NCBI GenBank assembly: GCA_041628225.1
Contig: JBFKPQ010000001.1
Location: forward strand, 85,597 to 149,596
Length of the DNA stretch: 64,000 nt
DNA from: Acidimicrobiia bacterium
GTDB taxonomy: Bacteria > Actinomycetota > Acidimicrobiia > Spongiisociales > JAENVV01
Direction of reading: 5' to 3'
The translations under genes and the position numbers were made by a program. Of the stretch, positions 1-64,000 are shown piece by piece; positions within the stretch are counted from its first letter, which is position 1; the number at the start of each line of letters is the position of its first letter. Under the pieces are notes generated by a model. The model ran no database searches. It worked only from the letters and a program-made list of their open reading frames with translations, and had not been told where the DNA came from.

Positions 1-223
1 CGGTGCCCATGTGGCGCTTGACCGAACGGACGGTGTGGTCGGGGTTCGTGATGGCTTGGCGCTTGGCGATTTCGCCGACGAGCACCTCGCCGTCCTTGAA
101 CGCGACCACCGACGGGGTGGTGCGTCCGCCTTCTGCGTTGGGAACGATGGTCGGCTCGCCGCCATCCAACGTGGCGATCACGCTGTTGGTGGTGCCGAGG
201 TCGATGCCTACTGCACGGGCCAT
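1..223 (-). CDS. dnaK: Molecular chaperone DnaK (Hsp70), N-terminal part; gene continues beyond window start
   Basis: Reverse-complement of 1-223 translates [74 protein letters not shown], the canonical DnaK N-terminus (GIDLGTTNS ATPase motif). Start codon is complement of cat at 221-223. Confidence 0.9.
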
Positions 224-289
224 GGTGGTGTACTCCTTGGTTGACCGCGGGCATGGCCCGCTTGTTCTGAGTCTTTGTGAAGTTTATAA

Positions 290-367
290 CTTGAGTGGTG
301 TACTGTCATATTCCCACGAATATGAGAAAGTTGAGCCAACTCGACTCAAGTTTGAGGGAATATTCCC
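290..367. promoter_or_regulatory. HAIR-like (HspR-type) operator with nested palindromes in the dnaK/lon divergent intergenic region
   Basis: gTTGAGC-caactcg-ACTCAAG at about 330-350 matches the HAIR consensus CTTGAGT-N7-ACTCAAG (right half perfect). A further CTTGAGT half-site lies at about 290-296. It is flanked by ATATTCCC (about 308-315) and GGGAATAT (about 356-363), part of the 12-bp palindrome GGGAATATTCCC. It sits between divergent dnaK and lon, both classical HspR targets in actinobacteria. Confidence 0.45.
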
Positions 368-409
368 GGGCTGTCAAGCCTTGAAACCGTTCCACACCCT
401 TGGAGCCGC

Positions 410-2716
<2,307 letters not shown>

Positions 2717-2720
2717 GCGG

Positions 2721-3521
2721 TCATGGGGCCAGGGCGCCGAGTCCGGTGACGAGCACGAGGCTGAGGCCGAGCACCACCTGTTGGGCACCGATGATGGCGG
2801 TACGGGGCACCGGCCTCCGCAAGAAGATCAGGTGAGCGGCGGCCAGACCGGCGACGGCCGTCATGCCCCACACGGAGACCAGGCTCGTCACCCAGGCGGC
2901 ACCTGCGAGCAGGACCGCGACGGCCTGCGCTCCGAGCCCCAATGCGATGGCTGCCGTCCCGCGTTTGGCGCGTTCGAGCTGTAGCCGCACGAAGGGGATC
3001 GTGGCGAGTGCTCGGGCCGCCGCAACGACCCACAGGCCGTAGGCGATCGACGCCGGTCGTCCACCGGCCAAGGCGATGGACGCGGCCACCGCCGCGATGC
3101 CGATGGTGCCCGCCAGTTCCGGGAGAAGCCGCCGGCTCCGGCTGCGTACGTCATACGAGAACGCCACCGCCACGAGCGGCGCGGCGAAGGCCAGCGGCAT
3201 CCAGAACGGGTGAGCGGACGCCATCGTTGCCACGCCGAGGGCGAAGGTCAGCGCGATGAGTTCCCCGGCCGCCACCCGCTCGGCGAGCGTCGTCCGGGGT
3301 AGCCGCCGACCTCGTCGACGATCGACGGCGGCCAGCTTGAGCGGCGTCCGGGCGACGAACGACAGGAGCGCGGCGATGCCGAGTGCCATGCCGGCGAGGC
3401 TCGGCGCCACGAGCAGGCCGAGCAAGACTGGTTCCAGCGTGAGACTCCAACCTCCATGCTCGGCAGGAATGGCCACGCGAGACCAGCGCAGATGATCCGC
3501 CGAGATCTCGAAATCGGTCAT
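2721..3521 (-). CDS. Integral membrane protein, about 8 predicted TM helices, unknown function
   Basis: C-terminal 266 aa of the long ORF 2721..4478 is strongly hydrophobic (MTDFEISADHLRW...GLGALAP). The N-terminal 319 aa of that ORF is Arg/Pro-rich wrong-frame text antisense to ogt, so the start was moved to the internal ATG (residue 320, ends 3521). Confidence 0.55.
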   Translation of the reverse strand: MTDFEISADHLRWSRVAIPAEHGGWSLTLEPVLLGLLVAPSLAGMALGIAALLSFVARTPLKLAAVDRRRGRRLPRTTLAERVAAGELIALTFALGVATMASAHPFWMPLAFAAPLVAVAFSYDVRSRSRRLLPELAGTIGIAAVAASIALAGGRPASIAYGLWVVAAARALATIPFVRLQLERAKRGTAAIALGLGAQAVAVLLAGAAWVTSLVSVWGMTAVAGLAAAHLIFLRRPVPRTAIIGAQQVVLGLSLVLVTGLGALAP

Positions 3522-3584
3522 GGGCCCGGTCAGGCTAGGACCGCCAGGTGAAGTTCTGGCTTCGGCGGCCGGTACGATTTCGGG

Positions 3585-4037
3585 GTGTTGGCCTACGACA
3601 GTCCGATCGGGACGCTCTACCTCACCGGGTCGGACGCCGGGTTGTCCGGCGTGTGGTTCGATCCGCCGGACGTGCCGGCACTCGAGGAGCGCAACGCCGT
3701 CAACGAGGCAGCCCGGCAGCTCGACGGGTACTTCGCCGGAACCAGGCATACGTTCGATCTGCCGCTCGCGCCGGCCGGAACCGAGTTCCAGCGGCGGGTG
3801 TGGACCGAACTCGAAGCGATACCGTACGGACACACGACGACATACGGTGACCTCGCCGCCCGGCTCGGTGACGTGAAGGCGACCCGGGCGGTGGGCCTTG
3901 CCAACGGCCGCAATCCGATCTCGATCATCGTGCCGTGCCACCGGGTGATCGGCGCCGACGGGTCCCTCACCGGGTACGGCGGCGGCCTCGACCACAAGCG
4001 CTGGCTCCTCGTGCACGAGGGAGCTCTCCTCGCCTGA
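3585..4037 (+). CDS. ogt: Methylated-DNA--protein-cysteine methyltransferase (O6-alkylguanine-DNA alkyltransferase)
   Basis: 150 aa with the active-site motif IVPCHRVIGADGSLTGYGGGL and helix-turn-helix region YGDLAARLG. GTG start at 3585. Confidence 0.9.
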   Translation: MLAYDSPIGTLYLTGSDAGLSGVWFDPPDVPALEERNAVNEAARQLDGYFAGTRHTFDLPLAPAGTEFQRRVWTELEAIPYGHTTTYGDLAARLGDVKATRAVGLANGRNPISIIVPCHRVIGADGSLTGYGGGLDHKRWLLVHEGALLA

Positions 4038-4070
4038 CACGCCGGTCCATCGAGCCGGTACGATCGTCCG

Positions 4071-4604
4071 GTGCGAACGCCCCGTAGCTCGATCCGGCTC
4101 CTCACCTATGTCGGGGTGGCAGGCCTGTCGTTCCAGGTGGCCCACTTCGGTGAGCACCTCGCCCAGTTCGCCTACTGGGTGGTCCATCCGACCTCGACGC
4201 CCTGGCTGTCGCCCTGGGCGGCCGCCTCGCGCGACGCGCTGTCGGCCGACCCGGCCATCGGGGTCGAGCTGCTTCACCTCCTGGGGAATGGGATCTTCCT
4301 GGGCGGGCTGCTGGCCCTGATGGCGGCGACGCGGCCAAGGGGCAATCCGATGCTGCGCATCGCCACCGTGCTGCAGGTCGTCCACGTCGCGGAGCACATC
4401 GCCCTGACGGTCACCCGAATGTTCTCGGGGTCGGCCATCGGGATCTCGACCGCGTTCGGCCTCCTGGAGGGCGGTCAACTCTCGTCATACCGCGTGTTGT
4501 GGCATTTCGTCGTCAACCTCATCGTGACCATCTATGCCGTCCGCGGACTCACTGGCGCGGTGCGCCGTGGGTTGGTCGGCGACCTCGTCACCGCCTCGAG
4601 GTGA
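4071..4604 (+). CDS. Hypothetical membrane protein
   Basis: 177-aa ORF with several hydrophobic segments (LLTYVGVAGLSF, GIFLGGLLALMAA, FVVNLIVTIYAV). Codon usage is consistent with neighbours. No recognisable motif. Confidence 0.5.
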   Translation: MRTPRSSIRLLTYVGVAGLSFQVAHFGEHLAQFAYWVVHPTSTPWLSPWAAASRDALSADPAIGVELLHLLGNGIFLGGLLALMAATRPRGNPMLRIATVLQVVHVAEHIALTVTRMFSGSAIGISTAFGLLEGGQLSSYRVLWHFVVNLIVTIYAVRGLTGAVRRGLVGDLVTASR

Positions 4605-4714
4605 TGCCCACAACCGCACAGGCGCGGTGGCAGGAAGCTTTCGTCTATCGTTCATGCCGCGGTCGTCGCACGACGCCGCTCCCGTGGGCGTCTTCGCCCC
4701 CCCAAAGGAGAGAT

Positions 4715-5866
4715 ATGAAGCACTTCAAATTCATCCGGATCCTCGCATCGCTCACAGCGATGATGATGATCCTGGCCGCTTGCGGCGGTGATACGTCCGA
4801 AGGGACGACGGCCACGACGGCCGCGGAAACGCCGTCGGACGACCGCGGCAGCATCTGGGTGCTGCTACCGGACTCGGCGTCGTCAGCTCGCTGGGAGACC
4901 GATGACCGTCGGTTCTTCAAGGCCGCTTTCGAAGCAGCGGGACTCACCGAGGGCGCATCCGACGGTTTCACGATCGTCAACGCCGAAGGTGACACCAACA
5001 CCCAGCAGGCTCAGGCCGAGCAGGCCATCAACGAGGGTGCCAGCGTCATTCTCATCGTGAACCTCGATTCCGCGTCGGCGGCCACGATCATCGACCAGGC
5101 CCGCGCGGCCGACGTCAAGGTGGTCGACTACGACCGTCTCACGATCGAGGGTCCCGGTGCCGACGTCTACGTGTCGTTCGACAATGTGCGAGTGGGCGCG
5201 ACGATGGCCGAGGTGCTCGAGCCGGCCATCGACGGTCTCGGCATCGACAACCCGCAAGTCGTCCTGCTCAACGGTGGACCGACCGACAACAACGCCACGC
5301 TGTTCCGCGAGGGATACGGCTCGGTGGCCGATGCCCGCGCCGCAGCCGGCGACTGGACCATTGCCGCCGAGCAGGCCGTCCCGGACTGGGACAACCAGCA
5401 GGCTCTGACGATCTTCGAGTCGATCCTGGCCGATCTGGACCAGAACGTCGACGCCGTCTTCGCGGCGAATGACGGCCTGGCGGGTGCTGTGGCTGCTGCC
5501 CTCCAGACGGCTGGTCTGGATCCTGTGCCGCTCTCCGGTCAGGACGCTACGGCAGCCGGCATTCAGAACATCTTGCTCGGTTGGCAGACGATGACCGTCT
5601 ACAAGCCGATCAAGGCCGAGGCCGAGGCTGCGGCGGCTGCCGCTCTGGCCCTGCAAGCCGGAGAGGACGTCACGGCCCTGACGGGTGACTTCGAGGTCAC
5701 CACGATCAACAACGGGACGAACGACCTTCCGTTCATCGCACTGACCCCGATCGCCGTTACGGCCGACAACGTGGCCGAGACCGTGATCGCCGACGGGTTC
5801 CGGACCGTCGAGGAGATCTGCACGGGCGAGGTCGAGTCCACCGACTTCTGCACGTCGCAAGGCTGA
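4715..5866 (+). CDS. D-xylose-type sugar ABC transporter substrate-binding lipoprotein (XylF-like, periplasmic binding protein type 1)
   Basis: Lipobox ILAAC after the signal peptide and an AAAGGAG RBS 6 nt upstream. Clear collinear similarity to E. coli XylF blocks: YDRL..YVSFDNVRVG, NGGPTDNNATLFREGY, SGQDATAAGIQNILLGWQTMTVYKP, NNGTNDLPFIALTPIAV..DGF. Confidence 0.85.
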   Translation: MKHFKFIRILASLTAMMMILAACGGDTSEGTTATTAAETPSDDRGSIWVLLPDSASSARWETDDRRFFKAAFEAAGLTEGASDGFTIVNAEGDTNTQQAQAEQAINEGASVILIVNLDSASAATIIDQARAADVKVVDYDRLTIEGPGADVYVSFDNVRVGATMAEVLEPAIDGLGIDNPQVVLLNGGPTDNNATLFREGYGSVADARAAAGDWTIAAEQAVPDWDNQQALTIFESILADLDQNVDAVFAANDGLAGAVAAALQTAGLDPVPLSGQDATAAGIQNILLGWQTMTVYKPIKAEAEAAAAAALALQAGEDVTALTGDFEVTTINNGTNDLPFIALTPIAVTADNVAETVIADGFRTVEEICTGEVESTDFCTSQG

Positions 5867-5874
5867 TGACGCGG

Positions 5875-5904
5875 ATGGGGGACCTCCGATCGGAGGTCCC
5901 CCAT
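5875..5904 (+). terminator. Perfect 30-nt GC-rich palindrome (attenuator/terminator-like hairpin) between SBP and ATPase genes
   Basis: ATGGGGGACCTCCGATCGGAGGTCCCCCAT forms a 13-bp stem with a GATC centre. No U-tract, as is usual for high-GC actinobacterial terminators. Sits 9 nt after the SBP stop. Confidence 0.5.
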
Positions 5905-5989
5905 CCCGTGTCCGACGAGGAGGGCTGACATCACAAACCAAGAGAGGCCGCTGCTCGACGGGAGAGGACTCTCGAAGAGCTTCGGCGCG

Positions 5990-6700
5990 GTGAGAGCGCT
6001 CTACAAGGTCGATTTCGACGTGTTTCCTGGCGAGGTCAACGCCCTGGTGGGCGACAACGGAGCCGGGAAGTCCACCTTGATCAAGGGACTGGCCGGGATC
6101 TACCAATTCGATGACGGAGAGATCCACTTCGAAGGTAACACCGTGCAGATCCATGAACCCAAGGACGCATCCCGGCTCGGCATCGAGGTCGTGTACCAGG
6201 ACCTCGCCTTGGCTGACAACCTAGATGTCGTCGCCAACATGTACCTGGGACGCGAAGAGGTCAACGGTGTGATCCTCAACGAGGCGCTCATGGAGCGAAC
6301 GGCTCGCGAAACGCTCGACAGCCTCGCCGTCACCACGCTCCAATCCGTCCGGCTTCCCGTCGCAGGCCTGTCCGGCGGCCAGCGGCAATCCGTGGCCGTT
6401 GCCAAAGCAGTGATGTGGAACTCCAAGGTCGTCATCCTCGACGAGCCGACCGCCGCCCTCGGAGTTGCCCAAACCCGCCAGGTGCTCGACCTCGTGAAGC
6501 GACTTTCCGAGCGTGGACTCGGCGTTGTGCTCATCTCCCACAACCTGCACGACATCTTCGAGGTGGCCGATCGCATCACGGTGCTCCGCCTCGGACAACT
6601 CGTCACCGTCTTCAATCGCCGCGAGACCAACCAACAAGAAGTGGTCCACGCCATCACGGCCGGCAAGCTCGAAAACGTCCCGGGAATGGCAGACGGATGA
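5990..6700 (+). CDS. Sugar ABC transporter ATP-binding protein, single NBD (CUT2/XylG-like)
   Basis: Walker A GDNGAGKST, signature LSGGQRQ, Walker B VVILDEPTAALG, H-loop ISHNL. Only about 240-250 aa, one NBD. Conserved N-terminal text (ERPLLDGRGLSKSFGAV) continues in frame upstream of the GTG at 5990 back to about 5942 with no ATG/GTG/TTG, so the true start is unresolved. Confidence 0.8.
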   Translation: MRALYKVDFDVFPGEVNALVGDNGAGKSTLIKGLAGIYQFDDGEIHFEGNTVQIHEPKDASRLGIEVVYQDLALADNLDVVANMYLGREEVNGVILNEALMERTARETLDSLAVTTLQSVRLPVAGLSGGQRQSVAVAKAVMWNSKVVILDEPTAALGVAQTRQVLDLVKRLSERGLGVVLISHNLHDIFEVADRITVLRLGQLVTVFNRRETNQQEVVHAITAGKLENVPGMADG

Positions 6701-7938
6701 CCCAACCGGACGCCCCGAAAGGCAGCTTCGGGCTCGACGCCCAGAGCGCTTCGGTGGGCGATTATCTGCGCGCTCGTCTCGTGGCGATCCGATCGGGTGA
6801 TGTCGGCTCGGCTCCGATCATCTTCGGTCTCGTCGTGATCGTGGTGATCTTCCGGCTGCTCAGCGAGAACTACCTCACCGCCTTCAACGTCGTCAACATG
6901 ATGCTCCAAGCCGGCGGCATCGCCACGATCGCCATCGGTGTCGTGTTCATCCTGCTGATTGCAGAAATCGATCTGGCCATCGCGTACAACTCGGCCGTGG
7001 CGGGCGTCCTCATGACGCTGCTCCTCCGACCCGATGGGGCGGATTGGCCGTGGTTCTTGGCCATCCCCGTCGCCCTCGCCGCCTCGACGTTGATCAGCCT
7101 CGCCATGGGAGTGATCGTCACCCGCGCCGGTGTTCCCTCGTTCGTCGTCACCCTCGCCGGAAACCTGGCGCTCAGCGGTGTCGTGTTGATTCTCACCACC
7201 CAGTTCTCGACGGCCGGCACGATTCGTATCCAGGATCCGGTTGCGATCGGTGTCGCCGGTTACTTCCTGCCCTCGATCTGGTCTTGGATCTTGCTGGCAG
7301 TCACCGTGCTGGCGTTTGCGTTCATTCAGTTCCGAAACGTGCAAGTGAGGAGGAGCCGGGGCCTTTCCATCACGCCGATCCCCGTCCTGGTGACGCAACT
7401 CGTGCTCCTGTCGGTCGTGGGTGCCGTTTTGGTCTCCTACTCAAACACCGATCGAGGCGTCCCTCTGCTGGCGGTCATCGTCGCCGGCTTCCTCGTCGTG
7501 TGGTCGTTCGTGCTCAACCGCACTCGCTTCGGGCGTCACGTGTTGGCGGTGGGTGGGAATCCCGAGGCCGCCCGCCGAGCCGGTATCAGCGTTGAACGCG
7601 TCCGGCTCGCCGTGTTCATGGTGGCCGGCTTCATGGCCGGGTTCGGTGGCATCGTGTTGGCGTCGCGCCTTCGGTCGGTGTCCCCGAGTCAAGGCGGCGC
7701 CTCCCTACTGCTCGACGTCATCGCGGCGGCAGTGATCGGCGGGACCAGCCTGTTCGGTGGGCGGGGCAAGGTCAGTTCCGCCCTGCTCGGCGCGCTGGTC
7801 ATCGCGCTCATCAACAACGGAATGGATGGACTGGGCCTCAACTCGGGTATCAAGTTCGTGGTGACGGGCTTGGTTCTGCTGGGAGCCGTGCTCCTCGACG
7901 CGCTGTCCAGCCGAAGGGCCCGTCAGTCGGGCCGATGA
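6697..7938 (+). CDS. Sugar ABC transporter permease (XylH/RbsC-like, CUT2 family)
   Basis: 413 aa, multi-TM, with typical CUT2 permease layout. ATG overlaps the ATPase stop (ATGA). Confidence 0.85.
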
Positions 7939-9617
7939 CCAAGCGGTGGGCGGGTCCCACGGTTCGTGCGACGGCGATGGTGGTCGCGGCCACCATCATC
8001 GCGCTCATCGGAGCCCAGGTCGGTAGCCAGGGCGGTTGGGTTCCGTTGGACCGTTCCACCGACACAGATTCGGGTGTCATGTTTTCGGACGTCGCGGCCG
8101 AGGTCGGCTTGGACGTCACACACGGCGCCTTTCGGTGGGGACTCTCCGCAGATCCCGTCGCCATGATGGGGGGTGGGCTGTGCTGGCTCGACTACGACGG
8201 CGACGGGTGGCTCGACCTGTTCGTCGTCGACACCTACGCCGAGGCGGAGTGGTCGAACTGGCAGGACGTCGGAGGGGTCCCGACGAGCAAGCTGTTTCGC
8301 AACGACGGCGGCTCGTTCGAAGACGTGACAGCCCCGACCAACGCGGGACTCCCAGTGCGCGGCCTCGGATGTGTCGCGGGCGACGTCGACGGAGACGGCG
8401 ATTCGGATCTCTATGTCACCACCGCCACCGCCAATGCTCTTCTGCTCAACGATGGGAACGGCCGGTTCGAAGACGTGGCGGCGTTGGCAGGTGTCGACGC
8501 GTACGGCTGGCAATCCTCGGCGGCGCTCGGCGATCTCGACGGTGACGGCCTCGTCGACCTCTTCGTCGCCGGATATGTCAACCTCATACGACCCGTAGAG
8601 AGCTCGACAGAAGGGTTCCCGCGAACCTATGAGGCGCTTCCGGATCTCGTGTTTCGGAATCTGGGCGTGGGCGATGATCGGGTACCGCGGTTCGAGCGTG
8701 TGGAGGCCGGAGCGGAACCAACGGGGATGACCTATGGGCTCGGTTCGGTCATGACCGATATCGACTTCGATGGCGATCTCGACGTCTACGTGGCGAACGA
8801 CACCGACCCGAACCAGCTCTACGTCAACGTGAGCGTGCCCGGGGAAATCAGGCTTCGCGAGGTGGGGGTAGAGGCCGGCGTGGCCGACGAGCACAGCGGC
8901 ATGGGCGTGGCCGCTGCCGACCTGGATGGCTCGGGGACGATGGACTTGGCCGTGACGAATCTCGACTATCAGCTCCATGGCGTCTTCGTGAACGGCGGGG
9001 GATCGGAGTTCACGTCGGTGGGAGACGCATCGGGGTTCTCGGCGCTCGAAGGCGAGTACACGGGTTGGGGAGTGGCGGGCGCCGACTTCGACCTCGACAA
9101 CGATGTGGATGTGTTGGTCGTCAACGGGAATGTGCCCGTGATGTACCCCGAGGCGGACCGGCAGCCGCTCCAGCTCTTCGAGAATGCGATGGGTACGACC
9201 GGAGCGTTGTCCTTTCGCGGTGCACCCGTATCGGTCGGCCTGACCGCCATCGGACCGATCATCGGGCGCGGAGCAGCCGTGGCCGACTTCGACAACGATG
9301 GAGATCCCGACGTCGCCGTCACACAAGTCGGCGGCCCGCTGCTGCTCTTGCGCAACGACCGGTCGGGCGGCGCCACGCTCACGATCTCGTTCGATCGGTT
9401 CTCGCCGGGAGCACGCGCCGTCGTGACCCTCTCGGACGGGTCACGACTGGTCAGGGAGGTGCACGCCGGTTCGAGTTACCTCTCCACGGAGGACCCTCGG
9501 CTCTTGTTCGGGCTCGGCGACGCCCCGAGGGTGTCGCGTGTCGAAGTCACGATGCCAGGCGGCTCGGTGGTGACGCTCGATGACCTCCCGGTCAACGTCG
9601 TCGTCACGATTCCCTGA
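7935..9617 (+). CDS. CRTAC1-family protein: FG-GAP/VCBS repeat beta-propeller with C-terminal ASPIC/UnbV domain, secreted
   Basis: N-terminal signal/TM segment followed by repeated DxDGDGxxD Ca-binding loops (DYDGDGWLDLFV, DVDGDGDSDLYV, DLDGDGLVDLFV, DFDGDLDVYV, DLDGSGTMDLAV, DFDNDGDPDVAV). C-terminal SSYLSTEDPRLLFGLGDA...VEVTMPGG matches ASPIC/UnbV. ATG overlaps the permease stop (ATGA). Confidence 0.8.
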   Translation: MTKRWAGPTVRATAMVVAATIIALIGAQVGSQGGWVPLDRSTDTDSGVMFSDVAAEVGLDVTHGAFRWGLSADPVAMMGGGLCWLDYDGDGWLDLFVVDTYAEAEWSNWQDVGGVPTSKLFRNDGGSFEDVTAPTNAGLPVRGLGCVAGDVDGDGDSDLYVTTATANALLLNDGNGRFEDVAALAGVDAYGWQSSAALGDLDGDGLVDLFVAGYVNLIRPVESSTEGFPRTYEALPDLVFRNLGVGDDRVPRFERVEAGAEPTGMTYGLGSVMTDIDFDGDLDVYVANDTDPNQLYVNVSVPGEIRLREVGVEAGVADEHSGMGVAAADLDGSGTMDLAVTNLDYQLHGVFVNGGGSEFTSVGDASGFSALEGEYTGWGVAGADFDLDNDVDVLVVNGNVPVMYPEADRQPLQLFENAMGTTGALSFRGAPVSVGLTAIGPIIGRGAAVADFDNDGDPDVAVTQVGGPLLLLRNDRSGGATLTISFDRFSPGARAVVTLSDGSRLVREVHAGSSYLSTEDPRLLFGLGDAPRVSRVEVTMPGGSVVTLDDLPVNVVVTIP

Positions 9618-9654
9618 CCGTCCGGTCCCGTGTACGGGCCTAAGCTCAGCGGCG

Positions 9655-10548
9655 ATGGAGCCGGTCACGATCATCGACGTCTCACCCCGCGACGGGCTGC
9701 AGAACGAGTCGGCCGTCTTCTCGACCGATGACAAGCTGGCCCTCATCGACCGGGTCACGGCCGCCGGGATCACGGCCATCGAGGCGACCAGCTTCGTCCA
9801 TCCCAAGCTCGTCCCGGCCATGGCCGACGCCGACGACGTCATGGCGCGGCTCGAACGCCGTCCCGGCGTTCGATACATCGGTCTCGTGCTCAACGAACGC
9901 GGCATGGAACGCGCGGTGGCCGCCGGAGTCGACGAGGCCAACATCGTGGTGGCCGTCTCCGACGAGTTCTCCGTCAAGAACCAGGGTATGTCCGCTCGGG
10001 CGGGCGCCGCGATGGCCGTGAAGGTCGCCCAACTGGCGCGGCAAGCCGGCATCGAACCATCCGTCACGATCTCGACGGCCTTCGGCTGTCCGTTCGAAGG
10101 CGAGATCGCCGTGGGCCGACTCGTCGACATGGTGAAAGCCATCGGGGAAGCCGACCCGGTGCGCATCAACGTCGCCGACACCATCGGAGTGGCCGCCCCG
10201 ACGGACGTGATCGAACGCGTCCGAGCGGTGCGTCCGCACGTCGGTGTGTCCGTGCTCGGCGCCCACTTCCACAACACTCGCAACACCGGCTACGCCAACG
10301 CGGTGGCCGCCTTCCAGGCCGGCGTGCGCGTATTCGATGCCAGCCTGGGAGGGATCGGTGGTTGCCCGTTCGCGCCCAACGCCACCGGCAACATCGCCAC
10401 CGACGACTTGGCGTACCTGTTCGCCCGCATGGGCATCGACACCGGCCTCGACCTCGACCGGCTCATTGCGGGCTCCCACTGGCTCGAAGGACCGCTCGGC
10501 AAGCCGGTACCGGCGCTCGTGCCGAAGGCGGGGCCGTTCCCATCATGA
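9655..10548 (+). CDS. Hydroxymethylglutaryl-CoA lyase
   Basis: TIM-barrel DRE-TIM lyase motifs: VSPRDGLQNE, ATSFVHPKLVP, HFHNTRNTGYANAVAAFQAGVRVFDASLGGIGGCPFAPNATGN. Start re-picked at internal ATG (residue 26 of ORF 9580..10548). Confidence 0.85.
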   Translation: MEPVTIIDVSPRDGLQNESAVFSTDDKLALIDRVTAAGITAIEATSFVHPKLVPAMADADDVMARLERRPGVRYIGLVLNERGMERAVAAGVDEANIVVAVSDEFSVKNQGMSARAGAAMAVKVAQLARQAGIEPSVTISTAFGCPFEGEIAVGRLVDMVKAIGEADPVRINVADTIGVAAPTDVIERVRAVRPHVGVSVLGAHFHNTRNTGYANAVAAFQAGVRVFDASLGGIGGCPFAPNATGNIATDDLAYLFARMGIDTGLDLDRLIAGSHWLEGPLGKPVPALVPKAGPFPS

Positions 10549-11687
10549 ATGACCGCCTCACCGACCTCCGCTCCCGGCGCACCGGGTACAAGTGGGCCGA
10601 ACACGGCGCCGACGTCATCCCTGCCTGGGTCGCCGACATGGACTTCTCCATCGCTCCCGCCGTCGTCGAGGCTCTCGAGGGTTGGCTGGCCGAAGGCGAC
10701 TTCGGGTACACCCATCCTGACGACGCCGACCTGGTCACAGAAGCCGGGCGCCGCTGGTATGCCGACCATCACGGCTGGGATCCCGACCCGACCCGCATGC
10801 GGGTGTTCGGCGACGTCATGCAGGGTGTGGCGGCCGCGATCGAGGCGTTCACGGAACCGGGCGACGGTGTCATCTTGCAGACGCCGGTGTACCACCCGTT
10901 CTGGTGGGCCATCGAAGGGGCACATCGCCGGATCGTCGAAGCGCCGCTCACCGATCGTGAGGACGGCTACCGGGTGACGCGAGCAGCATTGGAGTCGGCC
11001 GTTGCCGCGGGTGGGAAGCTCCTCCTCTTCGCCAACCCGCACAATCCGACCGGCCGGGTCTTCTCGGCCGAGGAACTTGCCACGATCGCCGACGTGGCCG
11101 AAGCCCACGACCTCGTGATCGTGGCTGACGAGATCCATGCCGACCTCGTGTACGAGCCGCACCGGCACATCCCGCTTGCGGCGTTCTCTTCGGCGGCCGC
11201 GGCTCGTATGGTCACGCTGTTCTCGCCGTCGAAGGCGTTCAACCTGGCCGGTGTCGCATGCGCGGTGGGAGTCTCGGGCACGCTGGCGATGGACGAGGCG
11301 TTCGACCGGTTGCCGACGTGGTTGATGGGTCACGTCCGCCGTTCGGCGATGCTCGCTGCGACCGCCGCCTGGACACACGGCGAACCGTGGCTCGCCGAAA
11401 CCCGCGAGGTGCTGGCCGCCAACCGAGAGCGGGTCGCAGAGTGGGTGACCGGCGACCGACGGGTCGGTTTCCGAGCGCCGGACGCCACCTATCTGGCCTG
11501 GCTGGATTTCCGACCCCAGGGATGGGACACCGAACCGGCCCACCGGCTACTCGAACAGGCCGGCGTGGCCCTCAGCCCCGGCACGCAGTTCGGCGGCGCG
11601 GGCCATGCCCGACTCAACTTTGCCACCTACCCCGAGGTCCTCGACGAGATCCTGCGTCGCCTCGGCACCGCACTCGAGGAGGACTGA
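10545..11687 (+). CDS. PLP-dependent C-S lyase / class I-II aminotransferase (MalY/PatB-like cystathionine beta-lyase family)
   Basis: 380 aa; N-terminal RTGYKWAEHGADVIPAWVADMDF is typical of the PatB/MalY subfamily. PLP-lysine region SPSKAFNLAG. ATG overlaps the HMG-CoA lyase stop. Confidence 0.8.
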   Translation: MNDRLTDLRSRRTGYKWAEHGADVIPAWVADMDFSIAPAVVEALEGWLAEGDFGYTHPDDADLVTEAGRRWYADHHGWDPDPTRMRVFGDVMQGVAAAIEAFTEPGDGVILQTPVYHPFWWAIEGAHRRIVEAPLTDREDGYRVTRAALESAVAAGGKLLLFANPHNPTGRVFSAEELATIADVAEAHDLVIVADEIHADLVYEPHRHIPLAAFSSAAAARMVTLFSPSKAFNLAGVACAVGVSGTLAMDEAFDRLPTWLMGHVRRSAMLAATAAWTHGEPWLAETREVLAANRERVAEWVTGDRRVGFRAPDATYLAWLDFRPQGWDTEPAHRLLEQAGVALSPGTQFGGAGHARLNFATYPEVLDEILRRLGTALEED

Positions 11688-11688
11688 T

Positions 11689-12165
11689 ATGGATCTGGTG
11701 ATGGTCGTCGAGATTCCCAAGGGGAGTCGCAACAAGTATGAGATGGATCACGAGTCCGGCGAGATCTTCTTGGACCGGATGCTGTTCACGGCCACCCGGT
11801 ATCCGGCCGACTATGGATTCATCCCCGAGACCCACGCCGAAGATGGCGACCCGCTCGACGCCCTGGCGCTCGTGTCGGAACCCACGTTCCCTGGCTGCCG
11901 GGTGCGGATCCGTCCGATCGGTTTGTTCGAGATGGAAGATCAGGGTGCCCCCGACCACAAGGTGCTGGGCGTGCCATTGGGCGACCCCGTGTGGCGGGAC
12001 GTTCTCGACCTCGACGGAGTGCCGTCGCATCTCCTTCATGAGCTCGAGCACTTCTTCGCCGTGTACAAGGACCTCGAAGACAAGAAGACCGCCACGAAGG
12101 GATGGCACGACGCGTCCGTGGCGCATCGGGTCATCGAAGCCTCCCACGCCGCCTATCGCGCCTGA
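11689..12165 (+). CDS. ppa: Inorganic pyrophosphatase
   Basis: 158 aa family I PPase: EIPKGSRNKYEMD, DPLDALAL, LGVPLGDP, KDLEDKK. Confidence 0.9.
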   Translation: MDLVMVVEIPKGSRNKYEMDHESGEIFLDRMLFTATRYPADYGFIPETHAEDGDPLDALALVSEPTFPGCRVRIRPIGLFEMEDQGAPDHKVLGVPLGDPVWRDVLDLDGVPSHLLHELEHFFAVYKDLEDKKTATKGWHDASVAHRVIEASHAAYRA

Positions 12166-12204
12166 CCCGAATCTGTCGGCGCCGGGCGGTATCGTGCCAG
12201 CACG

Positions 12205-13776
12205 ATGACCGACGAAGCTGCTGCCGAAGACACCCGAGGCACGACCACCTCGGCGTTCGGGGTGGGCAAGCGGGAGAACCACGATGCTTCGGCGTTCTAC
12301 GCCCGGTTCACCGCTCCCGAGGTGTCGGACGACGACACGCTGGGCCCACGTCCGAGCGAGCTGGAGCTGCCCGATCCGCCGTGCATCGTCGGCGACGCCC
12401 GCAACATGGCGGCGGTGCCCGACGGTTCGGTGGCGTTGGTCGTGACGTCACCGCCGTACTTCGTGGGAAAAGAGTACGAGCAGGCCGTGATCGGCACGGG
12501 TGAGGTCGCCCGACCCGAGGTGCCGCGGTCGTACGTCGAGTATCTCGAGATGCTGCGCGACGTCTTCGCCGAGTGCAAACGGACGCTCGAGCCGGGCGGA
12601 CGGATCGCCGTCAACGTCGCCAACCTCGGCCGCAAGCCGTACCGGAGCCTGTCCGCCGATGTCATCCGCATCCTCCAAGACGACCTCGGACTGCTCCTGC
12701 GCGGCGAGATCATCTGGCAGAAGGCCGACGGAGCGTCCGGATCGGTGGCGTGGGGATCGTTCAACAAAGCCACCAACCCGGTGCTGCGCGACATCACCGA
12801 GCGGGTCATCGTGGCCTCGAAGGGTCGGTTCGATCGAGCTCGGTCACGCCAGCAGCGCATCAAGGACGAGTACCCCCACGAGAACACCATGCCGGTGGAC
12901 GAATTCATGGAGGCGACCCTCGACGTCTGGCGTATCGATGCGGAGAGCGCCCGTCGGGTCAAGCACCCGGCACCCTTTCCGGTGGAGCTGCCGCGCCGGC
13001 TCATCGAGCTGTACACGTTCGAAGACGACCTGGTTCTCGACCCGTTCCTCGGCTCCGGCACCACACTGGTCGCGGCGGTCCGGTCGGGACGGCGAGGCGT
13101 CGGTTACGACCTGGACCCGGACTACGCGGAGATCGCAGCGCATCGCTACCGGGCCGAGCAGAAGCGGCATCGGCGCCAGCGTCAGACCGAGAGCATCCAC
13201 CAGGAGCGCCTGGCCCTCATGCTGCCGCCAGAGTCGACGCCCGAAGAGCGTGCCGACCACTTCCAGCGTCGCGCCAGCAAGGAAGGGAAGAAGGCTCAGG
13301 ACCTCGCCAAGCAGGTCCTCGAAGAAGCCGGCTTTCAGATCGTCGACGAGGCCTACAAACTGCCGCGCTCGGGAGTTCACTTCAACTTCCGCGTCGTCGA
13401 CGCCAACGGCGATCGCGACTACCTCGTCGATGTATCCGGCGCCTTCACGACTGCCCGCCCCGGCCTGTTGCGCACGGACACCCTCTGGAAGACGCTGGGC
13501 CGCGCCCACGTGCTCAAGTCACTCGACGAAGAAGCCCGCCTGCTCATCATCACATCGAACCTCCCGCGGCCCGGGTCCGACGGTGACAAGGCGTTGCACG
13601 CGGTCGGGCCGGGCAGCGTGTGGGATGCCATCGAGATGTTCGATGCCGACGGCGTCAACCGCCTCGAGTCGTACGCCGAGGGCCACGTCGACCAACTCCC
13701 TGGATTCTGGACGGAAAGCGAACTCGAGAGCCGTCGCGACGAGCAGGCGTCCCGCTACTGGCACGACGAAGAATGA
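12205..13776 (+). CDS. Beta-class DNA methyltransferase (SPPY motif IV, N4-cytosine/N6-adenine type) with about 180-aa uncharacterised C-terminal domain
   Basis: Motif IV VVTSPPYFVGKEY precedes motif I LVLDPFLGSGTTLVAA (beta-class order). Catalytic region ends near residue 340. Residues about 345-523 (..GFQIVDEAYKLPRSGVHFNFRVVDANGDRDYLVDVSGAF..LLIITSNLPRPG..) have no motif I recognise. A 6-bp inverted repeat ATCGTG-ccag-CACGAT overlaps the ATG. Confidence 0.85.
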   Translation: MTDEAAAEDTRGTTTSAFGVGKRENHDASAFYARFTAPEVSDDDTLGPRPSELELPDPPCIVGDARNMAAVPDGSVALVVTSPPYFVGKEYEQAVIGTGEVARPEVPRSYVEYLEMLRDVFAECKRTLEPGGRIAVNVANLGRKPYRSLSADVIRILQDDLGLLLRGEIIWQKADGASGSVAWGSFNKATNPVLRDITERVIVASKGRFDRARSRQQRIKDEYPHENTMPVDEFMEATLDVWRIDAESARRVKHPAPFPVELPRRLIELYTFEDDLVLDPFLGSGTTLVAAVRSGRRGVGYDLDPDYAEIAAHRYRAEQKRHRRQRQTESIHQERLALMLPPESTPEERADHFQRRASKEGKKAQDLAKQVLEEAGFQIVDEAYKLPRSGVHFNFRVVDANGDRDYLVDVSGAFTTARPGLLRTDTLWKTLGRAHVLKSLDEEARLLIITSNLPRPGSDGDKALHAVGPGSVWDAIEMFDADGVNRLESYAEGHVDQLPGFWTESELESRRDEQASRYWHDEE

Positions 13777-14093
13777 ACGGCGTCGCTTACGCGGTCGTCC
13801 GGACTGACCCACCGGAGGTGTACCTCGCCGACGACGTCGACATCCTCCAGCGGTTGCTCGCACTCGAACTCGTCGCCAACACCGACCCGAGAACGCTGAG
13901 CTCCGACGGTGCCTCCGACCTACGGTCGGCCCTCCTCGACGAGCGCTGGGCCGACGCCGTCGTCACCTGGATGGATCTGGCCGATACGCCGGTCGATGTG
14001 TACACGTTCCTGCCGGTGTTCTCGCGCGACGAGCTGCCGTCGGAGTTGATCGGCGCCCAGTTGCAGTTCCGCCGGCTGTTTCGCGACGCCTGA
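13773..14093 (+). CDS. Hypothetical small acidic protein (106 aa, no Lys, net charge about -12)
   Basis: ATG overlaps the MTase stop (ATGA). Continuous ORF with coding-like composition. No recognisable motif. Confidence 0.5.
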   Translation: MNGVAYAVVRTDPPEVYLADDVDILQRLLALELVANTDPRTLSSDGASDLRSALLDERWADAVVTWMDLADTPVDVYTFLPVFSRDELPSELIGAQLQFRRLFRDA

Positions 14094-14095
14094 CC

Positions 14096-15133
14096 GTGCC
14101 GACGCTCCGCACCGAGATCACGGAGATCGTCACCGGTCTCGGCATGTTCGACTACCCCGACCTGGGCCACGCCCTCGAGGTTCGCCCACGCCACTTCGCC
14201 AACGTGCCCGACGACGCGTACGAACGATTGGCCGCCGCGTACCGGTCGGGCACGGATGCGGGCCTCATGGCCCACGCCTGGGAGAACGGCGTCCGGTTCG
14301 CTCGCTCGATGGAGGGCCTGCGCGGCCGACCTCCGTGGCTCGTCGAGTGGAAGGGAAGCCACAAGCCGCCCGGCTACGAGCAACTGCCCGCGGACCTGCG
14401 CGTCGACCACGTGTACCTGGTGTCGTGCAAGTACGGGTCGAACATCCTCACCAATTCCTCGCCGGCCAACCTGTTCGACCGTGCCCTCGGCGACCGGGCC
14501 GACGGCACCGGAGACTGGTTCGCCGATGTGGCGCCCGACGCCTACCAACAGCTGTACGACGCCTGCCGTCCGCTCGTCGAGATGCGATTGCCCGACCACG
14601 TCACCGACCTCGACCAGAGCGACCGGGATGTGCTGAAGGCCGCCATGCCACGACGTCTGCAAGGTGAGGCACTCGTGGCGTACCGCGGGTTCGCCGACGC
14701 GGTGGCGGCAGCTTCGTCGGACCGGTGGTCGGCCGCGCTGCCGAACAGCCGCGCCCGAGAGCAGATGGTGTGGCGCCTGCTCCGTCTCGAAGCCGCCCCG
14801 TACTTCGTGCTGGGCGAATCGGCCGACAGCCGAGCGTTGGCCTACCGGGTGTCGACACCGTGGGACCTACGGGCGACCTACCGGTTCCGGTCGTTCACCC
14901 AGTGGGGCGAGACCGACCGCGGCCAGCCGGTGGTGGGGTGGCGGGCCGTGTTCCAAGACTTGGGGTCGGGTATCGAACGCACCGTCGAGGGCCACGTCGA
15001 GGTGCGATGGAGTCACGGCAAGTTCGCTCGACCACCGGAGGCGAAGGTGTACCTCGATACGCCGCACCATCAAGTCCCCGGCTACGTTCCCCTCGTCCTC
15101 CCGCGTGGCGACAACCTGTTCGGTGGGTCATGA
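14096..15133 (+). CDS. Hypothetical protein (345 aa) with a possible PD-x(n)-SxK nuclease-like motif
   Basis: GTG start 2 nt after the previous stop, and its stop overlaps the next ATG. Contains LPADLRVDHVYLVSCKYG, reminiscent of PD-(D/E)xK variants with SxK. That assignment is inference only. Confidence 0.55.
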   Translation: MPTLRTEITEIVTGLGMFDYPDLGHALEVRPRHFANVPDDAYERLAAAYRSGTDAGLMAHAWENGVRFARSMEGLRGRPPWLVEWKGSHKPPGYEQLPADLRVDHVYLVSCKYGSNILTNSSPANLFDRALGDRADGTGDWFADVAPDAYQQLYDACRPLVEMRLPDHVTDLDQSDRDVLKAAMPRRLQGEALVAYRGFADAVAAASSDRWSAALPNSRAREQMVWRLLRLEAAPYFVLGESADSRALAYRVSTPWDLRATYRFRSFTQWGETDRGQPVVGWRAVFQDLGSGIERTVEGHVEVRWSHGKFARPPEAKVYLDTPHHQVPGYVPLVLPRGDNLFGGS

Positions 15134-15552
15134 AGCGCCCCGAACTGCGATTCGCCGGACCGGTGCTCGACGCGGCGCAGCCGCTCGAACTCGCCGCCTT
15201 CTATGAGCGGCTCCTCGGCTGGCCCATCGTCCGCTCGGAAGGCCCGCGAGCCGGGTACCCGCCCGAAGATGGCTGGGCGCTGCTTCGCTCGCCGGACGGC
15301 ACCCAGAAGATCGAGGTCCAATGGGAACCCGACTACCTACCGCCGACGTGGCCGTCAGAGGCGGGTCGGCCGTTGATGATGATGCACCTCGACTTCGGCG
15401 TTACCGACGTCGACGAGGGTGTGCGCTGGGCGGTCGAGTGCGGTGCCACCGTCGCCGGCCACCAGCCCCAAGTCGACGTTCGCGTCATGCTCGACCCCGA
15501 GGGCCACCCGTTCTGCCTGTTTCTCGACGGTGATCAGGCGCTCGCCGACTAG
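15130..15552 (+). CDS. VOC-family (glyoxalase/bleomycin-resistance fold) protein
   Basis: 140 aa with typical VOC beta-alpha-beta-beta-beta text (LAAFYERLLGW.., HLDFGVTDVDEGV, HPFCLF). ATG overlaps the previous stop (ATGA). Confidence 0.7.
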   Translation: MKRPELRFAGPVLDAAQPLELAAFYERLLGWPIVRSEGPRAGYPPEDGWALLRSPDGTQKIEVQWEPDYLPPTWPSEAGRPLMMMHLDFGVTDVDEGVRWAVECGATVAGHQPQVDVRVMLDPEGHPFCLFLDGDQALAD

Positions 15553-15834
15553 ACCGCCGCGTACCGGCGAGCGAACTCTCGCACCTGTTGGTTGAAGGCG
15601 GCCGGCCGCGTGACACTGCAGGCGTGACCTGTGTCTTCCACCGTGGCCACCTCCACGTCGGGGCGGGCGGCGAGCAGGTCGGCTTCCTCGTGAGTTCGTG
15701 GCGAAGGGCGAGGCGATTGAGTTCCAGTACCGCCTCGGGGTCGACCTCGTCGTATTCGCGGATCTCCATGTCTCGATTCCACCACGCGCTCGTCGGTGGC
15801 GGGCGGCTCGCGGCCGAACACCTGGCTCAGGACG
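15549..15834 (-). pseudogene. Decayed remnant of an alpha/beta-hydrolase-like gene (frame-disrupted)
   Basis: Minus-strand text in two frames: MEIREYDEVDPEAVLELNRLALRHEL in one frame, then ..ARPDVEVATVEDTGHACSVTRPAAFNQQVREFARRYAAV (typical hydrolase C-terminus with catalytic His) in another. No intact ORF of hydrolase length. Confidence 0.3.
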
Positions 15835-16389
15835 TCACCTGTCGATGATCCCCGCCACGAGGAGCAGGAGCGCGGTCAGGCTGAGGCCGTCGCTGATGGC
15901 TTGCCGAGCCACCAGGTCGGCCACCTCGGTGCGGGTCACCCACCGCACCTGCCGGACCTCGTTCGGATCGAGGTCACCCTCTCGATTCGCGGCCCGCGCC
16001 ACCGCCACATAGAAATCCGCCGTCGTCATACCGGCCATCGGCCGATAGCGGTACGCGACGGCGACGTCCGAGACCGCGTAGCCGGTCTCCTCGAATGTCT
16101 CCCGAGCTGCGGCGTCCTCGGTGGTCTCGCCAACGTCGATGCGGCCCGCCGGAATCTCCCAGCCGATCGAGTCGGTGGGGTAGCGATACGCCTCGATCAT
16201 GAGCAACCGGTCAGCCTCGTCGAACACGAGCACGCCGACAGCGGGACTCGGGAAGTCGACGACGTGGTAGTCGTCGATGACGAGCCCACCCGGCATCTGC
16301 ACGCGGTCGAGATGCAGAGCCACGTAGTCCGAGGAGTAGACCGTCCGGCGGTCGTGGCGTGTCGGTCGATCGGGCGGCACGCGCCGCAC
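15835..16389 (-). CDS. NUDIX hydrolase (ADP-ribose pyrophosphatase-like)
   Basis: Nudix box GRIDVGETTEDAAARETFEETG within a 184-aa ORF. Confidence 0.85.
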   Translation of the reverse strand: MRRVPPDRPTRHDRRTVYSSDYVALHLDRVQMPGGLVIDDYHVVDFPSPAVGVLVFDEADRLLMIEAYRYPTDSIGWEIPAGRIDVGETTEDAAARETFEETGYAVSDVAVAYRYRPMAGMTTADFYVAVARAANREGDLDPNEVRQVRWVTRTEVADLVARQAISDGLSLTALLLLVAGIIDR

Positions 16390-16394
16390 CCTAC

Positions 16395-17300
16395 CTACGG
16401 CATCGCCAAGAAACGTTCGCCGCCCGTGCCCAGGTGTCGTACCCGCAGCAACAGTTCTCCGGCATCTTCCGGGACCGCGCGACAGATGATGCCGACGGCC
16501 GAATCACCCGGCGCCAGATCTTCGGCACCTTCCGTGAGGGTTCCGTACTGCTCCGTTTCGCAACTCGCATCGGTGCCGTATTCGGTCGAACCGTCGACGA
16601 GCGCGAACTCCAGGACGTCGCCGTAGCGGATCGAGGATTCGGGCCCTGTGTAGGTGAGTCCGATGCCGACCGTTGCGAGCCGGTTGCCCGAGGCGGCGGG
16701 ATCTCCTCCGAGCTCCACGATGATCTCTTCGTCGTCGGCCGTCGCAAACGTCACGTTGATGAGCCAGCCATCGAGGTCGGCGATGAATCCGTAGTCGATC
16801 GGGTCATCCGGCGAGGTGCCTTCTGCCGAGAGATCATTGGAGGAAGGCCGGATATCGGCGCATTCGGCCATCCTCCAGCCGTCTTCATAGACCCACTCGG
16901 CCGGTACCGACTCGCGGAACGGTTCGGCGGTTCCGACGACCTCCAGCGTCACCGTCGCCGAGTCCCCTTCGAACGATGTGATCGTCACGTCACCTGGCTC
17001 CAGACCAGACAGGTCGATATTGGCGAGATCGATGCTGAACCGGCGGCCATCGAGGAACGACTCGACGGCAGGAAAACCGAGATCCGTGCGACAGTCGACC
17101 GTGAGAAGGTCGAACCAGGCTGCGTCGTCGGCGGACCGGAAGGCTTCGAACGCCGCGATGGCGGCGTTCTCGAGATCTGCCTCCGTTCCGACCCCACCGC
17201 CGCCAGGCGGAAGCCCGGCCGTGCCCTCGTCCGGTTCGGCCTCGCCTCCACACGCCACCCAGACCAGCACCAGCAGCGCAAACAACGTTGCTCTCTTCAT
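16395..17300 (-). CDS. Putative lipoprotein, unknown function
   Basis: Start re-picked at internal ATG: MKRATLFALLVLVWVACGG (signal peptide plus lipobox), then acidic/Gly-rich mature region. The upstream 117 aa of ORF 16395..17651 is wrong-frame text. Confidence 0.6.
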   Translation of the reverse strand: MKRATLFALLVLVWVACGGEAEPDEGTAGLPPGGGGVGTEADLENAAIAAFEAFRSADDAAWFDLLTVDCRTDLGFPAVESFLDGRRFSIDLANIDLSGLEPGDVTITSFEGDSATVTLEVVGTAEPFRESVPAEWVYEDGWRMAECADIRPSSNDLSAEGTSPDDPIDYGFIADLDGWLINVTFATADDEEIIVELGGDPAASGNRLATVGIGLTYTGPESSIRYGDVLEFALVDGSTEYGTDASCETEQYGTLTEGAEDLAPGDSAVGIICRAVPEDAGELLLRVRHLGTGGERFLAMP

Positions 17301-17450
17301 GCAACCCCCCTTTCGTGCGAGGCTACCCACGCCGACGAGCTCGTGGCGGTGGGTGATCGCCCGGTGCCAGCCGGGTTGCTCGACCTGGCCGTGCCACGTG
17401 TGTGGTGTGCGGAATACACTGGCGGCACCACCTCGCATCGGAGTGATTCC

Positions 17451-18632
17451 ATGGCCGTCGCCACGCCAGACCCCCTCGACTTCTTCGACCTGCGGTCGCA
17501 GCTGTCCGACGAGGAGCAGATGATCCAGGACACCGTCCACCGCTTCGTCCACGACAAGGTCCTGCCCGACGTTGCCGACTGGTTCGAGGAGGGAACGTTC
17601 CCCATCGAGATGGCGAAGGAACTGGGCGCGTTGGGCCTTCTCGGCATGCATCTAGAGGGATACGGATGCGCGGGCACCAACGCGGTGTCGTACGGGCTCG
17701 CGTGCCTGGAACTCGAAGCCGGCGATTCGGGGCTCCGCAGCCTCGTTTCGGTGCAGGGATCCCTCGCCATGTTCCCCATCTGGAAGTTCGGATCCGAAGA
17801 GCAGAAGCACGAGTGGCTGCCGCGCATGGCGGCCGGCGAGGTCATCGGATGTTTCGGCCTCACGGAACCCGACTCCGGTTCGGACCCCGGCTCGATGCTG
17901 ACCCGCGCCAAGCGCGATGGATCCGACTGGATCCTCAACGGGCGCAAGATGTGGATCACCAACGGCAACGTGGCCCAGGTGGCCATCGTGTGGGCCCAGA
18001 CCGACGAGGGGATCCGCGGGTTCATCGTCCCCACCGACACGCCCGGGTTTTCCGCCAACCTCATCCACAAGAAGCTGTCGCTGCGGGCGTCGATCACCTC
18101 CGAGCTAGTGCTCGAGGATGTACGGCTGCCCGACCACGCCGTTCTTCCAGACGTCGTCGGGATGCGCGGCCCACTCAGCTGCTTGAGCGAAGCTCGCTAC
18201 GGCATCGCCTGGGGGTCGATGGGTGCGGCGCGCGCCTGTTACGAGGCGGCGCTCGATTACGCCAAGGAGCGTGAGCAGTTCGGCACCCCGATCGCGGCGT
18301 TCCAGCTCACCCAGGACAAGCTCGTCCAGATGCTCATCGGCTACACGCAGGGCCTCCAGACGGCGTTGCGGCTCGGGAGGCTGAAGGACGAGGAACGGGT
18401 TCACCCTGCCCACATCAGTTTCGGCAAGAAGGCCAACGTTCGTGCGGCGCTCGAGATCGCGCGGTCGGCCCGGTCCGTGCTCGGAGCCAACGGCATCACC
18501 CTCGAATACCCGGTGATCCGCCACATGAACAACCTCGAATCGGTCTACACCTACGAGGGCACCAACGAGATCCACACGCTCATCCTCGGTCAGACCATCA
18601 CGGGGTTGCCGGCCTTCAAGCGGGAACGATGA
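17451..18632 (+). CDS. Glutaryl-CoA dehydrogenase / acyl-CoA dehydrogenase
   Basis: 393 aa ACAD: CFGLTEPDSGSDPGSM, WITNG, YEGTNEIHTLILG. Close to GcdH-type sequences (ARYGIAWG, catalytic E in YTYEGT). Start at internal ATG of ORF 16359..18632, whose N-terminal 364 aa overlaps the lipoprotein gene on the other strand. Confidence 0.85.
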   Translation: MAVATPDPLDFFDLRSQLSDEEQMIQDTVHRFVHDKVLPDVADWFEEGTFPIEMAKELGALGLLGMHLEGYGCAGTNAVSYGLACLELEAGDSGLRSLVSVQGSLAMFPIWKFGSEEQKHEWLPRMAAGEVIGCFGLTEPDSGSDPGSMLTRAKRDGSDWILNGRKMWITNGNVAQVAIVWAQTDEGIRGFIVPTDTPGFSANLIHKKLSLRASITSELVLEDVRLPDHAVLPDVVGMRGPLSCLSEARYGIAWGSMGAARACYEAALDYAKEREQFGTPIAAFQLTQDKLVQMLIGYTQGLQTALRLGRLKDEERVHPAHISFGKKANVRAALEIARSARSVLGANGITLEYPVIRHMNNLESVYTYEGTNEIHTLILGQTITGLPAFKRER

Positions 18633-19729
18633 AGCGCCCGCCGATCCGTGTCCTCGACCTGGCCGGGTCGCCCTTCGCCATGGGTGAGCGTCACGGCGAG
18701 GCCCATGCAGCAGAGATCCGCCACTATGCCGACGAACGGATCGGTCTGATCTCGTCCGGCAAGTGGGGAGGCACGGCCCTCGACCGGGCGGACGTCCTCG
18801 CCATCGCGGACGGCACCCTCGGCGCCCACGCCGCCTATTCGCCGGCGCTGCACGCTGAGATGGAGGGGCTGGCGGCGGGTTCGGGTCTCACACTCGCCGA
18901 GCTGGTGGTCGTCGGAGGGTTCACCGACTTCGTCGACACGGTCGTGGCCCATGTAGGAGCGACCCCGCCCGACGAAGTGCTCGAGGACGACTGCACGGCC
19001 TTCATCGTTCCTGACCATCGGGCCGGCGGCGCCGGGTTCTTCGGTCAGACGTGGGACATGCACGACACGGCCACCGGACACATCGTGCTGTTGCGTCTGG
19101 AACCGGACGACGCTCCGCGCTCGCTGGTGTTCACGACCGTCGGCTGCCTCGGCCAGATCGGCATGAACGAGTCGGGCATCGCGGTTGGCATCAACAACCT
19201 GATGGCTCTCGACGGTCAGGCCGGCGTTACGTGGCCGACCGTCGTGCGGGAGGTGCTGCGCCAGACGACGATCGACGGCGCCCTCGACGCGATCACCCGC
19301 GCCGACCTCGCCGGGGCGCACAACTACTTGATCTTCGACGCCACCGGCCGTGGCTACAACGTCGAGGCGATGGCCACTCGCCATGTCGTCACCGAACTTG
19401 GTGCCGAGCCGATCGTGCACACCAACCACGTCCTCGCCGACGAGAACCGGTCGGTGGCGATGGAACGCCCCGACGAACTCCAAGCGAGTTCCGAAGCGCG
19501 CCTCGCTCGGGCCCAGGACGTGCTCGCCCAGGGAGACATCACCGTCGAGGACCTCATGGACCTCACCCGCGACCCCGACGCCGTGTGCCAGATCAGCCGT
19601 GAGCCGTGGCACATCGAATCCTGCGGTGCGGCGATCATGCGGCCCCGCACCGGCGACTTCTGGGCCGTGTGGGGAGTCCCCTCGGCGAACCAGTTCGAGC
19701 ACTTCTCGCTGGCAGCCCAGCGTGCCTGA
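18629..19729 (+). CDS. C45-family acyl-CoA:6-aminopenicillanic-acid-acyltransferase-like (Ntn) protein
   Basis: 366 aa with the characteristic internal DDCTAF (putative Ntn Cys after autoprocessing) and C45 fold text. ATG overlaps the gcdH stop (ATGA). Confidence 0.75.
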   Translation: MKRPPIRVLDLAGSPFAMGERHGEAHAAEIRHYADERIGLISSGKWGGTALDRADVLAIADGTLGAHAAYSPALHAEMEGLAAGSGLTLAELVVVGGFTDFVDTVVAHVGATPPDEVLEDDCTAFIVPDHRAGGAGFFGQTWDMHDTATGHIVLLRLEPDDAPRSLVFTTVGCLGQIGMNESGIAVGINNLMALDGQAGVTWPTVVREVLRQTTIDGALDAITRADLAGAHNYLIFDATGRGYNVEAMATRHVVTELGAEPIVHTNHVLADENRSVAMERPDELQASSEARLARAQDVLAQGDITVEDLMDLTRDPDAVCQISREPWHIESCGAAIMRPRTGDFWAVWGVPSANQFEHFSLAAQRA

Positions 19730-20351
19730 GCTGACGTACGAACATCCCCGGGCCGAATGGGTCGACAAGCTCGAAGCGATCGAACTCGCCTGCTTCCCCC
19801 AGGCCGATCCGGCAGATCTCCTGAGTGCAGCCGACCTCCGTCGGTACTGCGAGGTGTTTCCCGAAGGCGGATATGTCGCGCTCGACGGCGACGAGCCTGT
19901 CGGCATGGGCCTCGGGATCTTCGTCGACTTCGACTTCGACCAACCGCAGCACACGATCCACGAGATCGCCGGTGAGCACCAGTGTGAGAACCACGACCCG
20001 GATGGAGACTGGTACTACGGCATCGACATCACCGTGCATCCCGATCACCGCAAGCGCGGTATCGGGCGGCGCCTGTACGAGCTGCGCAAGGACGTCGTCC
20101 GGCGTTTCGACAAGCGCGGGATCATCGCCGGCGGGTCTATGCCCGGATACCAGCACCACCGCCACCTGACGATCGACGAATACGTCGCCCAGGTGGTGGC
20201 AGGCGACCTGTACGACCCGACCCTGTCGTTCCAGCTCGCCAACGGCTTCGAGGTGCGAGGTCTGCTCGAGGGTTACATCGACGATCCGGCCGACGACGGT
20301 TGGGCGTCGCTCATCGTGTGGGAGAACCCGGACTGGAGCGGCTCCGAGTGA
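19722..20351 (+). CDS. GNAT family N-acetyltransferase
   Basis: Acetyl-CoA binding motif ITVHPDHRKRGIGRRLYE. GTG start overlapping the end of the C45 gene. Confidence 0.7.
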   Translation: MPELTYEHPRAEWVDKLEAIELACFPQADPADLLSAADLRRYCEVFPEGGYVALDGDEPVGMGLGIFVDFDFDQPQHTIHEIAGEHQCENHDPDGDWYYGIDITVHPDHRKRGIGRRLYELRKDVVRRFDKRGIIAGGSMPGYQHHRHLTIDEYVAQVVAGDLYDPTLSFQLANGFEVRGLLEGYIDDPADDGWASLIVWENPDWSGSE

Positions 20352-21922
20352 CCGACTGGCTCGACCGCCTCGAGGTCGGGCTGCCGATGACCACCGCCGA
20401 GCTCTCCGCCCGGCGCTGGGATGTTGTGGTGGTCGGCGGTGGACACAACGGTCTGACCGCCGCGGCATACGTGGCCCGGGCCGGCCGGTCGGTGCTCGTC
20501 CTCGAACGTCGTGACCGTCTCGGTGGTGCTGCCACCCTCGAGGAGTCATGGCCCGGCTACGTGATCTCGCCGTGTGCCTACCTGGTCGGACTTCTGCATC
20601 CCCGAGTCGTCGCCGAGTTGGACTTGAAGCGTCGTGGTGTAGAGATCGTGATGGGTGATCCGACGTATTTCGCCCCATTCGAGGATGGGCATCACTTCAC
20701 GGCCTGGGCGGATCGCGATCGCACGGCGGCCTCGATTGCCGCGTTCGCTCCGCAAGACGTCGATGGGCATTTCGCCCGAGAGGCGCTGTTCAGCCGCCTG
20801 CGCGATGCCCTGCGGCCAGACGACGACCGCGACCTCTGGCTCGCCGTGTCACCGACCCGCGCCGACATCGAAGCTCGGCTCGGGAACGACATCGAGATGC
20901 TCCGCCTGCTCTTCGAAGAATCACAGGTCGACAACTTGCGGCGGTTCTACACCGACGAACGGATGGTGACCGCCTACGCCGGACAGGGCATCATCGGCAC
21001 CAACGCCTCGCCCTTCGATGCCGGCACCGCTTCGGTGGATTTCCACCACGCCTCGGGTCGCCAGGAAGGTCAGGCGGGCGGGTGGGGTTTCGTCATGGGC
21101 GGCATGGGGGTCGTATCGGCCGCGCTGGCGGACGCCGCTGCCGAGGCCGGCGCCGTGATCGCCTCCGGGACTCCCGTGGGTGCGATTCTCCCCGGCGTCG
21201 GTGTCGAACTCGAGTCGGGCGATGTCATCCGAGCCGCCACCGTGATATCGAATGCCGATCCCGTCCGCACCGCTCGTCTGCTCGGCGGAGCCGCCGGTGG
21301 GTTCGGTGCACGGGCGGACGCCGTCCCTCACCAGAGCGCCGCCGTGAAGGTCACGTACGCCCTCGGAGCGCTCCCAGACTTCGGCGCGCGGCACGCCACG
21401 CTCGCCCAGGTGGAGATCAACCGGTCGGTCGACGCGCTCCACGAGTCATACGAGGCGGCTCGCCGCGGTGCCATCACCGACGAGCTGTGGTGCGAGCTGT
21501 ACTTCCAGACGCCCTACGACCCGTCGATCGCTCCACCCGGCAAGCACGTGATGTCGGCCTTCTGTCAGTACGTGCCGTACGCCTGGGCGGACGGCAGGCC
21601 GTGGGATGCGCACCGCGCCGAGGTCGGCGCGGCGGTCACCCGATCTATCGAGCGGTTCGCCCCCGGTTTCGGGTCACTGGTCGAACACATCAACGTCGAA
21701 GGACCGCCCGACCTCGAAGAGAAGATCGGGCTGACCGGCGGGCACATCTTCCACGGCGAGATCCTCCCCGAGCACCTGTGGGATCGGCGGATCGGCTACC
21801 GGACCGGTGTCGACGGCGTGTATCTGTGCGGCGCGGGCACCCATCCCGGTGGCGCGGTCACTGGCGCCAACGGCCGCAACGCGGCGCGGGTCGTACTCGC
21901 CGACCTGGCTCAGCCCGCCTGA
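20348..21922 (+). CDS. FAD/NAD(P)-dependent oxidoreductase, phytoene desaturase (CrtI)/amine-oxidase-like family
   Basis: Dinucleotide-binding VVVVGGGHNGLTAAAYVARAG..VLVLERRDRLGG, about 520 aa. GTG at 20348 overlaps the GNAT stop; alternative ATG at 20387. Confidence 0.8.
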   Translation: MTDWLDRLEVGLPMTTAELSARRWDVVVVGGGHNGLTAAAYVARAGRSVLVLERRDRLGGAATLEESWPGYVISPCAYLVGLLHPRVVAELDLKRRGVEIVMGDPTYFAPFEDGHHFTAWADRDRTAASIAAFAPQDVDGHFAREALFSRLRDALRPDDDRDLWLAVSPTRADIEARLGNDIEMLRLLFEESQVDNLRRFYTDERMVTAYAGQGIIGTNASPFDAGTASVDFHHASGRQEGQAGGWGFVMGGMGVVSAALADAAAEAGAVIASGTPVGAILPGVGVELESGDVIRAATVISNADPVRTARLLGGAAGGFGARADAVPHQSAAVKVTYALGALPDFGARHATLAQVEINRSVDALHESYEAARRGAITDELWCELYFQTPYDPSIAPPGKHVMSAFCQYVPYAWADGRPWDAHRAEVGAAVTRSIERFAPGFGSLVEHINVEGPPDLEEKIGLTGGHIFHGEILPEHLWDRRIGYRTGVDGVYLCGAGTHPGGAVTGANGRNAARVVLADLAQPA

Positions 21923-22902
21923 TCCTCGGAGTACTGCTTGGCGATCGTCTCGAGCAGTTCTGAAGCGGCCGCCAGGCGCCCATGGATGGCCAGTCCGTGC
22001 GCGGCCGCCCGCCGATCCTTACCCTCGCTATGACGTTGGGCGGCCGTTCGGGCGTGGGCTACGGCCTTCTCGCATTCGTCGGCGATGCGGCTGTATCGGT
22101 CGATGATCTCCCGTTCGATCGGCGTCGGCTCGTCTTCGGGTTCGGGCTGGGCCGGCAGCTCGGGTGGTCCCTCGGCGATCGCGGCCTTCGCCTGTTCGAT
22201 CGTGAACCTGCCATGCGTCACTTCGCGGCCAACGACCATCCCCGCCACCCGGCGTCCGTCGGTTTCGACACCCATCACCGATCGGAGGTCGTCGAGGTTG
22301 CGAACCCCACCGGCGGCGATGACCGGTTCGTCGATGATCGCCAGGGCATCTTCGAGGATGGACAGGTTGGGAGGCTCCAGGAGGGCGTCACGGCCCGCCT
22401 CGGCGATGAGGAAGGCGGCGGCGCCCGCCGACGACATGTCGAGCAACACCTCCTCGAGAAAGCGGCCGCTGTTCTGGCGCCACCCGCGGGTCGCGATCTC
22501 TTCGTTGGGCCGGACGTCGAGCGCCACGACGATCGTGTCGGGATGGTCGCGGCACAGGTCGTAGACCATGAGCTGATCCTCGATGGCGGCGGTGCCCATC
22601 ACGACCCGCCACGCGCCCGCGTCCAGAAGTCGCACGACCTCGGCGGGAGACCGAACGCCGCCCGCCACTTGGACGGGCACCGACGCGGCCGACATGAGTG
22701 AGTCGATCAGCGGCCGGTTTCGGTAGTCGCGGTGCGCGGCCGCATCGAGATCGACGACGTGGAGGTAGTCGACTCCCTGAGCGATCCAGTTCTTGGCGCG
22801 GGCGATCGGGTCGTTGTCGAGCGGGATGGCGCCTTCAATGTTGCCGCGGGGGAGGCGGACGGATTTGCCGTCGAGGATATTGACGCGCGCGTAGAGGTCC
22901 AT
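21910..22902 (-). CDS. HisA/PriA-family (beta/alpha)8 isomerase homologue with about 85-aa C-terminal helical extension
   Basis: Collinear with HisA: ARVNILDGKSVRL, HVVDLD, VQVAGGVRS, VVMGTAAIED, IAAGGVRNLDDL, FTIEQA. Extra C-terminal 85 aa rich in A/E/R. Not in a his operon here. Confidence 0.75.
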   Translation of the reverse strand: MDLYARVNILDGKSVRLPRGNIEGAIPLDNDPIARAKNWIAQGVDYLHVVDLDAAAHRDYRNRPLIDSLMSAASVPVQVAGGVRSPAEVVRLLDAGAWRVVMGTAAIEDQLMVYDLCRDHPDTIVVALDVRPNEEIATRGWRQNSGRFLEEVLLDMSSAGAAAFLIAEAGRDALLEPPNLSILEDALAIIDEPVIAAGGVRNLDDLRSVMGVETDGRRVAGMVVGREVTHGRFTIEQAKAAIAEGPPELPAQPEPEDEPTPIEREIIDRYSRIADECEKAVAHARTAAQRHSEGKDRRAAAHGLAIHGRLAAASELLETIAKQYSEDQAG

Positions 22903-23030
22903 GGGGTGACCTTATCGCGCCGTCGTGGCCAGCCGCCGAGTAGGGATGGATTTGTTCATGCGGATACAGGCCACGGCCGCAAGTTCGCGTGCCTAGGCTC
23001 GAACCACCGAAGGTCAGAGGAGAACGGAAC

Positions 23031-23975
23031 GTGCGGTACCGCAAGCTCGGCAAGTGGGGTGTGAAGGTCTCGGAAATCGCCCTCGGCGCGTGGACCACAT
23101 ACGGCGACAGCGTCACCGATCTGCCGCGCATCAAAGAGATCGTGAAGACCGCCTACGACGGCGGCGTGAACTTCTTCGACAACGCCGACGTGTATGCGAT
23201 CGGCCAGGCCGAGGAGGTCATGGGAGAGGTGTTGGCGCCGTACCCTCGCCACACGCTCGTGCTGTCGACGAAGGCGTACTGGCCGATGTCCGACGACGTC
23301 AACGATCGAGGCCTGAGTCGCAAACACCTCCGCGAGTCGATCGACCGTTCACTGCGTCGCATGCGACTCGACTATGTGGATCTGTATTTCGCCCACCGAT
23401 ATGACGACGGCACGCCGATGGAGGAGATCGTCACGACCTTCTCCGGCATGGTCGACGCCGGCAAGATCCTCTACTGGGGGACGTCGGAGTGGCCCGCCGC
23501 CCGGATCGCCGAAGCCGTGGCGTTCGCCAACGGACACGGCCTGCATCCTCCCGTCGTCGAGCAGCCGCAGTATTCGATGCTGTACCGGTCGCGGGTGGAG
23601 GAGCGCATCTTGCCGATCACGGATTCGGCAGGCATGGGCGTGGTGGTGTGGAGCCCGCTCGCCATGGGCATGCTGACCGGCAAGTACGACGATGGGTTGC
23701 CCGCCGGGGCGCGCCTGTCCGACAACGAGGCGTTCCGCGAGCAGATCATCTCGGATGAGAATCGTCGCAAGGTGGTGGCGCTGAAGGCGGTGGCTGGCGA
23801 TCTCGGGATCAGCCGTGCCCAGCTGGCGCTGGCCTGGGTACTGCGCTCCGGTTCGATCACCTCGGCGATCACCGGCGCCACCCGTCCCGGTCAGATCGAA
23901 GAGAGTTTGGGCGCATCCGGCGTCGATCTCGACGACTCGACCGTGGGTCGCATCGACGACATCCTGGCCGGCTGA
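23031..23975 (+). CDS. Aldo/keto reductase (Tas/YajO-like)
   Basis: AKR motifs: YRKLGKWGVKVSEIALGAWTTYG, FDNADVYA, ILYWGTSEW. GTG start with AGGAGAACGG RBS. Confidence 0.85.
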   Translation: MRYRKLGKWGVKVSEIALGAWTTYGDSVTDLPRIKEIVKTAYDGGVNFFDNADVYAIGQAEEVMGEVLAPYPRHTLVLSTKAYWPMSDDVNDRGLSRKHLRESIDRSLRRMRLDYVDLYFAHRYDDGTPMEEIVTTFSGMVDAGKILYWGTSEWPAARIAEAVAFANGHGLHPPVVEQPQYSMLYRSRVEERILPITDSAGMGVVVWSPLAMGMLTGKYDDGLPAGARLSDNEAFREQIISDENRRKVVALKAVAGDLGISRAQLALAWVLRSGSITSAITGATRPGQIEESLGASGVDLDDSTVGRIDDILAG

Positions 23976-24170
23976 TCAGGCTGGCTTGTTCTCGAACGTT
24001 CCCCGGATGCGCGGATACTTCACGGGCGCATGCACGTGGCAGAAGTCGCGTTTGTTGTAGCGGGACAGTCGGGTGTCGCATTCGACGTTTTCGCAGACGC
24101 GTCCGGTGCCGTACGTCTTGGGCGATCGAGCGCGACCGATGGGTCGTTGAGCGGTGAGGGCGCTGTCCAT
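23976..24170 (-). CDS. Small zinc-ribbon protein (64 aa), unknown function
   Basis: Internal ATG preceded by AAAGGAG RBS. Putative metal site C-x4-C-x12-C-x-H-x-H (CENVECDTRLSRYNKRDFCHVH). Basic N-terminus. Lies immediately downstream of the histidine kinase on the same strand. Confidence 0.5.
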   Translation of the reverse strand: MDSALTAQRPIGRARSPKTYGTGRVCENVECDTRLSRYNKRDFCHVHAPVKYPRIRGTFENKPA

Positions 24171-24274
24171 GGCGTTAGCTCCTTTCCGAGAGCTGACCGG
24201 CGTTCCTACCGCCTCCCACCTTGGGCGGACCATCTGAACGGCCCATCAACAGAGTATGAAGATTGCATGAGAAC

Positions 24275-25582
24275 TCAGACGGTCGGAAGGGTGAATCCGA
24301 CCACGGCGCCGCCGTCTTCGGACTCGGCAAACGCAGTGCCGTCGTGGCCTTCGGCCACCTCGCGGACGATCGCCAAGCCCAGGCCGGAGCCTGGCATCGT
24401 CCGGGCTTCGTCGGCGCGGTAGAAGCGGTCGAACACGTGGGGCAGCGCCTCGGGCGGAATACCCGCGCCGTGGTCGCGCACCGATATGCGTCCGTCGGCG
24501 ACCGTCACCTCGATCGGGCGACCATTCGTGTTCCACTTTCGTGCGTTGTCGAGCAGATTCGACACGGCCCGCTCCACCAGCAAGGGCCGAGCCAGCACCG
24601 TCGAATCGTCCGCTTCGACGACCACCTCGACGTCGTACCGGCGGCGCGCCCGCTCCGCGACCCGTTCGACGAGGTCACCGAGTTGCGTCTCGAGGAGCGG
24701 CTCGTCCGACGTGCGAACGTCTTTGGCCAGGTCGACGAGCTCGGCCACGAGAGTCGAGAGCTCTTCGAGCTCGAACTCCACGTCGGCGAGGATCTCCGAA
24801 CGGTCCTGCGGGTCGAGGTGTTGGGCGCGGTTGAGCAGCTCGATGTTGGTCCGGAGCGAGGTCAGCGGAGTGCGCAGTTCGTGCGATGCGTCGTCGATGA
24901 GCCGCTGCTGCTGGTGCTTGGACGTGTTCAGTGCCTCCAGCATCGTGTTGAAGCTCGCCGCGACTCGCCCGACCTCGTCGTCGCGTTGCACGGAAATGGG
25001 GTGGTCGAGGTCCTGGGTCGTGGCCACGTGTTCGGCAGCTCGCGCCAACGAGGCCATCGGTTCCATGGTCCGCGAGACGACGATCGAAGCGATGAGTCCG
25101 GCCGCCACGGCGCCCAGCACGCCGATGAGTGCGAACCGAGCCTTCAAGCCGTCGAGGACCGCCTGCTGTTCCGAAAGGTCTTGGGCGAGCATGATGCCAC
25201 CGCCGCCCTCGACGGGCAGCGTGACGACTCGGTAGCTGCGGCCGTGGGCGTTCATCGTGTGGATGGTGCCGGCCCCTTCGCCATCGAGGGCCGCGAGATC
25301 GAGGTCGGACACGGGGAGGAAGTCGTCGATTCCCGCCACCGCCAGCGGCTCGCCCGACGGGGAGATGAGCTGAACGGGTCGGTCCCGACCGAACAGGCTC
25401 CCGCTCTCGAAGCGCCCGCGGAACGGGCCACGCGCCAATGCGTCCGCCCTTTCGAGGAGGAAGCGGTCGGCTTCGACGTTGATCTCCCGCACCGCCGAGG
25501 CGAACGACGCTCCGGCCACCAAGAAGATGGCCAGTGCCACCGATCCGGCCACGAGCAAGCTGATCCTGGTCCGGAGCGTCAT
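24275..25582 (-). CDS. Sensor histidine kinase (MprB/TcrY-like, HAMP-HisKA-HATPase)
   Basis: Two TM segments, HAMP, H-box [14 protein letters not shown] boxes ([24 protein letters not shown]). Confidence 0.85.
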
Positions 25583-26256
25583 GACGACCGCAGCACGTAG
25601 CCGACGCCCCGCACCGTGTGGATGAGCCGAGACGCGTCTCCCGCCTCCGTCTTGCGTCGGAGATAGCCGACGTACACGTCGAGCGAGTTCGACGACGTCT
25701 CGAAGTCGTAACCCCAGATGCGGTCGTAGATGACCTCGCGGGTCAGCACGATGCCGGAGTTGGTGAGGAGGAACTCGAGCAGGTCGAATTCCGTCTTTGT
25801 GAGACCGATCTCGACGCCGGCTCTGTGGACCTGTCGGGTGGCCAGGTTCATCGTCAGGTCGTCGTAGGTGAGCTCATCCGGGTCTCCTGCTTCTGGCTCC
25901 GTGCGGCGCAGGAGGGCGCGCAGGCGCGCCAGGAGCTCTTCGAGGGCGTAGGGCTTGGCGAGGTAGTCGTCGGCGCCGGCGTCGAGGCCCGCCACGCGAT
26001 CGGAGACCTCGTGCCTGGCGGTCAGCATCAAGACGGGCGTGCGGATGCCCTTCTCGCGGAGCCGGCGACACACCGTCAGGCCGTCGATGAACGGCATCAT
26101 CACGTCCAGCACGATGACATCGGGCTCGTTGGCCTTGACGCTCTCCAGCGCTTCGGCGCCGTCGGTGGCAGTGAGGACCTCGTACCCCTCGAAGTTGAGG
26201 GCGCGCTCGAGCGACGTGCGTACCCCGCGATCGTCTTCGGCGATGAGAACCTTCAC
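25579..26256 (-). CDS. OmpR-family response regulator (MprA-like)
   Basis: Receiver domain (VLIAEDD..D.V.LD..MP..DG..) plus winged-helix output (LT.TEF.LLEFL..G.V..RE...IWG..). GTG start picked at residue 41 of ORF 25579..26376; its stop overlaps the kinase start. Confidence 0.9.
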
Positions 26257-26374
26257 GTACCGAAGTGTACGGTCGCTCCCGCAAGAAGCCGATGAGGCCC
26301 GGCTAAGAGAAGCGTGAGAGCCCCGATGTCCGACCATGTCCGATCGGTAGGCTCGGATCGGGAAAGGACGTGTC

Positions 26375-28012
26375 ATGCTCTCCCACGATCACGGGCCCAC
26401 CGACCAGCCGCTCCTCGACGAAACCATCGGCCAGAACCTCGAGCGGGCGTCTCGGGAGTATGCCGACCGCCCGGCGCTCATCGTGCCCCACCAGGATCTT
26501 CGGCTCAGCTATCGCGAACTGAACGATGCGGTAGACCTCCTGGCGCGGGCCCTGCTCGCGGCCGGCCTCCGGGTCGGAGATCGCATCGGCATCTGGAGCC
26601 CCAACAACGCCGAGTGGGTGCTCGCCCAATTCGCCACCGCCAAGATCGGCGCCATCCTCGTCAACGTCAATCCGGCCTATCGCAGCTCGGAACTGGTCTA
26701 TGCGCTGCGGCAGTCGGGATGTCGGATGCTGATCGCGGCCACCGGTCACGTTAAATCTGACTACGTGGGGATGGTCGCCGAGGTGCGTTCGGACGTGCCC
26801 GACCTCGAACAGGTCTTCTTCATCGAAACCGACTCGTGGGACGCGCTCATGGCGGGAGCGTCGGAGGTGAGCGCCGCCGATCTGCGCCTCGTGGCCGACG
26901 GCCTCGATCCGCTCGATCCCATCAACATCCAGTACACGAGCGGCACGACGGGCTTTCCGAAAGGTGCCACCCTCAGCCACCACAACATCCTGAACAACGG
27001 TTTCTTCGTCGGGGAAGCGTGTGGATACACCGCGGACGACCGGGTGTGCATCCCGGTGCCCTTCTACCATTGCTTTGGCATGGTGCTCGGCACCCTGGCC
27101 TGCACGACGCACGGCGCCTGCATCGTCGTGCCCGGCCCGGCGTTCGACGCGCAGGCGGTACTCGAGACCGTCGCTGCGGAGCGGTGCACTTCGCTGTACG
27201 GCGTCCCGACGATGTTCATCGCCGAGTTGGGTGACCCCTCGTTCGACGAATACGACCTGACGTCGCTGCGGACAGGGATCATGGCCGGCAGCCCCTGCCC
27301 GGTCGAAGTCATGAAGCGTGTGGTGTCCGACATGCACATGGACCAGGTGACGATCGCCTACGGCATGACCGAGACGGCGCCGGTGTCCACGCAGACGGGT
27401 GCCGACGACGATCTGGAGCGGCGCGTGTCGACGGTCGGCCGGGTCCATCCGCATGTCGAGATCAAGATCATCGATCCCGAGAGCGGAGCCACCGTGCGGC
27501 GCGGTACCGCCGGTGAGTTCTGCACGCGCGGCTATTCGGTGATGGTGGGGTACTGGAACGACCCCGAACGGACCGCCGAGTCGATCGACGCCGACGGATG
27601 GATGCACAGCGGCGATCTCGCCACGATGGACGCCGAGGGTTACGTCAACATCGTCGGCCGGATCAAGGACATGATCATCCGCGGTGGCGAGAACATCTAT
27701 CCCCGCGAGATCGAGGAATTCCTGTACACCCATCCGGAGATCGTCGATGCTCAGGTCGTCGGGGTGCCGGACGCCAAGTATGGCGAGCAGGTGATGGCAT
27801 GGGTGCAGAGGGTTCCGGGCTCCACGCTGACCGAGGACGCCGTCAGGGAGTACTGCCGGGCGTCGATCGCCCACTTCAAGGTCCCCGCCCACGTGGCATT
27901 CATCGCGGAGTTTCCGATGACGGTGACCGGCAAGATCCAGAAGTTCCGGTTGCGCGAACAGGCCATCGAACTCTTGGACCTCCAGGCGGAAGCCGCCACC
28001 GAGACGGCCTGA
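26375..28012 (+). CDS. AMP-dependent acyl-CoA synthetase/ligase
   Basis: AMP-binding motif [15 protein letters not shown]...[20 protein letters not shown]. Confidence 0.9.
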
Positions 28013-28207
28013 AGCTGCTCGGGGATCACCAGGTGATGGCGGCGTTCCGGCATCCGTCTTCGGGGGCCAGGTTCACGACCGGCGCCGCTCCGTCCATCCG
28101 CACGTGAAGGAGCCGGTTCCGAGTTCCGGCGCCGTGACATGCATTCGGGCGTTTTGGCAGGTAGCTTTCAAAGGCTCAGTCTCTGAGCCCCGAAAGGAGA
28201 TAGGCAC

Positions 28208-29878
28208 GTGAAACGAATAAGACTCATCGCCCTGTTCAGCGTCTTCGCGCTGATCATCGTGGCATGTGGGGGCAGCGCCGAGCCGGATCCGGTCGACGAC
28301 ACGACTCCCGAGACGCCGACCACCCAGGACTCCGGATTCGAAGGGCTTGCCGTCGACGCCGGCGGGTGTGATTACGGCGGCAAGGTTTCGAGCATCACCG
28401 CGTTGGACGAATCCACCGTCGAATTCGCCCTGTGTAGCCCCGATCCGGCGTTCCTGGCAAAGATCGCGTTCAGCGTCTTCGGCATCCAGCCGGCCGAGCA
28501 CATCGAGGCGACGGGCGGCGCGCCGCTCGACAACCCGATCGGCACCGGTCCGTACAGCCTCGTGGAATGGGTGCGCGGCGACTCGGTGATCTACGCGCGC
28601 AATGACGCGTATTACGGCCAGGTGGCACCCCATTCGACCGCCGTGTTGAAGTGGGCCACGGAAGGCGCCCAGCGGCTCGTCGAACTGCAGTCCGGCACTG
28701 CCGACGGCATCACGTTCCCGAGCACCGACGACTACCAGGTCATCGAAGACGATCCGGATCTGGTCTTGATCAACAAGCCGGAACCGAACATCTTCTACAT
28801 CGGCTTCACGAACACGTTCGCGCCGTTCGACGACCCGGATGTCCGTCGGGCAATAGCGCTCGGTATCGACCGGGCCCGGATCGTCGAGACGTTCTATCCG
28901 CCGGGCTCCGAGGTGGCTTCCCACTTCACGCCATGCTCGGTGCAGCACGGTTGCGAAGGAGATGCCTTCCCGGACTTCGATCTCGAGGCGGCCCAGACGC
29001 TCCTGGCCGACGCCGGATTCCCGGAGGGTTTCAAGACGACCATCTACTACCGCGACGTCTTCCGCGGCTACCTGCCGGAGCCCGGAGCGGTGGCGGTCGA
29101 AATCCAGACGCAGTTGATGGACAACCTGAACATCGATGCCGAAGTCGTCGTCATGGAGTCCGGTGAGTTCATCCAGTCGTCGACGCAGGGCCAGCTCGAA
29201 GGGATCCACTTGTTGGGGTGGACGGGTGACTACCCGCACATCACCAACTTCCTGGACTTCCACTTCAACGCCGACAACCCGCAGTTCGGTGACGCCCACC
29301 CGGAGATCTACGAGCCCCTCTCGCAGGCGTCGAAGCTGGTGGATGCGGCCGAGGCTGCTCCGCTGTACGCCGATGCCAACAACGCCATCAACGTGCACAT
29401 CCCGATGATCCCGGTGGTGCACTCGGTGACGGCCTTCGCGGCGGCGGCCGATGTCGGCGGCTCGTACGCTCCGCCCTGGGGTCAGGTGATGTTCAACCTG
29501 TGGGACAACGGCACCGACACCGTGGTATTCGTGCAGGGCAACGAGCCGATCTCGTTGTACTGCGCCGACGAGTCGGACGGCGAGTCCCTGCGGGCTTGCG
29601 CCCAGGTCGTCGAAGCGCTGTACAGCTACAGCACAACCGGCGACGTGCAGCCACAGCTCGCCACCGAGTGTGTGCCGAACGACGACCTGAGCACCTGGAC
29701 GTGCAACCTGCGTCAGGGTGTGGTCTTCCATGACGGCTCCACCTTCGACGCCAACGATGTGGTCGCCTCGTTCGCAGCCGGTCTGGATGCGGCCAACCCG
29801 TTCCACGTCGGGAACTCGGGTGCGTTCGACTACTACTCGTACCTGTGGGACGGTCTGATCAACGCCCCGGAGGAGTAA
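28208..29878 (+). CDS. ABC transporter substrate-binding lipoprotein, family 5 (peptide/nickel, DppA/OppA-like)
   Basis: Signal peptide plus lipobox IVACGG, about 550-aa SBP_bac_5 architecture, GTG start with AAAGGAGAT RBS. An upstream 7-bp stem GGCTCAG-tct-CTGAGCC lies in the 5' UTR (about 28172-28188). Confidence 0.85.
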   Translation: MKRIRLIALFSVFALIIVACGGSAEPDPVDDTTPETPTTQDSGFEGLAVDAGGCDYGGKVSSITALDESTVEFALCSPDPAFLAKIAFSVFGIQPAEHIEATGGAPLDNPIGTGPYSLVEWVRGDSVIYARNDAYYGQVAPHSTAVLKWATEGAQRLVELQSGTADGITFPSTDDYQVIEDDPDLVLINKPEPNIFYIGFTNTFAPFDDPDVRRAIALGIDRARIVETFYPPGSEVASHFTPCSVQHGCEGDAFPDFDLEAAQTLLADAGFPEGFKTTIYYRDVFRGYLPEPGAVAVEIQTQLMDNLNIDAEVVVMESGEFIQSSTQGQLEGIHLLGWTGDYPHITNFLDFHFNADNPQFGDAHPEIYEPLSQASKLVDAAEAAPLYADANNAINVHIPMIPVVHSVTAFAAAADVGGSYAPPWGQVMFNLWDNGTDTVVFVQGNEPISLYCADESDGESLRACAQVVEALYSYSTTGDVQPQLATECVPNDDLSTWTCNLRQGVVFHDGSTFDANDVVASFAAGLDAANPFHVGNSGAFDYYSYLWDGLINAPEE

Positions 29879-29896
29879 TCGCGTCCTCTTGACCAT

Positions 29897-29930
29897 GGGA
29901 GGGGGAAGCCCGGAAGGGCTTCCCCCTCCC
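29897..29930 (+). terminator. Perfect 15-bp-stem hairpin between SBP and permease genes
   Basis: GGGAGGGGGAAGCCC-ggaa-GGGCTTCCCCCTCCC, 19 nt after the SBP stop and 17 nt before the permease start. Confidence 0.5.
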
Positions 29931-29946
29931 ACAACCCAGGAGTCCC

Positions 29947-31026
29947 TTGCTCGCCTACGCCGCCCGTCGCATCCTGCTCGCCATCCCCGTCGTCATCGGG
30001 ATCATGGTGGTGGTGTTCTTCCTCATCAGGGCGATCCCGGGCGACCCTTGCACCTCGCTACTGGGCGAACGCGCCACCGCCGAAGCGTGTGAGCGGTTCA
30101 ACGAGGCCAACGGGCTCAACGAACCGATCTACGTGCAACTCGGCATCTACATGCGCAACGTGGTCACGTTCGATCTCGGCGAGTCGATCAGATTCTCGAG
30201 ACCGGTCAACCAACTCCTCATCGAGCGACTCCCCGTCACGACGGAACTGGCGCTCACGTCGTTGGCCATCGCCGTCCTCGTCGGGGTGCCTCTCGGTGTG
30301 CTCGCCGCCCGCCGACACAACACCGCGGTCGACACCGCGACCGTCGCGCTTGCGAACACCGGCGTCTCCATGCCGGTCTTCTGGCTCGGCTTGATGTTGG
30401 CGTACGGTTTCGCGGTGCTCTTGCAGGACACGCCCTTCGTCCTGCCACCGTCCGGCCGGTTGAACCCCGGTGTCCTCTCCACACCGTACTTCGAGCTGTG
30501 GGAGTGGGAACTCCAGGAAGGTTCTCTCACCGCCAAGTTCCACGAGTACGTCGCCAACCACTACCTCCTCAACAATCTCATCACCCGGCAGTGGGACGTG
30601 TTCTGGGACGCCGTGCGCCACATGATCCTGCCCGCCGTGGCACTGGCCACCATTCCCTTGGCCGTCATCACCCGCATCACCCGGTCGTCGTTGCTCGAAG
30701 TGATGGGCCGCGACTACATCCGCACCGCTCGGGCCAAAGGTGCCGGTGAGCGACGCGTGGTCGGCCGGCATGCACTGCGCAATGCGCTGCTGCCGGTCGT
30801 GACGATCGTGGGCCTCCAGCTCGGCGCACTGCTCGGTGGAGCCGTACTCACCGAGTCCATCTTCAATCTCGCCGGGGTCGGCCGAGGGCTGTTCGACGCG
30901 ATCAACGGCCGCGACTACGCCATCGTGCAGGGCTTCACGGTGATCATCGCTTCGATCTACGTGATCGTGAACCTGCTCGTCGACCTCTCGTACGCCTACC
31001 TCGACCCACGGATTCGATTGGAATGA
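29947..31026 (+). CDS. Peptide ABC transporter permease (DppB/OppB-like)
   Basis: TTG start; 6-TM BPD_transp_1 permease text. Confidence 0.85.
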   Translation: MLAYAARRILLAIPVVIGIMVVVFFLIRAIPGDPCTSLLGERATAEACERFNEANGLNEPIYVQLGIYMRNVVTFDLGESIRFSRPVNQLLIERLPVTTELALTSLAIAVLVGVPLGVLAARRHNTAVDTATVALANTGVSMPVFWLGLMLAYGFAVLLQDTPFVLPPSGRLNPGVLSTPYFELWEWELQEGSLTAKFHEYVANHYLLNNLITRQWDVFWDAVRHMILPAVALATIPLAVITRITRSSLLEVMGRDYIRTARAKGAGERRVVGRHALRNALLPVVTIVGLQLGALLGGAVLTESIFNLAGVGRGLFDAINGRDYAIVQGFTVIIASIYVIVNLLVDLSYAYLDPRIRLE

Positions 31027-31979
31027 CCACTCCCGAACACCGCACCTCCGATCCGCTCACCGAGATGTCCGCCGATACCGGACGCCTCATGGCTTCGTCG
31101 GTTGGCCAGTGGCGCCTGGCGCTCCGCCGTTTCCGGGAGCGCAAGTCCGGCATGGTGGGACTGGCCATCATCGTCTTTCTGACGCTCGTGGCGATCTTTG
31201 CCCCGTTCATCGCCCCGTACGAACCCAACCAGGTGCTCATCGGCGTCGAGGATGACGCCACCCGCCGGGCACCACCCTGTGTCACGGTGCTGGGATGCGA
31301 GGAGACCCAACACATCCTCGGCCTCGACGGCAACGTGCGAGACAACTTCTCCCGGGTCGTGTACGGCTCCAGGGTCAGCCTGACCCTCGGCCTGTTCACG
31401 GTCGGGCTGGCTTTTTTCGCCGGCGGGGCGCTCGGTGCCATCGCCGGGTTCGTCGGCGGGTGGCTCGACAACCTGATCATGCGCGTCATGGACGTCATCT
31501 TGGGATTCCCGGCCTTCCTATTGGCTATCGCCATCGTCGCCGTGCTCGGTCCGGGCCTTCAGAACGCGCTCCTCGCCATTGCGGTCGTCTCGACGCCGGC
31601 GTATGCCCGCGTGATGCGCGCCCAGGTCCTCGCGATCAAGGAAACGGACTTCGTGGCCGCGTCGACGGCACTCGGTTCCAACCCGGCCCGCATCCTCCTG
31701 ACCCGTGTGGTTCCGAACGCCATCACCCCGATGGTGGTGCTCGGCACGCTCGGCATCGCCACGGCCATCCTCGAAGCGGCGGGGCTCAGCTTCTTGGGAC
31801 TGGGAGCGCAGCCGCCCACTCCGGAGTGGGGATCGATGCTCGCCGAGTCCCAGGACGTCGTGTTCACGGCCCCCCACCTGGTCTTTTATCCGGGCCTGGC
31901 CATCATGCTCACCGTTCTCGGGTTCAACCTCATGGGTGACGGACTCCGCGACGCCCTCGACCCCACCTTGAACCGATGA
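31023..31979 (+). CDS. Peptide ABC transporter permease (DppC/OppC-like)
   Basis: N-terminal OppC_N-like segment, then the BPD_transp_1 permease domain. Start overlaps the previous stop. Confidence 0.85.
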   Translation: MTTPEHRTSDPLTEMSADTGRLMASSVGQWRLALRRFRERKSGMVGLAIIVFLTLVAIFAPFIAPYEPNQVLIGVEDDATRRAPPCVTVLGCEETQHILGLDGNVRDNFSRVVYGSRVSLTLGLFTVGLAFFAGGALGAIAGFVGGWLDNLIMRVMDVILGFPAFLLAIAIVAVLGPGLQNALLAIAVVSTPAYARVMRAQVLAIKETDFVAASTALGSNPARILLTRVVPNAITPMVVLGTLGIATAILEAAGLSFLGLGAQPPTPEWGSMLAESQDVVFTAPHLVFYPGLAIMLTVLGFNLMGDGLRDALDPTLNR

Positions 31980-32962
31980 CCGAATCGCTGCTCGAGATTC
32001 GTGGTCTCAAGACCCACTTCAACACCCGGGACGGTCTCGTGCGAGCGGTCGACGAGGTCGACATCTCCGTCGACCGTGGTGAAGTGCTCGGCATCGTCGG
32101 CGAGAGCGGGTGCGGCAAGTCGGTGACGTCGCTCTCGATCATGGGGCTCGTGCCGCACCCCGGCAAGGTCGTCGCCGGCGAGATCATGTTCGAGGGCCGC
32201 AATCTGGCGGACATGTCGGAACGGGAGTTGCGCCAGGTGCGCGGCGAAGACATCGCCATGATCTTTCAACAGCCCACGTCGGCCCTCAATCCGGTGTATC
32301 GGGCGGGCCTCCAGATTCGAGAGGTGTTCGACCTCCACCGGGATTGGAAGAAGCGCATCTCGCACGAGAAGGTCATCGAGATGCTTGCTGCCGTGGGCAT
32401 TCCCGATCCGATCTCACGAGCCCGGGCCTATCCGCACGAGCTCTCCGGTGGCATGGCACAGCGGATCATGATCGCCATGGCGCTGGCCTGCGAACCCGAT
32501 CTCCTCATCGCCGACGAACCGACCACGGCGCTCGACGTCACCATCCAGGCGCAGATCCTGGACCTCATCCGCAATCTGCAGCAGGAGTCGAATACCGCGG
32601 TCATCCTCATCACGCACGACCTCGGCGTCGTGGCCGAGATGGCGGACCGGGTGGCGGTCATGTACGCGGGCGAGATCGTCGAGGAAGCCACGGTCGAGGA
32701 GCTGTTTGCCTCCCCACTCCATCCGTACACGCACGGGCTCATCGGTTCCATCCCGATCCTGGGGGACCCGGTCGAGCGCCTCGACACGATCCGCGGCACC
32801 GTGCCGTCGCTCGTCGATCTTCCGGCCGCATGCCGGTTCGTCGACCGATGTGACGCCCGGATCGAGCATGCCCTGACGATCTGCACCGAGCAGGAACCTC
32901 CGATGGTCGAACAGACCGCGGGTCACCACGTCCGATGCTGGCTGTACGGAGACCGGCCATGA
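31976..32962 (+). CDS. Peptide ABC transporter ATP-binding protein (DppD/OppD-like)
   Basis: Walker [30 protein letters not shown]-terminal oligopeptide-transporter extension. Confidence 0.9.
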
Positions 32963-33945
32963 CCGATGCCCTCGTGCAGGTTCGTGGACTCACCAAGCAG
33001 TTTCCCGTCAAGGGCGGGATCTTTCAGCGGCAGGTGGCCACCGTCAACGCGGTCGACGGGGTCGACCTCGACATTCGGCGGGGCGAAACGTTGGGCTTGG
33101 TGGGAGAGTCGGGCTGCGGCAAGACGACGCTCGGCCGGATGATGGTCCGCTTGCTCGAACCGACGGCCGGGACGATCACCTTCGATGGTGTCGACGTCAC
33201 GCATCGGAATGGGAGAGACCTCCACGAGTTCCGACGCCGAGCCCAGATCGTGTTCCAGGATCCGTACGGCTCGCTCGATCCGCGGACCCAGGTGGGCGAC
33301 GCGATCGCCGAGGGGCTGCGGCGCCACGGCGTGAAGGACCGACATGAACGGCGTGAGCGCGTCGTCGACATGCTCGAACTGGTCGGTCTCGGCCGCCAGC
33401 ACCTCGGTCGGTATCCGCACGAGTTCTCTGGTGGCCAGCGGCAGCGGATCGGTATCGCCCGCGCCCTGGTGCTGCGACCAGATTTCGTCGTCGCCGACGA
33501 GCCGGTGTCGGCGCTCGACGTATCGGTGCAGGCACAGGTGCTGAACCTCCTGAAAGATCTCCAGGCCGAACTCGATCTCACCCTCGTCTTCGTCGCGCAC
33601 AATCTGGCGGTCGTCGAGCACATCTCTGACCGCGTGGCGGTGATGTATCTCGGCAGGGTGGTCGAGATCACCGGGCGAGATCGTCTGTACGCCAACCCGG
33701 CCCACCCCTACACCGAGGCGCTGCTGTCGGCGATCCCCGTGCCGGACCCCGGTCGGCGGCGCGAGCGCCACATGCTGAAGGGTGAGATCCCTTCTCCGAT
33801 CGACCCGCCGCCGGGGTGCCATTTCCACCCGCGCTGTCCTATCGCCGAACCGGGTGTGTGCGACTCGGTGGTCCCGCGCCTCGAGTCGATCGAGCCCACC
33901 CACCGGGCCGCGTGTCATGTCCGAGCCCCCGCTTTGGACGAATAG
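32935..33945 (+). CDS. Peptide ABC transporter ATP-binding protein (DppF/OppF-like)
   Basis: Walker [29 protein letters not shown]. Confidence 0.9.
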
Positions 33946-33986
33946 CCCGAGCCGGCCCCGTGAAGAGAAGAAGCTACGACCACGCC

Positions 33987-34853
33987 ATGCTGGGAGATCT
34001 GCAGGACGCGCTGGCCGGGTGGATCGCGGCCTCGTCCGACTTCGGGTACGGGCACGTGGGCGACATCCCCCATCGGATCTACAACGGTGGTCGTGGCCGG
34101 TTCCCGTTCGACGAACTGGTGCGGGTCTGGATGTCCGGTGAGGAGATCGCCGCGATCGCCATCTCCGAACCGCGCTTTCCCGGGTGCGATCTGTGGGCCG
34201 CTCCGGGCATCGACCCCACGCCGGCACTGCTCGATGTGATCGAGGTGACGCGCCGGCTGCTTCCGGTGGCGGGCCGGGACGGCGACGCGCTCCTCGTCGA
34301 TGTGTACGAGGGCGATACCGTACGGGCCGACCTGTTGGAGGGTCACGGGTTCGTCCGGCGGGATGCCTGGATGATCCTCACGGAACGCTCTCTCGCCGAC
34401 CGACCGGACTTCGGGTCGCCCGACGGCTACGTAGTCCGCCCGGCGGAGTCCCATGAAGCGGATGCGCTGGCGGCCGTGCACTCCGCATCGTTCGGGTCGG
34501 AGTGGACGGGGTCCGAATACCAGCAGGAGGTCATGGACCGACCGGGCTATTCCGTCGAGCGCGAGATCGTGGCGGTGGTCCCGGACGGTACCTTCGGAGC
34601 CTTCACCGTCACCTGGCACGACGGGCGAAATCGGGTAGGACTGTTCGAGCCCGTCGGGACGGCCGAAGGCCACCGCCGGAAGGGCCTGGCGGCGGCCGTC
34701 ATGGTGGAGGGCATGAGGCGAATGGTGGCGGCCGGCTTGGAGCGCGCCCAGGTAGGCCACGAATCCGACAACGTCGCCTCGACCGAGCTCTACGCCTCGC
34801 TCGGCTTCTACCCCAAGCACCGAATCATCGAATACGCCCTCCCCCCGGCGTAG
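33987..34853 (+). CDS. GNAT family N-acetyltransferase, tandem-GNAT (MshD-like) architecture
   Basis: About 289 aa with C-terminal GNAT motif HRRKGLAAAVMVEGMRRM. Alternative in-frame GTG at 33960. Confidence 0.7.
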   Translation: MLGDLQDALAGWIAASSDFGYGHVGDIPHRIYNGGRGRFPFDELVRVWMSGEEIAAIAISEPRFPGCDLWAAPGIDPTPALLDVIEVTRRLLPVAGRDGDALLVDVYEGDTVRADLLEGHGFVRRDAWMILTERSLADRPDFGSPDGYVVRPAESHEADALAAVHSASFGSEWTGSEYQQEVMDRPGYSVEREIVAVVPDGTFGAFTVTWHDGRNRVGLFEPVGTAEGHRRKGLAAAVMVEGMRRMVAAGLERAQVGHESDNVASTELYASLGFYPKHRIIEYALPPA

Positions 34854-34863
34854 CGTCGGGGTC

Positions 34864-36168
34864 ATGCGGGTCGTCGTCATCGGTGCGGGCGTGTCGGGGT
34901 TGACGGCCGCCCATGTCCTGTCGGCCGCCGGGTTCGACGTCACGGTGCTCGAAGCCCGGGACCGTATCGGTGGCCGGACGTGGACGGTCGACGTCGATGG
35001 AGCAACGGTCGATCTCGGTGCTTCGTGGCTCCATGGCCGCTTCGGCAACCCGCTCATGCCGGTCATGGAGGCCGTCGGCCTGGACACCGCCAACGACGGT
35101 CCCTGGGGTTTGGCGATGCTCGTCTGGGACGAGCGCTACGGGTTCGTCGACAGCGCCGCCGCTTCGGTCGCTGTCGCGTCTGCCACGGACTTCTCGCCCG
35201 GCGAGGCCGCCGACGCGATGGGCGAAGACGCCGACTATGTGGCCGGTGCCGAGTGGTATGTGGAGGACCGGCGCCTGTCGGGCGACGGGGCCCGGCTGGC
35301 TCGGTTCCAGATCGAGGTAGTGGACGGCTCGATCAACATCGCCGGCGAGCCGAGCAGCATCGACTTGCGAGGCGAGAGCGCCTACGTCGACCTGCCGGGC
35401 GGCAACCTCGCCCCGGTCGGTGGGTTTGGCCGCCTCGTCGACGCGCTCGCCGAGGGACTGGACATTCGCCTGGATACTCCGGTGTGGGCCGTCCGATCGA
35501 CCGACGAGGGGGTCACGATCGTGACCGGCGACGTTTCGCTCACCGCGGATCACGTCGTCGTGACCGTCCCGCTCGGAGTGCTGCGATCCGGTGCTTTGGC
35601 CTTCGACCCTCCGCTTCCGGGTGACAAGACGGCCGCCCTCGCCCGGTTGGGATGGGGGAACCTCGAGAAGGTCATCCTGACGTTCGAGCGTCGCTGGTGG
35701 CCCGACGGCATGAGGCGGCTCATGGTCGTTCGGTCCGATCGCCGGTTCCCCCTGTGGGTCGACGTGTCCGACCACGCCGGCCGGCCGACGCTTGTCGGGT
35801 TCCACGGCGCGCTAACCAGCGCGACGGAACTCGAGGCGGACGACGACGCGGTCGTCGTCTCCGCATTGGATGTGTTGCGAGATGTGTTCGGCGATGGCGT
35901 CGTTGAGCCGCGCAGCATCCGGGTCACCCGCTGGCAGATGGACCCGCTGGCTCGCGGGTCATATTCCTACCTCGCGGTCGGTTCAGGCCCCGAGGACATG
36001 CACCGTTTGGGCCGGTCCGAGGGTCGCGTGCACTTCGCCGGAGAGGCGACCGAGCCGCGCTACTTCGGCACCGTGCACGGCGCCTTCGCCTCGGGCGTCC
36101 GCGTCGCCGGCGCGCTGCTCGGTTCCGCCACCGTTCCCACCCGTTGGGGACCCGTTCCCGTGACCTAG
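34864..36168 (+). CDS. Flavin-containing amine oxidase (polyamine/monoamine oxidase family)
   Basis: VVVIGAGVSGLTAAHVL..DVTVLEARDRIGGR FAD fingerprint. C-terminal GEATEP..GTVHGAFASG typical of amine oxidases. Confidence 0.85.
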   Translation: MRVVVIGAGVSGLTAAHVLSAAGFDVTVLEARDRIGGRTWTVDVDGATVDLGASWLHGRFGNPLMPVMEAVGLDTANDGPWGLAMLVWDERYGFVDSAAASVAVASATDFSPGEAADAMGEDADYVAGAEWYVEDRRLSGDGARLARFQIEVVDGSINIAGEPSSIDLRGESAYVDLPGGNLAPVGGFGRLVDALAEGLDIRLDTPVWAVRSTDEGVTIVTGDVSLTADHVVVTVPLGVLRSGALAFDPPLPGDKTAALARLGWGNLEKVILTFERRWWPDGMRRLMVVRSDRRFPLWVDVSDHAGRPTLVGFHGALTSATELEADDDAVVVSALDVLRDVFGDGVVEPRSIRVTRWQMDPLARGSYSYLAVGSGPEDMHRLGRSEGRVHFAGEATEPRYFGTVHGAFASGVRVAGALLGSATVPTRWGPVPVT

Positions 36169-36169
36169 G

Positions 36170-38329
36170 TCACGGAATAACGCAGATCAGCACGCCGCCC
36201 AACGGGTCGTACGCGTAGTCGGGATGGAGCACGTCGCTCACGCAGAACTCGATCGTTCCCGCATTGGCAGGCAACTTGCCCGTGTTGAACTTCACCTCTC
36301 CTGATGAATCGGTCACACCGGTGTCGAGCATCAGCCACCCACCCGTGCCGATCCAGATCCCTTCGACGGTTGCTCCGACGACGGGTGTCGTCCCGCCGCT
36401 TTCGGTGATTACGGCTGTGGCGGTTGCCTGATTCTGTTTCTTACCGCGATAGGAGGCGGTCAGGTCCGAGAGGATCATCGTGGCTACCGGCTCTGCGGGG
36501 TTCACGTTGTTCGAGATCGAGTCCGTCAGGTTCTCGGCATCGGCGACGGTGAGCCACACCGTGTAGGTCCCCGCCACCGTGTAAGTGTGGTCGAAGGTGA
36601 CGCCGGTCCCGCTGTTGCCATCTCCGAAGTCCCAGGTGTACGAGACGATCCCGGCGTCGTCGGTCGACGTCGAGGCATCGAACGAACAGGTCAGCCCGTC
36701 GCATGTGGCCGTGAACGCCGCGGTCGGAGGCTGGTTGGGGATCGCGTTGTCGATGGTCACCGAGATCGTGTCGCTCGTCGTGTTGTTCGCCGAATCCGTG
36801 GATCGGGCCTCGAGCGTCGCCGGCCCGTTCGCGGACGCCGTGGTGTCCCACGAGGCTTCGTAGGTGCCATCTGAGTCAGGGTCGGTCGCGGGCTGCCAAG
36901 CACCACCGCCGACCCGCCATTCGACCGTCAACGTTCCGAGGTCGTCTTCGGTGTCGGTGGCGTCGATGGCGATCGGTACGGAGCCCGACACGGTCGACCC
37001 GTCAGCCGGGGTGACCCAGGCGGCCGACGGAGGCGTGTCGGGCGGGGGAGGAGGCGGCGGCGGAGGTGGCGCACCACCGCACGTGCCGTCACCGCCGAAC
37101 GCCACACCGTTCACGAAGAGGAGTCCCTCGGCGTAGCCGTCCGTGTCGCCCCCGAATCCGCAGAGATCCGTCTGCGCGATGGCGTCTCCGAGTAGCGCCG
37201 CATAGGCGGCATGCGCCTCGGTGGCGTTCGACGGGTTCGTACCGGTTACGGCGATCCAGCGCGCCAGGGCGCCCGCCACATGGGGACTCGCCATCGAGGT
37301 GCCGGAGTAGGTGGCGTACCCGTCATTGAGGTGGGTCGACGTGATGCATACCCCTGGCGCGGCGATGTCCACCTGTGGGCCGTAGTTCGAGAACGAGGCC
37401 AGGGTGTCGTCGGTCTCGCCCGGGCGGCAGTCGATCGTTCCGAGACCGCCCGGTGCACCGTCGCCGTCGGCCAGCGCCGAGACCGTCAGAACGTCGGGAT
37501 GCCCCGCCGGACTGAACGGCGTCGCGTCCGTGCCGCCGTTACCGGCCGCCACCGCCCACAGGACCCCTTGGGCGACGGAGTTCTTGAGTGCCGTTTCGAA
37601 GATCCCTGAAGAAAACTGACCCGAGAGGCTCATGTTGGCCACGTCGATCGAGCCGGCGTATTGGGTGACGATATCGACACCGGCAATGAGCCATCCCAGG
37701 TATCCGGTGCCCGCGTCGTTGAGGACCTTCACCGACCACAACCGTGCCCCGGGAGCCACCCCCACGATGCCGACGTTGTTGTCGCGGGCTGCCGCCGTTC
37801 CGGCGACGTGGGTGCCGTGTCCGTTCTTGTCGAAGTAGTCGGTGCCGGTGCAGCCACCGAAGTCCGGATAGAAGTAGGCCGGCTGACAGTCGATCACGTA
37901 CCGCAAGTTCAGATCGGGATGTTGCGCAATTCCCGTGTCGAGGATGGCGATGTCGACGTCGGTGGTCACGCCTTCCGGTCCGAGATCGGCCTCGATGCGG
38001 TCCCAGCCGGTCGGGATGACCTGCTCGGTCGTCTGGGCGATGGACACGTGCACATCGGGTTCGACGGCCGCAACGTGTGGATGGCGAGCGAGCGCCGCCA
38101 TGCGTCCGGCCGGCACCTCCGCCACGAAACCGTTGATGGCGTGCTCGTATCCGAACAGGAGCCGCCCGCCGTGGTCGGCGGCCAGTTCGTGACCTACCTG
38201 ACGCGCGCTGGGTGCGTCCTCGGTGAGCATGACGATGACACGCTGGCGGTCGGGACCCTGGTCGACCGTGGCGGCGGCCGAACCTCCGAGCAGCAGGGTG
38301 GCGAGCAGAACGATGGACAAACGGCGCAT
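36170..38329 (-). CDS. Secreted subtilisin-like S8 serine protease with I9 propeptide, poly-Pro linker and PKD/Ig-like C-terminal domains
   Basis: Signal peptide MRRLSIVLLATLLLGGSAAA, I9 inhibitor-like propeptide, catalytic triad blocks DTGI / HGTHVAG / GTSMASPHVAG, run of about 10-12 Pro, PKD-like FDHTYTVAGTYTVWLTVAD. GGAGGG RBS. Confidence 0.9.
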   Translation of the reverse strand: MRRLSIVLLATLLLGGSAAATVDQGPDRQRVIVMLTEDAPSARQVGHELAADHGGRLLFGYEHAINGFVAEVPAGRMAALARHPHVAAVEPDVHVSIAQTTEQVIPTGWDRIEADLGPEGVTTDVDIAILDTGIAQHPDLNLRYVIDCQPAYFYPDFGGCTGTDYFDKNGHGTHVAGTAAARDNNVGIVGVAPGARLWSVKVLNDAGTGYLGWLIAGVDIVTQYAGSIDVANMSLSGQFSSGIFETALKNSVAQGVLWAVAAGNGGTDATPFSPAGHPDVLTVSALADGDGAPGGLGTIDCRPGETDDTLASFSNYGPQVDIAAPGVCITSTHLNDGYATYSGTSMASPHVAGALARWIAVTGTNPSNATEAHAAYAALLGDAIAQTDLCGFGGDTDGYAEGLLFVNGVAFGGDGTCGGAPPPPPPPPPPDTPPSAAWVTPADGSTVSGSVPIAIDATDTEDDLGTLTVEWRVGGGAWQPATDPDSDGTYEASWDTTASANGPATLEARSTDSANNTTSDTISVTIDNAIPNQPPTAAFTATCDGLTCSFDASTSTDDAGIVSYTWDFGDGNSGTGVTFDHTYTVAGTYTVWLTVADAENLTDSISNNVNPAEPVATMILSDLTASYRGKKQNQATATAVITESGGTTPVVGATVEGIWIGTGGWLMLDTGVTDSSGEVKFNTGKLPANAGTIEFCVSDVLHPDYAYDPLGGVLICVIP
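37040..37075 (-). repeat. Simple G/C-rich tract encoding the poly-proline linker of the S8 protease
   Basis: Plus strand reads ggcgggggaggaggcggcggcggaggtggc, i.e. consecutive CCN codons on the minus strand. Potential slippage-prone tract. Confidence 0.6.
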
Positions 38330-38411
38330 ACTTCCCTCCGCCTCTGAGCCTACTCGTGGACACCGCGGCGTGGCCGGACCCTCACGCGCCGCGAGTACCA
38401 TGGTGCGTCTC

Positions 38412-40235
38412 ATGGCTCCCTCCTTTCGGAACGTCGCTCTGATCGCGCACGTCGACCATGGCAAGACGACCCTCGTCGACGCCATGCTCGGCGCAACCGG
38501 CGTGTTCGCCGATCATCAGGCGCGTGTCGACCGCGTCATGGATTCGAACGACCAAGAGCGCGAGCGAGGTATCACGATTCTCGCCAAGGCGGCATCCGTC
38601 GAGTGGAGGGGAACGAGGATCAATCTCGTGGACACGCCGGGCCACGCCGATTTCGGCGGCGAGGTCGAGCGAGCTCTGGCGCTCGTCGACGGCGTCTTGC
38701 TCTTGGTCGACGCCGCCGAAGGCCCGATGCCGCAGACCCGCTACGTGCTCTCGAAAGCTCTGGCTCGCCATCTCCCCGCGGTCGTCGTCATCAACAAGGT
38801 CGATCGGGCCGACGCCCGACCCGACGCGGTGATCGATGAGATCTACGAGTTGTTCTTCGACCTCGACGCCGACGATCACCACATCGAGTTTCCGATCGTG
38901 TCCGCCATCGCCAGAGAAGGCCGCGCCCTGGCGGGAATCGGCATCCCCGACGCGGACGCCGACTTGGCGCCGCTCCTCGATGCCATCGTGGAGACGTTGC
39001 CCGCCCCGGGGGGCGACCCGACGGCGCCGCTCCAAGCGATCGTCACCAACCTCGACGCCTCCGACTATCTCGGTCGCCTGGCCATCGGCCGGGTCGTCAA
39101 CGGGACCCTGCAGAAGGGTGACCAGGTTGCTCTGCTCGGTGTGCGTGAAGAGGCCCCGATCAAACGGAGGCTCACCCAGCTCCTGGGCTTCGCCGGCCTC
39201 GGCCGAGAAGAGGTCGGAGAACGCGCCGCTGGAGATCTGTTCGTCGTCGCCGGATTTCCTGAAGTGGAGATCGGTGACACGATCGCCGATCCGAACCACC
39301 TGGAGCCACTGCCGCGCCTCGAAGTGGATGAGCCGGTGTTGCGCATGACGTTCGGCGTCAACACCTCGCCGATGGCCGGTCGGGCAGGCACGTTTCTGAC
39401 CTCCCGACAGATCAGGCAACGACTGGAACGCGAAGTCCTCGGCAACGTCTCCATTCGGATCGCCGAGACATCATCTCCCGAGATCATCGAGGTGGCCGGC
39501 CGGGGCGAGCTCCAGTTGGCTGTCCTCATCGAATCGATGCGACGAGAAGGCTACGAACTCCAGGTGAGCCGCCCGGAGGTGATTTTGCGTGAGATCGACG
39601 GCGCTCCCCATGAGCCCATGGAGCGGGCGGTGGTCGACGTACCGGACGAGTATGTCGGCGTCGTGACCCAGACCGCCGCTCCCCGCCGCGGCACGATCGT
39701 CGACATGCGGCCCGGCGATGCCGGTCGCACCGTCATCACCCTGACGGCGCCCGCCCGAGGCCTGCTCGGATTCCGCTCCCTCCTGATGACGGCGACCCGC
39801 GGCACCGCCATGGTGCATCAGCATTTCGACGGATGGATGCCGTGGGCCGGCGACCTGCCGCACCGCCAGGGCGGCGCCATGATCGCCGATCGCTTTGGCG
39901 CCGTCACGGCCTTTGCCCTCGACAATCTCCAAAAGCGCGGCGAACTGTTCGTGCATCCCGGCGACGAGGTATACGAAGGCATGGTGATCGGCGAGGTGTC
40001 GCGCGACGAGCAGATGGTCGTCAACGCCACGAAGGGCAAGCAGTTGACGAACATCCGAACGCACGCCTCGGACGAGGCCATCAAGCTGAAACCGCCGAGG
40101 GAGATCACGCTCGAGATGGCGATCGAGTGGATCGCCGACGACGAGTTGGTCGAGGTGACGCCCGACGCAATTCGGATCCGCAAGCGGTATCTCGCCGAAC
40201 ACGAACGCAAGATCGCCGCCAAGGCCGGCCGGTAG
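38412..40235 (+). CDS. typA: Translational GTPase BipA/TypA
   Basis: [37 protein letters not shown]. About 607 aa. ATG chosen to give the usual 6-residue lead before the G1 motif; alternative ATG at 38400. Confidence 0.9.
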
Positions 40236-40265
40236 CCGCCCACCTCTGGCACACTGTAGAGTTCC

Positions 40266-41432
40266 ATGCTCGCCGGTCTCTTCTTCACCTACGGATTCGT
40301 CACCGTCGTCTCGACCGTGAACGCCCTGCGCAAGCCGGTACCACCGACCGCCAAGCTCCCACCGTTGTGGTTGCCGGCCATGCTCGTCGCCGAACTGGCG
40401 CCGTACATCGTCCTGAGCCGCGGGGCGCTGGCATCGTTGTTCGTTTGGACCGGTGGCTTGACCACGTTCGTGGGCCGGGCCGGAGTTGTGCTCGTCGGGG
40501 TGAGCCTCGTCGGGATGATTCCGGTGTCCATTCGCAACGAACGGGCCGTTCGTCTCTTGGGTGGCCGCGCCGCCGATACCGACCTGGTGCAGCGGCTGAT
40601 CGATTGGTTCGACCGGCGTCCACGTCCGGTTCCCGAGGGCGTCGAACTCGACTGTGGCCTCGAGTATGCGCCCGGACTCACCGTGGATCTGTACCGACCG
40701 ACTTCGAGCGGCAGCAACCGGCCCATGTTCCTCTACCTGCACGGTGGGTCGTGGACCGGCGGTGACCCGCACCGGCAGGCGCGCACGTTGTTTCATCAAC
40801 TCGCCCGCGAAGGGTGGCTCGTATTGACAGCACGGTATCCGTTGTCGCCGGCGGCCACGTTCCCCGACCATCTCGTCGGTGTGAAGCAAGCCATCGTTTG
40901 GGCGAAGCAGCATGCGCCCGCCCTGGGCGGCGATCCAGGACGGCTCGTCATCGGCGGCGGAAGCGCCGGAGGGCACCTCGCCGCTCTGGCGGCGCTCACC
41001 GCCGGCGATCCGACGTTCCAGCCCGGCTTCGAGACGGCCGACACGTCGGTGCGCGCCTGCGTGCCGATGTATGGCATCTATGACTTCTTGAACCGCCATC
41101 GCACCCGCCACGACTGGCCGGTGATCCCACGTGCGGTCATGAAGGCAACACCCGAACAAGACCCGGGTCGCTATGCAGCCGCATCGCCGCTCGATCAGAT
41201 CTCGGTCGATGCACCCGCCTTTGTGGTCGTGCACGGGTCCTACGATTCCCTCGTCCCCCCCGACGAGGCCCACCACTTCGTCGATGCGCTCCGCGCCACG
41301 TCCCGCCGCGCAGTGCACTACCTCGAGGTCTTCGCCGCCCAGCACGGATTCGATGCGGTGGCCTCCCCGCGCACCAGGGCGATGGCGGTCGCGGTCGCCC
41401 GGCGACTCGAAATCGTGCTCCAGTCGGCCTGA
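40266..41432 (+). CDS. Alpha/beta-hydrolase fold esterase/lipase with N-terminal membrane anchor
   Basis: HGGSW oxyanion-hole motif, nucleophile elbow GGSAGG, catalytic His near the C-terminus. Two N-terminal TM helices. Confidence 0.8.
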   Translation: MLAGLFFTYGFVTVVSTVNALRKPVPPTAKLPPLWLPAMLVAELAPYIVLSRGALASLFVWTGGLTTFVGRAGVVLVGVSLVGMIPVSIRNERAVRLLGGRAADTDLVQRLIDWFDRRPRPVPEGVELDCGLEYAPGLTVDLYRPTSSGSNRPMFLYLHGGSWTGGDPHRQARTLFHQLAREGWLVLTARYPLSPAATFPDHLVGVKQAIVWAKQHAPALGGDPGRLVIGGGSAGGHLAALAALTAGDPTFQPGFETADTSVRACVPMYGIYDFLNRHRTRHDWPVIPRAVMKATPEQDPGRYAAASPLDQISVDAPAFVVVHGSYDSLVPPDEAHHFVDALRATSRRAVHYLEVFAAQHGFDAVASPRTRAMAVAVARRLEIVLQSA

Positions 41433-41464
41433 GCCTCGACCCGAGGGCGGTAACGTGGGCCGCC

Positions 41465-43126
41465 ATGAGCATCCTCCAGGAGACGTCGTCGGGAATCGAC
41501 ATGTTCGTTCTGCTGACGGCGCTGTTCGGCGGCCTGGCCATCTTCCTGCTCGGCATGGACCGGATGACGGATGCGCTGCGAGTGGTGGCCGGCGATCGCC
41601 TTCGCTCGATCCTGCACCGGTTGACCTCGAATCCGTTCATGGGCATGCTCACGGGTGCCGGGGTCACCGCCGTGATCCAATCCTCATCGGTGACGACGGT
41701 GCTCGTCGTTGGGTTCATCACGTCCGAGCTCATGACGGTCACCCAGTCGGTGGGCGTCATCATCGGTGCCAACGTCGGAACGACGGTCACCGCACAGATC
41801 ATCTCGTTCAACGTCACGCGGTACGCACTCTTGCTCGTCGCCATCGGATTCGGCGTGTCGTTCTTTGCGAAACGGGACGATCGCAGAGCACAAGGAGCCG
41901 TGCTCATGGGTCTCGGTCTCGTGTTCTTCGGCATGGGCGTGATGGGCGATGCGATGCGGCCCCTTCGTACGCACGAACCCTTCATCGACGCCATGGCGGC
42001 CATGGCGAATCCGCTCATCGGCATCGCCGTGGCGGCGCTCTTCACCGCACTGGTCCAGTCGTCATCGGCCACGACGGGGCTCGTCATCGTCCTGGCGATC
42101 CAGGGGCTCATCAGCCTCGAGGCGGGTATCGCACTCGTGTTCGGCGCCAACATCGGAACCTCCGTGACGGCGCTCCTCGCCGCCATCGGCAAACCGAGGG
42201 ACGCGCTTCGCGCGGGCGTCGTCCACACGCTCTTCAACGTGGTCGGCGTCGTCGTGTGGCTGCCTTTCATTGGTGTGCTGGCGCGGCTCGTGGAGAACTT
42301 GGGCGGCGACGTGGCCCGCCAGGTCGCCAACGCTCACACGACCTTCAACGTCATCAATGCCCTGCTGTTCATCGGCTTCACCCGCCAGCTCGCCGATCTC
42401 GCCATGCGCCTCGTGCCGTCCCGTCCCGAGGCCGAAGAGACCGCCATCCGCGCCAAGTACCTCGACCGCGAACTGTTGCGGACCCCGTCGCTTGCTCTGG
42501 ACCGTGCGCGGCTCGAGCTGCTGCGGATGGCCGACCGAGTCCGCACGATGCTGGCCGACATCCTGCCCGCTCTCCTCGACGGTCCGCGCGCCGCCTTGGC
42601 AGATGTCGAGGAGCTCGACGACGAGGTCGATACGCTGCACGGCCACATCATCACGTACCTCGGGCAGATCTCGAAGCGATCGCTGGGCGAGCGCGACACC
42701 GATGAGCTGATCGGGCTCATGGAGGCAACGAACAACCTCGAGGCGATCGGCGACATCATCGAGACAAACCTCGTCTCCCTGGGCTACGGCCGAATCGAGG
42801 GCGCGATCTCGGTCTCGGTGGACACCCGCGAGGTGCTGACCGAGCTCCATGGGGCGGTCAGCGAGGCGTATGACCTGGCCATGCTCGCGGTGACCCAACG
42901 CAACCAAGAAGCGGCCCGTCAGGTATCGGCGATGAAGAAGCAGGTCAACTCCCTCCAGCGGTCGGCCGCCGCACACCAGGCGACGCGTCTGGTGGCGGAC
43001 GCTCCCCAACGCGTCGAGGCCTACCGGTTCGAAATCGACGTGATCGCCAATCTGCACCGGATCTTCTACTTCTCGCGTCGAACGGCGCGCGCCGCGGTGG
43101 CGGTCGAGGAACAGGCGCGCAGCTAG
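41465..43126 (+). CDS. Na+/phosphate symporter (NptA-like) with C-terminal PhoU-like domain
   Basis: Duplicated Na_Pi_cotrans repeats (GANVGTTVTA.. / GANIGTSVTA..), then a helical PhoU-like region. Confidence 0.85.
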   Translation: MSILQETSSGIDMFVLLTALFGGLAIFLLGMDRMTDALRVVAGDRLRSILHRLTSNPFMGMLTGAGVTAVIQSSSVTTVLVVGFITSELMTVTQSVGVIIGANVGTTVTAQIISFNVTRYALLLVAIGFGVSFFAKRDDRRAQGAVLMGLGLVFFGMGVMGDAMRPLRTHEPFIDAMAAMANPLIGIAVAALFTALVQSSSATTGLVIVLAIQGLISLEAGIALVFGANIGTSVTALLAAIGKPRDALRAGVVHTLFNVVGVVVWLPFIGVLARLVENLGGDVARQVANAHTTFNVINALLFIGFTRQLADLAMRLVPSRPEAEETAIRAKYLDRELLRTPSLALDRARLELLRMADRVRTMLADILPALLDGPRAALADVEELDDEVDTLHGHIITYLGQISKRSLGERDTDELIGLMEATNNLEAIGDIIETNLVSLGYGRIEGAISVSVDTREVLTELHGAVSEAYDLAMLAVTQRNQEAARQVSAMKKQVNSLQRSAAAHQATRLVADAPQRVEAYRFEIDVIANLHRIFYFSRRTARAAVAVEEQARS

Positions 43127-43866
43127 CGGCGGTGCAGATGCACGTCCCGAACGGTGACGGCGTACGCGTCTCCGGCGTGATTTCCGTCGAGTTGGATGGC
43201 AACGGCGACGATCGGTGCGATGCCTCCGGCCGGAACCGAGCCGACGTCGAGTCTGGTCCGGTGCGTCGCTCCGTCGATGGTGAAACTCCGCAATTCGGTG
43301 CCGCGCTTGGTCACGCGACCCTGGAGTTCGAGGCGGTGGCTGCCGGGCGTGAGCGGCGCCGGGATGCCCAGTGACATCCATCCGCCTGCCGGATCCCAGT
43401 ACCTCCACTCCGGTCCGTTGGGGCCGACGTTGGTCCACTGGATGGCCCATTCGTGCCGGCGCTGACCATCCCACGCACTGACGACGAACTCGATCGCCTG
43501 GACGACCGATGGTGCACCCTGATTGGCGAGGGTCGTTTCCGGCAGATCGAATTCGAGCTCGAGCATGTAGGTGGAGTCGGGGCTCTGGAAAGTCAGGTGG
43601 CGATAGAAGTGCACGTTGGCGTACGGGTCACCGCCGCCGACCAGGGTGAGTCCCTCTGGGCCGGCCGAGCGTGACCACGACGCCGATCCTTCGCAGTAGG
43701 CGCCCCAAGCCTCGGCGATCGCTTCGAGCTGGGTCCCGCTCTCGGCCGGGGTCACGACCGGACCCGCATCGCACGAGTTGGCCTGGACGACGAGGGTGGG
43801 CACGCACGCCATGAACCCCAGGGACAGCGCGGCTGTCCACCGAAGGTGCCTCCCAAACCCTTCCAT
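43123..43866 (-). CDS. Secreted hypothetical protein
   Basis: N-terminal signal peptide (RHLRWTAALSLGFMACVPTLVVQA). 247 aa, Trp-rich. No recognisable motif. Stop overlaps the NaPi stop (convergent). Confidence 0.55.
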   Translation of the reverse strand: MEGFGRHLRWTAALSLGFMACVPTLVVQANSCDAGPVVTPAESGTQLEAIAEAWGAYCEGSASWSRSAGPEGLTLVGGGDPYANVHFYRHLTFQSPDSTYMLELEFDLPETTLANQGAPSVVQAIEFVVSAWDGQRRHEWAIQWTNVGPNGPEWRYWDPAGGWMSLGIPAPLTPGSHRLELQGRVTKRGTELRSFTIDGATHRTRLDVGSVPAGGIAPIVAVAIQLDGNHAGDAYAVTVRDVHLHRR

Positions 43867-43934
43867 ACCCTGACGTTACTCACCGCGGTCGCGTCACAAG
43901 CGTTTGGCTGCTCGCGAGGGGTGGCATCTCTACG

Positions 43935-44690
43935 ATGGCGGTCATGATCCAGCTCGAGGTCGTCGGGTCCGTCGCAACGTTGCGCCTCGACGACCCGGCG
44001 CGGTTGAATGCGCTCGGCACGGACATGCTCGGAGCCATCATCGACGCATGTGATGCGCTCGCTTCGGAGGTGCGAGTCCTCGTCGTTGCCGGGGTCGGTA
44101 GGGCTTTCACCGCGGGAGCCGATCTGGCCGTGTTCGAGAGACATCTCAGTGCTGCGGAGGCCGATCTCGGGTGGCGGATGGCGGATGCCGTCGAGTCGGT
44201 GGCCGCCATCACCATCGCTCAGATTCATGGCGCGTGCGTGGGCGGCGGTGTCGTGCTGGCCGCCGCCTGTGATCTGCGGGTCGCAGCACTCGACACGTAT
44301 TTCTCGATACCGGAGATCGATCTCGGTATCCCTCTCGCCTGGGGTGGGATCCCGCGCCTGCTGCGAGAGTTCCCCCCGGCCGTGGCGCGCGACCTCGTGC
44401 TGACCGGACGGCAGTTCTCGGCTTCCGAAGCCACCGGGTTCGGGTTCCTCAACGCCGTGGTGCCGGCCGAGGAACTCGACCAGCACGTCAGGGAGTATGC
44501 GGCCGGATTGGCGGCCAAACCGGCGGCGGTGCTCGCCGCCAACAAACGCGGGTTTGCCGCGGCGCTGGCAGCCACACGGGGCCGGCCGTGGGAGGACGCC
44601 CACAGGCTGCTGGAAGCCTTGTCCGACCCCGAATCACGGGAGGCGGCGTCGGCCTACCTGGCGAGACTTCGTAGCCGCGACGGCGGATGA
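43935..44690 (+). CDS. Enoyl-CoA hydratase/isomerase (crotonase family)
   Basis: AGVGRAFTAGADL oxyanion-hole motif, QIHGACVGGG, 251 aa. Confidence 0.85.
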   Translation: MAVMIQLEVVGSVATLRLDDPARLNALGTDMLGAIIDACDALASEVRVLVVAGVGRAFTAGADLAVFERHLSAAEADLGWRMADAVESVAAITIAQIHGACVGGGVVLAAACDLRVAALDTYFSIPEIDLGIPLAWGGIPRLLREFPPAVARDLVLTGRQFSASEATGFGFLNAVVPAEELDQHVREYAAGLAAKPAAVLAANKRGFAAALAATRGRPWEDAHRLLEALSDPESREAASAYLARLRSRDGG

Positions 44691-46783
44691 GCCGTCAGGA
44701 TCGCGTCGAGGGTCTCCTCGATGTCATGTTTGCGTTCCGGTGAGAGGTCGGCCGTCCCGAACGCGGCATCGTCGATGGCCGCGGCGACTCCGACAAGCCT
44801 CTCGTCCGGGATCGGCCCGGCAACGAGGGCGTGCACGAACTCGACGGTCGTTTCGGCCGTGTCTCTGGGACGCCCACGCACCAGCCCGGCGTCGGCGAGC
44901 AATTCGTTCATGGCCTCGTCCCACGATTGGCCTCGGCGTCGTCGGCGTTGCTCGAGCAGGCGGCCGGCGATCGAGACGAGGACGAGGGTGACCCCGCCGA
45001 CGAGGGCAACCCGGAGCGCCCACGCAAGGGTCGAAGCGATCCGCGGCAGACGCGTCGACAGGTAGTCGAGGACGCCCGCTCCGGCGGTCGTCGGTGGCTC
45101 GGCATCCCCCGACAGCGGCACGGCAGCCGTGGGGTCGAACCCTTGCCATCCGATCCCCGGGAACCAGACCTCCGCCCACGAATGGGCATCGCTGGCCTTG
45201 ACGTCGAAGAGACCCGTAAAGGGGTTTCTGTCACCGGGCACGTACCCGACGACGAGGCGGGCCGGTATCCCCTGTGACCGGAGCATCACCACGAGGCTCG
45301 AGCCGATCTGCTCACAGAAGCCTTGTTGCGTCTCGAAGAGGTAATGCTCCACGGCATCGGCCCCCGGCGGCAGTGGCGGGATGTCGAGGCTGTACGTCGT
45401 ATTCGCCGCCATCCACGCCTCCAGCGCCCGGATCTTGTCGTAGGTCGTCGGGGCCGATGCGGTGACGGTCCGGGCCAGTTCGACGACGTTGTCGGGGACG
45501 TCGGGGAGCTGCAGGTATCGATCGGCGATGTCGTCGGGGACGCCGTGAACGAGCGGATCAGCCGCCCGGAGTGCCGTCTCGGTGACGTGTGGTCGATGGC
45601 TGACCACGGTGTACACCGTTTCCGAACCGAGTTCGACGCCCGAGCGCAAGGTGCCGTCGGTGAGCTGGAACAGAAACCGTTCGGGGAAATAGACGTCCGT
45701 GATTCGGTAGGCGCCGAACACGACATTGGGGCCGACCGCCTCGAGGTAGAAGGTCTGGATGAACTCCTCTCCGAAGGGTCGGTCGTCGCCCAACGTGGGC
45801 CGCGTCCTGATGGGAGTGTTACCGCCCACGACCGTCGCCTCATCGTCTGACAGGGTCCACGTTCGCCCGTCCCAGGTGTCGAAGGTCTGTCCACGCCAGA
45901 AGGCCGGCGCGGGTGCGCGCACCCGCATCACCAACTGGTCGTTGGGCCGTCCGCGCAGACTGGTGTCGAGCTGTTCGGCGAACCCGAAGTAGCCGAACGC
46001 GGCTCGGTTCGACCCATCCGAACCGGTTCCGGATTGGCCGCCGTTGCCGAGGCTGGGGTTCGAGAAGCCGCCGGGATTGGGGAGGGGGATCGACGACGGG
46101 AGGTTCATGGGGAAGGTGAACGCTCGACTCGACCGGGCGGCCGGCAAGACGAAGAACAGGATCATGCCTGCGATCACGACCATCGTGACGAGCCGTGCCA
46201 CGGAGCCGGTCACACCGGCCGTGAGCGGCGCCGGGTTCGTCTCGAGCGCGGGGGCGTCGGTCAATTGGCTCCGGTAGGCGAGGGTGAGGCTGAGCACGAG
46301 ACCGACGGCCCACAAGGCCATCCAGATGCCGAGGAGCGGCGAGACGGACAGCGCGGCGGTGATCGACAGCATGGCCCCCGAGGACGCGAGGCTGAACATG
46401 AGATCTCGTCGGGCCGGGACATGCAACGAGTGGAGCACCTGTACCCACACGAACAGTTCGGCGAGCGGGACCTGGACGTTGACGAACCCGGCCTGGGCGG
46501 CGGCGGCCAGATCCCCGACGAAGGCGATCAGGGCGGCTACGAGTCCGATCGCCAGAAAGCCTTTCAGGACGAGCGCGTCGGAGAAGCGCTGCGCGTACGA
46601 CAGCGCAAACCCGGCGGGGACGCCCACGAGTGCCGCAGCGGCGGGAGCCGTGCCGACGATGTCTTCGGCCAGCAGGGCGACGACTGCCACCATGACCGTG
46701 GCGCCCACGGCGACGCGAAGGGCGACCGAGGGTTCGGGATCGATGGCGCGGTTGGCGTCCTTGATGGCCGACCAGACGCTCAC
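44654..46783 (-). CDS. Transglutaminase-domain membrane protein (TgpA-like, DUF3488 plus transglutaminase core)
   Basis: Several N-terminal TM helices, then the transglutaminase core GFCEQIGSSLVVMLRSQGIPARLVVGY ... DAHSWAEVWFPGIGWQGFDPT (Cys-His-Asp). GTG start at residue 274 of ORF 44654..47602, overlapping the DUF58 stop. Upstream ORF text is Arg-rich wrong frame. Confidence 0.8.
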   Translation of the reverse strand: MSVWSAIKDANRAIDPEPSVALRVAVGATVMVAVVALLAEDIVGTAPAAAALVGVPAGFALSYAQRFSDALVLKGFLAIGLVAALIAFVGDLAAAAQAGFVNVQVPLAELFVWVQVLHSLHVPARRDLMFSLASSGAMLSITAALSVSPLLGIWMALWAVGLVLSLTLAYRSQLTDAPALETNPAPLTAGVTGSVARLVTMVVIAGMILFFVLPAARSSRAFTFPMNLPSSIPLPNPGGFSNPSLGNGGQSGTGSDGSNRAAFGYFGFAEQLDTSLRGRPNDQLVMRVRAPAPAFWRGQTFDTWDGRTWTLSDDEATVVGGNTPIRTRPTLGDDRPFGEEFIQTFYLEAVGPNVVFGAYRITDVYFPERFLFQLTDGTLRSGVELGSETVYTVVSHRPHVTETALRAADPLVHGVPDDIADRYLQLPDVPDNVVELARTVTASAPTTYDKIRALEAWMAANTTYSLDIPPLPPGADAVEHYLFETQQGFCEQIGSSLVVMLRSQGIPARLVVGYVPGDRNPFTGLFDVKASDAHSWAEVWFPGIGWQGFDPTAAVPLSGDAEPPTTAGAGVLDYLSTRLPRIASTLAWALRVALVGGVTLVLVSIAGRLLEQRRRRRGQSWDEAMNELLADAGLVRGRPRDTAETTVEFVHALVAGPIPDERLVGVAAAIDDAAFGTADLSPERKHDIEETLDAILTAHPPSRLRSLAR

Positions 46784-47688
46784 GACACGCCCGCCACGAT
46801 CGTGGTGCCGGCTGACTCGGTCGATGCGGGCAGTGGTCCAGGGGTGGCGCGTGCCAGGCGGCGACCCGCCTCGAGCATCGAGCCGACGAATCCGGCGTGG
46901 GGTCCGCCCGCCTCTGCCGTGTGGAGCGCAACGGGCCGACCCGCAGCCAATCCGGCCTGAACGAGTCCGGCCGCCACGGACGCTCTTCGCTCTGCCTCGT
47001 CGGCGTTCGTGTTCAGGTCCACCCGCACGGTCAAGAGCGGTGCGTCCGGAGATTCGAGTTCCTTCACGATCGGCTGGTCGGACCGGGCCGTTGCCGGCCA
47101 GTGCATGAGCCGAATCGGGTCGCCGACCGAGTACTCCCGCACGGTGCGGACGGTTTCGCCTTGCCCCTGCCGGCTGCCACGATGCTCTTCGCCCGGCCGG
47201 GCGACGGACGGCGCGGCGGGCAGCCGCGCCGGTGTCACGCGCGGCGCCACCTCGATCGGATGCGGGAGCGTCAGTTTGATGCGGCGCGTCGCCCACGCCA
47301 GACCAAACGGTGCACCGCTTCGGACCTCGACGGCCACCTCGTGGAGCAGCCCCCGGCGCTCGGCGATGACCCGCGCGTCGCCCGTTCCGCCCGACGCGCA
47401 CACGGTCGTTCCGGCCGGCTCGACGGAGGTCAGGTGTACGCGGCTTCGGGTTTCGACGCGGAACCTGATGTCGAACGGTCGTCCCGCGAGCGCGTCGGTG
47501 GGCGCGTCGGCGTCGACCGTGACCGCTCGGAGCGAGAAGACGGGGCCCAGAATCCCTACGGCGATCACACCGAGCGACAGCGCCACCAGGACCACGAGCC
47601 ATCCCGAACCCGTCGTTCGGCTCGCCACGAAGAAGGCGAGCGTCAGCAGGATCATCACGACGACGCCCCGAGTCGGCCCGAGTCGCAT
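46780..47688 (-). CDS. DUF58-domain protein (MoxR-associated, vWA-like)
   Basis: Canonical DUF58 block REYSVGDPIRLMHWPATAR. Flanked by MoxR and TgpA as in the conserved actinobacterial triad. Confidence 0.8.
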   Translation of the reverse strand: MRLGPTRGVVVMILLTLAFFVASRTTGSGWLVVLVALSLGVIAVGILGPVFSLRAVTVDADAPTDALAGRPFDIRFRVETRSRVHLTSVEPAGTTVCASGGTGDARVIAERRGLLHEVAVEVRSGAPFGLAWATRRIKLTLPHPIEVAPRVTPARLPAAPSVARPGEEHRGSRQGQGETVRTVREYSVGDPIRLMHWPATARSDQPIVKELESPDAPLLTVRVDLNTNADEAERRASVAAGLVQAGLAAGRPVALHTAEAGGPHAGFVGSMLEAGRRLARATPGPLPASTESAGTTIVAGVS

Positions 47689-47689
47689 C

Positions 47690-48706
47690 TCAGGGGACGC
47701 GGACGGTGGCGAGTACCTCGTCCATCACGGCGCGATTGGCGCGCAGGTCGCCGCCTCCGGACAGGATCAGCCGATGGGCCATCACGGGCCCGGCAACCGC
47801 CTTGACGTCGTCGGGGCTCACGTAGCGAGACCCGCGCACGACGGCATGGCCCCGTGCGACGGCGAGCAGCGCCAAGCTGGCGCGCGGGCTGGCGCCGAGC
47901 GTCACCTCCGGGTGGTTCCGGGTGCCTTCGGCCACGTCGAGTACGTAGTCGGCCACGGCGTGGTCGCAGTGCAGTGTCGCCACCTGCTGGATCGCCTCGT
48001 CGAGTTCGGAGGCGGTCACGACCGCCTCGACGGCAGGAAGATGCGCGGCGCCACCCTGACCCAAGAGGATCTCGCGCTCGGAGCTCCGGCCCGGGAGGCC
48101 GAGTTCGATGATGGCTGCGAACCGGTCGAGTTGTCCTTCGACCAGGGGAAACGTGCCGGCGTGCTCGAAGGGGTTCTGAGTGGCGACGACGAAGAAGGGC
48201 TTCGGTAGGCGATAGGTGGCGCCGTCGACTGAGACCTGTCGCTCAGCCATCGCCTCGAGCATGGCCGCCTGCGTGCGCGGAGTGGCCCGGTTGATCTCGT
48301 CGAACAGCACCACGTTGGCGAAGAGAGGTCCGGGCCGGAACTGCCACTTCTCGGTGGAGCGCGTGTAGACCGACACACCCGTGACGTCGGCCGGCAGCAG
48401 GTCGGGCGTCCCCTGCACACGCCGGAACGACCCTCCCACGGAAGCGGCCATCGATTTGGCGAGCACGGTCTTTCCGACCCCGGGAACGTCCTCGATGAGC
48501 AGGTGTCCGCCCGACAGCAGCACCGAGATGGCGAGACGAATCTGATCGGGCTTCCCGCGGAGCACCGACGACAGGTTCGTGAAGAGGTCCCCGGCCACCC
48601 TCGAACCCAGCGGGGCTCCCTGCCGGAGTGGTTGGGGGGGTGCCGGTTCGGGCGCGGGGGACGGAACAGCGTGCATGGAGTCAGTATCGGCCGACGACGA
48701 AGCCAT
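47690..48706 (-). CDS. MoxR-family AAA+ ATPase
   Basis: Walker A EDVPGVGKTVLA, Walker B VVLFDEINRA, sensor regions. Alternative start at 48676. Confidence 0.9.
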   Translation of the reverse strand: MASSSADTDSMHAVPSPAPEPAPPQPLRQGAPLGSRVAGDLFTNLSSVLRGKPDQIRLAISVLLSGGHLLIEDVPGVGKTVLAKSMAASVGGSFRRVQGTPDLLPADVTGVSVYTRSTEKWQFRPGPLFANVVLFDEINRATPRTQAAMLEAMAERQVSVDGATYRLPKPFFVVATQNPFEHAGTFPLVEGQLDRFAAIIELGLPGRSSEREILLGQGGAAHLPAVEAVVTASELDEAIQQVATLHCDHAVADYVLDVAEGTRNHPEVTLGASPRASLALLAVARGHAVVRGSRYVSPDDVKAVAGPVMAHRLILSGGGDLRANRAVMDEVLATVRVP

Positions 48707-48779
48707 ATTGAGGTCAGTGTGACAGACCCCGGCGCGGTACGTGATCGATCGCGTACACTCCAAGCACAAGCCATCGACC

Positions 48780-48950
48780 CTGGTCGGGAGAGCGCCGCCG
48801 CGAGCGGCCGCCGAAGGAGCAATGTTCCCCGGACAATCTCTCAGGCACCCGGACCGATCAGGAGAGGCAACGCTGGAAAGCAGCCGAAGGGCTCACCGAA
48901 GGGGAAAGCCACCCACGTGGCGAAACTCTCAGGTCCATGACAGTCGGGGC
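48780..48950 (+). ncRNA. Glycine riboswitch (tandem aptamers) in the gcvT leader
   Basis: Aptamer 1: GGGAGAG..CCGCCGAAGGAGCAA..CTCTCAGGCA..GGACCG. Aptamer 2: AGGAGAG..CCGAAGGG..ACCGAAGGGGAAA..CTCTCAGGT..GACAG. Both conserved cores are present about 35-200 nt upstream of the gcvT ATG. Confidence 0.85.
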
Positions 48951-48982
48951 TGCGGCGGCGCGCGCCGAGACGGAGGACTGAC

Positions 48983-50083
48983 ATGGACCTGCAACGAACA
49001 CCCCTCTACGGGCTGCACACGGATCGCGGCGGCCGCATGGTCGAATTCGCGGGATACGAGATGCCGATCCGCTACGAGGACGGCATCATCGCCGAACACC
49101 TGCAGACGCGGTCGGCCGCCAGCCTGTTCGACGTCGGCCACATGGGCGTGATCGAGGTCTGGGGACACGGCGCGGCCGAACAACTCGAGCGGCTGGTTCC
49201 CTCGGCGATCGTCGGTCTGCCGCACGGCAAGCTCCGCTACACCTTCTTCACCAATGATCAGGGTGGGGTGATCGACGACCTCATGGTCACCAACGCCGGT
49301 GACCGGATCGTCCTCGTGGTGAACGCCGGAACGAAGGCGGGTGACCTCGAACATCTGCAGTCTCACCTGGATGTCGAAGTCCGGCCCCGTCCCGACCTGT
49401 CGTTGCTCGCCCTCCAGGGTCCCGCCGCCGAGAGTGTGCTCTCCGGTCTCACCGACGCCCCGGTGGCCACGCAGCCGTTCATGACGTCCGTCGACGCCGA
49501 GGTGGGCGGCGTCGACATGTCGGTGTCTCGATCCGGTTACACCGGCGAGGACGGCTTCGAGCTGATGCTGCCATCCGATGCGGCGCGGTCGGTGGCGGAA
49601 CGCCTGCTGTCGGATCCCGACGTCGAACTCGCCGGCCTCGGGGCACGCGACTCGCTTCGGCTCGAAGCGGGGCTGTGCTTGTACGGTCACGATCTCGACG
49701 CCACCACGACGCCGGTTGAAGCAGCTCTCGTGTGGGCGATGCAGAAGCGGCGACGCACCGAAGGCGGATTCCCGGGGTTCGACATCATCCGCCGCCAACT
49801 CGACGACGGCCCGTCGCGGCTCAGAGTCGGTCTTCGTCCTGACGGCCGGGCACCGGTACGGGAGGGCGCCGAACTGCACGCGAACGGATCGGTGATCGGT
49901 GTCGTGACATCGGGCGGATACGGGCCCTCCGTCGAAGCGCCGGTGGCGATGGGCTACGTCGCCGCCGAACATGCCGACGCCGGAACCGAGTTGACCGCTC
50001 ATCAACGCAACAAGTCGGTGAAGGTGACCGTCTCCGATCTGCCGTTCATCCAGCCGTCCTACTACCGAGGTGAAACCGCATGA
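48983..50083 (+). CDS. gcvT: Glycine cleavage system aminomethyltransferase T
   Basis: 366 aa: [36 protein letters not shown]. Confidence 0.9.
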
Positions 50084-52878
50084 CCTTCCTCGACCGCCAC
50101 TTGGGTCCCCGCCCGTCCGACCTGGCCGCCATGCTCGAGACCGTGGGCGCCGGTTCTCTGGAGGAACTGATCGACAAGGCGGTCCCGTCCGGGATTCGCG
50201 ACGATCGGCTGGAACTTCCCGACCCGCTCTCGGAAGTGGACGCGCTGGCACGTATGCGTGACTACGCCGACCAGAACACCGTGCTCCGATCTCTCATCGG
50301 CCAGGGGTACTACGGCACGATCACGCCCGGTGTCATCCAGCGCAATGTGCTGGAGAACCCCGGCTGGTACACCGCCTATACGCCGTACCAGCCCGAGATC
50401 TCGCAGGGGAGGCTCGAGGCGTTGACCGTCTTCCAGACGATGGTCGCCGACCTGACCGGCATGGCTCTGGCCAACGCCTCCCTGCTCGATGAGGGCACCG
50501 CCGCCGCCGAGGCGATGGCGTTGGCGCACCGCGCGTCGAAGTCGGGATCCGATGTCTTCTTCGTCGACGCCGACGCCCATCCGCAGACGATCGACGTGAT
50601 CCGCACACGCGCCGGCTCGCTCGGTTTCGAGGTCGTGGTGGGCGACGTGGCCCAGGCGCTGGAGCACGGGCCCTTCGGGCTGCTCGTTCAATACCCTGGC
50701 ACGTCGGGTTCGGTTCGAGATCTGAGCGATCTGATCGCAGCCGCGCACGATGGCGGTGCCGTCGTGACGGTGGCGGCCGACCTGCTCGCCTTGACGCTGC
50801 TCCGCCCACCGGGCGAGATGGGCGCCGACATCGTAGTGGGGACGTCACAGCGGTTCGGGGTTCCGATGGGGTACGGGGGCCCGCACGCCGCCTACATGGC
50901 CGTCACCGATGCCCACACCCGTTCGCTGCCAGGCCGGTTGGTCGGCGTCTCGGTGGACAGCGGCGGACGCACGGCGTACCGCCTGGCACTCCAGACCCGC
51001 GAACAGCACATCCGTCGAGAGCGGGCGACTTCCAACATCTGCACGGCCCAGGTCCTGCTGGCGGTGATGGCTGCCCTCTATGCGGTCTACCACGGTCCGG
51101 CGGGGTTGACGGAGATCGCCCGCCGAGTCCACGAACTGACGAGCCGGCTGGCGGCCTCGTTGGAAGCCGGTGGGCTCGAACTGGTCAACTCGACGTGGTT
51201 CGACACCCTCTGCGTCCGGGTCGAGTCCGCGACCGACGTCCTGGAACAGGCTGTCGCAGCGGGCTACAACCTACGCCTGGTGGACGCCACCACGGTCGGC
51301 GTGTCGTTCGATGAGACGGTCGACGAAGCCGATCTCGCCGCGGTCTGTGACATCTTCGGCGTTGCCGTTACCGATACGGCCGCTGCCGGCTGGACCGACG
51401 AACTGGCACGCTCGAGCGAGTTCCTGACGCATCCGACGTTCCACCGCTACCGGTCGGAGACAGAGATGCTTCGCTACCTGCGCCGGCTCCAGGACAAGGA
51501 CATCGCGCTCGATCGGTCGATGATCCCGCTCGGGTCCTGCACGATGAAGCTGAACGCGACGTCGGAGATGGTTCCCATCACCTGGCCCGAGTTCGCCGAC
51601 CTACATCCGTTCGCGCCGATCGATCAAGCCACCGGCTATGTGGGTCTCATCGCCGAACTCGAGACGTGGCTGGCCGAGATCACGGGCTACGACGCCGTCT
51701 CGGTGCAACCGAACGCCGGTTCGCAAGGTGAATACGCCGGTCTGCTGGCCATCCGCGCCTATCACGAGAGCCGCGGCGAACCAGAACGAGACGTCTGCCT
51801 CATCCCGTCGTCGGCGCACGGCACGAATCCCGCGTCGGCGGCGATGGCTGGGCTTCGAGTCGTCGTCGTCGAATGCGACGAGAACGGCAACGTCGACGTC
51901 ACCGACCTCTCCGCGAAGGCCGCCGAACACGCCGACCGTCTGGCCGCGCTCATGGTGACCTACCCGTCCACACACGGCGTGTTCGAAGAGGCGATCTCTG
52001 AGATCTGCGACATCGTGCACGACCACGGGGGTCAGGTGTATCTCGACGGAGCGAACCTCAACGCGATGGTGGGCATCGCCAAGCCGGGCTGGTTCGGCTC
52101 AGACGTATCTCACCTGAATCTGCACAAGACGTTCACCATTCCGCACGGCGGCGGGGGGCCAGGCGTCGGCCCGATCGGGGTGAAGGCCCACTTGGCGCCG
52201 TTCTTGCCCGGCCATCGCACCGACGATGCGGCCGGACCGGTTGGGCCGGTGGCTTCGGCTCGATGGGGTTCAGCCGGCATCCTCCCCATATCGTGGATGT
52301 ATATCGCCATGATGGGCGCGGCCGGCATGCGGGCGGCCACCGAAGTGGCGATCCTCAATGCCAACTACGTGGCCAAGCGACTCGAAGGGCACTTCGACGT
52401 TCTGTACACCGGCGCGGCAGGTCTCGTGGCCCACGAATGCATCATCGACATCCGTCCCTTGCACCGGACGACCGAGGTGACCGTCGACGACATCGCCAAG
52501 CGTCTCGTCGACTACGGCTTCCACGCTCCCACCATGTCGTTCCCGGTGGCCGGGACGCTCATGATCGAGCCGACCGAGTCGGAGTCGAAGGAGGAGCTCG
52601 ACCGGTTCTGTGAGGCGATGATCGCCATCCGCCAGGAGATTGCCGCCATCGAGCAGGGTGAGGTGGCACACGCCGATTCGGCGCTGGCGCACGCTCCCCA
52701 CACCGCGGAGGATCTCGTCGCGGTGGACTGGGACCGGCCGTACGCACGACGGTTCGGCGCGTATCCGGTGCCCGGCATCGTCGATCGAAAGTACTGGCCC
52801 CCGGTGTCGCGGATCGACGCGCGATATGGCGATCGAAACATCATGTGTGCCTGTCCGCCGATCGACGAGTGGCGCTGA
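50080..52878 (+). CDS. gcvP: Glycine dehydrogenase (decarboxylating), glycine cleavage P protein
   Basis: 932 aa single-chain GcvP with PLP-lysine region ([16 protein letters not shown]). ATG overlaps the gcvT stop. Confidence 0.95.
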
Positions 52879-52881
52879 GGA

Positions 52882-53733
52882 TCACACGTCGGCGGGATCG
52901 AATGCCACCCGGTCGAGCGCCCAGCGGGGTGCCGTCGCCTGCCACCAACCGAGCACGTCGAGGCGGCCCTCGACCTTGGCGGCCAGCAGCGAGAGGTCGT
53001 CGCCGGTGATGGTGAATCGGGGGACGGACCATCCGTCCGTCCGCCGTGGCCGGAAGCAGATGGCGTAGGCCTCGACGAATCCCGCGGCTCGCGCCGCCGA
53101 CGTGACGGTGTCGGTCACGTGTTGGGCCGGTCGCCCGAACGGGTAGGCGGCCCGTAGGACGTCGGTCTGGAGCCGGTCCTCCAGGTCGGCGCGCGATCCG
53201 GCGAGCTCGTGGAGGACCGTGGTCGGGTCGAGGCCGGCGAGGTTGCGGTGTGTGATCGTGTGGGCGCCGATCTCCATGCCGGCCGTCACGAGATCTTCGG
53301 CGTCGCGCCAGCTCATCCCCAGGATGTCGTCGTGCGGAGCCCGGTTGATGGCCGCGAAGTGCGCGAGGACGTCCGGATCACCGTCGAGGAGTCCCGTGGT
53401 CAAGAAGAAGGTGGCGGGCCAACCCCGGTCGACCAGCCGTGGCAGGACCGTGTGGTGGTTGTCCCGGTAGCCGTCGTCGAAGGTGAGAGCCACCCGAAGG
53501 CCGTCAGCCGGCGTGGAGAGATCGGCGAGTGAGACGACGGTGGCGTTGTCGGCGAGCCAGTCGAGATGGGCGTCGAAACGATCGGGGGTGAGATCCGCAA
53601 AGGCCGTGGTGTTCGAGATCGAGTGGTAACACAAGATCACCGATCGATTCCTGCCCGACGGCGCCGGCAGGCGCGCCAGCAGCTGCTTGGCGGCTCCCTT
53701 GACCATCGCCATCGCGCCCCGCTGCTCTGCCAT
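52882..53733 (-). CDS. Polysaccharide deacetylase family protein (NodB homology)
   Basis: LTFDDGYRDN (Asp-Asp metal/catalytic motif), HTITHRNL His motif. Start re-picked at internal ATG; upstream ORF text is wrong frame and would overlap the divergent GT gene. Confidence 0.8.
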   Translation of the reverse strand: MAEQRGAMAMVKGAAKQLLARLPAPSGRNRSVILCYHSISNTTAFADLTPDRFDAHLDWLADNATVVSLADLSTPADGLRVALTFDDGYRDNHHTVLPRLVDRGWPATFFLTTGLLDGDPDVLAHFAAINRAPHDDILGMSWRDAEDLVTAGMEIGAHTITHRNLAGLDPTTVLHELAGSRADLEDRLQTDVLRAAYPFGRPAQHVTDTVTSAARAAGFVEAYAICFRPRRTDGWSVPRFTITGDDLSLLAAKVEGRLDVLGWWQATAPRWALDRVAFDPADV

Positions 53734-53763
53734 GCGGGCCAGGCTAGGCCGCCCGCTAGCTTG

Positions 53764-54897
53764 ATGGCCTTGCGGATACTCCTGGTGCACACGGCCTACC
53801 GGCAGAGCGGAGGCGAGGACGCGGTCGTCGACCGCCAGGCCGCGCTGCTCGCCGGGGGTGGACATGACGTCGACCTGTTCCGATTCGAGAACCCTGCCGG
53901 TGCGCGGGAGTCGGTGTTCGGCTTGGTGCGTGCGCCATGGAACCCCGCCTCGGCGCGGGTGCTTCGGGAACGGATCGAAGCGTTTGGTCCGGATGTGGTG
54001 CACGTCCACAACACGTGGTTCGCGGCATCGCCGGCCGTGTTCGCCACGGTTCGCCGCGCCGGCGCCCCGCTGGTCGTGACCCTCCACAACTACCGGCCGC
54101 TGTGTGCCAATGCCTTGCTGTTTCGTGACGGCGCCGTCTGCGAGGACTGCGTCGGCCACCTCGGATGGCGCGGGGTCGTTCGCCGGTGTTACCGCGACTC
54201 CGCCGTCACCTCGGCGGCTGTGGCGGGCACCTCGGTGCTGCTCTCACGCCAGCTGGCGTGGGCCGATCGGCTCGTGGTTCCGAGCCGGACAGCCGGCGAG
54301 CGTTTCCGGGCGGCCGGGCACACCCGCCTGAAGGTGATCCCGCACGCGATTCCCGATCCTGGTCCGCGCCTGGTGGACGCCGCCGACTCGGACATGGTGG
54401 TGTTCGCGGGGCGTCTTTCGGCGGAGAAAGGGCTGGAACAAGTGGTGGTGTCCTGGCCGTCCTCCCGGATGCGACTCCACGTGTTCGGGGACGGCCCGGA
54501 ACGTTCCCGGCTCGAAGCCGTAGCACGACCAGGCGTCGTGTTCCGGGGTTGGTCTCCCCCCGAGGAGGTCGCCACCGCCCTCCGATCGGCGCGCGCCCTG
54601 GTGTTTCCGTCGGTCGTGCTCGAGACCTTCGGGCTGGCGGTCGGCGAGGCGCTGGCGGCCGGCACCCCGGCATTCGTGACGGCCGGCACGGCCGCCTCGG
54701 AACTGATCGAAGCGGGCGGGGGATGGTCGGTTCGATCACAAACGGGTTGGGACAACGCGCTCAGCGTGTTGGAGGACCCGGCGCAGGTGTCACAGAGAGC
54801 GGTCGAGGCGCGCGCGGTCTACGAGTCGTCTCTGTCGCCTGCGGTGGGCCTCCGGCGGCTGGTCGAGCTCTACGAAGCGGTGCTCACACATCGGTAG
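53764..54897 (+). CDS. Glycosyltransferase family 4 (GT-B, group 1)
   Basis: N-terminal HTAYRQSGGED... and C-terminal Glycos_transf_1 motif VFPSVVLETFGLAVGEALAAGTP. Confidence 0.8.
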   Translation: MALRILLVHTAYRQSGGEDAVVDRQAALLAGGGHDVDLFRFENPAGARESVFGLVRAPWNPASARVLRERIEAFGPDVVHVHNTWFAASPAVFATVRRAGAPLVVTLHNYRPLCANALLFRDGAVCEDCVGHLGWRGVVRRCYRDSAVTSAAVAGTSVLLSRQLAWADRLVVPSRTAGERFRAAGHTRLKVIPHAIPDPGPRLVDAADSDMVVFAGRLSAEKGLEQVVVSWPSSRMRLHVFGDGPERSRLEAVARPGVVFRGWSPPEEVATALRSARALVFPSVVLETFGLAVGEALAAGTPAFVTAGTAASELIEAGGGWSVRSQTGWDNALSVLEDPAQVSQRAVEARAVYESSLSPAVGLRRLVELYEAVLTHR

Positions 54898-55050
54898 TTT
54901 TCGCGCTCTCCGAGTACCCCTCCCCCCACTCTCCGTGTGGTGGTAGGTTTGAGCAGAGGCGCAACATGCGCCACGCGTAAGCACGAGATTGGGGCTCGGG
55001 AGGCACCAGGGTGTGGTCGGCTGTCCCGTGCCCCCGATGAGGGGGATGCG

Positions 55051-56004
55051 ATGCAAAAAGTATTGGTGACGGGGGCCGGCGGCTTCATCGGTCATCATCT
55101 CGTCACGGATCTGAAACGGCGGGGCTACTGGGTCAGGGGCGTGGACCTCAAGCACCCGGAGTTCAACGAGACGGACGCCGACGAATTCGAGATTCTGGAC
55201 CTGCGCCGGTGGGACGCCGCCCTCCAGGCGACGCGCGGCATCGACCAGGTGTACGCCCTGGCGGCGGACATGGGCGGCATGGGGTTCATCTCCGCACATC
55301 ACGCCGAGATACTCCACAACAACTCCCTCATCAACCTCCACACGATGGAAGCCGCGCGCGTCAACGGCGTCGGTCGCTATCTGTACACCTCGTCGGCGTG
55401 CATCTACCCGGAGCACCTCCAGGAGGACGCCGACGTCGCGCCCCTCAAAGAGGAGGACGCCTACCCGGCCAATCCCCAAGACGCCTACGGGTGGGAGAAG
55501 CTCGTCTCCGAGAAGCTCGCCGAGTACTACGGCGCCGAATACGACCTGGAGGTTCGGATCGTCCGGTTCCACAACATCTACGGCCCGAACGGTACGTACG
55601 ACGGTGGACGTGAGAAGGCACCTGCGGCCCTGTGCCGGAAGGTCGCCCAGGTCGACGATGGTGGCTCGATAGAGATCTGGGGCGACGGGGAGCAGACGAG
55701 GTCGTTCTGCTACATCGACGATTGCGTACAGGGCATCTACCGGCTCATGCAGTCGGACTTTTCCGAGCCGGTGAACCTCGGCCGCGACCGGATGGTGACG
55801 ATCAACGAGCTCGCGCAGATCATCATCGACATCTCCGGCAAGCGCGACATCTCGCTCGTGCACGTCGACGGACCGCAGGGTGTGCGGGGCCGGAACTCCG
55901 ACAACGATCTGCTCAAGGAGACCTTGGGCTGGGAGCCCAAGACGCGCCTCGAAGAAGGACTCGAACCCACCTATCGGTGGATCGAAAAGATGGTGCGCGG
56001 CTGA
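55051..56004 (+). CDS. NAD-dependent sugar-nucleotide epimerase/dehydratase (SDR family)
   Basis: VLVTGAGGFIGHHL Rossmann motif, catalytic YGWEK (YxxxK), about 317 aa. Confidence 0.85.
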   Translation: MQKVLVTGAGGFIGHHLVTDLKRRGYWVRGVDLKHPEFNETDADEFEILDLRRWDAALQATRGIDQVYALAADMGGMGFISAHHAEILHNNSLINLHTMEAARVNGVGRYLYTSSACIYPEHLQEDADVAPLKEEDAYPANPQDAYGWEKLVSEKLAEYYGAEYDLEVRIVRFHNIYGPNGTYDGGREKAPAALCRKVAQVDDGGSIEIWGDGEQTRSFCYIDDCVQGIYRLMQSDFSEPVNLGRDRMVTINELAQIIIDISGKRDISLVHVDGPQGVRGRNSDNDLLKETLGWEPKTRLEEGLEPTYRWIEKMVRG

Positions 56005-56006
56005 CC

Positions 56007-56762
56007 ATGATCGATCGCACCGATGTGCTCGGTGTCGGAGTCTCGGCCATCACGATTCCAACGGCGGTCGCCGAGATCGGTCGCTGGATCGCCGATGGCG
56101 AACACCACTACGTCTGCGTGACCGGGGTTCACGGCGTGATGGAATCACAGCGCGACCCCGACCTGCTCGTGATTCACAACCGATCCGGCCTCACGACCCC
56201 CGACGGCATGCCCATGGTGTGGGCATCGCACCGAGCAGGCCAGCGGCACGTGGAGCGGGTGTACGGGCCGGATCTGATGCTGGCGCTGTGTGAGCACGCC
56301 GAGGCTCGAGGATGGACGTCGTTCTTCTACGGCGGCAAGGAAGGCATCCCGGAACTCCTGAAGGAGAAGCTGCAAGGGCGCTATCCGGGCCTCAAGGTCG
56401 TGGGAACGTACTCGCCGCCGTTCCGTCCGCTCACGGCCGAGGAGGACGATGCGGTCGTCCAGATGATCAACGAGGCCGCCCCCGATCTCGTGTGGGTGGG
56501 ACTGAGTACCCCCAAGCAGGAGCGTTGGATGGCCGATCACGTCGATCGTCTGAACGCGGCCGCTCTGTTGGGGGTCGGCGCCGCCTTCGACATCCACGCC
56601 GGTGTGCTGCAGCAGGCTCCCCGCTGGATGCAGCGATCCGGCCTGGAGTGGCTCTACCGCCTCGGGCGCGAACCCCGCCGCCTGTGGAAACGGTACGCCG
56701 TCAACAACCCGCGCTTCGTGTGGGCGATCCTTCGGAGACCTCCCCGACCCCTCCGCTCGTAG
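56007..56762 (+). CDS. WecB/TagA/CpsF-family glycosyltransferase (N-acetylmannosaminyltransferase-like)
   Basis: 251 aa; FFYGGKEG..., GLSTPKQERW, GVGAAFD, LEWLYRLGREPRRLWKRY are hallmarks of Glyco_tran_WecB. Confidence 0.8.
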   Translation: MIDRTDVLGVGVSAITIPTAVAEIGRWIADGEHHYVCVTGVHGVMESQRDPDLLVIHNRSGLTTPDGMPMVWASHRAGQRHVERVYGPDLMLALCEHAEARGWTSFFYGGKEGIPELLKEKLQGRYPGLKVVGTYSPPFRPLTAEEDDAVVQMINEAAPDLVWVGLSTPKQERWMADHVDRLNAAALLGVGAAFDIHAGVLQQAPRWMQRSGLEWLYRLGREPRRLWKRYAVNNPRFVWAILRRPPRPLRS

Positions 56763-56771
56763 AGTGGGGCC

Positions 56772-57362
56772 ATGGCCAGGGGCGAACACCGAGGGAGATT
56801 CGTCGTGATCGTGGGTCCGGACGGTGCCGGCAAGACGACGCTGGCCGCGGCCGTGGCCGACCGCGCGCCGAATGGCTCGGCGTACTTCCACTTCCTACCG
56901 AGGCAACTGCTGCCGTCCCCTCCCACGGATCCCGGTCCGCCACCACCGAAGAAGGCGCCCGACCGGAGGCTGTTGGGTTGGCTGCGTCTGGCGCGCAACT
57001 GGTTCCGGGCTTCGAACACCTACCGGACCACGTTGCGACCCGCCTTGGAACAGGGGTCGCTCGTCGTCGCCGATCGGTGGGTGTACGGGTACGTCGGTCA
57101 ACCGGGCGCGCTGCGATTCTCCGGCCCGGAATGGCTGGCGCGGTTGGCAATCCGCCTTCTGCCTCGCCCTGATCTCGTCGTCAACCTCGCCGGACCCGCC
57201 GAGGTCCTCGTCACCCGCAAACCCGAGTTGACGGTCGCACAGGCCGAGGCCGAGATGACCCGATGGCTTCGGCTGCCGGTACCGCACCTCGTCACGCTCG
57301 ACGCAACCCTGCCGCCCGACGAACTGGCCGACCGGGCATGGGAGGCGCTGGCGTGGCGTTGA
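56772..57362 (+). CDS. P-loop NTPase / small kinase-like protein, unknown function
   Basis: Walker A VVIVGPDGAGKTTLAAAV, 196 aa, Pro-rich insert (PSPPTDPGPPPPKK). Inside the polysaccharide locus. Confidence 0.5.
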   Translation: MARGEHRGRFVVIVGPDGAGKTTLAAAVADRAPNGSAYFHFLPRQLLPSPPTDPGPPPPKKAPDRRLLGWLRLARNWFRASNTYRTTLRPALEQGSLVVADRWVYGYVGQPGALRFSGPEWLARLAIRLLPRPDLVVNLAGPAEVLVTRKPELTVAQAEAEMTRWLRLPVPHLVTLDATLPPDELADRAWEALAWR

Positions 57363-58621
57363 TGACCCGCACGGCTCGCAGTGCCTGGCTGGGCGGCCCG
57401 GCTCGACTGGCCTGGTTGATGATGGCGGTTGTCCTGACCTCGTCGTTCAAGGTGCGGGAACGCGACCCGACGCTGGCGACGAGTGGCGTCGTCGACGCGC
57501 AGATCGGCGTCGAACTCCTCGTCTGGGGAGCGGCTGCCGCTCTGGCGGTGGCCCGGATCGTCTCGACGCGCACCACGCCGCTCAACACCCCGGCGCGTCT
57601 GCACCCGGTGCTCCGGTGGCAAGGTGCCTTGTTCGGGCTCTTCCTCGTCACGTCGCTGTGGTCGCCGTCGCAGCCGGTCTCGGTGGTGCGGGCGGGCCAA
57701 CTGGCCATCATGTTCGTACTGGGTGTCACGGCGCTTGCCGAGTTCGATCGGGAAGGCATCGAACGCCTGTGGATCTCGGTTCGGCGGGTCGCCTGGATGG
57801 CGACGGTGACCGGTGTCGTACTCACCTCCGTTCTGCCGCTGTGGCAGCCGTTTGTGGTGGGGTTCGCAGGGGATGTTCGGTTCCGGATGTTCGCCATGCA
57901 TCCCATCTCCACCGGGAACTTCCTGGGGTTTGCTCTGCTCGCCCTGGTCACCACCTGGTTTGGCACATCGGAGCCGTGGTTCGAGAGGCGCGGTGGTTCC
58001 TTGATCCGCCTGCTGGCCGCGGTGTCGTTCGCCGGTCTCCTGGTTGCGACCGGGTCGCGCGGTGCGATGGTCGCCACGCTGGCGGCGGTGGGCTTGGCGG
58101 TTCTTCTGTCTCCCCGTCGGTCGGTTCGTTCGGTGATCCTCCTGGCGGGTGCCGCCTCCGTGCTCGTGGTTGCGGCGGGATTCGGAGCGACGGCGTTGGC
58201 CGAAGTGGCGCTGCGGGGCCAGGATCTGGCCGACGTCGCACGGCTCAGCGGTCGGTTCGAGTTGGCGGCTGCGGCGGTGCCGCTGCTGGAGGATCGCGTG
58301 CTGTTCGGGCACGGGTACCTGGCCGCCCGGTCCGTGTTCTTGCAGCTCGCGTGGGGCGCCGGTGAATCGCACAACATGCTGTTGGAGATCTTGTTCTCGA
58401 CCGGCCTGTTCGGACTGGTGCTGCTGGCCGGCTTCCTCGGCAGCCTCGCCAAGACGATCGTGATCGGTGGCTTCGGCGAGCGGCCGCTCGCCCGCCAGGC
58501 CGCACCCCTCCTCCTGTGGCCGCTGCTCAACGGGGTCGTGGCCAGTGGGTTCATCGCCGGCCCAGGGACGGGGCTCTTGGCGATCACACTGGCCGTGATG
58601 TTCGCCGTGCGGGACTCATGA
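57362..58621 (+). CDS. O-antigen ligase/polymerase-like membrane protein (Wzy_C family)
   Basis: About 10-12 TM helices with a central loop. Typical Wzy_C text (..LATGSRGAMVA..). Start overlaps the previous stop; alternative ATG at 57338. Confidence 0.65.
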   Translation: MTRTARSAWLGGPARLAWLMMAVVLTSSFKVRERDPTLATSGVVDAQIGVELLVWGAAAALAVARIVSTRTTPLNTPARLHPVLRWQGALFGLFLVTSLWSPSQPVSVVRAGQLAIMFVLGVTALAEFDREGIERLWISVRRVAWMATVTGVVLTSVLPLWQPFVVGFAGDVRFRMFAMHPISTGNFLGFALLALVTTWFGTSEPWFERRGGSLIRLLAAVSFAGLLVATGSRGAMVATLAAVGLAVLLSPRRSVRSVILLAGAASVLVVAAGFGATALAEVALRGQDLADVARLSGRFELAAAAVPLLEDRVLFGHGYLAARSVFLQLAWGAGESHNMLLEILFSTGLFGLVLLAGFLGSLAKTIVIGGFGERPLARQAAPLLLWPLLNGVVASGFIAGPGTGLLAITLAVMFAVRDS

Positions 58622-59832
58622 TGAAGATCCTGCTCGTGGCGCACAGCTGCGAACCGGGGCGAGGATCCGAAGCGGGTGCCGGCTATGCGACCCTCCGAGC
58701 AGCCGCGGAGCGGGGTGAGGTGTGGCTCCTCACCCGGGCCAACAACGTTGCTCTCGTAGAAGCGGGTCTGGCCGCGGCGCCGCCCGCACACCCGGTGCAC
58801 GTCGTCGGACTGGATGGTGCGCCGTGGTTGCTGTCCCTCAAGAAGCGCTTCGGCGCGCACCGGCTCTACAACGCCTGGTGGCAACGGCTGGTGGCACAGA
58901 AAGCCCTCCGGCTGCACGACGACGTGCAGTTCGATCTCGTCCACCATGCGACGCTCGCGTCCTACTGGATGCCGATGGCGGCCCTGCGCATACCGCGACC
59001 CGTCGTCGTCCAGGCCGGCGGAGCCGAGACCGTGCCGCGCACGCTGCTTCGCTTCATCGGATGGCGCGAGACCGTCCAGCAGGCGATCCGCGTCGCCGCA
59101 CGAGCCATCGTGGGCCGGACGACGTGGGCGAAGCGCCCCGCCGGTCACCCGACGGTGTTGATCGCCCAGAACGACGACATGGCCGCATTCGCCAAGAAGA
59201 GCTGGCTCGCCGACCACCTCGACGACGTCATGGTGTTCCCCAATGCGAGCGATCCCGATCTCGACGACTGGCGATCCGACCCGGCCGAGCGGCAGCCCGT
59301 CGTGTTGTTCGTGGGCCATCTGGGACGGCACAAGGGCACCCACCTGGCCGTGGAGGCGTTCGGTCACGTGGCCCGTGACGACGCTCGGCTGGTGCTCGTC
59401 GGTGGGGGAGCGGACCCGGCCCTCGTGCGAAAGATCGAACGCAGCGGTCTCTTCGACCGGGTGCGCCTGACGGGTCGGATGCCCCGACCCGAGGTACTCG
59501 CACAGATGAATCGAGCGAGCGTGCTCATCGCACCCTTCCTGCGCGACTCGGCCGGCTTTGTCGTCAGCGAAGCACTGTCGGTCGGGCTGCCCGTAGTGGC
59601 GCTCGACCACGCCGGCCCGGCGAGCCTGGCGCGCCTGTGGCCGGCCGACCGGTCCGACCTCGTCCCGGTGACTGACCGCCGGTCCACCATCGCCGGATTG
59701 ACCGCGGCGCTGGAGCGCCGTCTGGCGGCCCCGGCCCCGGTCGCCGACCGTCTCCGGCCTGCCTCCCGACGCCTCACGGACGTAGTCGAGGACGCCTATC
59801 AGCGCGCGCTCGGCCTGGACGTCCGGTCGTGA
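58618..59832 (+). CDS. Glycosyltransferase family 4 (group 1)
   Basis: C-terminal Glycos_transf_1 region (LFVGHLGRHKG..., VLIAPFLRDSAGFVVSEALSVGLPVVA). ATG overlaps the previous stop. Confidence 0.8.
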   Translation: MMKILLVAHSCEPGRGSEAGAGYATLRAAAERGEVWLLTRANNVALVEAGLAAAPPAHPVHVVGLDGAPWLLSLKKRFGAHRLYNAWWQRLVAQKALRLHDDVQFDLVHHATLASYWMPMAALRIPRPVVVQAGGAETVPRTLLRFIGWRETVQQAIRVAARAIVGRTTWAKRPAGHPTVLIAQNDDMAAFAKKSWLADHLDDVMVFPNASDPDLDDWRSDPAERQPVVLFVGHLGRHKGTHLAVEAFGHVARDDARLVLVGGGADPALVRKIERSGLFDRVRLTGRMPRPEVLAQMNRASVLIAPFLRDSAGFVVSEALSVGLPVVALDHAGPASLARLWPADRSDLVPVTDRRSTIAGLTAALERRLAAPAPVADRLRPASRRLTDVVEDAYQRALGLDVRS

Positions 59833-60839
59833 TCTCCTCGTTGCTCCGGTCGCTGGCGGATGCCGGGTTCGGCTCGCTCGCCGTGGTGCTTCGCAACGGG
59901 GAGGAGCTTCCGGATGACCTCAGCGGAACCGACTTGGACGTATCGGTGCTGCCGGGCGCCGGACCCGCTGACGTGGTCCGCCTCGTCGACGAAGTCGGAC
60001 GGGCTTCCGGCTGGATGATGGTGCTCGAGAACAGCCGCCGTCACATCGCCGGCGCCAGCCTCCACCACCCGGCGACCGGAACGTCGGCCCACTTCGACGT
60101 GTTCGACGGTGTGACGGCCTACGGCATGCCGCTCCTGACGCCCGCCGACCTGGCCGACGAGACGGTTCTTCAGGGCGGCTTCTCGGTGCTCACCGGTCGT
60201 GGCGAGACCTTGGTCACCCTGCTGCATCACCTGTCGTGGAACGGTCGTCTCGGCAAGCGGAAGTACGTGGACGACGCACTGGCGGTACTCGCCGACGACG
60301 GTGCTTGGCTGCGCGTCCGGCTCGAAGCGGTGTGGGGCGCCGACGCATCCGAAGCCGTCTTGGCCGATCTCGTTGCGGGGCGGTTGACCGAGTCGGGAGG
60401 TTCGAGTCGCCGGCGTCGTCGGCGCCTCCTTGCGGCGCGGGCGCAGCGGCTGGGGTGGGGGAGAGCCGTCCGGTCGTATGGCTCGTATCTGGGAGCGCAG
60501 GCAGAGTCGCTGCGCCGTCCAGCCGGTGTGGTCGCAACGCCAGGAGCGCGTCTGCCCTCTGGACTGGAAGTCACCGCCGAGCTCGCCTGTGACGTCGCGC
60601 CGCACTCGCTGGCGGCGCCGTCGGTCCGCAGCGCCTCGGCGAATGTCGAGAACCGAAACGGCGAGCGCTATGTGTCGTCGGTCCGGTCGACCTGGGACCG
60701 CTGGCGGATCATTCGGTGGGTGACCCCTTCGGCGTTCCTCTGGTACCTGGCCAAGCGGGGACGCATCGTGATCCTCGATGAGGTCCCGGCTCTCATCCGC
60801 GTCGGCCAACGGCGCGGCTGGCCGTGGGTGGCCCGATGA
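59829..60839 (+). CDS. Hypothetical protein with possible minimal nucleotidyltransferase-like motif
   Basis: 336 aa, GTG start overlapping the previous stop. N-terminal NGEELPDDLSGTDLDVSV fits G-x(9-13)-DxD of the Pol-beta NTase superfamily (weak). Arg-rich segment SSRRRRRRLLAARAQR. Confidence 0.45.
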   Translation: MISSLLRSLADAGFGSLAVVLRNGEELPDDLSGTDLDVSVLPGAGPADVVRLVDEVGRASGWMMVLENSRRHIAGASLHHPATGTSAHFDVFDGVTAYGMPLLTPADLADETVLQGGFSVLTGRGETLVTLLHHLSWNGRLGKRKYVDDALAVLADDGAWLRVRLEAVWGADASEAVLADLVAGRLTESGGSSRRRRRRLLAARAQRLGWGRAVRSYGSYLGAQAESLRRPAGVVATPGARLPSGLEVTAELACDVAPHSLAAPSVRSASANVENRNGERYVSSVRSTWDRWRIIRWVTPSAFLWYLAKRGRIVILDEVPALIRVGQRRGWPWVAR

Positions 60840-62101
60840 CGACGCTCCGCCGGTCGGTCCCGTTCGGTCTGGCCGACGCAGGACTGGCGTCGCTCGCCAC
60901 GTTCGTGGCAGGAGGCTTTGCCGCGGCGGTCTTCGAAGAGCGGACCATGGGCGTGTATGCCCTGTTCTTCCAGGCGTTCATGTTCGGGCAGATGGTGTCG
61001 AGTCAGCTCGTGATGGTCCCCAACGAGATCGGCGTCGTCGATCATCCGGTCGATCGGCGGCTGTCGATGACCTACCACCTGCACCGGCTCATCGTGATGC
61101 CGGCGCTGCTGGCGGCTCTGCTGGTGCCGGTCGTGGCGTTCGCCACTGCGGCCGACGCCGAAGATGCGATCTTCTGGCCCATGCTCGTGACGGCCACGGC
61201 GGTCACGAGCATCAGCCCGATCCAGACACACGTGCGGCGCCTCCTGCACCTGGCGAACCGCTCCTGGGCGGCGGCCACCGTGTCGATGATCCAGGTCATG
61301 GTGATGGCGGCGACGCTGGCGCTCGGTCGCTGGCGCGGCATCCCGGACGTGTGGCTTCCGTTCGGATCCCTGGCGCTGGCCAACGTGCTGTCGTCGGCCT
61401 GGGGGTACGGGTGGGCCCTCCGGGCGGCCCGCGACCTGCACCGGATCCCACGACCCGCGCTCCGCCGTCTCGTGGGCCACGGCCGGTGGCTGCTGGCCAC
61501 AGGCGGGACGACGTCGGCAGCCGGGTTGGCGGTGGCGGTGGTCGTCAAGGCCCTCGCCGGACTCGAGGTGTTGGGACAGGCCGAGGCGGCCCGCATCCTG
61601 TCACAACCCGTGTTCGTCCTGGCGGTGGGCCTGTCGGCGGTGTACGGGCCGCGCTCCATGGAGGCCGCCAGTCTGAAGGACGAGGCGAGGGCCCGCCGGC
61701 TGCGGCGCGGCTTCGCCGCTGCGGTGGGCGCCATGGGCGTCGTCTACGCGGTCGTCGTGGCCGTTCCGTGGCCCTGGAGCCCGCTGCCGGGTTGGTTTGC
61801 CGGCGCCTACGGTGTCACCGGGCTTCTGGCGGTGTCGGTGGCGGGCAACTTGAGCCAGGGGCTGGTGTTTTCGCGGCGTTCCGAGTTGATGGGAGCCAAG
61901 CTCCTCAAGCAGCTCGGCCTGACCGAACTGGTCGGCAGTGTCGGTCGGCTCGTCACGGCTGCCCTGGCGGGCGTGATCGGAGCGTTCGCCGTTCCGCTCG
62001 GGCTCGTCGTCCTCAATATCGTGCGGTCGGTCCGCTACCGGGCACGGACCGACGAGTGGTATCAGGGATCGATTCGCACCGACCCGGCGTCGTTGCCCTG
62101 A
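60836..62101 (+). CDS. Polysaccharide flippase / MOP-superfamily (Wzx-like) membrane protein
   Basis: About 12 predicted TM helices, 420 aa. Located in the polysaccharide locus. Alternative ATG at 60824. Confidence 0.65.
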   Translation: MTTLRRSVPFGLADAGLASLATFVAGGFAAAVFEERTMGVYALFFQAFMFGQMVSSQLVMVPNEIGVVDHPVDRRLSMTYHLHRLIVMPALLAALLVPVVAFATAADAEDAIFWPMLVTATAVTSISPIQTHVRRLLHLANRSWAAATVSMIQVMVMAATLALGRWRGIPDVWLPFGSLALANVLSSAWGYGWALRAARDLHRIPRPALRRLVGHGRWLLATGGTTSAAGLAVAVVVKALAGLEVLGQAEAARILSQPVFVLAVGLSAVYGPRSMEAASLKDEARARRLRRGFAAAVGAMGVVYAVVVAVPWPWSPLPGWFAGAYGVTGLLAVSVAGNLSQGLVFSRRSELMGAKLLKQLGLTELVGSVGRLVTAALAGVIGAFAVPLGLVVLNIVRSVRYRARTDEWYQGSIRTDPASLP

Positions 62102-63546
62102 GCCTGCCACTCGGCGAAGGTCAAGAGGCTTCCATCCCACAGGAACAGATCGGCGTCGGCCGACACGACGTATTCGTTGTCATGGAAGCGGTTGTTCCAC
62201 TCGTCGTAGATGCCGGGATCGGGACCTTTGTGGTCGATACCGGTGATGCCCGTCGACGACACGATGCGGTTGTCGTGGACGTCGAGGTTGCGCACCTCGA
62301 ACGGTCCCAACGGTCCCTCGCCCCGCACCGGGTCGTAGAACCCCCACACCGCCCGCACCGCGTTGTCGACGATCTCGTTGCCGACGATCTCCACGTCTGG
62401 TGAACCCGAAACGAAGATGCCGTACAAGCCGTTGTTGCGCACCACGTTGTTCCGAATGACCGCCGCGTAGGAGATCTCGTGCGATATCCCGTGCCGCTCG
62501 TTGTGTTCGACGAGGTTGTCTTCGTAGACGACCCCCGTGTTCGAGCCGTCCACCCACAGCCCCGTGCCGAAGTTGTGATGGACGTGGTTTCCGACGATCC
62601 GAATACCCTCGCACTCGCCGAACTTCGTCCCACCGGCATCCCACGCGGGTTCGAAACCCGCCGTGTTGTTGTAGGCGATCTCGTTGTCCTGGACGAGGAG
62701 GTCGTTGGCCCGGAAGGCCGACATCCCGTAGGCGCCGTTGTGGTGTGTGTAGTTGCCGATGATGCGCGCTTCGGACCCGGCGCGGATGCCGTTGCCGTGG
62801 TTGAGCCGGGTCTCGTTGCCGACGATCGTCCATCGCCGGCCCTCGAAGGCGCGGATGCCGGTCTCGTACATCTCGACGATGAGGCCCTCGACGTGGACGT
62901 CATCGGCGGGTCCGTTGAAGGCGGCCACGGCGGCGATGCTCGCCTCGACGCGCCGGCCAGAAGGATCGTCGAACAGATGGATGCGGTCGGCTTCGTAGTC
63001 GAAGTACCAGGTCCCAGGTCCGAGATCGGCGAGGTCGGTCACCTGCCACAACATCACACCGTCGATGAACAGGTCCTCCGAGTGCTGGCAGCCGGAATAT
63101 CCCTCGATGCAGCGCAGGTCGCGCGGGGGACGTTCCTGATCCTGGCCCTCGGCCACCCAATGCCCCTCGAACCGTGTGAACTCGGTCAGCACCTTGGCCC
63201 CGTTGAGAATGGCCCCCGGCTCCCCGAAGAACCGGTCGCCGTCCTTGGGTGTGGCCACCTGCAGCCGGTGGATGCCGGCGGCGATGACGTAGGTCGTGCC
63301 GGCGGGATGGGCGTCGATCGCCGCTTGGAGGTCGTCGCCGACCTCCACACGCACGCCGTCGGGCAAGGACGCAGGAGGGATCGACGTCGTGGACGGGGCG
63401 GGCGGTGAGGTCCTCGGAGTGGTGGACCCGATGGCAGGCAACGACACCGGCGGATGAGCCGCCGGCGGCGTGTTGCGGCCCAGCGTCCACCAGGCGACGG
63501 CCGCACCGACCGCGAGCAACAGGATGACGATGAGTCGGCGGTTCAA
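62062..63546 (-). CDS. Secreted right-handed parallel beta-helix repeat protein (pectate-lyase-like fold)
   Basis: N-terminal TM/signal (LIVILLLAVGAAVAWW), Pro/Ser/Thr-rich linker, then repeated NxxxxNN beta-helix rungs (GNHVHHNFGTG, YEDNLVEHNERHG, IRNNVVRNNGLYG, IVGNEIVDNA, VHDNRIV). Confidence 0.75.
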   Translation of the reverse strand: MNRRLIVILLLAVGAAVAWWTLGRNTPPAAHPPVSLPAIGSTTPRTSPPAPSTTSIPPASLPDGVRVEVGDDLQAAIDAHPAGTTYVIAAGIHRLQVATPKDGDRFFGEPGAILNGAKVLTEFTRFEGHWVAEGQDQERPPRDLRCIEGYSGCQHSEDLFIDGVMLWQVTDLADLGPGTWYFDYEADRIHLFDDPSGRRVEASIAAVAAFNGPADDVHVEGLIVEMYETGIRAFEGRRWTIVGNETRLNHGNGIRAGSEARIIGNYTHHNGAYGMSAFRANDLLVQDNEIAYNNTAGFEPAWDAGGTKFGECEGIRIVGNHVHHNFGTGLWVDGSNTGVVYEDNLVEHNERHGISHEISYAAVIRNNVVRNNGLYGIFVSGSPDVEIVGNEIVDNAVRAVWGFYDPVRGEGPLGPFEVRNLDVHDNRIVSSTGITGIDHKGPDPGIYDEWNNRFHDNEYVVSADADLFLWDGSLLTFAEWQAQGNDAGSVRIDP

Positions 63547-63562
63547 GGCCGACTCACCCTAA

Positions 63563-64000
63563 TCAGTGGCCTTTGCTGAGTCCCAAGACGGCGGGAACCG
63601 TCTTCACGAGGAGTTCGACGTCCGTACGGAGACTCACCGTACGAACGTAATCGATGTCGATGTCGGTCCGTTCGTACATCGGTACGTCGAGGGACCGATC
63701 GGCGATCTGCCAGGGACCGGTGACGCCGGGCTTGACGAGATGCCGCTGGTGTTGCCAGGGCTGATACTTGGTCTCGACGATGTCGACGAGCTCGGGCCGC
63801 GGCCCGATCAGGCTCATGTCGCCGCGCACGACGTTCCAGAACTGGGGCAATTCGTCGATACTCCACGTGCGGAGGAATCGGCCGACCGCGGTCACGCGTG
63901 GGTCGTTCGCCGACTTGTGGACCTGCCGCCGGTCGCACTCGCGGCGGTCCCACGAATCAGAGCGCGACCGGGCCCTCCGATCGCCGTGCCGCCGGTCACC
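63563..64000 (-). CDS. Polyprenyl-phosphate sugar phosphotransferase (WbaP/bacterial sugar transferase), C-terminal part; continues beyond window end
   Basis: DPRVTAVGRFLRTWSIDELPQFWNVVRGDMSLIGPRPE is the signature of the Bac_transf domain. The reading frame continues upstream to the window edge. Confidence 0.8.
   Translation of the reverse strand, partial: GDRRHGDRRARSRSDSWDRRECDRRQVHKSANDPRVTAVGRFLRTWSIDELPQFWNVVRGDMSLIGPRPELVDIVETKYQPWQHQRHLVKPGVTGPWQIADRSLDVPMYERTDIDIDYVRTVSLRTDVELLVKTVPAVLGLSKGH

Follow-up and report, generated by a model that had tools for sequence, protein, structure and literature searches.

A conserved beta-class methyltransferase cassette of Acidimicrobiia, probably a Type II restriction–modification system with a candidate endonuclease of the MspI/HinP1I structural type

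Introduction

Several described systems resemble the locus analysed here. Type IIP restriction–modification (R-M) systems with endonucleases of the MspI/HinP1I type have a methyltransferase (MTase) gene next to a co-oriented gene for the nuclease, and in these nucleases the D...(D/E)-x-K site is replaced by D...N-x-K (MspI) or D...Q-x-K (HinP1I). A restriction enzyme usually evolves faster than its methylase. In the known Type IIC/IIG fusions (MmeI, BpuSI and DrdV), the nuclease lies N-terminal to a gamma-class MTase, which is joined to a specificity domain, and heterodimeric Type IIS/IIT systems such as BspD6I and BbvCI have two different PD-(D/E)XK-fold units in one operon. Outside restriction, the orphan MTases CcrM and Dam are conserved throughout Alphaproteobacteria and Gammaproteobacteria, respectively, and nucleases that read methylation are found alongside MTases, as with Dam and MutH or Dcm and Vsr. 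XisH, one of the cyanobacterial fdxN element excision factors, is encoded together with a partner of ~110 aa, XisI.

The present locus lies in a 64,000-nt stretch of DNA, here called the window, from Acidimicrobiia bacterium GCA_041628225.1 (contig JBFKPQ010000001.1, positions 85,597-149,596 of the forward strand). It had been put forward as a four-gene, translationally coupled defence cassette built around an SPPY-type MTase. Comparison across related genomes and metagenomes reduces this cassette to a conserved three-gene unit, which on balance is probably an Acidimicrobiia-specific Type II R-M system with a cognate 345-aa endonuclease and an accessory pair.

Results

The features of the locus, in window coordinates, are as follows.

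12205-13776, + strand: MTase ORF, 523 aa (ORF call)
12205-13194, + strand: MTase catalytic region, residues 1-330 (Pfam, PADLOC, solved relative)
13222-13776, + strand: MTase C-terminal domain, residues 340-523 (predicted PD-(D/E)XK, restriction-endonuclease-like fold with a non-canonical site)
13773-14093, + strand: gene for the 106-aa acidic protein (ORF call; start overlaps the MTase stop in ATGA)
14096-15133, + strand: gene for the 345-aa candidate restriction endonuclease, GTG start (ORF call; predicted fold)
15130-15552, + strand: VOC / Glyoxalase_6 gene, 140 aa (Pfam PF18029, E 3.3e-22)

A second, independent gene call on the same contig also returned products of 523, 106, 345 and 140 aa, and the ORFs, the overlaps at their junctions and the SPPY motif agree with the first description. 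Successive genes meet at ATGA (13773-13776), TGA-cc-GTG (14091-14098) and ATGA (15130-15133), and a conserved N-terminus, MPALRTEITEIVTGL, speaks for GTG as the start of the 345-aa gene. These tight junctions are not a matter of chance, because in 73 loci of other species the corresponding gaps fall mostly between -4 and +3 nt; the proposed translational coupling of a module centred on the MTase is conserved. A scan of the region for promoters and terminators gave nothing exceeding the shuffled background.

The fourth gene does not share this conservation. Its inclusion in an atypical defence cassette rested on the ATGA at 15130, by which the VOC and 345-aa genes are coupled here and in three identical contigs but nowhere else. 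A VOC homologue stands beside the module in none of 160 related loci, where the downstream neighbours are unrelated genes, often convergent. The flanking ppa (Pfam E 5.6e-57) and NUDIX (Pfam E 7.7e-21) genes are likewise absent from all 160, and nothing else takes the fourth place, any one neighbour being common to at most 19 of 80 loci. Conservation therefore contradicts the four-gene reading, which we regard as very improbable; the VOC gene is a passenger, a local neighbour in this genome outside the conserved module. The decayed gene remnant that had been cited as typical of an inserted accessory module was likewise not confirmed, 15553-15834 having no Pfam match even at max_evalue 10. GC content (0.66-0.70 within the region, 0.65-0.69 in the flanks) carries no island signature.

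The conserved unit is therefore three genes, not four: those for the MTase, the 106-aa protein and the 345-aa protein. The order MTase (N6_N4 core plus C-terminal domain), ~106-aa acidic protein, ~345-aa protein was found in about 73 of 83 genome loci and in 53 of 76 usable metagenome loci. The 345-aa family is present in at least 497 species genomes, all belonging to one class, Acidimicrobiia. The original prediction had staked itself on the 106-aa and 345-aa proteins being linked to MTases, and both are linked to this MTase family. Two other layouts exist. In a marine clade (22 metagenome loci), the two-domain MTase and the acidic protein occur with no 345-aa gene, and the marine genomes concerned have low GC. 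In distant relatives, a short MTase of 314-323 aa is followed 2-50 nt downstream by a homologue of the 345-aa protein, an arrangement classic for Type II systems; one such minimal pair adjoins a serine recombinase and an IS66 transposase. Four metagenome-assembled genomes carry a solo 345-aa gene. The neighbourhoods of the three-gene unit differ even between close relatives. Searches of plasmid and phage collections found no homologue of the 345-aa protein and, for the MTase, only relatives of 32-35% identity, which are uninformative on specificity.

By sequence, the MTase is classed as a beta-class N6/N4 amino-methyltransferase: residues 76-312 match Pfam N6_N4_Mtase (PF01555, E 7.6e-40), residues 9-329 match PADLOC MTase_II (PDLC03350, E 2.7e-83), and the best solved relative is TTHA0409 (2zie, E 6.6e-34). 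Its core is 58-88% identical across the 160 related loci. Motif IV reads TSPPYF (residues 81-86), which at least 95% of 120 homologues share, and so takes the SPP(Y/F) form of N4-cytosine beta-class MTases; the N4-cytosine enzyme N4CMT has SPPY where the adenine enzyme CcrM has DPPY (PMC10406627). On account of this motif the product is most likely N4-methylcytosine (m4C), and the original reading of the SPPY motif in this sense is reasonable. Methylation of CGCG (m4C) was reported in every marine Acidimicrobiia metagenome-assembled genome examined (PMC8919816). In our data, CTAG alone among 4-nt palindromes is more depleted than CGCG, whose O/E is 0.72-0.80 in loci with the 345-aa gene versus 0.87 in loci without it. 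Reported methylation and depletion, the latter a hint, together suggest CGCG as a candidate target of the MTase. The verified BAAAA (m6A) enzymes of Acidimicrobiia are a poor fit: their top matches to m6A enzymes are 25-27% identical and their mutual identity is 32% (PMC8919816), values that we take to be out of keeping with a tightly conserved SPPY family, and we rejected this identification.

The 345-aa protein is most likely a new candidate restriction-enzyme family, judging by its structural model. The predicted PD-(D/E)XK core places E10 on helix 1, E84 on strand 1, D100 where strand 2 begins and S110-C-K112 on strand 3, and E10, D100 and S110-x-K112 are invariant in the family. One distant member has Q-x-K in place of S-x-K, as HinP1I does at that position, so that D...[S/Q]-x-K on strands 2 and 3 here replaces D...(D/E)-x-K. 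A beta-rich C-terminal domain (residues 236-332) carries the invariant motifs GH.E.RWSHG and PE.K. The best structural neighbour of the model is R.HinP1I, not MutH or Vsr; a Foldseek search of the model against the PDB gave nothing significant. Sequence searches found no homology to MspI or HinP1I: phmmer and hmmsearch against PDB sequences, including 1ynm, returned no match, and Pfam, NCBIfam and PADLOC (profiles and per-member scans) returned nothing usable, PADLOC REase_II giving a 23-residue match at E 0.078. The protein also diverges faster than the MTase, with pairwise identities of 0.865 versus 0.946 at short range; at long range, the homologues in distant relatives are 27-41% identical, whereas their short MTases are 61-65% identical to the core of the window MTase. 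In the adjacency and co-orientation of the two genes, in the ~340-aa size of the partner and in its faster evolution, the cassette resembles Type IIP systems.

Other known architectures fit less well. None of the four products contains a helicase or ATPase domain, and with no Res subunit Type III R-M was rejected. PADLOC signatures of BREX, DISARM, Dnd-Ssp and other catalogued defence systems are absent; only the MTase_II and orphan-MTase models match, and the three non-MTase proteins match no catalogued defence system. BREX, DISARM and Dnd were rejected on these grounds. The cassette also differs from Type IIC/IIG fusions, in which a nuclease domain precedes a gamma-class MTase and the same chain also holds a specificity domain: here, a beta-class MTase precedes a nuclease-fold domain that lacks the canonical Asp and Lys, and a separate nuclease-like protein is encoded as well.

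This C-terminal domain of the MTase is predicted to adopt a PD-(D/E)XK, restriction-endonuclease-like fold, with XisH (2okf) as its top fold neighbour and Vsr and NucS also among the neighbours. Its site reads Q/H ... D409-V-S411 ... K429: the canonical Asp of strand 2 is replaced by H or Q, and in the D-V-S of strand 3 the canonical Lys is replaced by Ser. Because both residues are missing, nuclease activity of the modelled domain is doubtful. Sequence-family searches (Pfam, NCBIfam, PADLOC and PDB sequences, with profiles and per-member scans) returned nothing usable. An extra C-terminal domain on a beta-class MTase is also described for CcrM (PMC6787082). With two different PD-(D/E)XK-fold units in one operon, as in BspD6I and BbvCI, the C-terminal domain and the 345-aa protein could each contribute one catalytic site to a composite nuclease, in the manner of those enzymes or of a Type IIC protein with a partner, and the acidic protein could be a subunit or inhibitor. 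Such an arrangement seems improbable given the altered Asp and Lys positions. The two units are, moreover, separable: some lineages pair the MTase with the 345-aa protein but lack the domain, others have the domain but no 345-aa protein, so neither needs the other. Profile–profile comparison found no homology between the two families, and the domain is therefore not a duplicate of the 345-aa partner.

The small protein is acidic, as had been noted: across the ~106-aa family the median pI is 4.46 and the net charge ranges from -14 to -4 (median -9). Searches of Pfam, NCBIfam, PADLOC and the PDB, profile and per-member scans included, gave no match to it, and neither an HTH nor any other Pfam match appears at max_evalue 10, so that it does not resemble the controller of a C-protein-regulated R-M system. 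Its gene accompanies the C-terminal domain in 75 of 76 usable metagenome loci, including the 22 without a 345-aa gene, and is missing where the MTase has no such domain. A strongly acidic protein of this distribution, next to a domain whose nearest fold is XisH, might belong to a toxin–antitoxin- or immunity-like pair that stabilizes the cassette, with the small protein neutralizing, for instance by DNA mimicry, either the 345-aa nuclease or the nuclease-fold domain of the MTase. Three genome loci that lack the small gene yet have both the 345-aa gene and the C-terminal domain argue against this, as do the missing canonical catalytic residues of the domain and the failure to find Pfam XisH in the domain or XisI in the small protein; in contrast to XisH–XisI, the domain is fused to an MTase, and the likeness to 2okf is one of fold only. 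We therefore give this possibility little weight.

The unit could also serve housekeeping rather than defence, the MTase being a class-wide epigenetic enzyme like CcrM or Dam and the 345-aa nuclease reading its methylation for repair or replication. The breadth of the 345-aa family within one class is consistent with this, as are the absence of plasmid and phage copies, an MTase core at least 58% identical throughout (suggesting one conserved specificity), the retention of the MTase and acidic protein without the nuclease in low-GC marine genomes, the fold similarity of the C-terminal domain to Vsr and NucS, and a window free of compositional anomaly. Class-wide methylated motifs have indeed been reported for Acidimicrobiia (PMC8919816). 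Against it, the genomic context varies between close relatives in a way untypical of housekeeping loci, an entire clade has lost the nuclease, whose sequence changes faster than that of the MTase and whose model is structurally closest to a restriction enzyme and not to MutH or Vsr, and the minimal form, once beside mobility genes, resembles an ordinary MTase–endonuclease pair. The cassette MTase further differs from orphan CcrM and Dam in being usually coupled to a nuclease-like gene and in having SPPY, not DPPY. We consider methyl-directed maintenance unlikely. Less likely still is a related reading, in which the two-domain MTase and the acidic protein would form an epigenetic unit that is class-wide and self-sufficient, possibly the source of the CGCG m4C, and the 345-aa protein would be a methylation-reading nuclease for chromosome maintenance, for instance in strand discrimination during the MutS/MutL-independent mismatch repair of Actinobacteria, and not for phage defence.

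Discussion

An MTase gene adjoins a separate gene for a putative endonuclease, as in Type II R-M systems, the endonuclease being assigned by predicted fold. We favour the R-M reading because the linkage between MTase and partner holds at every evolutionary distance sampled, because E10, D100 and S110-x-K112 are invariant and lie on helix 1, strand 2 and strand 3 of the model, and because the partner evolves faster than the MTase. The 345-aa protein is also dispensable, the 22 marine loci resembling orphan MTases left after loss of a restriction gene, and the variable neighbourhoods, including the minimal pair beside mobility genes, point the same way. The SPPY motif, the reported CGCG (m4C) methylation and, as a hint, CGCG depletion favour an R-M system that forms m4C.

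In this R-M system, the beta-class MTase would mark a short target on the host DNA, most likely as m4C, and the 345-aa protein, as a divergent PD-(D/E)XK endonuclease with D...S-x-K for its site and a structure of the MspI/HinP1I type, would cut the same target when unmethylated. The MTase and the 345-aa protein would form the ancestral core. The MTase of the main clade, to which the window belongs, would have gained its C-terminal PD-(D/E)XK-fold domain, with the small acidic protein, encoded directly after the MTase, belonging to it. The two probably serve as accessories that regulate or aid the MTase rather than cutting DNA, and may act in DNA binding, complex formation or the timing of restriction.

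To our knowledge, no R-M architecture has been described in which a beta-class MTase with a C-terminal nuclease-fold domain and a small acidic protein is kept without a nuclease gene, and this fusion and its acidic companion may reveal a new way to control or extend an MTase. A new specificity, 4-base or other, would be useful as an enzyme, and knowledge of the restriction barrier would aid the transformation of Acidimicrobiia that carry the cassette. If the endonuclease assignment is correct, the 345-aa protein represents a new, uncatalogued restriction endonuclease family in hundreds of uncultured Acidimicrobiia species, and the MTase gene becomes a candidate for the m4C methylation reported across the class.

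Conserved genes around the MTase

As had been predicted, the window holds four closely spaced ORFs, and the public contig, when its genes were called independently, has the identical four products:

12205–13776, + strand, MTase, 523 aa
13773–14093, + strand, small acidic protein, 106 aa
14096–15133, + strand, 345-aa protein with a GTG start
15130–15552, + strand, VOC protein, 140 aa

The junctions read, in gene order, ATGA, TGA-cc-GTG and ATGA. Pfam identifies the fourth product as a Glyoxalase_6/VOC protein and the flanking genes as inorganic pyrophosphatase (ppa) and a NUDIX hydrolase; GC content is flat across this region. The 282-bp gap between the VOC and NUDIX stops (15553–15834), where a decayed gene remnant had been predicted, gave no Pfam match for one at an E-value limit of 10. 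Two short minus-strand ORF fragments there (15549–15821 and 15485–15769) resemble, by eye, a hydrolase C-terminus and an acetyltransferase N-terminus.

In tblastn searches with the window proteins, the order MTase core, C-terminal region, small protein, 345-aa protein recurs in ~73 of 83 genome loci, with junction gaps mostly of −4 to +3 nt (73 loci) and with core and C-terminal region in a single ORF in 72 of 73. When metagenome contigs were searched reciprocally, starting from the C-terminal domain, 80 further loci came to light, 76 of which had enough downstream sequence to count; all three genes are present in 53 of these. Genes for ppa, VOC and NUDIX were found neither in the 83 genome loci nor in the metagenome loci. 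In a set of 80 loci any one neighbour is common to at most 19, leaving no conserved fourth gene, and the flanks differ even among close relatives. The VOC gene is therefore a local passenger. The exotic four-gene system of the original prediction has only partial support: a module conserved well beyond chance stands. The unit comprises three genes, and its core is most likely of a recognizable kind, Type II R-M.

A few kilobases upstream of the module, two genomes carry genes of the kind found in defence or toxin–antitoxin systems: an AbiEi_4-like gene (L002, 3975–4952) and a small ORF with a PIN-domain gene (L003, 4261–4955). In 15 of 80 loci (for example L045, 6027–6647) the 345-aa gene is overlapped at its 3′ end by a convergent 206-aa ORF, a subclade-specific neighbour whose N-terminus (LYGLDIETD) looks, by eye, like a DEDD 3′–5′ exonuclease motif.

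Separable parts of the module

The MTase matches N6_N4_Mtase (Pfam) over residues 76–312 and, over residues 9–329, the full length of the PADLOC Type II MTase model. Among proteins of solved structure it comes closest to TTHA0409, a beta-class enzyme. Of 120 homologues, at least 95% keep TSPPYF (residues 81–86).

Three distant members of the 345-aa family (27–41% identical to the window protein) are encoded immediately after a short MTase (314–323 aa), itself 61–65% identical to the window MTase core, at loci that have neither the C-terminal domain nor the small gene:

L087, 6001–8023, short MTase then 333–350-aa homologue
L088, 6049–8053, the same arrangement
L089, 6027–8002, the same arrangement, near a serine recombinase (3025–4530) and an IS66 transposase (12979–14322)

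This is the ordinary two-gene layout of Type II R-M systems. Conversely, 22 marine loci among L125–L168, TARA contigs included (for example L146, 3011–4851; GC 48–56%, one outlier 67%), retain the MTase, C-terminal domain included, and the small acidic gene that overlaps it; they lack the 345-aa gene, and a convergent membrane-protein gene stands in its place. Three genome loci retain the C-terminal domain and the 345-aa gene without the small gene. In four genomes (L047, L063, L065 and L078; 5001–~6010 in each locus) an intact 345-aa gene, with all conserved residues and its own upstream region, has no MTase within 5 kb upstream.

The retention of orphan forms, the spread across the class Acidimicrobiia, the strong conservation of the MTase and the absence of 345-aa homologues from plasmid and phage collections would all suit a housekeeping, methyl-directed function, which is the main alternative, though an unlikely one. 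The small gene occurs only alongside the MTase C-terminal domain. Its product is conserved and strongly acidic (family median pI 4.46, median net charge −9), with no family match in Pfam, NCBIfam, PADLOC or PDB sequences. That these two form a toxin–antitoxin-like pair is improbable, and we give an equally low rating to a composite nuclease. We consider it fairly probable that the core is a Type II R-M pair, in which a beta-class MTase, probably m4C, would act with a divergent HinP1I-like 345-aa candidate endonuclease, and that the accessory pair of nuclease-fold C-terminal domain and acidic protein would have been added in one clade.

A candidate endonuclease family

The family of the 345-aa protein is compact: it has >3,400 database matches, the best 120 of which are all 55–75% identical. 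An exhaustive profile search gave 636 clusters (50% identity) at E ≤ 0.001, and relatives occur in at least 497 species genomes. The best 80 mostly carry labels of MAGs from Acidimicrobiia or other Actinomycetota, and a few have another phylum label or none. At short range the 345-aa protein diverges faster than the MTase (pairwise identity 0.865 versus 0.946), levelling off near 0.56.

In the predicted model, the invariant E10 sits on helix 1 and E84 on strand 1; D100 opens the second strand, and the third carries S110-C-K112. This predicted secondary structure supports the HinP1I-type structural match, and the modelled residue layout would be that of a PD-(D/E)XK site with Ser replacing the second acid. 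HinP1I has Q-x-K and MspI N-x-K at the corresponding site, and the 345-aa protein, with S-C-K, is likewise non-acidic there; one distant family member has Q-T-K instead. E10, D100, S110, C111 and K112 are retained in relatives down to 27–41% identity. The most invariant residues of all lie in the C-terminal beta-rich half (GH.E.RWSHG, PE.K), and this half probably recognizes the DNA.

A possible target and significance

A SMRT metagenomic study detected methylation of CGCG and BAAAA in every marine Acidimicrobiia MAG it examined and not in the class Actinobacteria; it verified MTases for BAAAA and reported none for CGCG in Acidimicrobiia (PMC8919816). The class-wide SPPY MTase is a natural candidate for an m4C CGCG mark. 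Among 4-nt palindromes in the window and loci L004–L169, only CTAG is more depleted than CGCG, whose O/E is 0.80 in the window, 0.72–0.74 where the 345-aa gene is present and 0.87 where it is absent; because GC content and lineage confound this depletion, it is only suggestive of the module's target. The unit brings together an uncatalogued candidate REase family and an accessory pair, linked to the MTase, that is unusual.

Follow-up and report, generated by a model that had tools for sequence, protein, structure and literature searches.

The sequence analysed, here referred to as the window, is the whole 64,000-nucleotide stretch of an Acidimicrobiia genome. It carries the gene for a DNA methyltransferase (MTase) with a C-terminal extension (domain X), here named MTase-X, followed by the genes for an acidic protein (small106) and a 345-aa protein (p345) (Table 1). 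Start and stop codons overlap along this operon, and the same 523-, 106- and 345-aa gene calls are carried by GCA_041630215.1 (public record, same contig). The strings FNFRVVDANGDRDYLVDVSGAF and LLIITSNLP, with which the original prediction illustrated an uncharacterised region fused to the MTase, belong to the C-terminal part of the product of ORF 12205..13776. A scan for promoters and terminators gave nothing above background.

Table 1 Features of the MTase-X cassette; positions are those of the window
Feature	Residues	Position	Strand	Basis or remark
Whole MTase-X gene	523 aa plus stop	12205..13776	+	ORF list; identical call in GCA_041630215.1
Beta-class N6/N4 DNA methyltransferase domain	1-320	12205..13164	+	PF01555, PDB 2zie, PADLOC MTase_II
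Motif IV, SPPY	82-85	12448-12459	+	
Motif I, DPFLGSG	279-285	13039-13059	+	
Variable charged linker	~321-345 (~25 aa)	13165..13239	+	Low column occupancy/conservation before F353; start of alpha1 in the AlphaFold2 model
Domain X, predicted restriction-endonuclease fold (PD-(D/E)xK-like)	~346-510	13240..13734	+	Structure comparisons of the AlphaFold2 model
Most conserved X motif, DVSGAFTTARPGLLRTDTLWKTLGRA	409-434	13429..13506	+	Column statistics
small106, acidic protein (pI 4.1)	106 aa	13773..14093	+	Gene calls; ATG overlaps the MTase stop codon (ATGA)
p345, candidate nuclease partner	345 aa	14096..15133	+	Very large unannotated family

The N-terminal part of MTase-X is a member of the PF01555 family (Pfam scan; residues 76-312, E 7.6e-40, 137.6 bits with a cut-off of 26.7), its nearest solved relative is TTHA0409 (PDB 2zie; residues 62-318, E 6.6e-34), and it matches the PADLOC MTase_II profile PDLC03350 over residues 9-329 (profile positions 6-307 of 312, E 2.7e-83). 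These matches place the end of the MTase domain near residue 320 and not at about residue 340 as first proposed. Motif IV (SPPY) precedes motif I (DPFLGSG), which is the beta-class order, and both SPPY and DPFxGSG are invariant in 71 of 71 full-length orthologues from different species; as judged by its motifs this part of MTase-X is predicted to be an intact beta-class enzyme. N4-cytosine enzymes typically carry SPPY, which makes CGCG a candidate target of MTase-X, given here as a lead only. The site-avoidance count for CGCG within the window (observed/expected 0.80) is not informative, and the MTase-domain matches on plasmids, only 32-36% identical, provide no clue to specificity.

Beyond the flexible linker of ≈25 aa that tethers it to the MTase, X is an autonomous domain, the first helix of which (alpha1) begins at residue 8 of the modelled fragment, i.e. 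residue 346. Homologues of X are numerous: 175 were identified by a word-indexed search, and an exhaustive profile search (E≤1e-3) gave 821 cluster representatives at 50% identity. X has 19 invariant columns, and the AlphaFold2 model (based on a 72-sequence alignment) has a mean pLDDT of 91.2 and a pTM of 0.85, with the element order alpha1-beta1-beta2-beta3-alpha2-beta4-alpha3-beta5-alpha4-alpha5. The proposal that an extra folded region is fused to the MTase thus holds, and instead of the poor conservation or disorder that had been considered as the contrary outcome we find strong conservation and a confident model.

Searches of Pfam, NCBIfam, PADLOC and PHROG with X gave no match, no Pfam model was matched by any of 18 X family members, and no relative was found in the PDB by single-sequence or profile search, in agreement with the earlier statement that X matches no nameable motif. 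The sole PDB match below E 0.01, to 46 residues of the HECT domain of SMURF2, was treated as chance. Neither the XisH (PF08814) nor the YraN/UPF0102 profile gave an above-threshold match to X; the YraN model NF009151 reached E 0.12 and 12.7 bits (cut-off 124), and this over alpha1-beta1 only. A known passive TRD or dimerisation domain of beta-class MTases, also considered at the outset, does not account for X, which no such family matches, while the corresponding domain of CcrM is SAND-like (PMC6787082). On the basis of these sequence comparisons X founds an unannotated domain family, absent from the current libraries searched.

Foldseek searches with the model placed XisH proteins at the top (probability 1.0), followed by BstEII, R2 retrotransposon proteins, SfsA and BsoBI, and the nearest structural neighbours include bona fide restriction enzymes. 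Since two independent structure comparisons agree, we consider the assignment of the modelled X to the PD-(D/E)xK, or restriction-endonuclease-like, fold to be firm. What had been a loose suggestion of such a fold is in this way borne out, and the alternating beta-like stretches with acidic residues on which it was based are beta2 and beta3 of the core sheet.

The PD-(D/E)xK catalytic set has a Glu in alpha1, an Asp where beta2 begins and a (D/E)-x-K stretch in beta3 (PMC3424549). In the X model beta2 (fragment residues 54-60) and beta3 (fragment residues 67-73) form a hairpin in which, by strand register, N394 would face D409 with S411 on the same face as D409, and the canonical positions would be those of E360 (alpha1), N394 (beta2) and D409-V-S411 (beta3). 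Among 260 family sequences, E occupies position 360 in 78%; position 394 has N in 69%, D in 12% and S in 8%; an acidic residue (D or E) is found at 409 in 98% and at 425 likewise in 98%; 429 is K in 85% and R in 13%; and 411 carries S, A, T or G but in no case Lys. The divergent members show drift to A, S, G or P at 360, 394 and 411, while 409, 425 and 429 stay. The canonical signature (Asp on beta2 and (D/E)-x-K on beta3) is hence not found in X. With the canonical Asp and Lys replaced family-wide by N/D...D-x-S/T/A, nuclease activity of X is not to be assumed, and a fused effector that would turn MTase-X into a "modification-plus-something" enzyme stays a tentative idea. Given known variants with a migrated Lys, the loss of the motif lowers the chance that X is catalytic rather than abolishing it.

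The most conserved motif (consensus across the X family DVSGAFTxxRxGLxRTDTxWKxLGRA) holds D409, S411, R418, R423, D425, K429 and R433 and spans the end of beta3, a loop modelled with lower confidence (pLDDT ~67 for fragment residues 71-90) and the start of the core helix alpha2; such a conserved, lower-confidence loop would suit a segment that becomes ordered upon partner binding. Nine charged residues of X are invariant in the 71 orthologues (R356, D409, R418, R423, D425, K429, R433, D474 and R486), and the alignment of homologues suggested by the original prediction accordingly yields D409, D425 and D474 as the invariant acidic residues. Seven basic residues are invariant or near-invariant (R356, K362, R418, R423, K429, R433 and R486), and X is overall acidic with a pI of 5.2.

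Counted from the "K" position, D425 comes 14 residues later, as does the helix-borne catalytic Glu of Cfr10I, NgoMIV and Bse634I, and K429 follows one helical turn on. X might accordingly be active as a nuclease or nickase through a rearranged site, in which D409 (beta3), D425 and a relocated K429 (core helix 2) are assisted by E360 and N394. This would make MTase-X a restriction-modification enzyme in one chain whose layout is new, a beta-class MTase with a C-terminal nuclease; small106 may then have a regulatory role, and p345 may be a second subunit or a separate activity. We regard this as the strongest of the alternatives, possible but on balance improbable. It is consistent with the fold and its bona fide restriction enzyme neighbours, with the unusually high conservation of X and with the invariance of D409, D425 and K429 in the orthologues (98% acidic/acidic/basic family-wide), whereas the loss of the beta2 Asp as well as the beta3 Lys, the variation at 360, 394 and 411 and the replacement of K429 by R in divergent members argue against it, and D425-x3-K429 could equally be a helix N-cap with an intrahelical salt bridge. 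Migration to core helix 2 is documented both for the catalytic Lys (Pa4535, PD-EXX-K) and for the catalytic Glu (Cfr10I) (PMC3424549).

The distribution of X was studied in a genome scan with one genome per species, in which at least 562 genomes encode an X relative; the locus statistics given here refer to the best 80 of these at least 562 species-level genomes. Almost all of the 80 are Acidimicrobiia, Microthrix included, and no X relative was found on viral contigs and plasmids. Of the 79 loci with both parts, 77 have X in the reading frame of the MTase, and the two exceptions look like frameshifts. A small106 homologue, always standalone and of ~105 aa, is present in 76 of the 80 loci. Homologues of both small106 and p345 follow downstream in 59 loci, 15 have small106 without p345 (including marine Acidimicrobiaceae and "Microthrix sp." UBA MAGs), two have p345 only, one has neither partner and three are too short to tell. 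Over the 80 loci the mean identity to the window proteins is 71% for the MTase, 62% for X (range 52-86%), 60% for small106 and 56% for p345. The genes flanking the cassette are not conserved; for example, the pyrophosphatase gene upstream in the window is missing elsewhere. We conclude that a cassette of MTase-X and small106, usually joined by p345, is conserved across the Acidimicrobiia. It is unusual for restriction enzymes to be conserved throughout a class and in differing chromosomal surroundings, which speaks against an active nuclease.

This conservation also bears on the view that X has no present function and is the decaying leftover of a formerly fused restriction enzyme. The loss of the canonical catalytic residues would fit, but the 19 invariant columns, the mean identity of 62% over 80 species-level loci, the nine invariant charged residues and the confidently folded model make it hardly tenable. 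Moreover, the truncated or standalone copies that were checked are assembly artefacts: two apparent standalone X proteins were rejected, one as a frameshift (P0010) and the other as a scaffold gap of Ns (P0038), and so was an apparent X-small106 fusion that is due to a frameshift at 2x coverage (P0018).

Comparisons of small106 and p345 with Pfam, NCBIfam, PADLOC and PHROG gave nothing usable. The p345 family has thousands of members, all without annotation; its invariant residues include D100, D104-H105 and S110-C-K112, and a weak HinP1I-like similarity was noted. MTase-X with intact X motifs occurs without small106 (loci L021 and L086) and without either partner (L022 and L028), and the constraint on X relative to the MTase is equal in the clade that lacks p345 and in clades that have it. 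Both small106 and p345 are thus dispensable in some lineages. The translational coupling of MTase-X to a small acidic downstream protein recalls nuclease-inhibitor pairs, which would suit an active nuclease, but small106 is missing at these four loci despite intact X motifs; small106 as an essential antidote was rejected for this reason. The suggestions that X merely serves p345 and that it is a p345 duplicate were likewise rejected, the former given the equal constraint in the clade without p345 and the latter given a profile comparison that revealed no similarity.

Two variant layouts show that X is not confined to the fusion seen in the window. In layout C (L002-L005) MTase-X (495 aa) is followed by genes for a 173-aa protein, a 304-aa protein consisting of a second X and a C-terminal domain of ~140 aa (Cdom), and a p345 homologue (48% identity); the L002 copy lies a few genes upstream of a TrwC relaxase gene, and L094 has the same layout without the p345 homologue. 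In layout B (L091-L093) an X-less MTase of 316 aa, belonging to the same subfamily, is followed by an overlapping gene for X plus Cdom and then by p345, in an island that also has Dcm+Vsr, NA37 and RelA_SpoT genes. The Cdom of both layouts gave weak DUF3574 matches only, and a profile comparison found it unrelated to small106 (probability <1%). X thus belongs to the cassette as a module, placed between the MTase and the genes downstream and fused to the one or the other, and is not the feature of a single protein as originally described; in layout B it is on a separate polypeptide. Since the MTase there has no X, which is encoded by the next gene, X is not needed in cis. The overlap of the X gene with that of an X-less MTase, in the manner of restriction genes and within an island with Dcm+Vsr and RelA_SpoT, is again in favour of an active nuclease.

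The layouts also raise the possibility that X is mainly a protein-protein assembly module that docks small106 (or the DUF3574-like Cdom) and p345, and by analogy with type III Mod-Res or heteromeric type II enzymes a multi-subunit MTase-effector complex would be predicted. The position of X, always between the MTase and the genes for small106 or Cdom and p345, its fusion either upstream (layout A) or downstream (layout B), i.e. a Rosetta-stone pattern, and the overlapping codons along the operon are what such a module would predict. We nevertheless consider it unlikely: X is equally constrained without p345 and persists without small106, small106 and Cdom, the putative docking partners, are unrelated, and X and p345 have no detectable similarity.

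Taken together, the reading that we prefer, also over a variant active nuclease, is that X is a non-cleaving, DNA-engaging "pseudo-nuclease" module that helps the MTase (probability roughly 0.4). X would grip the DNA beside the methyltransferase via the former nuclease cleft, which would be lined by R356, K362, R418, R423, K429, R433 and R486 together with the conserved flexible loop, and it may physically couple the methyltransferase to the downstream cassette proteins. Several lines of evidence point in this direction. The absence of Lys from its beta3 position throughout the family and the drift at 360, 394 and 411 constitute the pattern of a non-catalytic derivative, and the exchange of K429 for R (13%) is typical of phosphate binding rather than of general-base catalysis. 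The invariant and near-invariant basic residues, rich in arginine, stand out in an otherwise acidic domain. Fusion to the MTase is the sole constant while small106 and p345 are dispensable, which suggests a DNA-engaging helper of the MTase, as do the independence of the constraint on X from p345 and the invariance of the MTase motifs. A non-cleaving role is further suggested by the housekeeping-like distribution (Acidimicrobiia-wide in at least 562 species-level genomes, with no relatives on viral contigs or plasmids) and by methylation motifs reported throughout the class in marine Acidimicrobiia (PMC8919816). CcrM sets a precedent, being a beta-class MTase dependent on an additional DNA-binding domain at its C-terminus (PMC6787082).

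Some observations fit a non-cleaving module less well. The invariance of D409, D425 and D474 in the orthologues is unexpected for a plain backbone binder, D425 has the helix-borne spacing described above with K429 one turn on, and the migration of a catalytic Lys to core helix 2 has the precedent of Pa4535 (PMC3424549); also, the X gene of layout B is in the classic position of a restriction gene, and X is dispensable in cis. These points leave room for a more specific, and more doubtful, version of the active-nuclease alternative, according to which MTase-X is a new single-chain restriction-modification or methyl-directed nicking enzyme with a relocated Lys (D409/D425/K429), inherited Acidimicrobiia-wide with its acidic partner and having a role in chromosome maintenance. 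Class-wide inheritance with an acidic partner would point to chromosome maintenance over simple phage defence. Examples of such maintenance are strand discrimination or repair, in a lineage that lacks MutHLS.

Irrespective of its activity, X represents a family of domains with a nuclease fold, conserved, modelled with structural confidence and left unannotated by current libraries, and both its architecture and its genomic setting are new. Oceans, soils and wastewater are rich in Acidimicrobiia, which are almost uncultured, and hundreds of their species carry the cassette of three genes (MTase-X, small106 and p345). To our knowledge no mechanism beyond methyltransferases has been proposed for CGCG and BAAAA methylation in this class. 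Both were detected in all sampled marine Acidimicrobiia MAGs in a metaepigenomic study, which also described orphan MTases with BAAAA specificity (PMC8919816).

With respect to known systems, the layout of MTase-X differs from that of the fused restriction-modification enzymes: its beta-class MTase comes first, and X is C-terminal with a non-canonical motif. The type IIC/IIG and type ISP enzymes (MmeI, DrdV and LlaBIII) have an N-terminal nuclease with a canonical D...ExK motif, a gamma-class MTase and a C-terminal recognition domain. Compared with type II restriction endonucleases, X is ~165 aa long with no obvious separate recognition subdomain, and it is distributed class-wide while these enzymes are patchy; BsoBI and the PspGI/NgoMIV/Cfr10I/Bse634I groups keep the beta2 Asp and the beta3 Lys, where X has N394 and S411. 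If X does cut, its restriction-modification architecture would be new and its catalytic lysine a relocated one, and the PD-EXX-K motif of Pa4535 (PDB 1y0k) resembles the (N/D)...D-x-S...K429 arrangement of X (PMC3424549). XisH (PF08814; PDB 2okf and 2inb), a minimal cyanobacterial PD-(D/E)xK protein, is 10-17% identical to X in structural alignments but is standalone and linked to the excision of DNA elements, being neither fused to nor encoded beside an MTase.

A functional parallel to a non-cleaving module would be CcrM, the Caulobacter cell-cycle MTase (PDB 6pbd), conserved by vertical descent throughout a bacterial class (PMC6787082). Like MTase-X it is of the beta class and has, on a short linker, an additional domain at its C-terminus. 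MTase-X is outside the CcrM equivalog family (NF050803, 55.7 bits with a cut-off of 830), and CcrM's C-terminal domain (~90 aa) has a SAND/PWWP-like fold (PMC6787082), in contrast to the predicted nuclease fold of X. That domain is also far less conserved: identity among CcrM orthologues is ~14% compared with ~46% for the MTase domain (PMC6787082), and the 62% and 71% of X and its MTase are far above these values, which weakens the parallel. The CcrM domain binds DNA non-specifically, keeps hold of the non-target strand and is indispensable for activity (PMC6787082), and the same logic, in which a C-terminal DNA-binding domain holds the non-target strand in an MTase dimer, may apply to X. If X just holds DNA, it would be a second, independently evolved answer to the problem that CcrM solves with its SAND-like domain.

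The small gene next to the methyltransferase gene (small106) is a frequent partner of MTase-X, the beta-class DNA methyltransferase with the fused restriction-endonuclease-fold domain X. The MTase stop codon and the small106 ATG overlap (shared ATGA), and a small106 homologue adjoins MTase-X in 76 of the 80 genome loci studied (the best 80 of at least 562). These homologues are standalone in every case and confined to Acidimicrobiia, and small106 gave no family or structure match. MTase-X also occurs without small106, and the latter is therefore ruled out as an essential antidote. Further downstream, a Glyoxalase_6 gene overlaps the stop codon of p345, the 345-aa protein of the cassette, by 4 nt in the window genome; it probably lies outside the cassette, since none of the related loci showed a homologue in the flanking sequence that was retrieved.

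Features and their coordinates
Feature	Sequence	Position	Strand	Remark
small106	window	13773-14093	+	acidic ORF, 106 aa, pI 4.1
Glyoxalase_6 gene	window	15130-15552	+	140 aa
Match to SMURF2 HECT C-lobe	window	13621-13722		X residues ~473-506
Alternative layout	L091	4054-6922		
Alternative layout	L002	77-4049		
Alternative layout	L094	1754-4499		

Besides the arrangement in the window, two further cassette layouts (B and C) were found in related loci. In layout B the MTase has 316 aa and lacks X; the next gene encodes X joined to a ~140-aa DUF3574-like domain, and p345 comes after it. The surrounding island also holds genes for Dcm+Vsr, NA37 and RelA_SpoT. Two copies of X and a 173-aa protein are present in layout C; at locus L002 a TrwC relaxase gene is located a few genes downstream of it. 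Apparent standalone X, X-small106 fusions and truncated MTases (public protein entries; loci L001/L038, L006, L014 and L090) were rejected as artefacts of frameshifts, a scaffold gap of Ns and 2x-coverage contigs, through which the "architectures" of the X family are overcounted in databases. Two loci (L062 and L075) carry cassettes typical of Acidimicrobiia, yet the MAGs are labelled Chthoniobacterales and Verrucomicrobiales, which could be explained by mis-binning or horizontal transfer.

Across the whole window CTAG is much rarer than expected (O/E 0.26), and TCGCGA (0.56) and CGCG (0.80) are slightly rarer; the window by itself is too short a sample for inferring a restriction target. Finally, the X family profile hit SMURF2 in the C-lobe of its HECT domain (E 0.009). 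This likeness is short and local, covers FFDAIEM..RL..Y..G..PLPGF in X and is probably due to chance.
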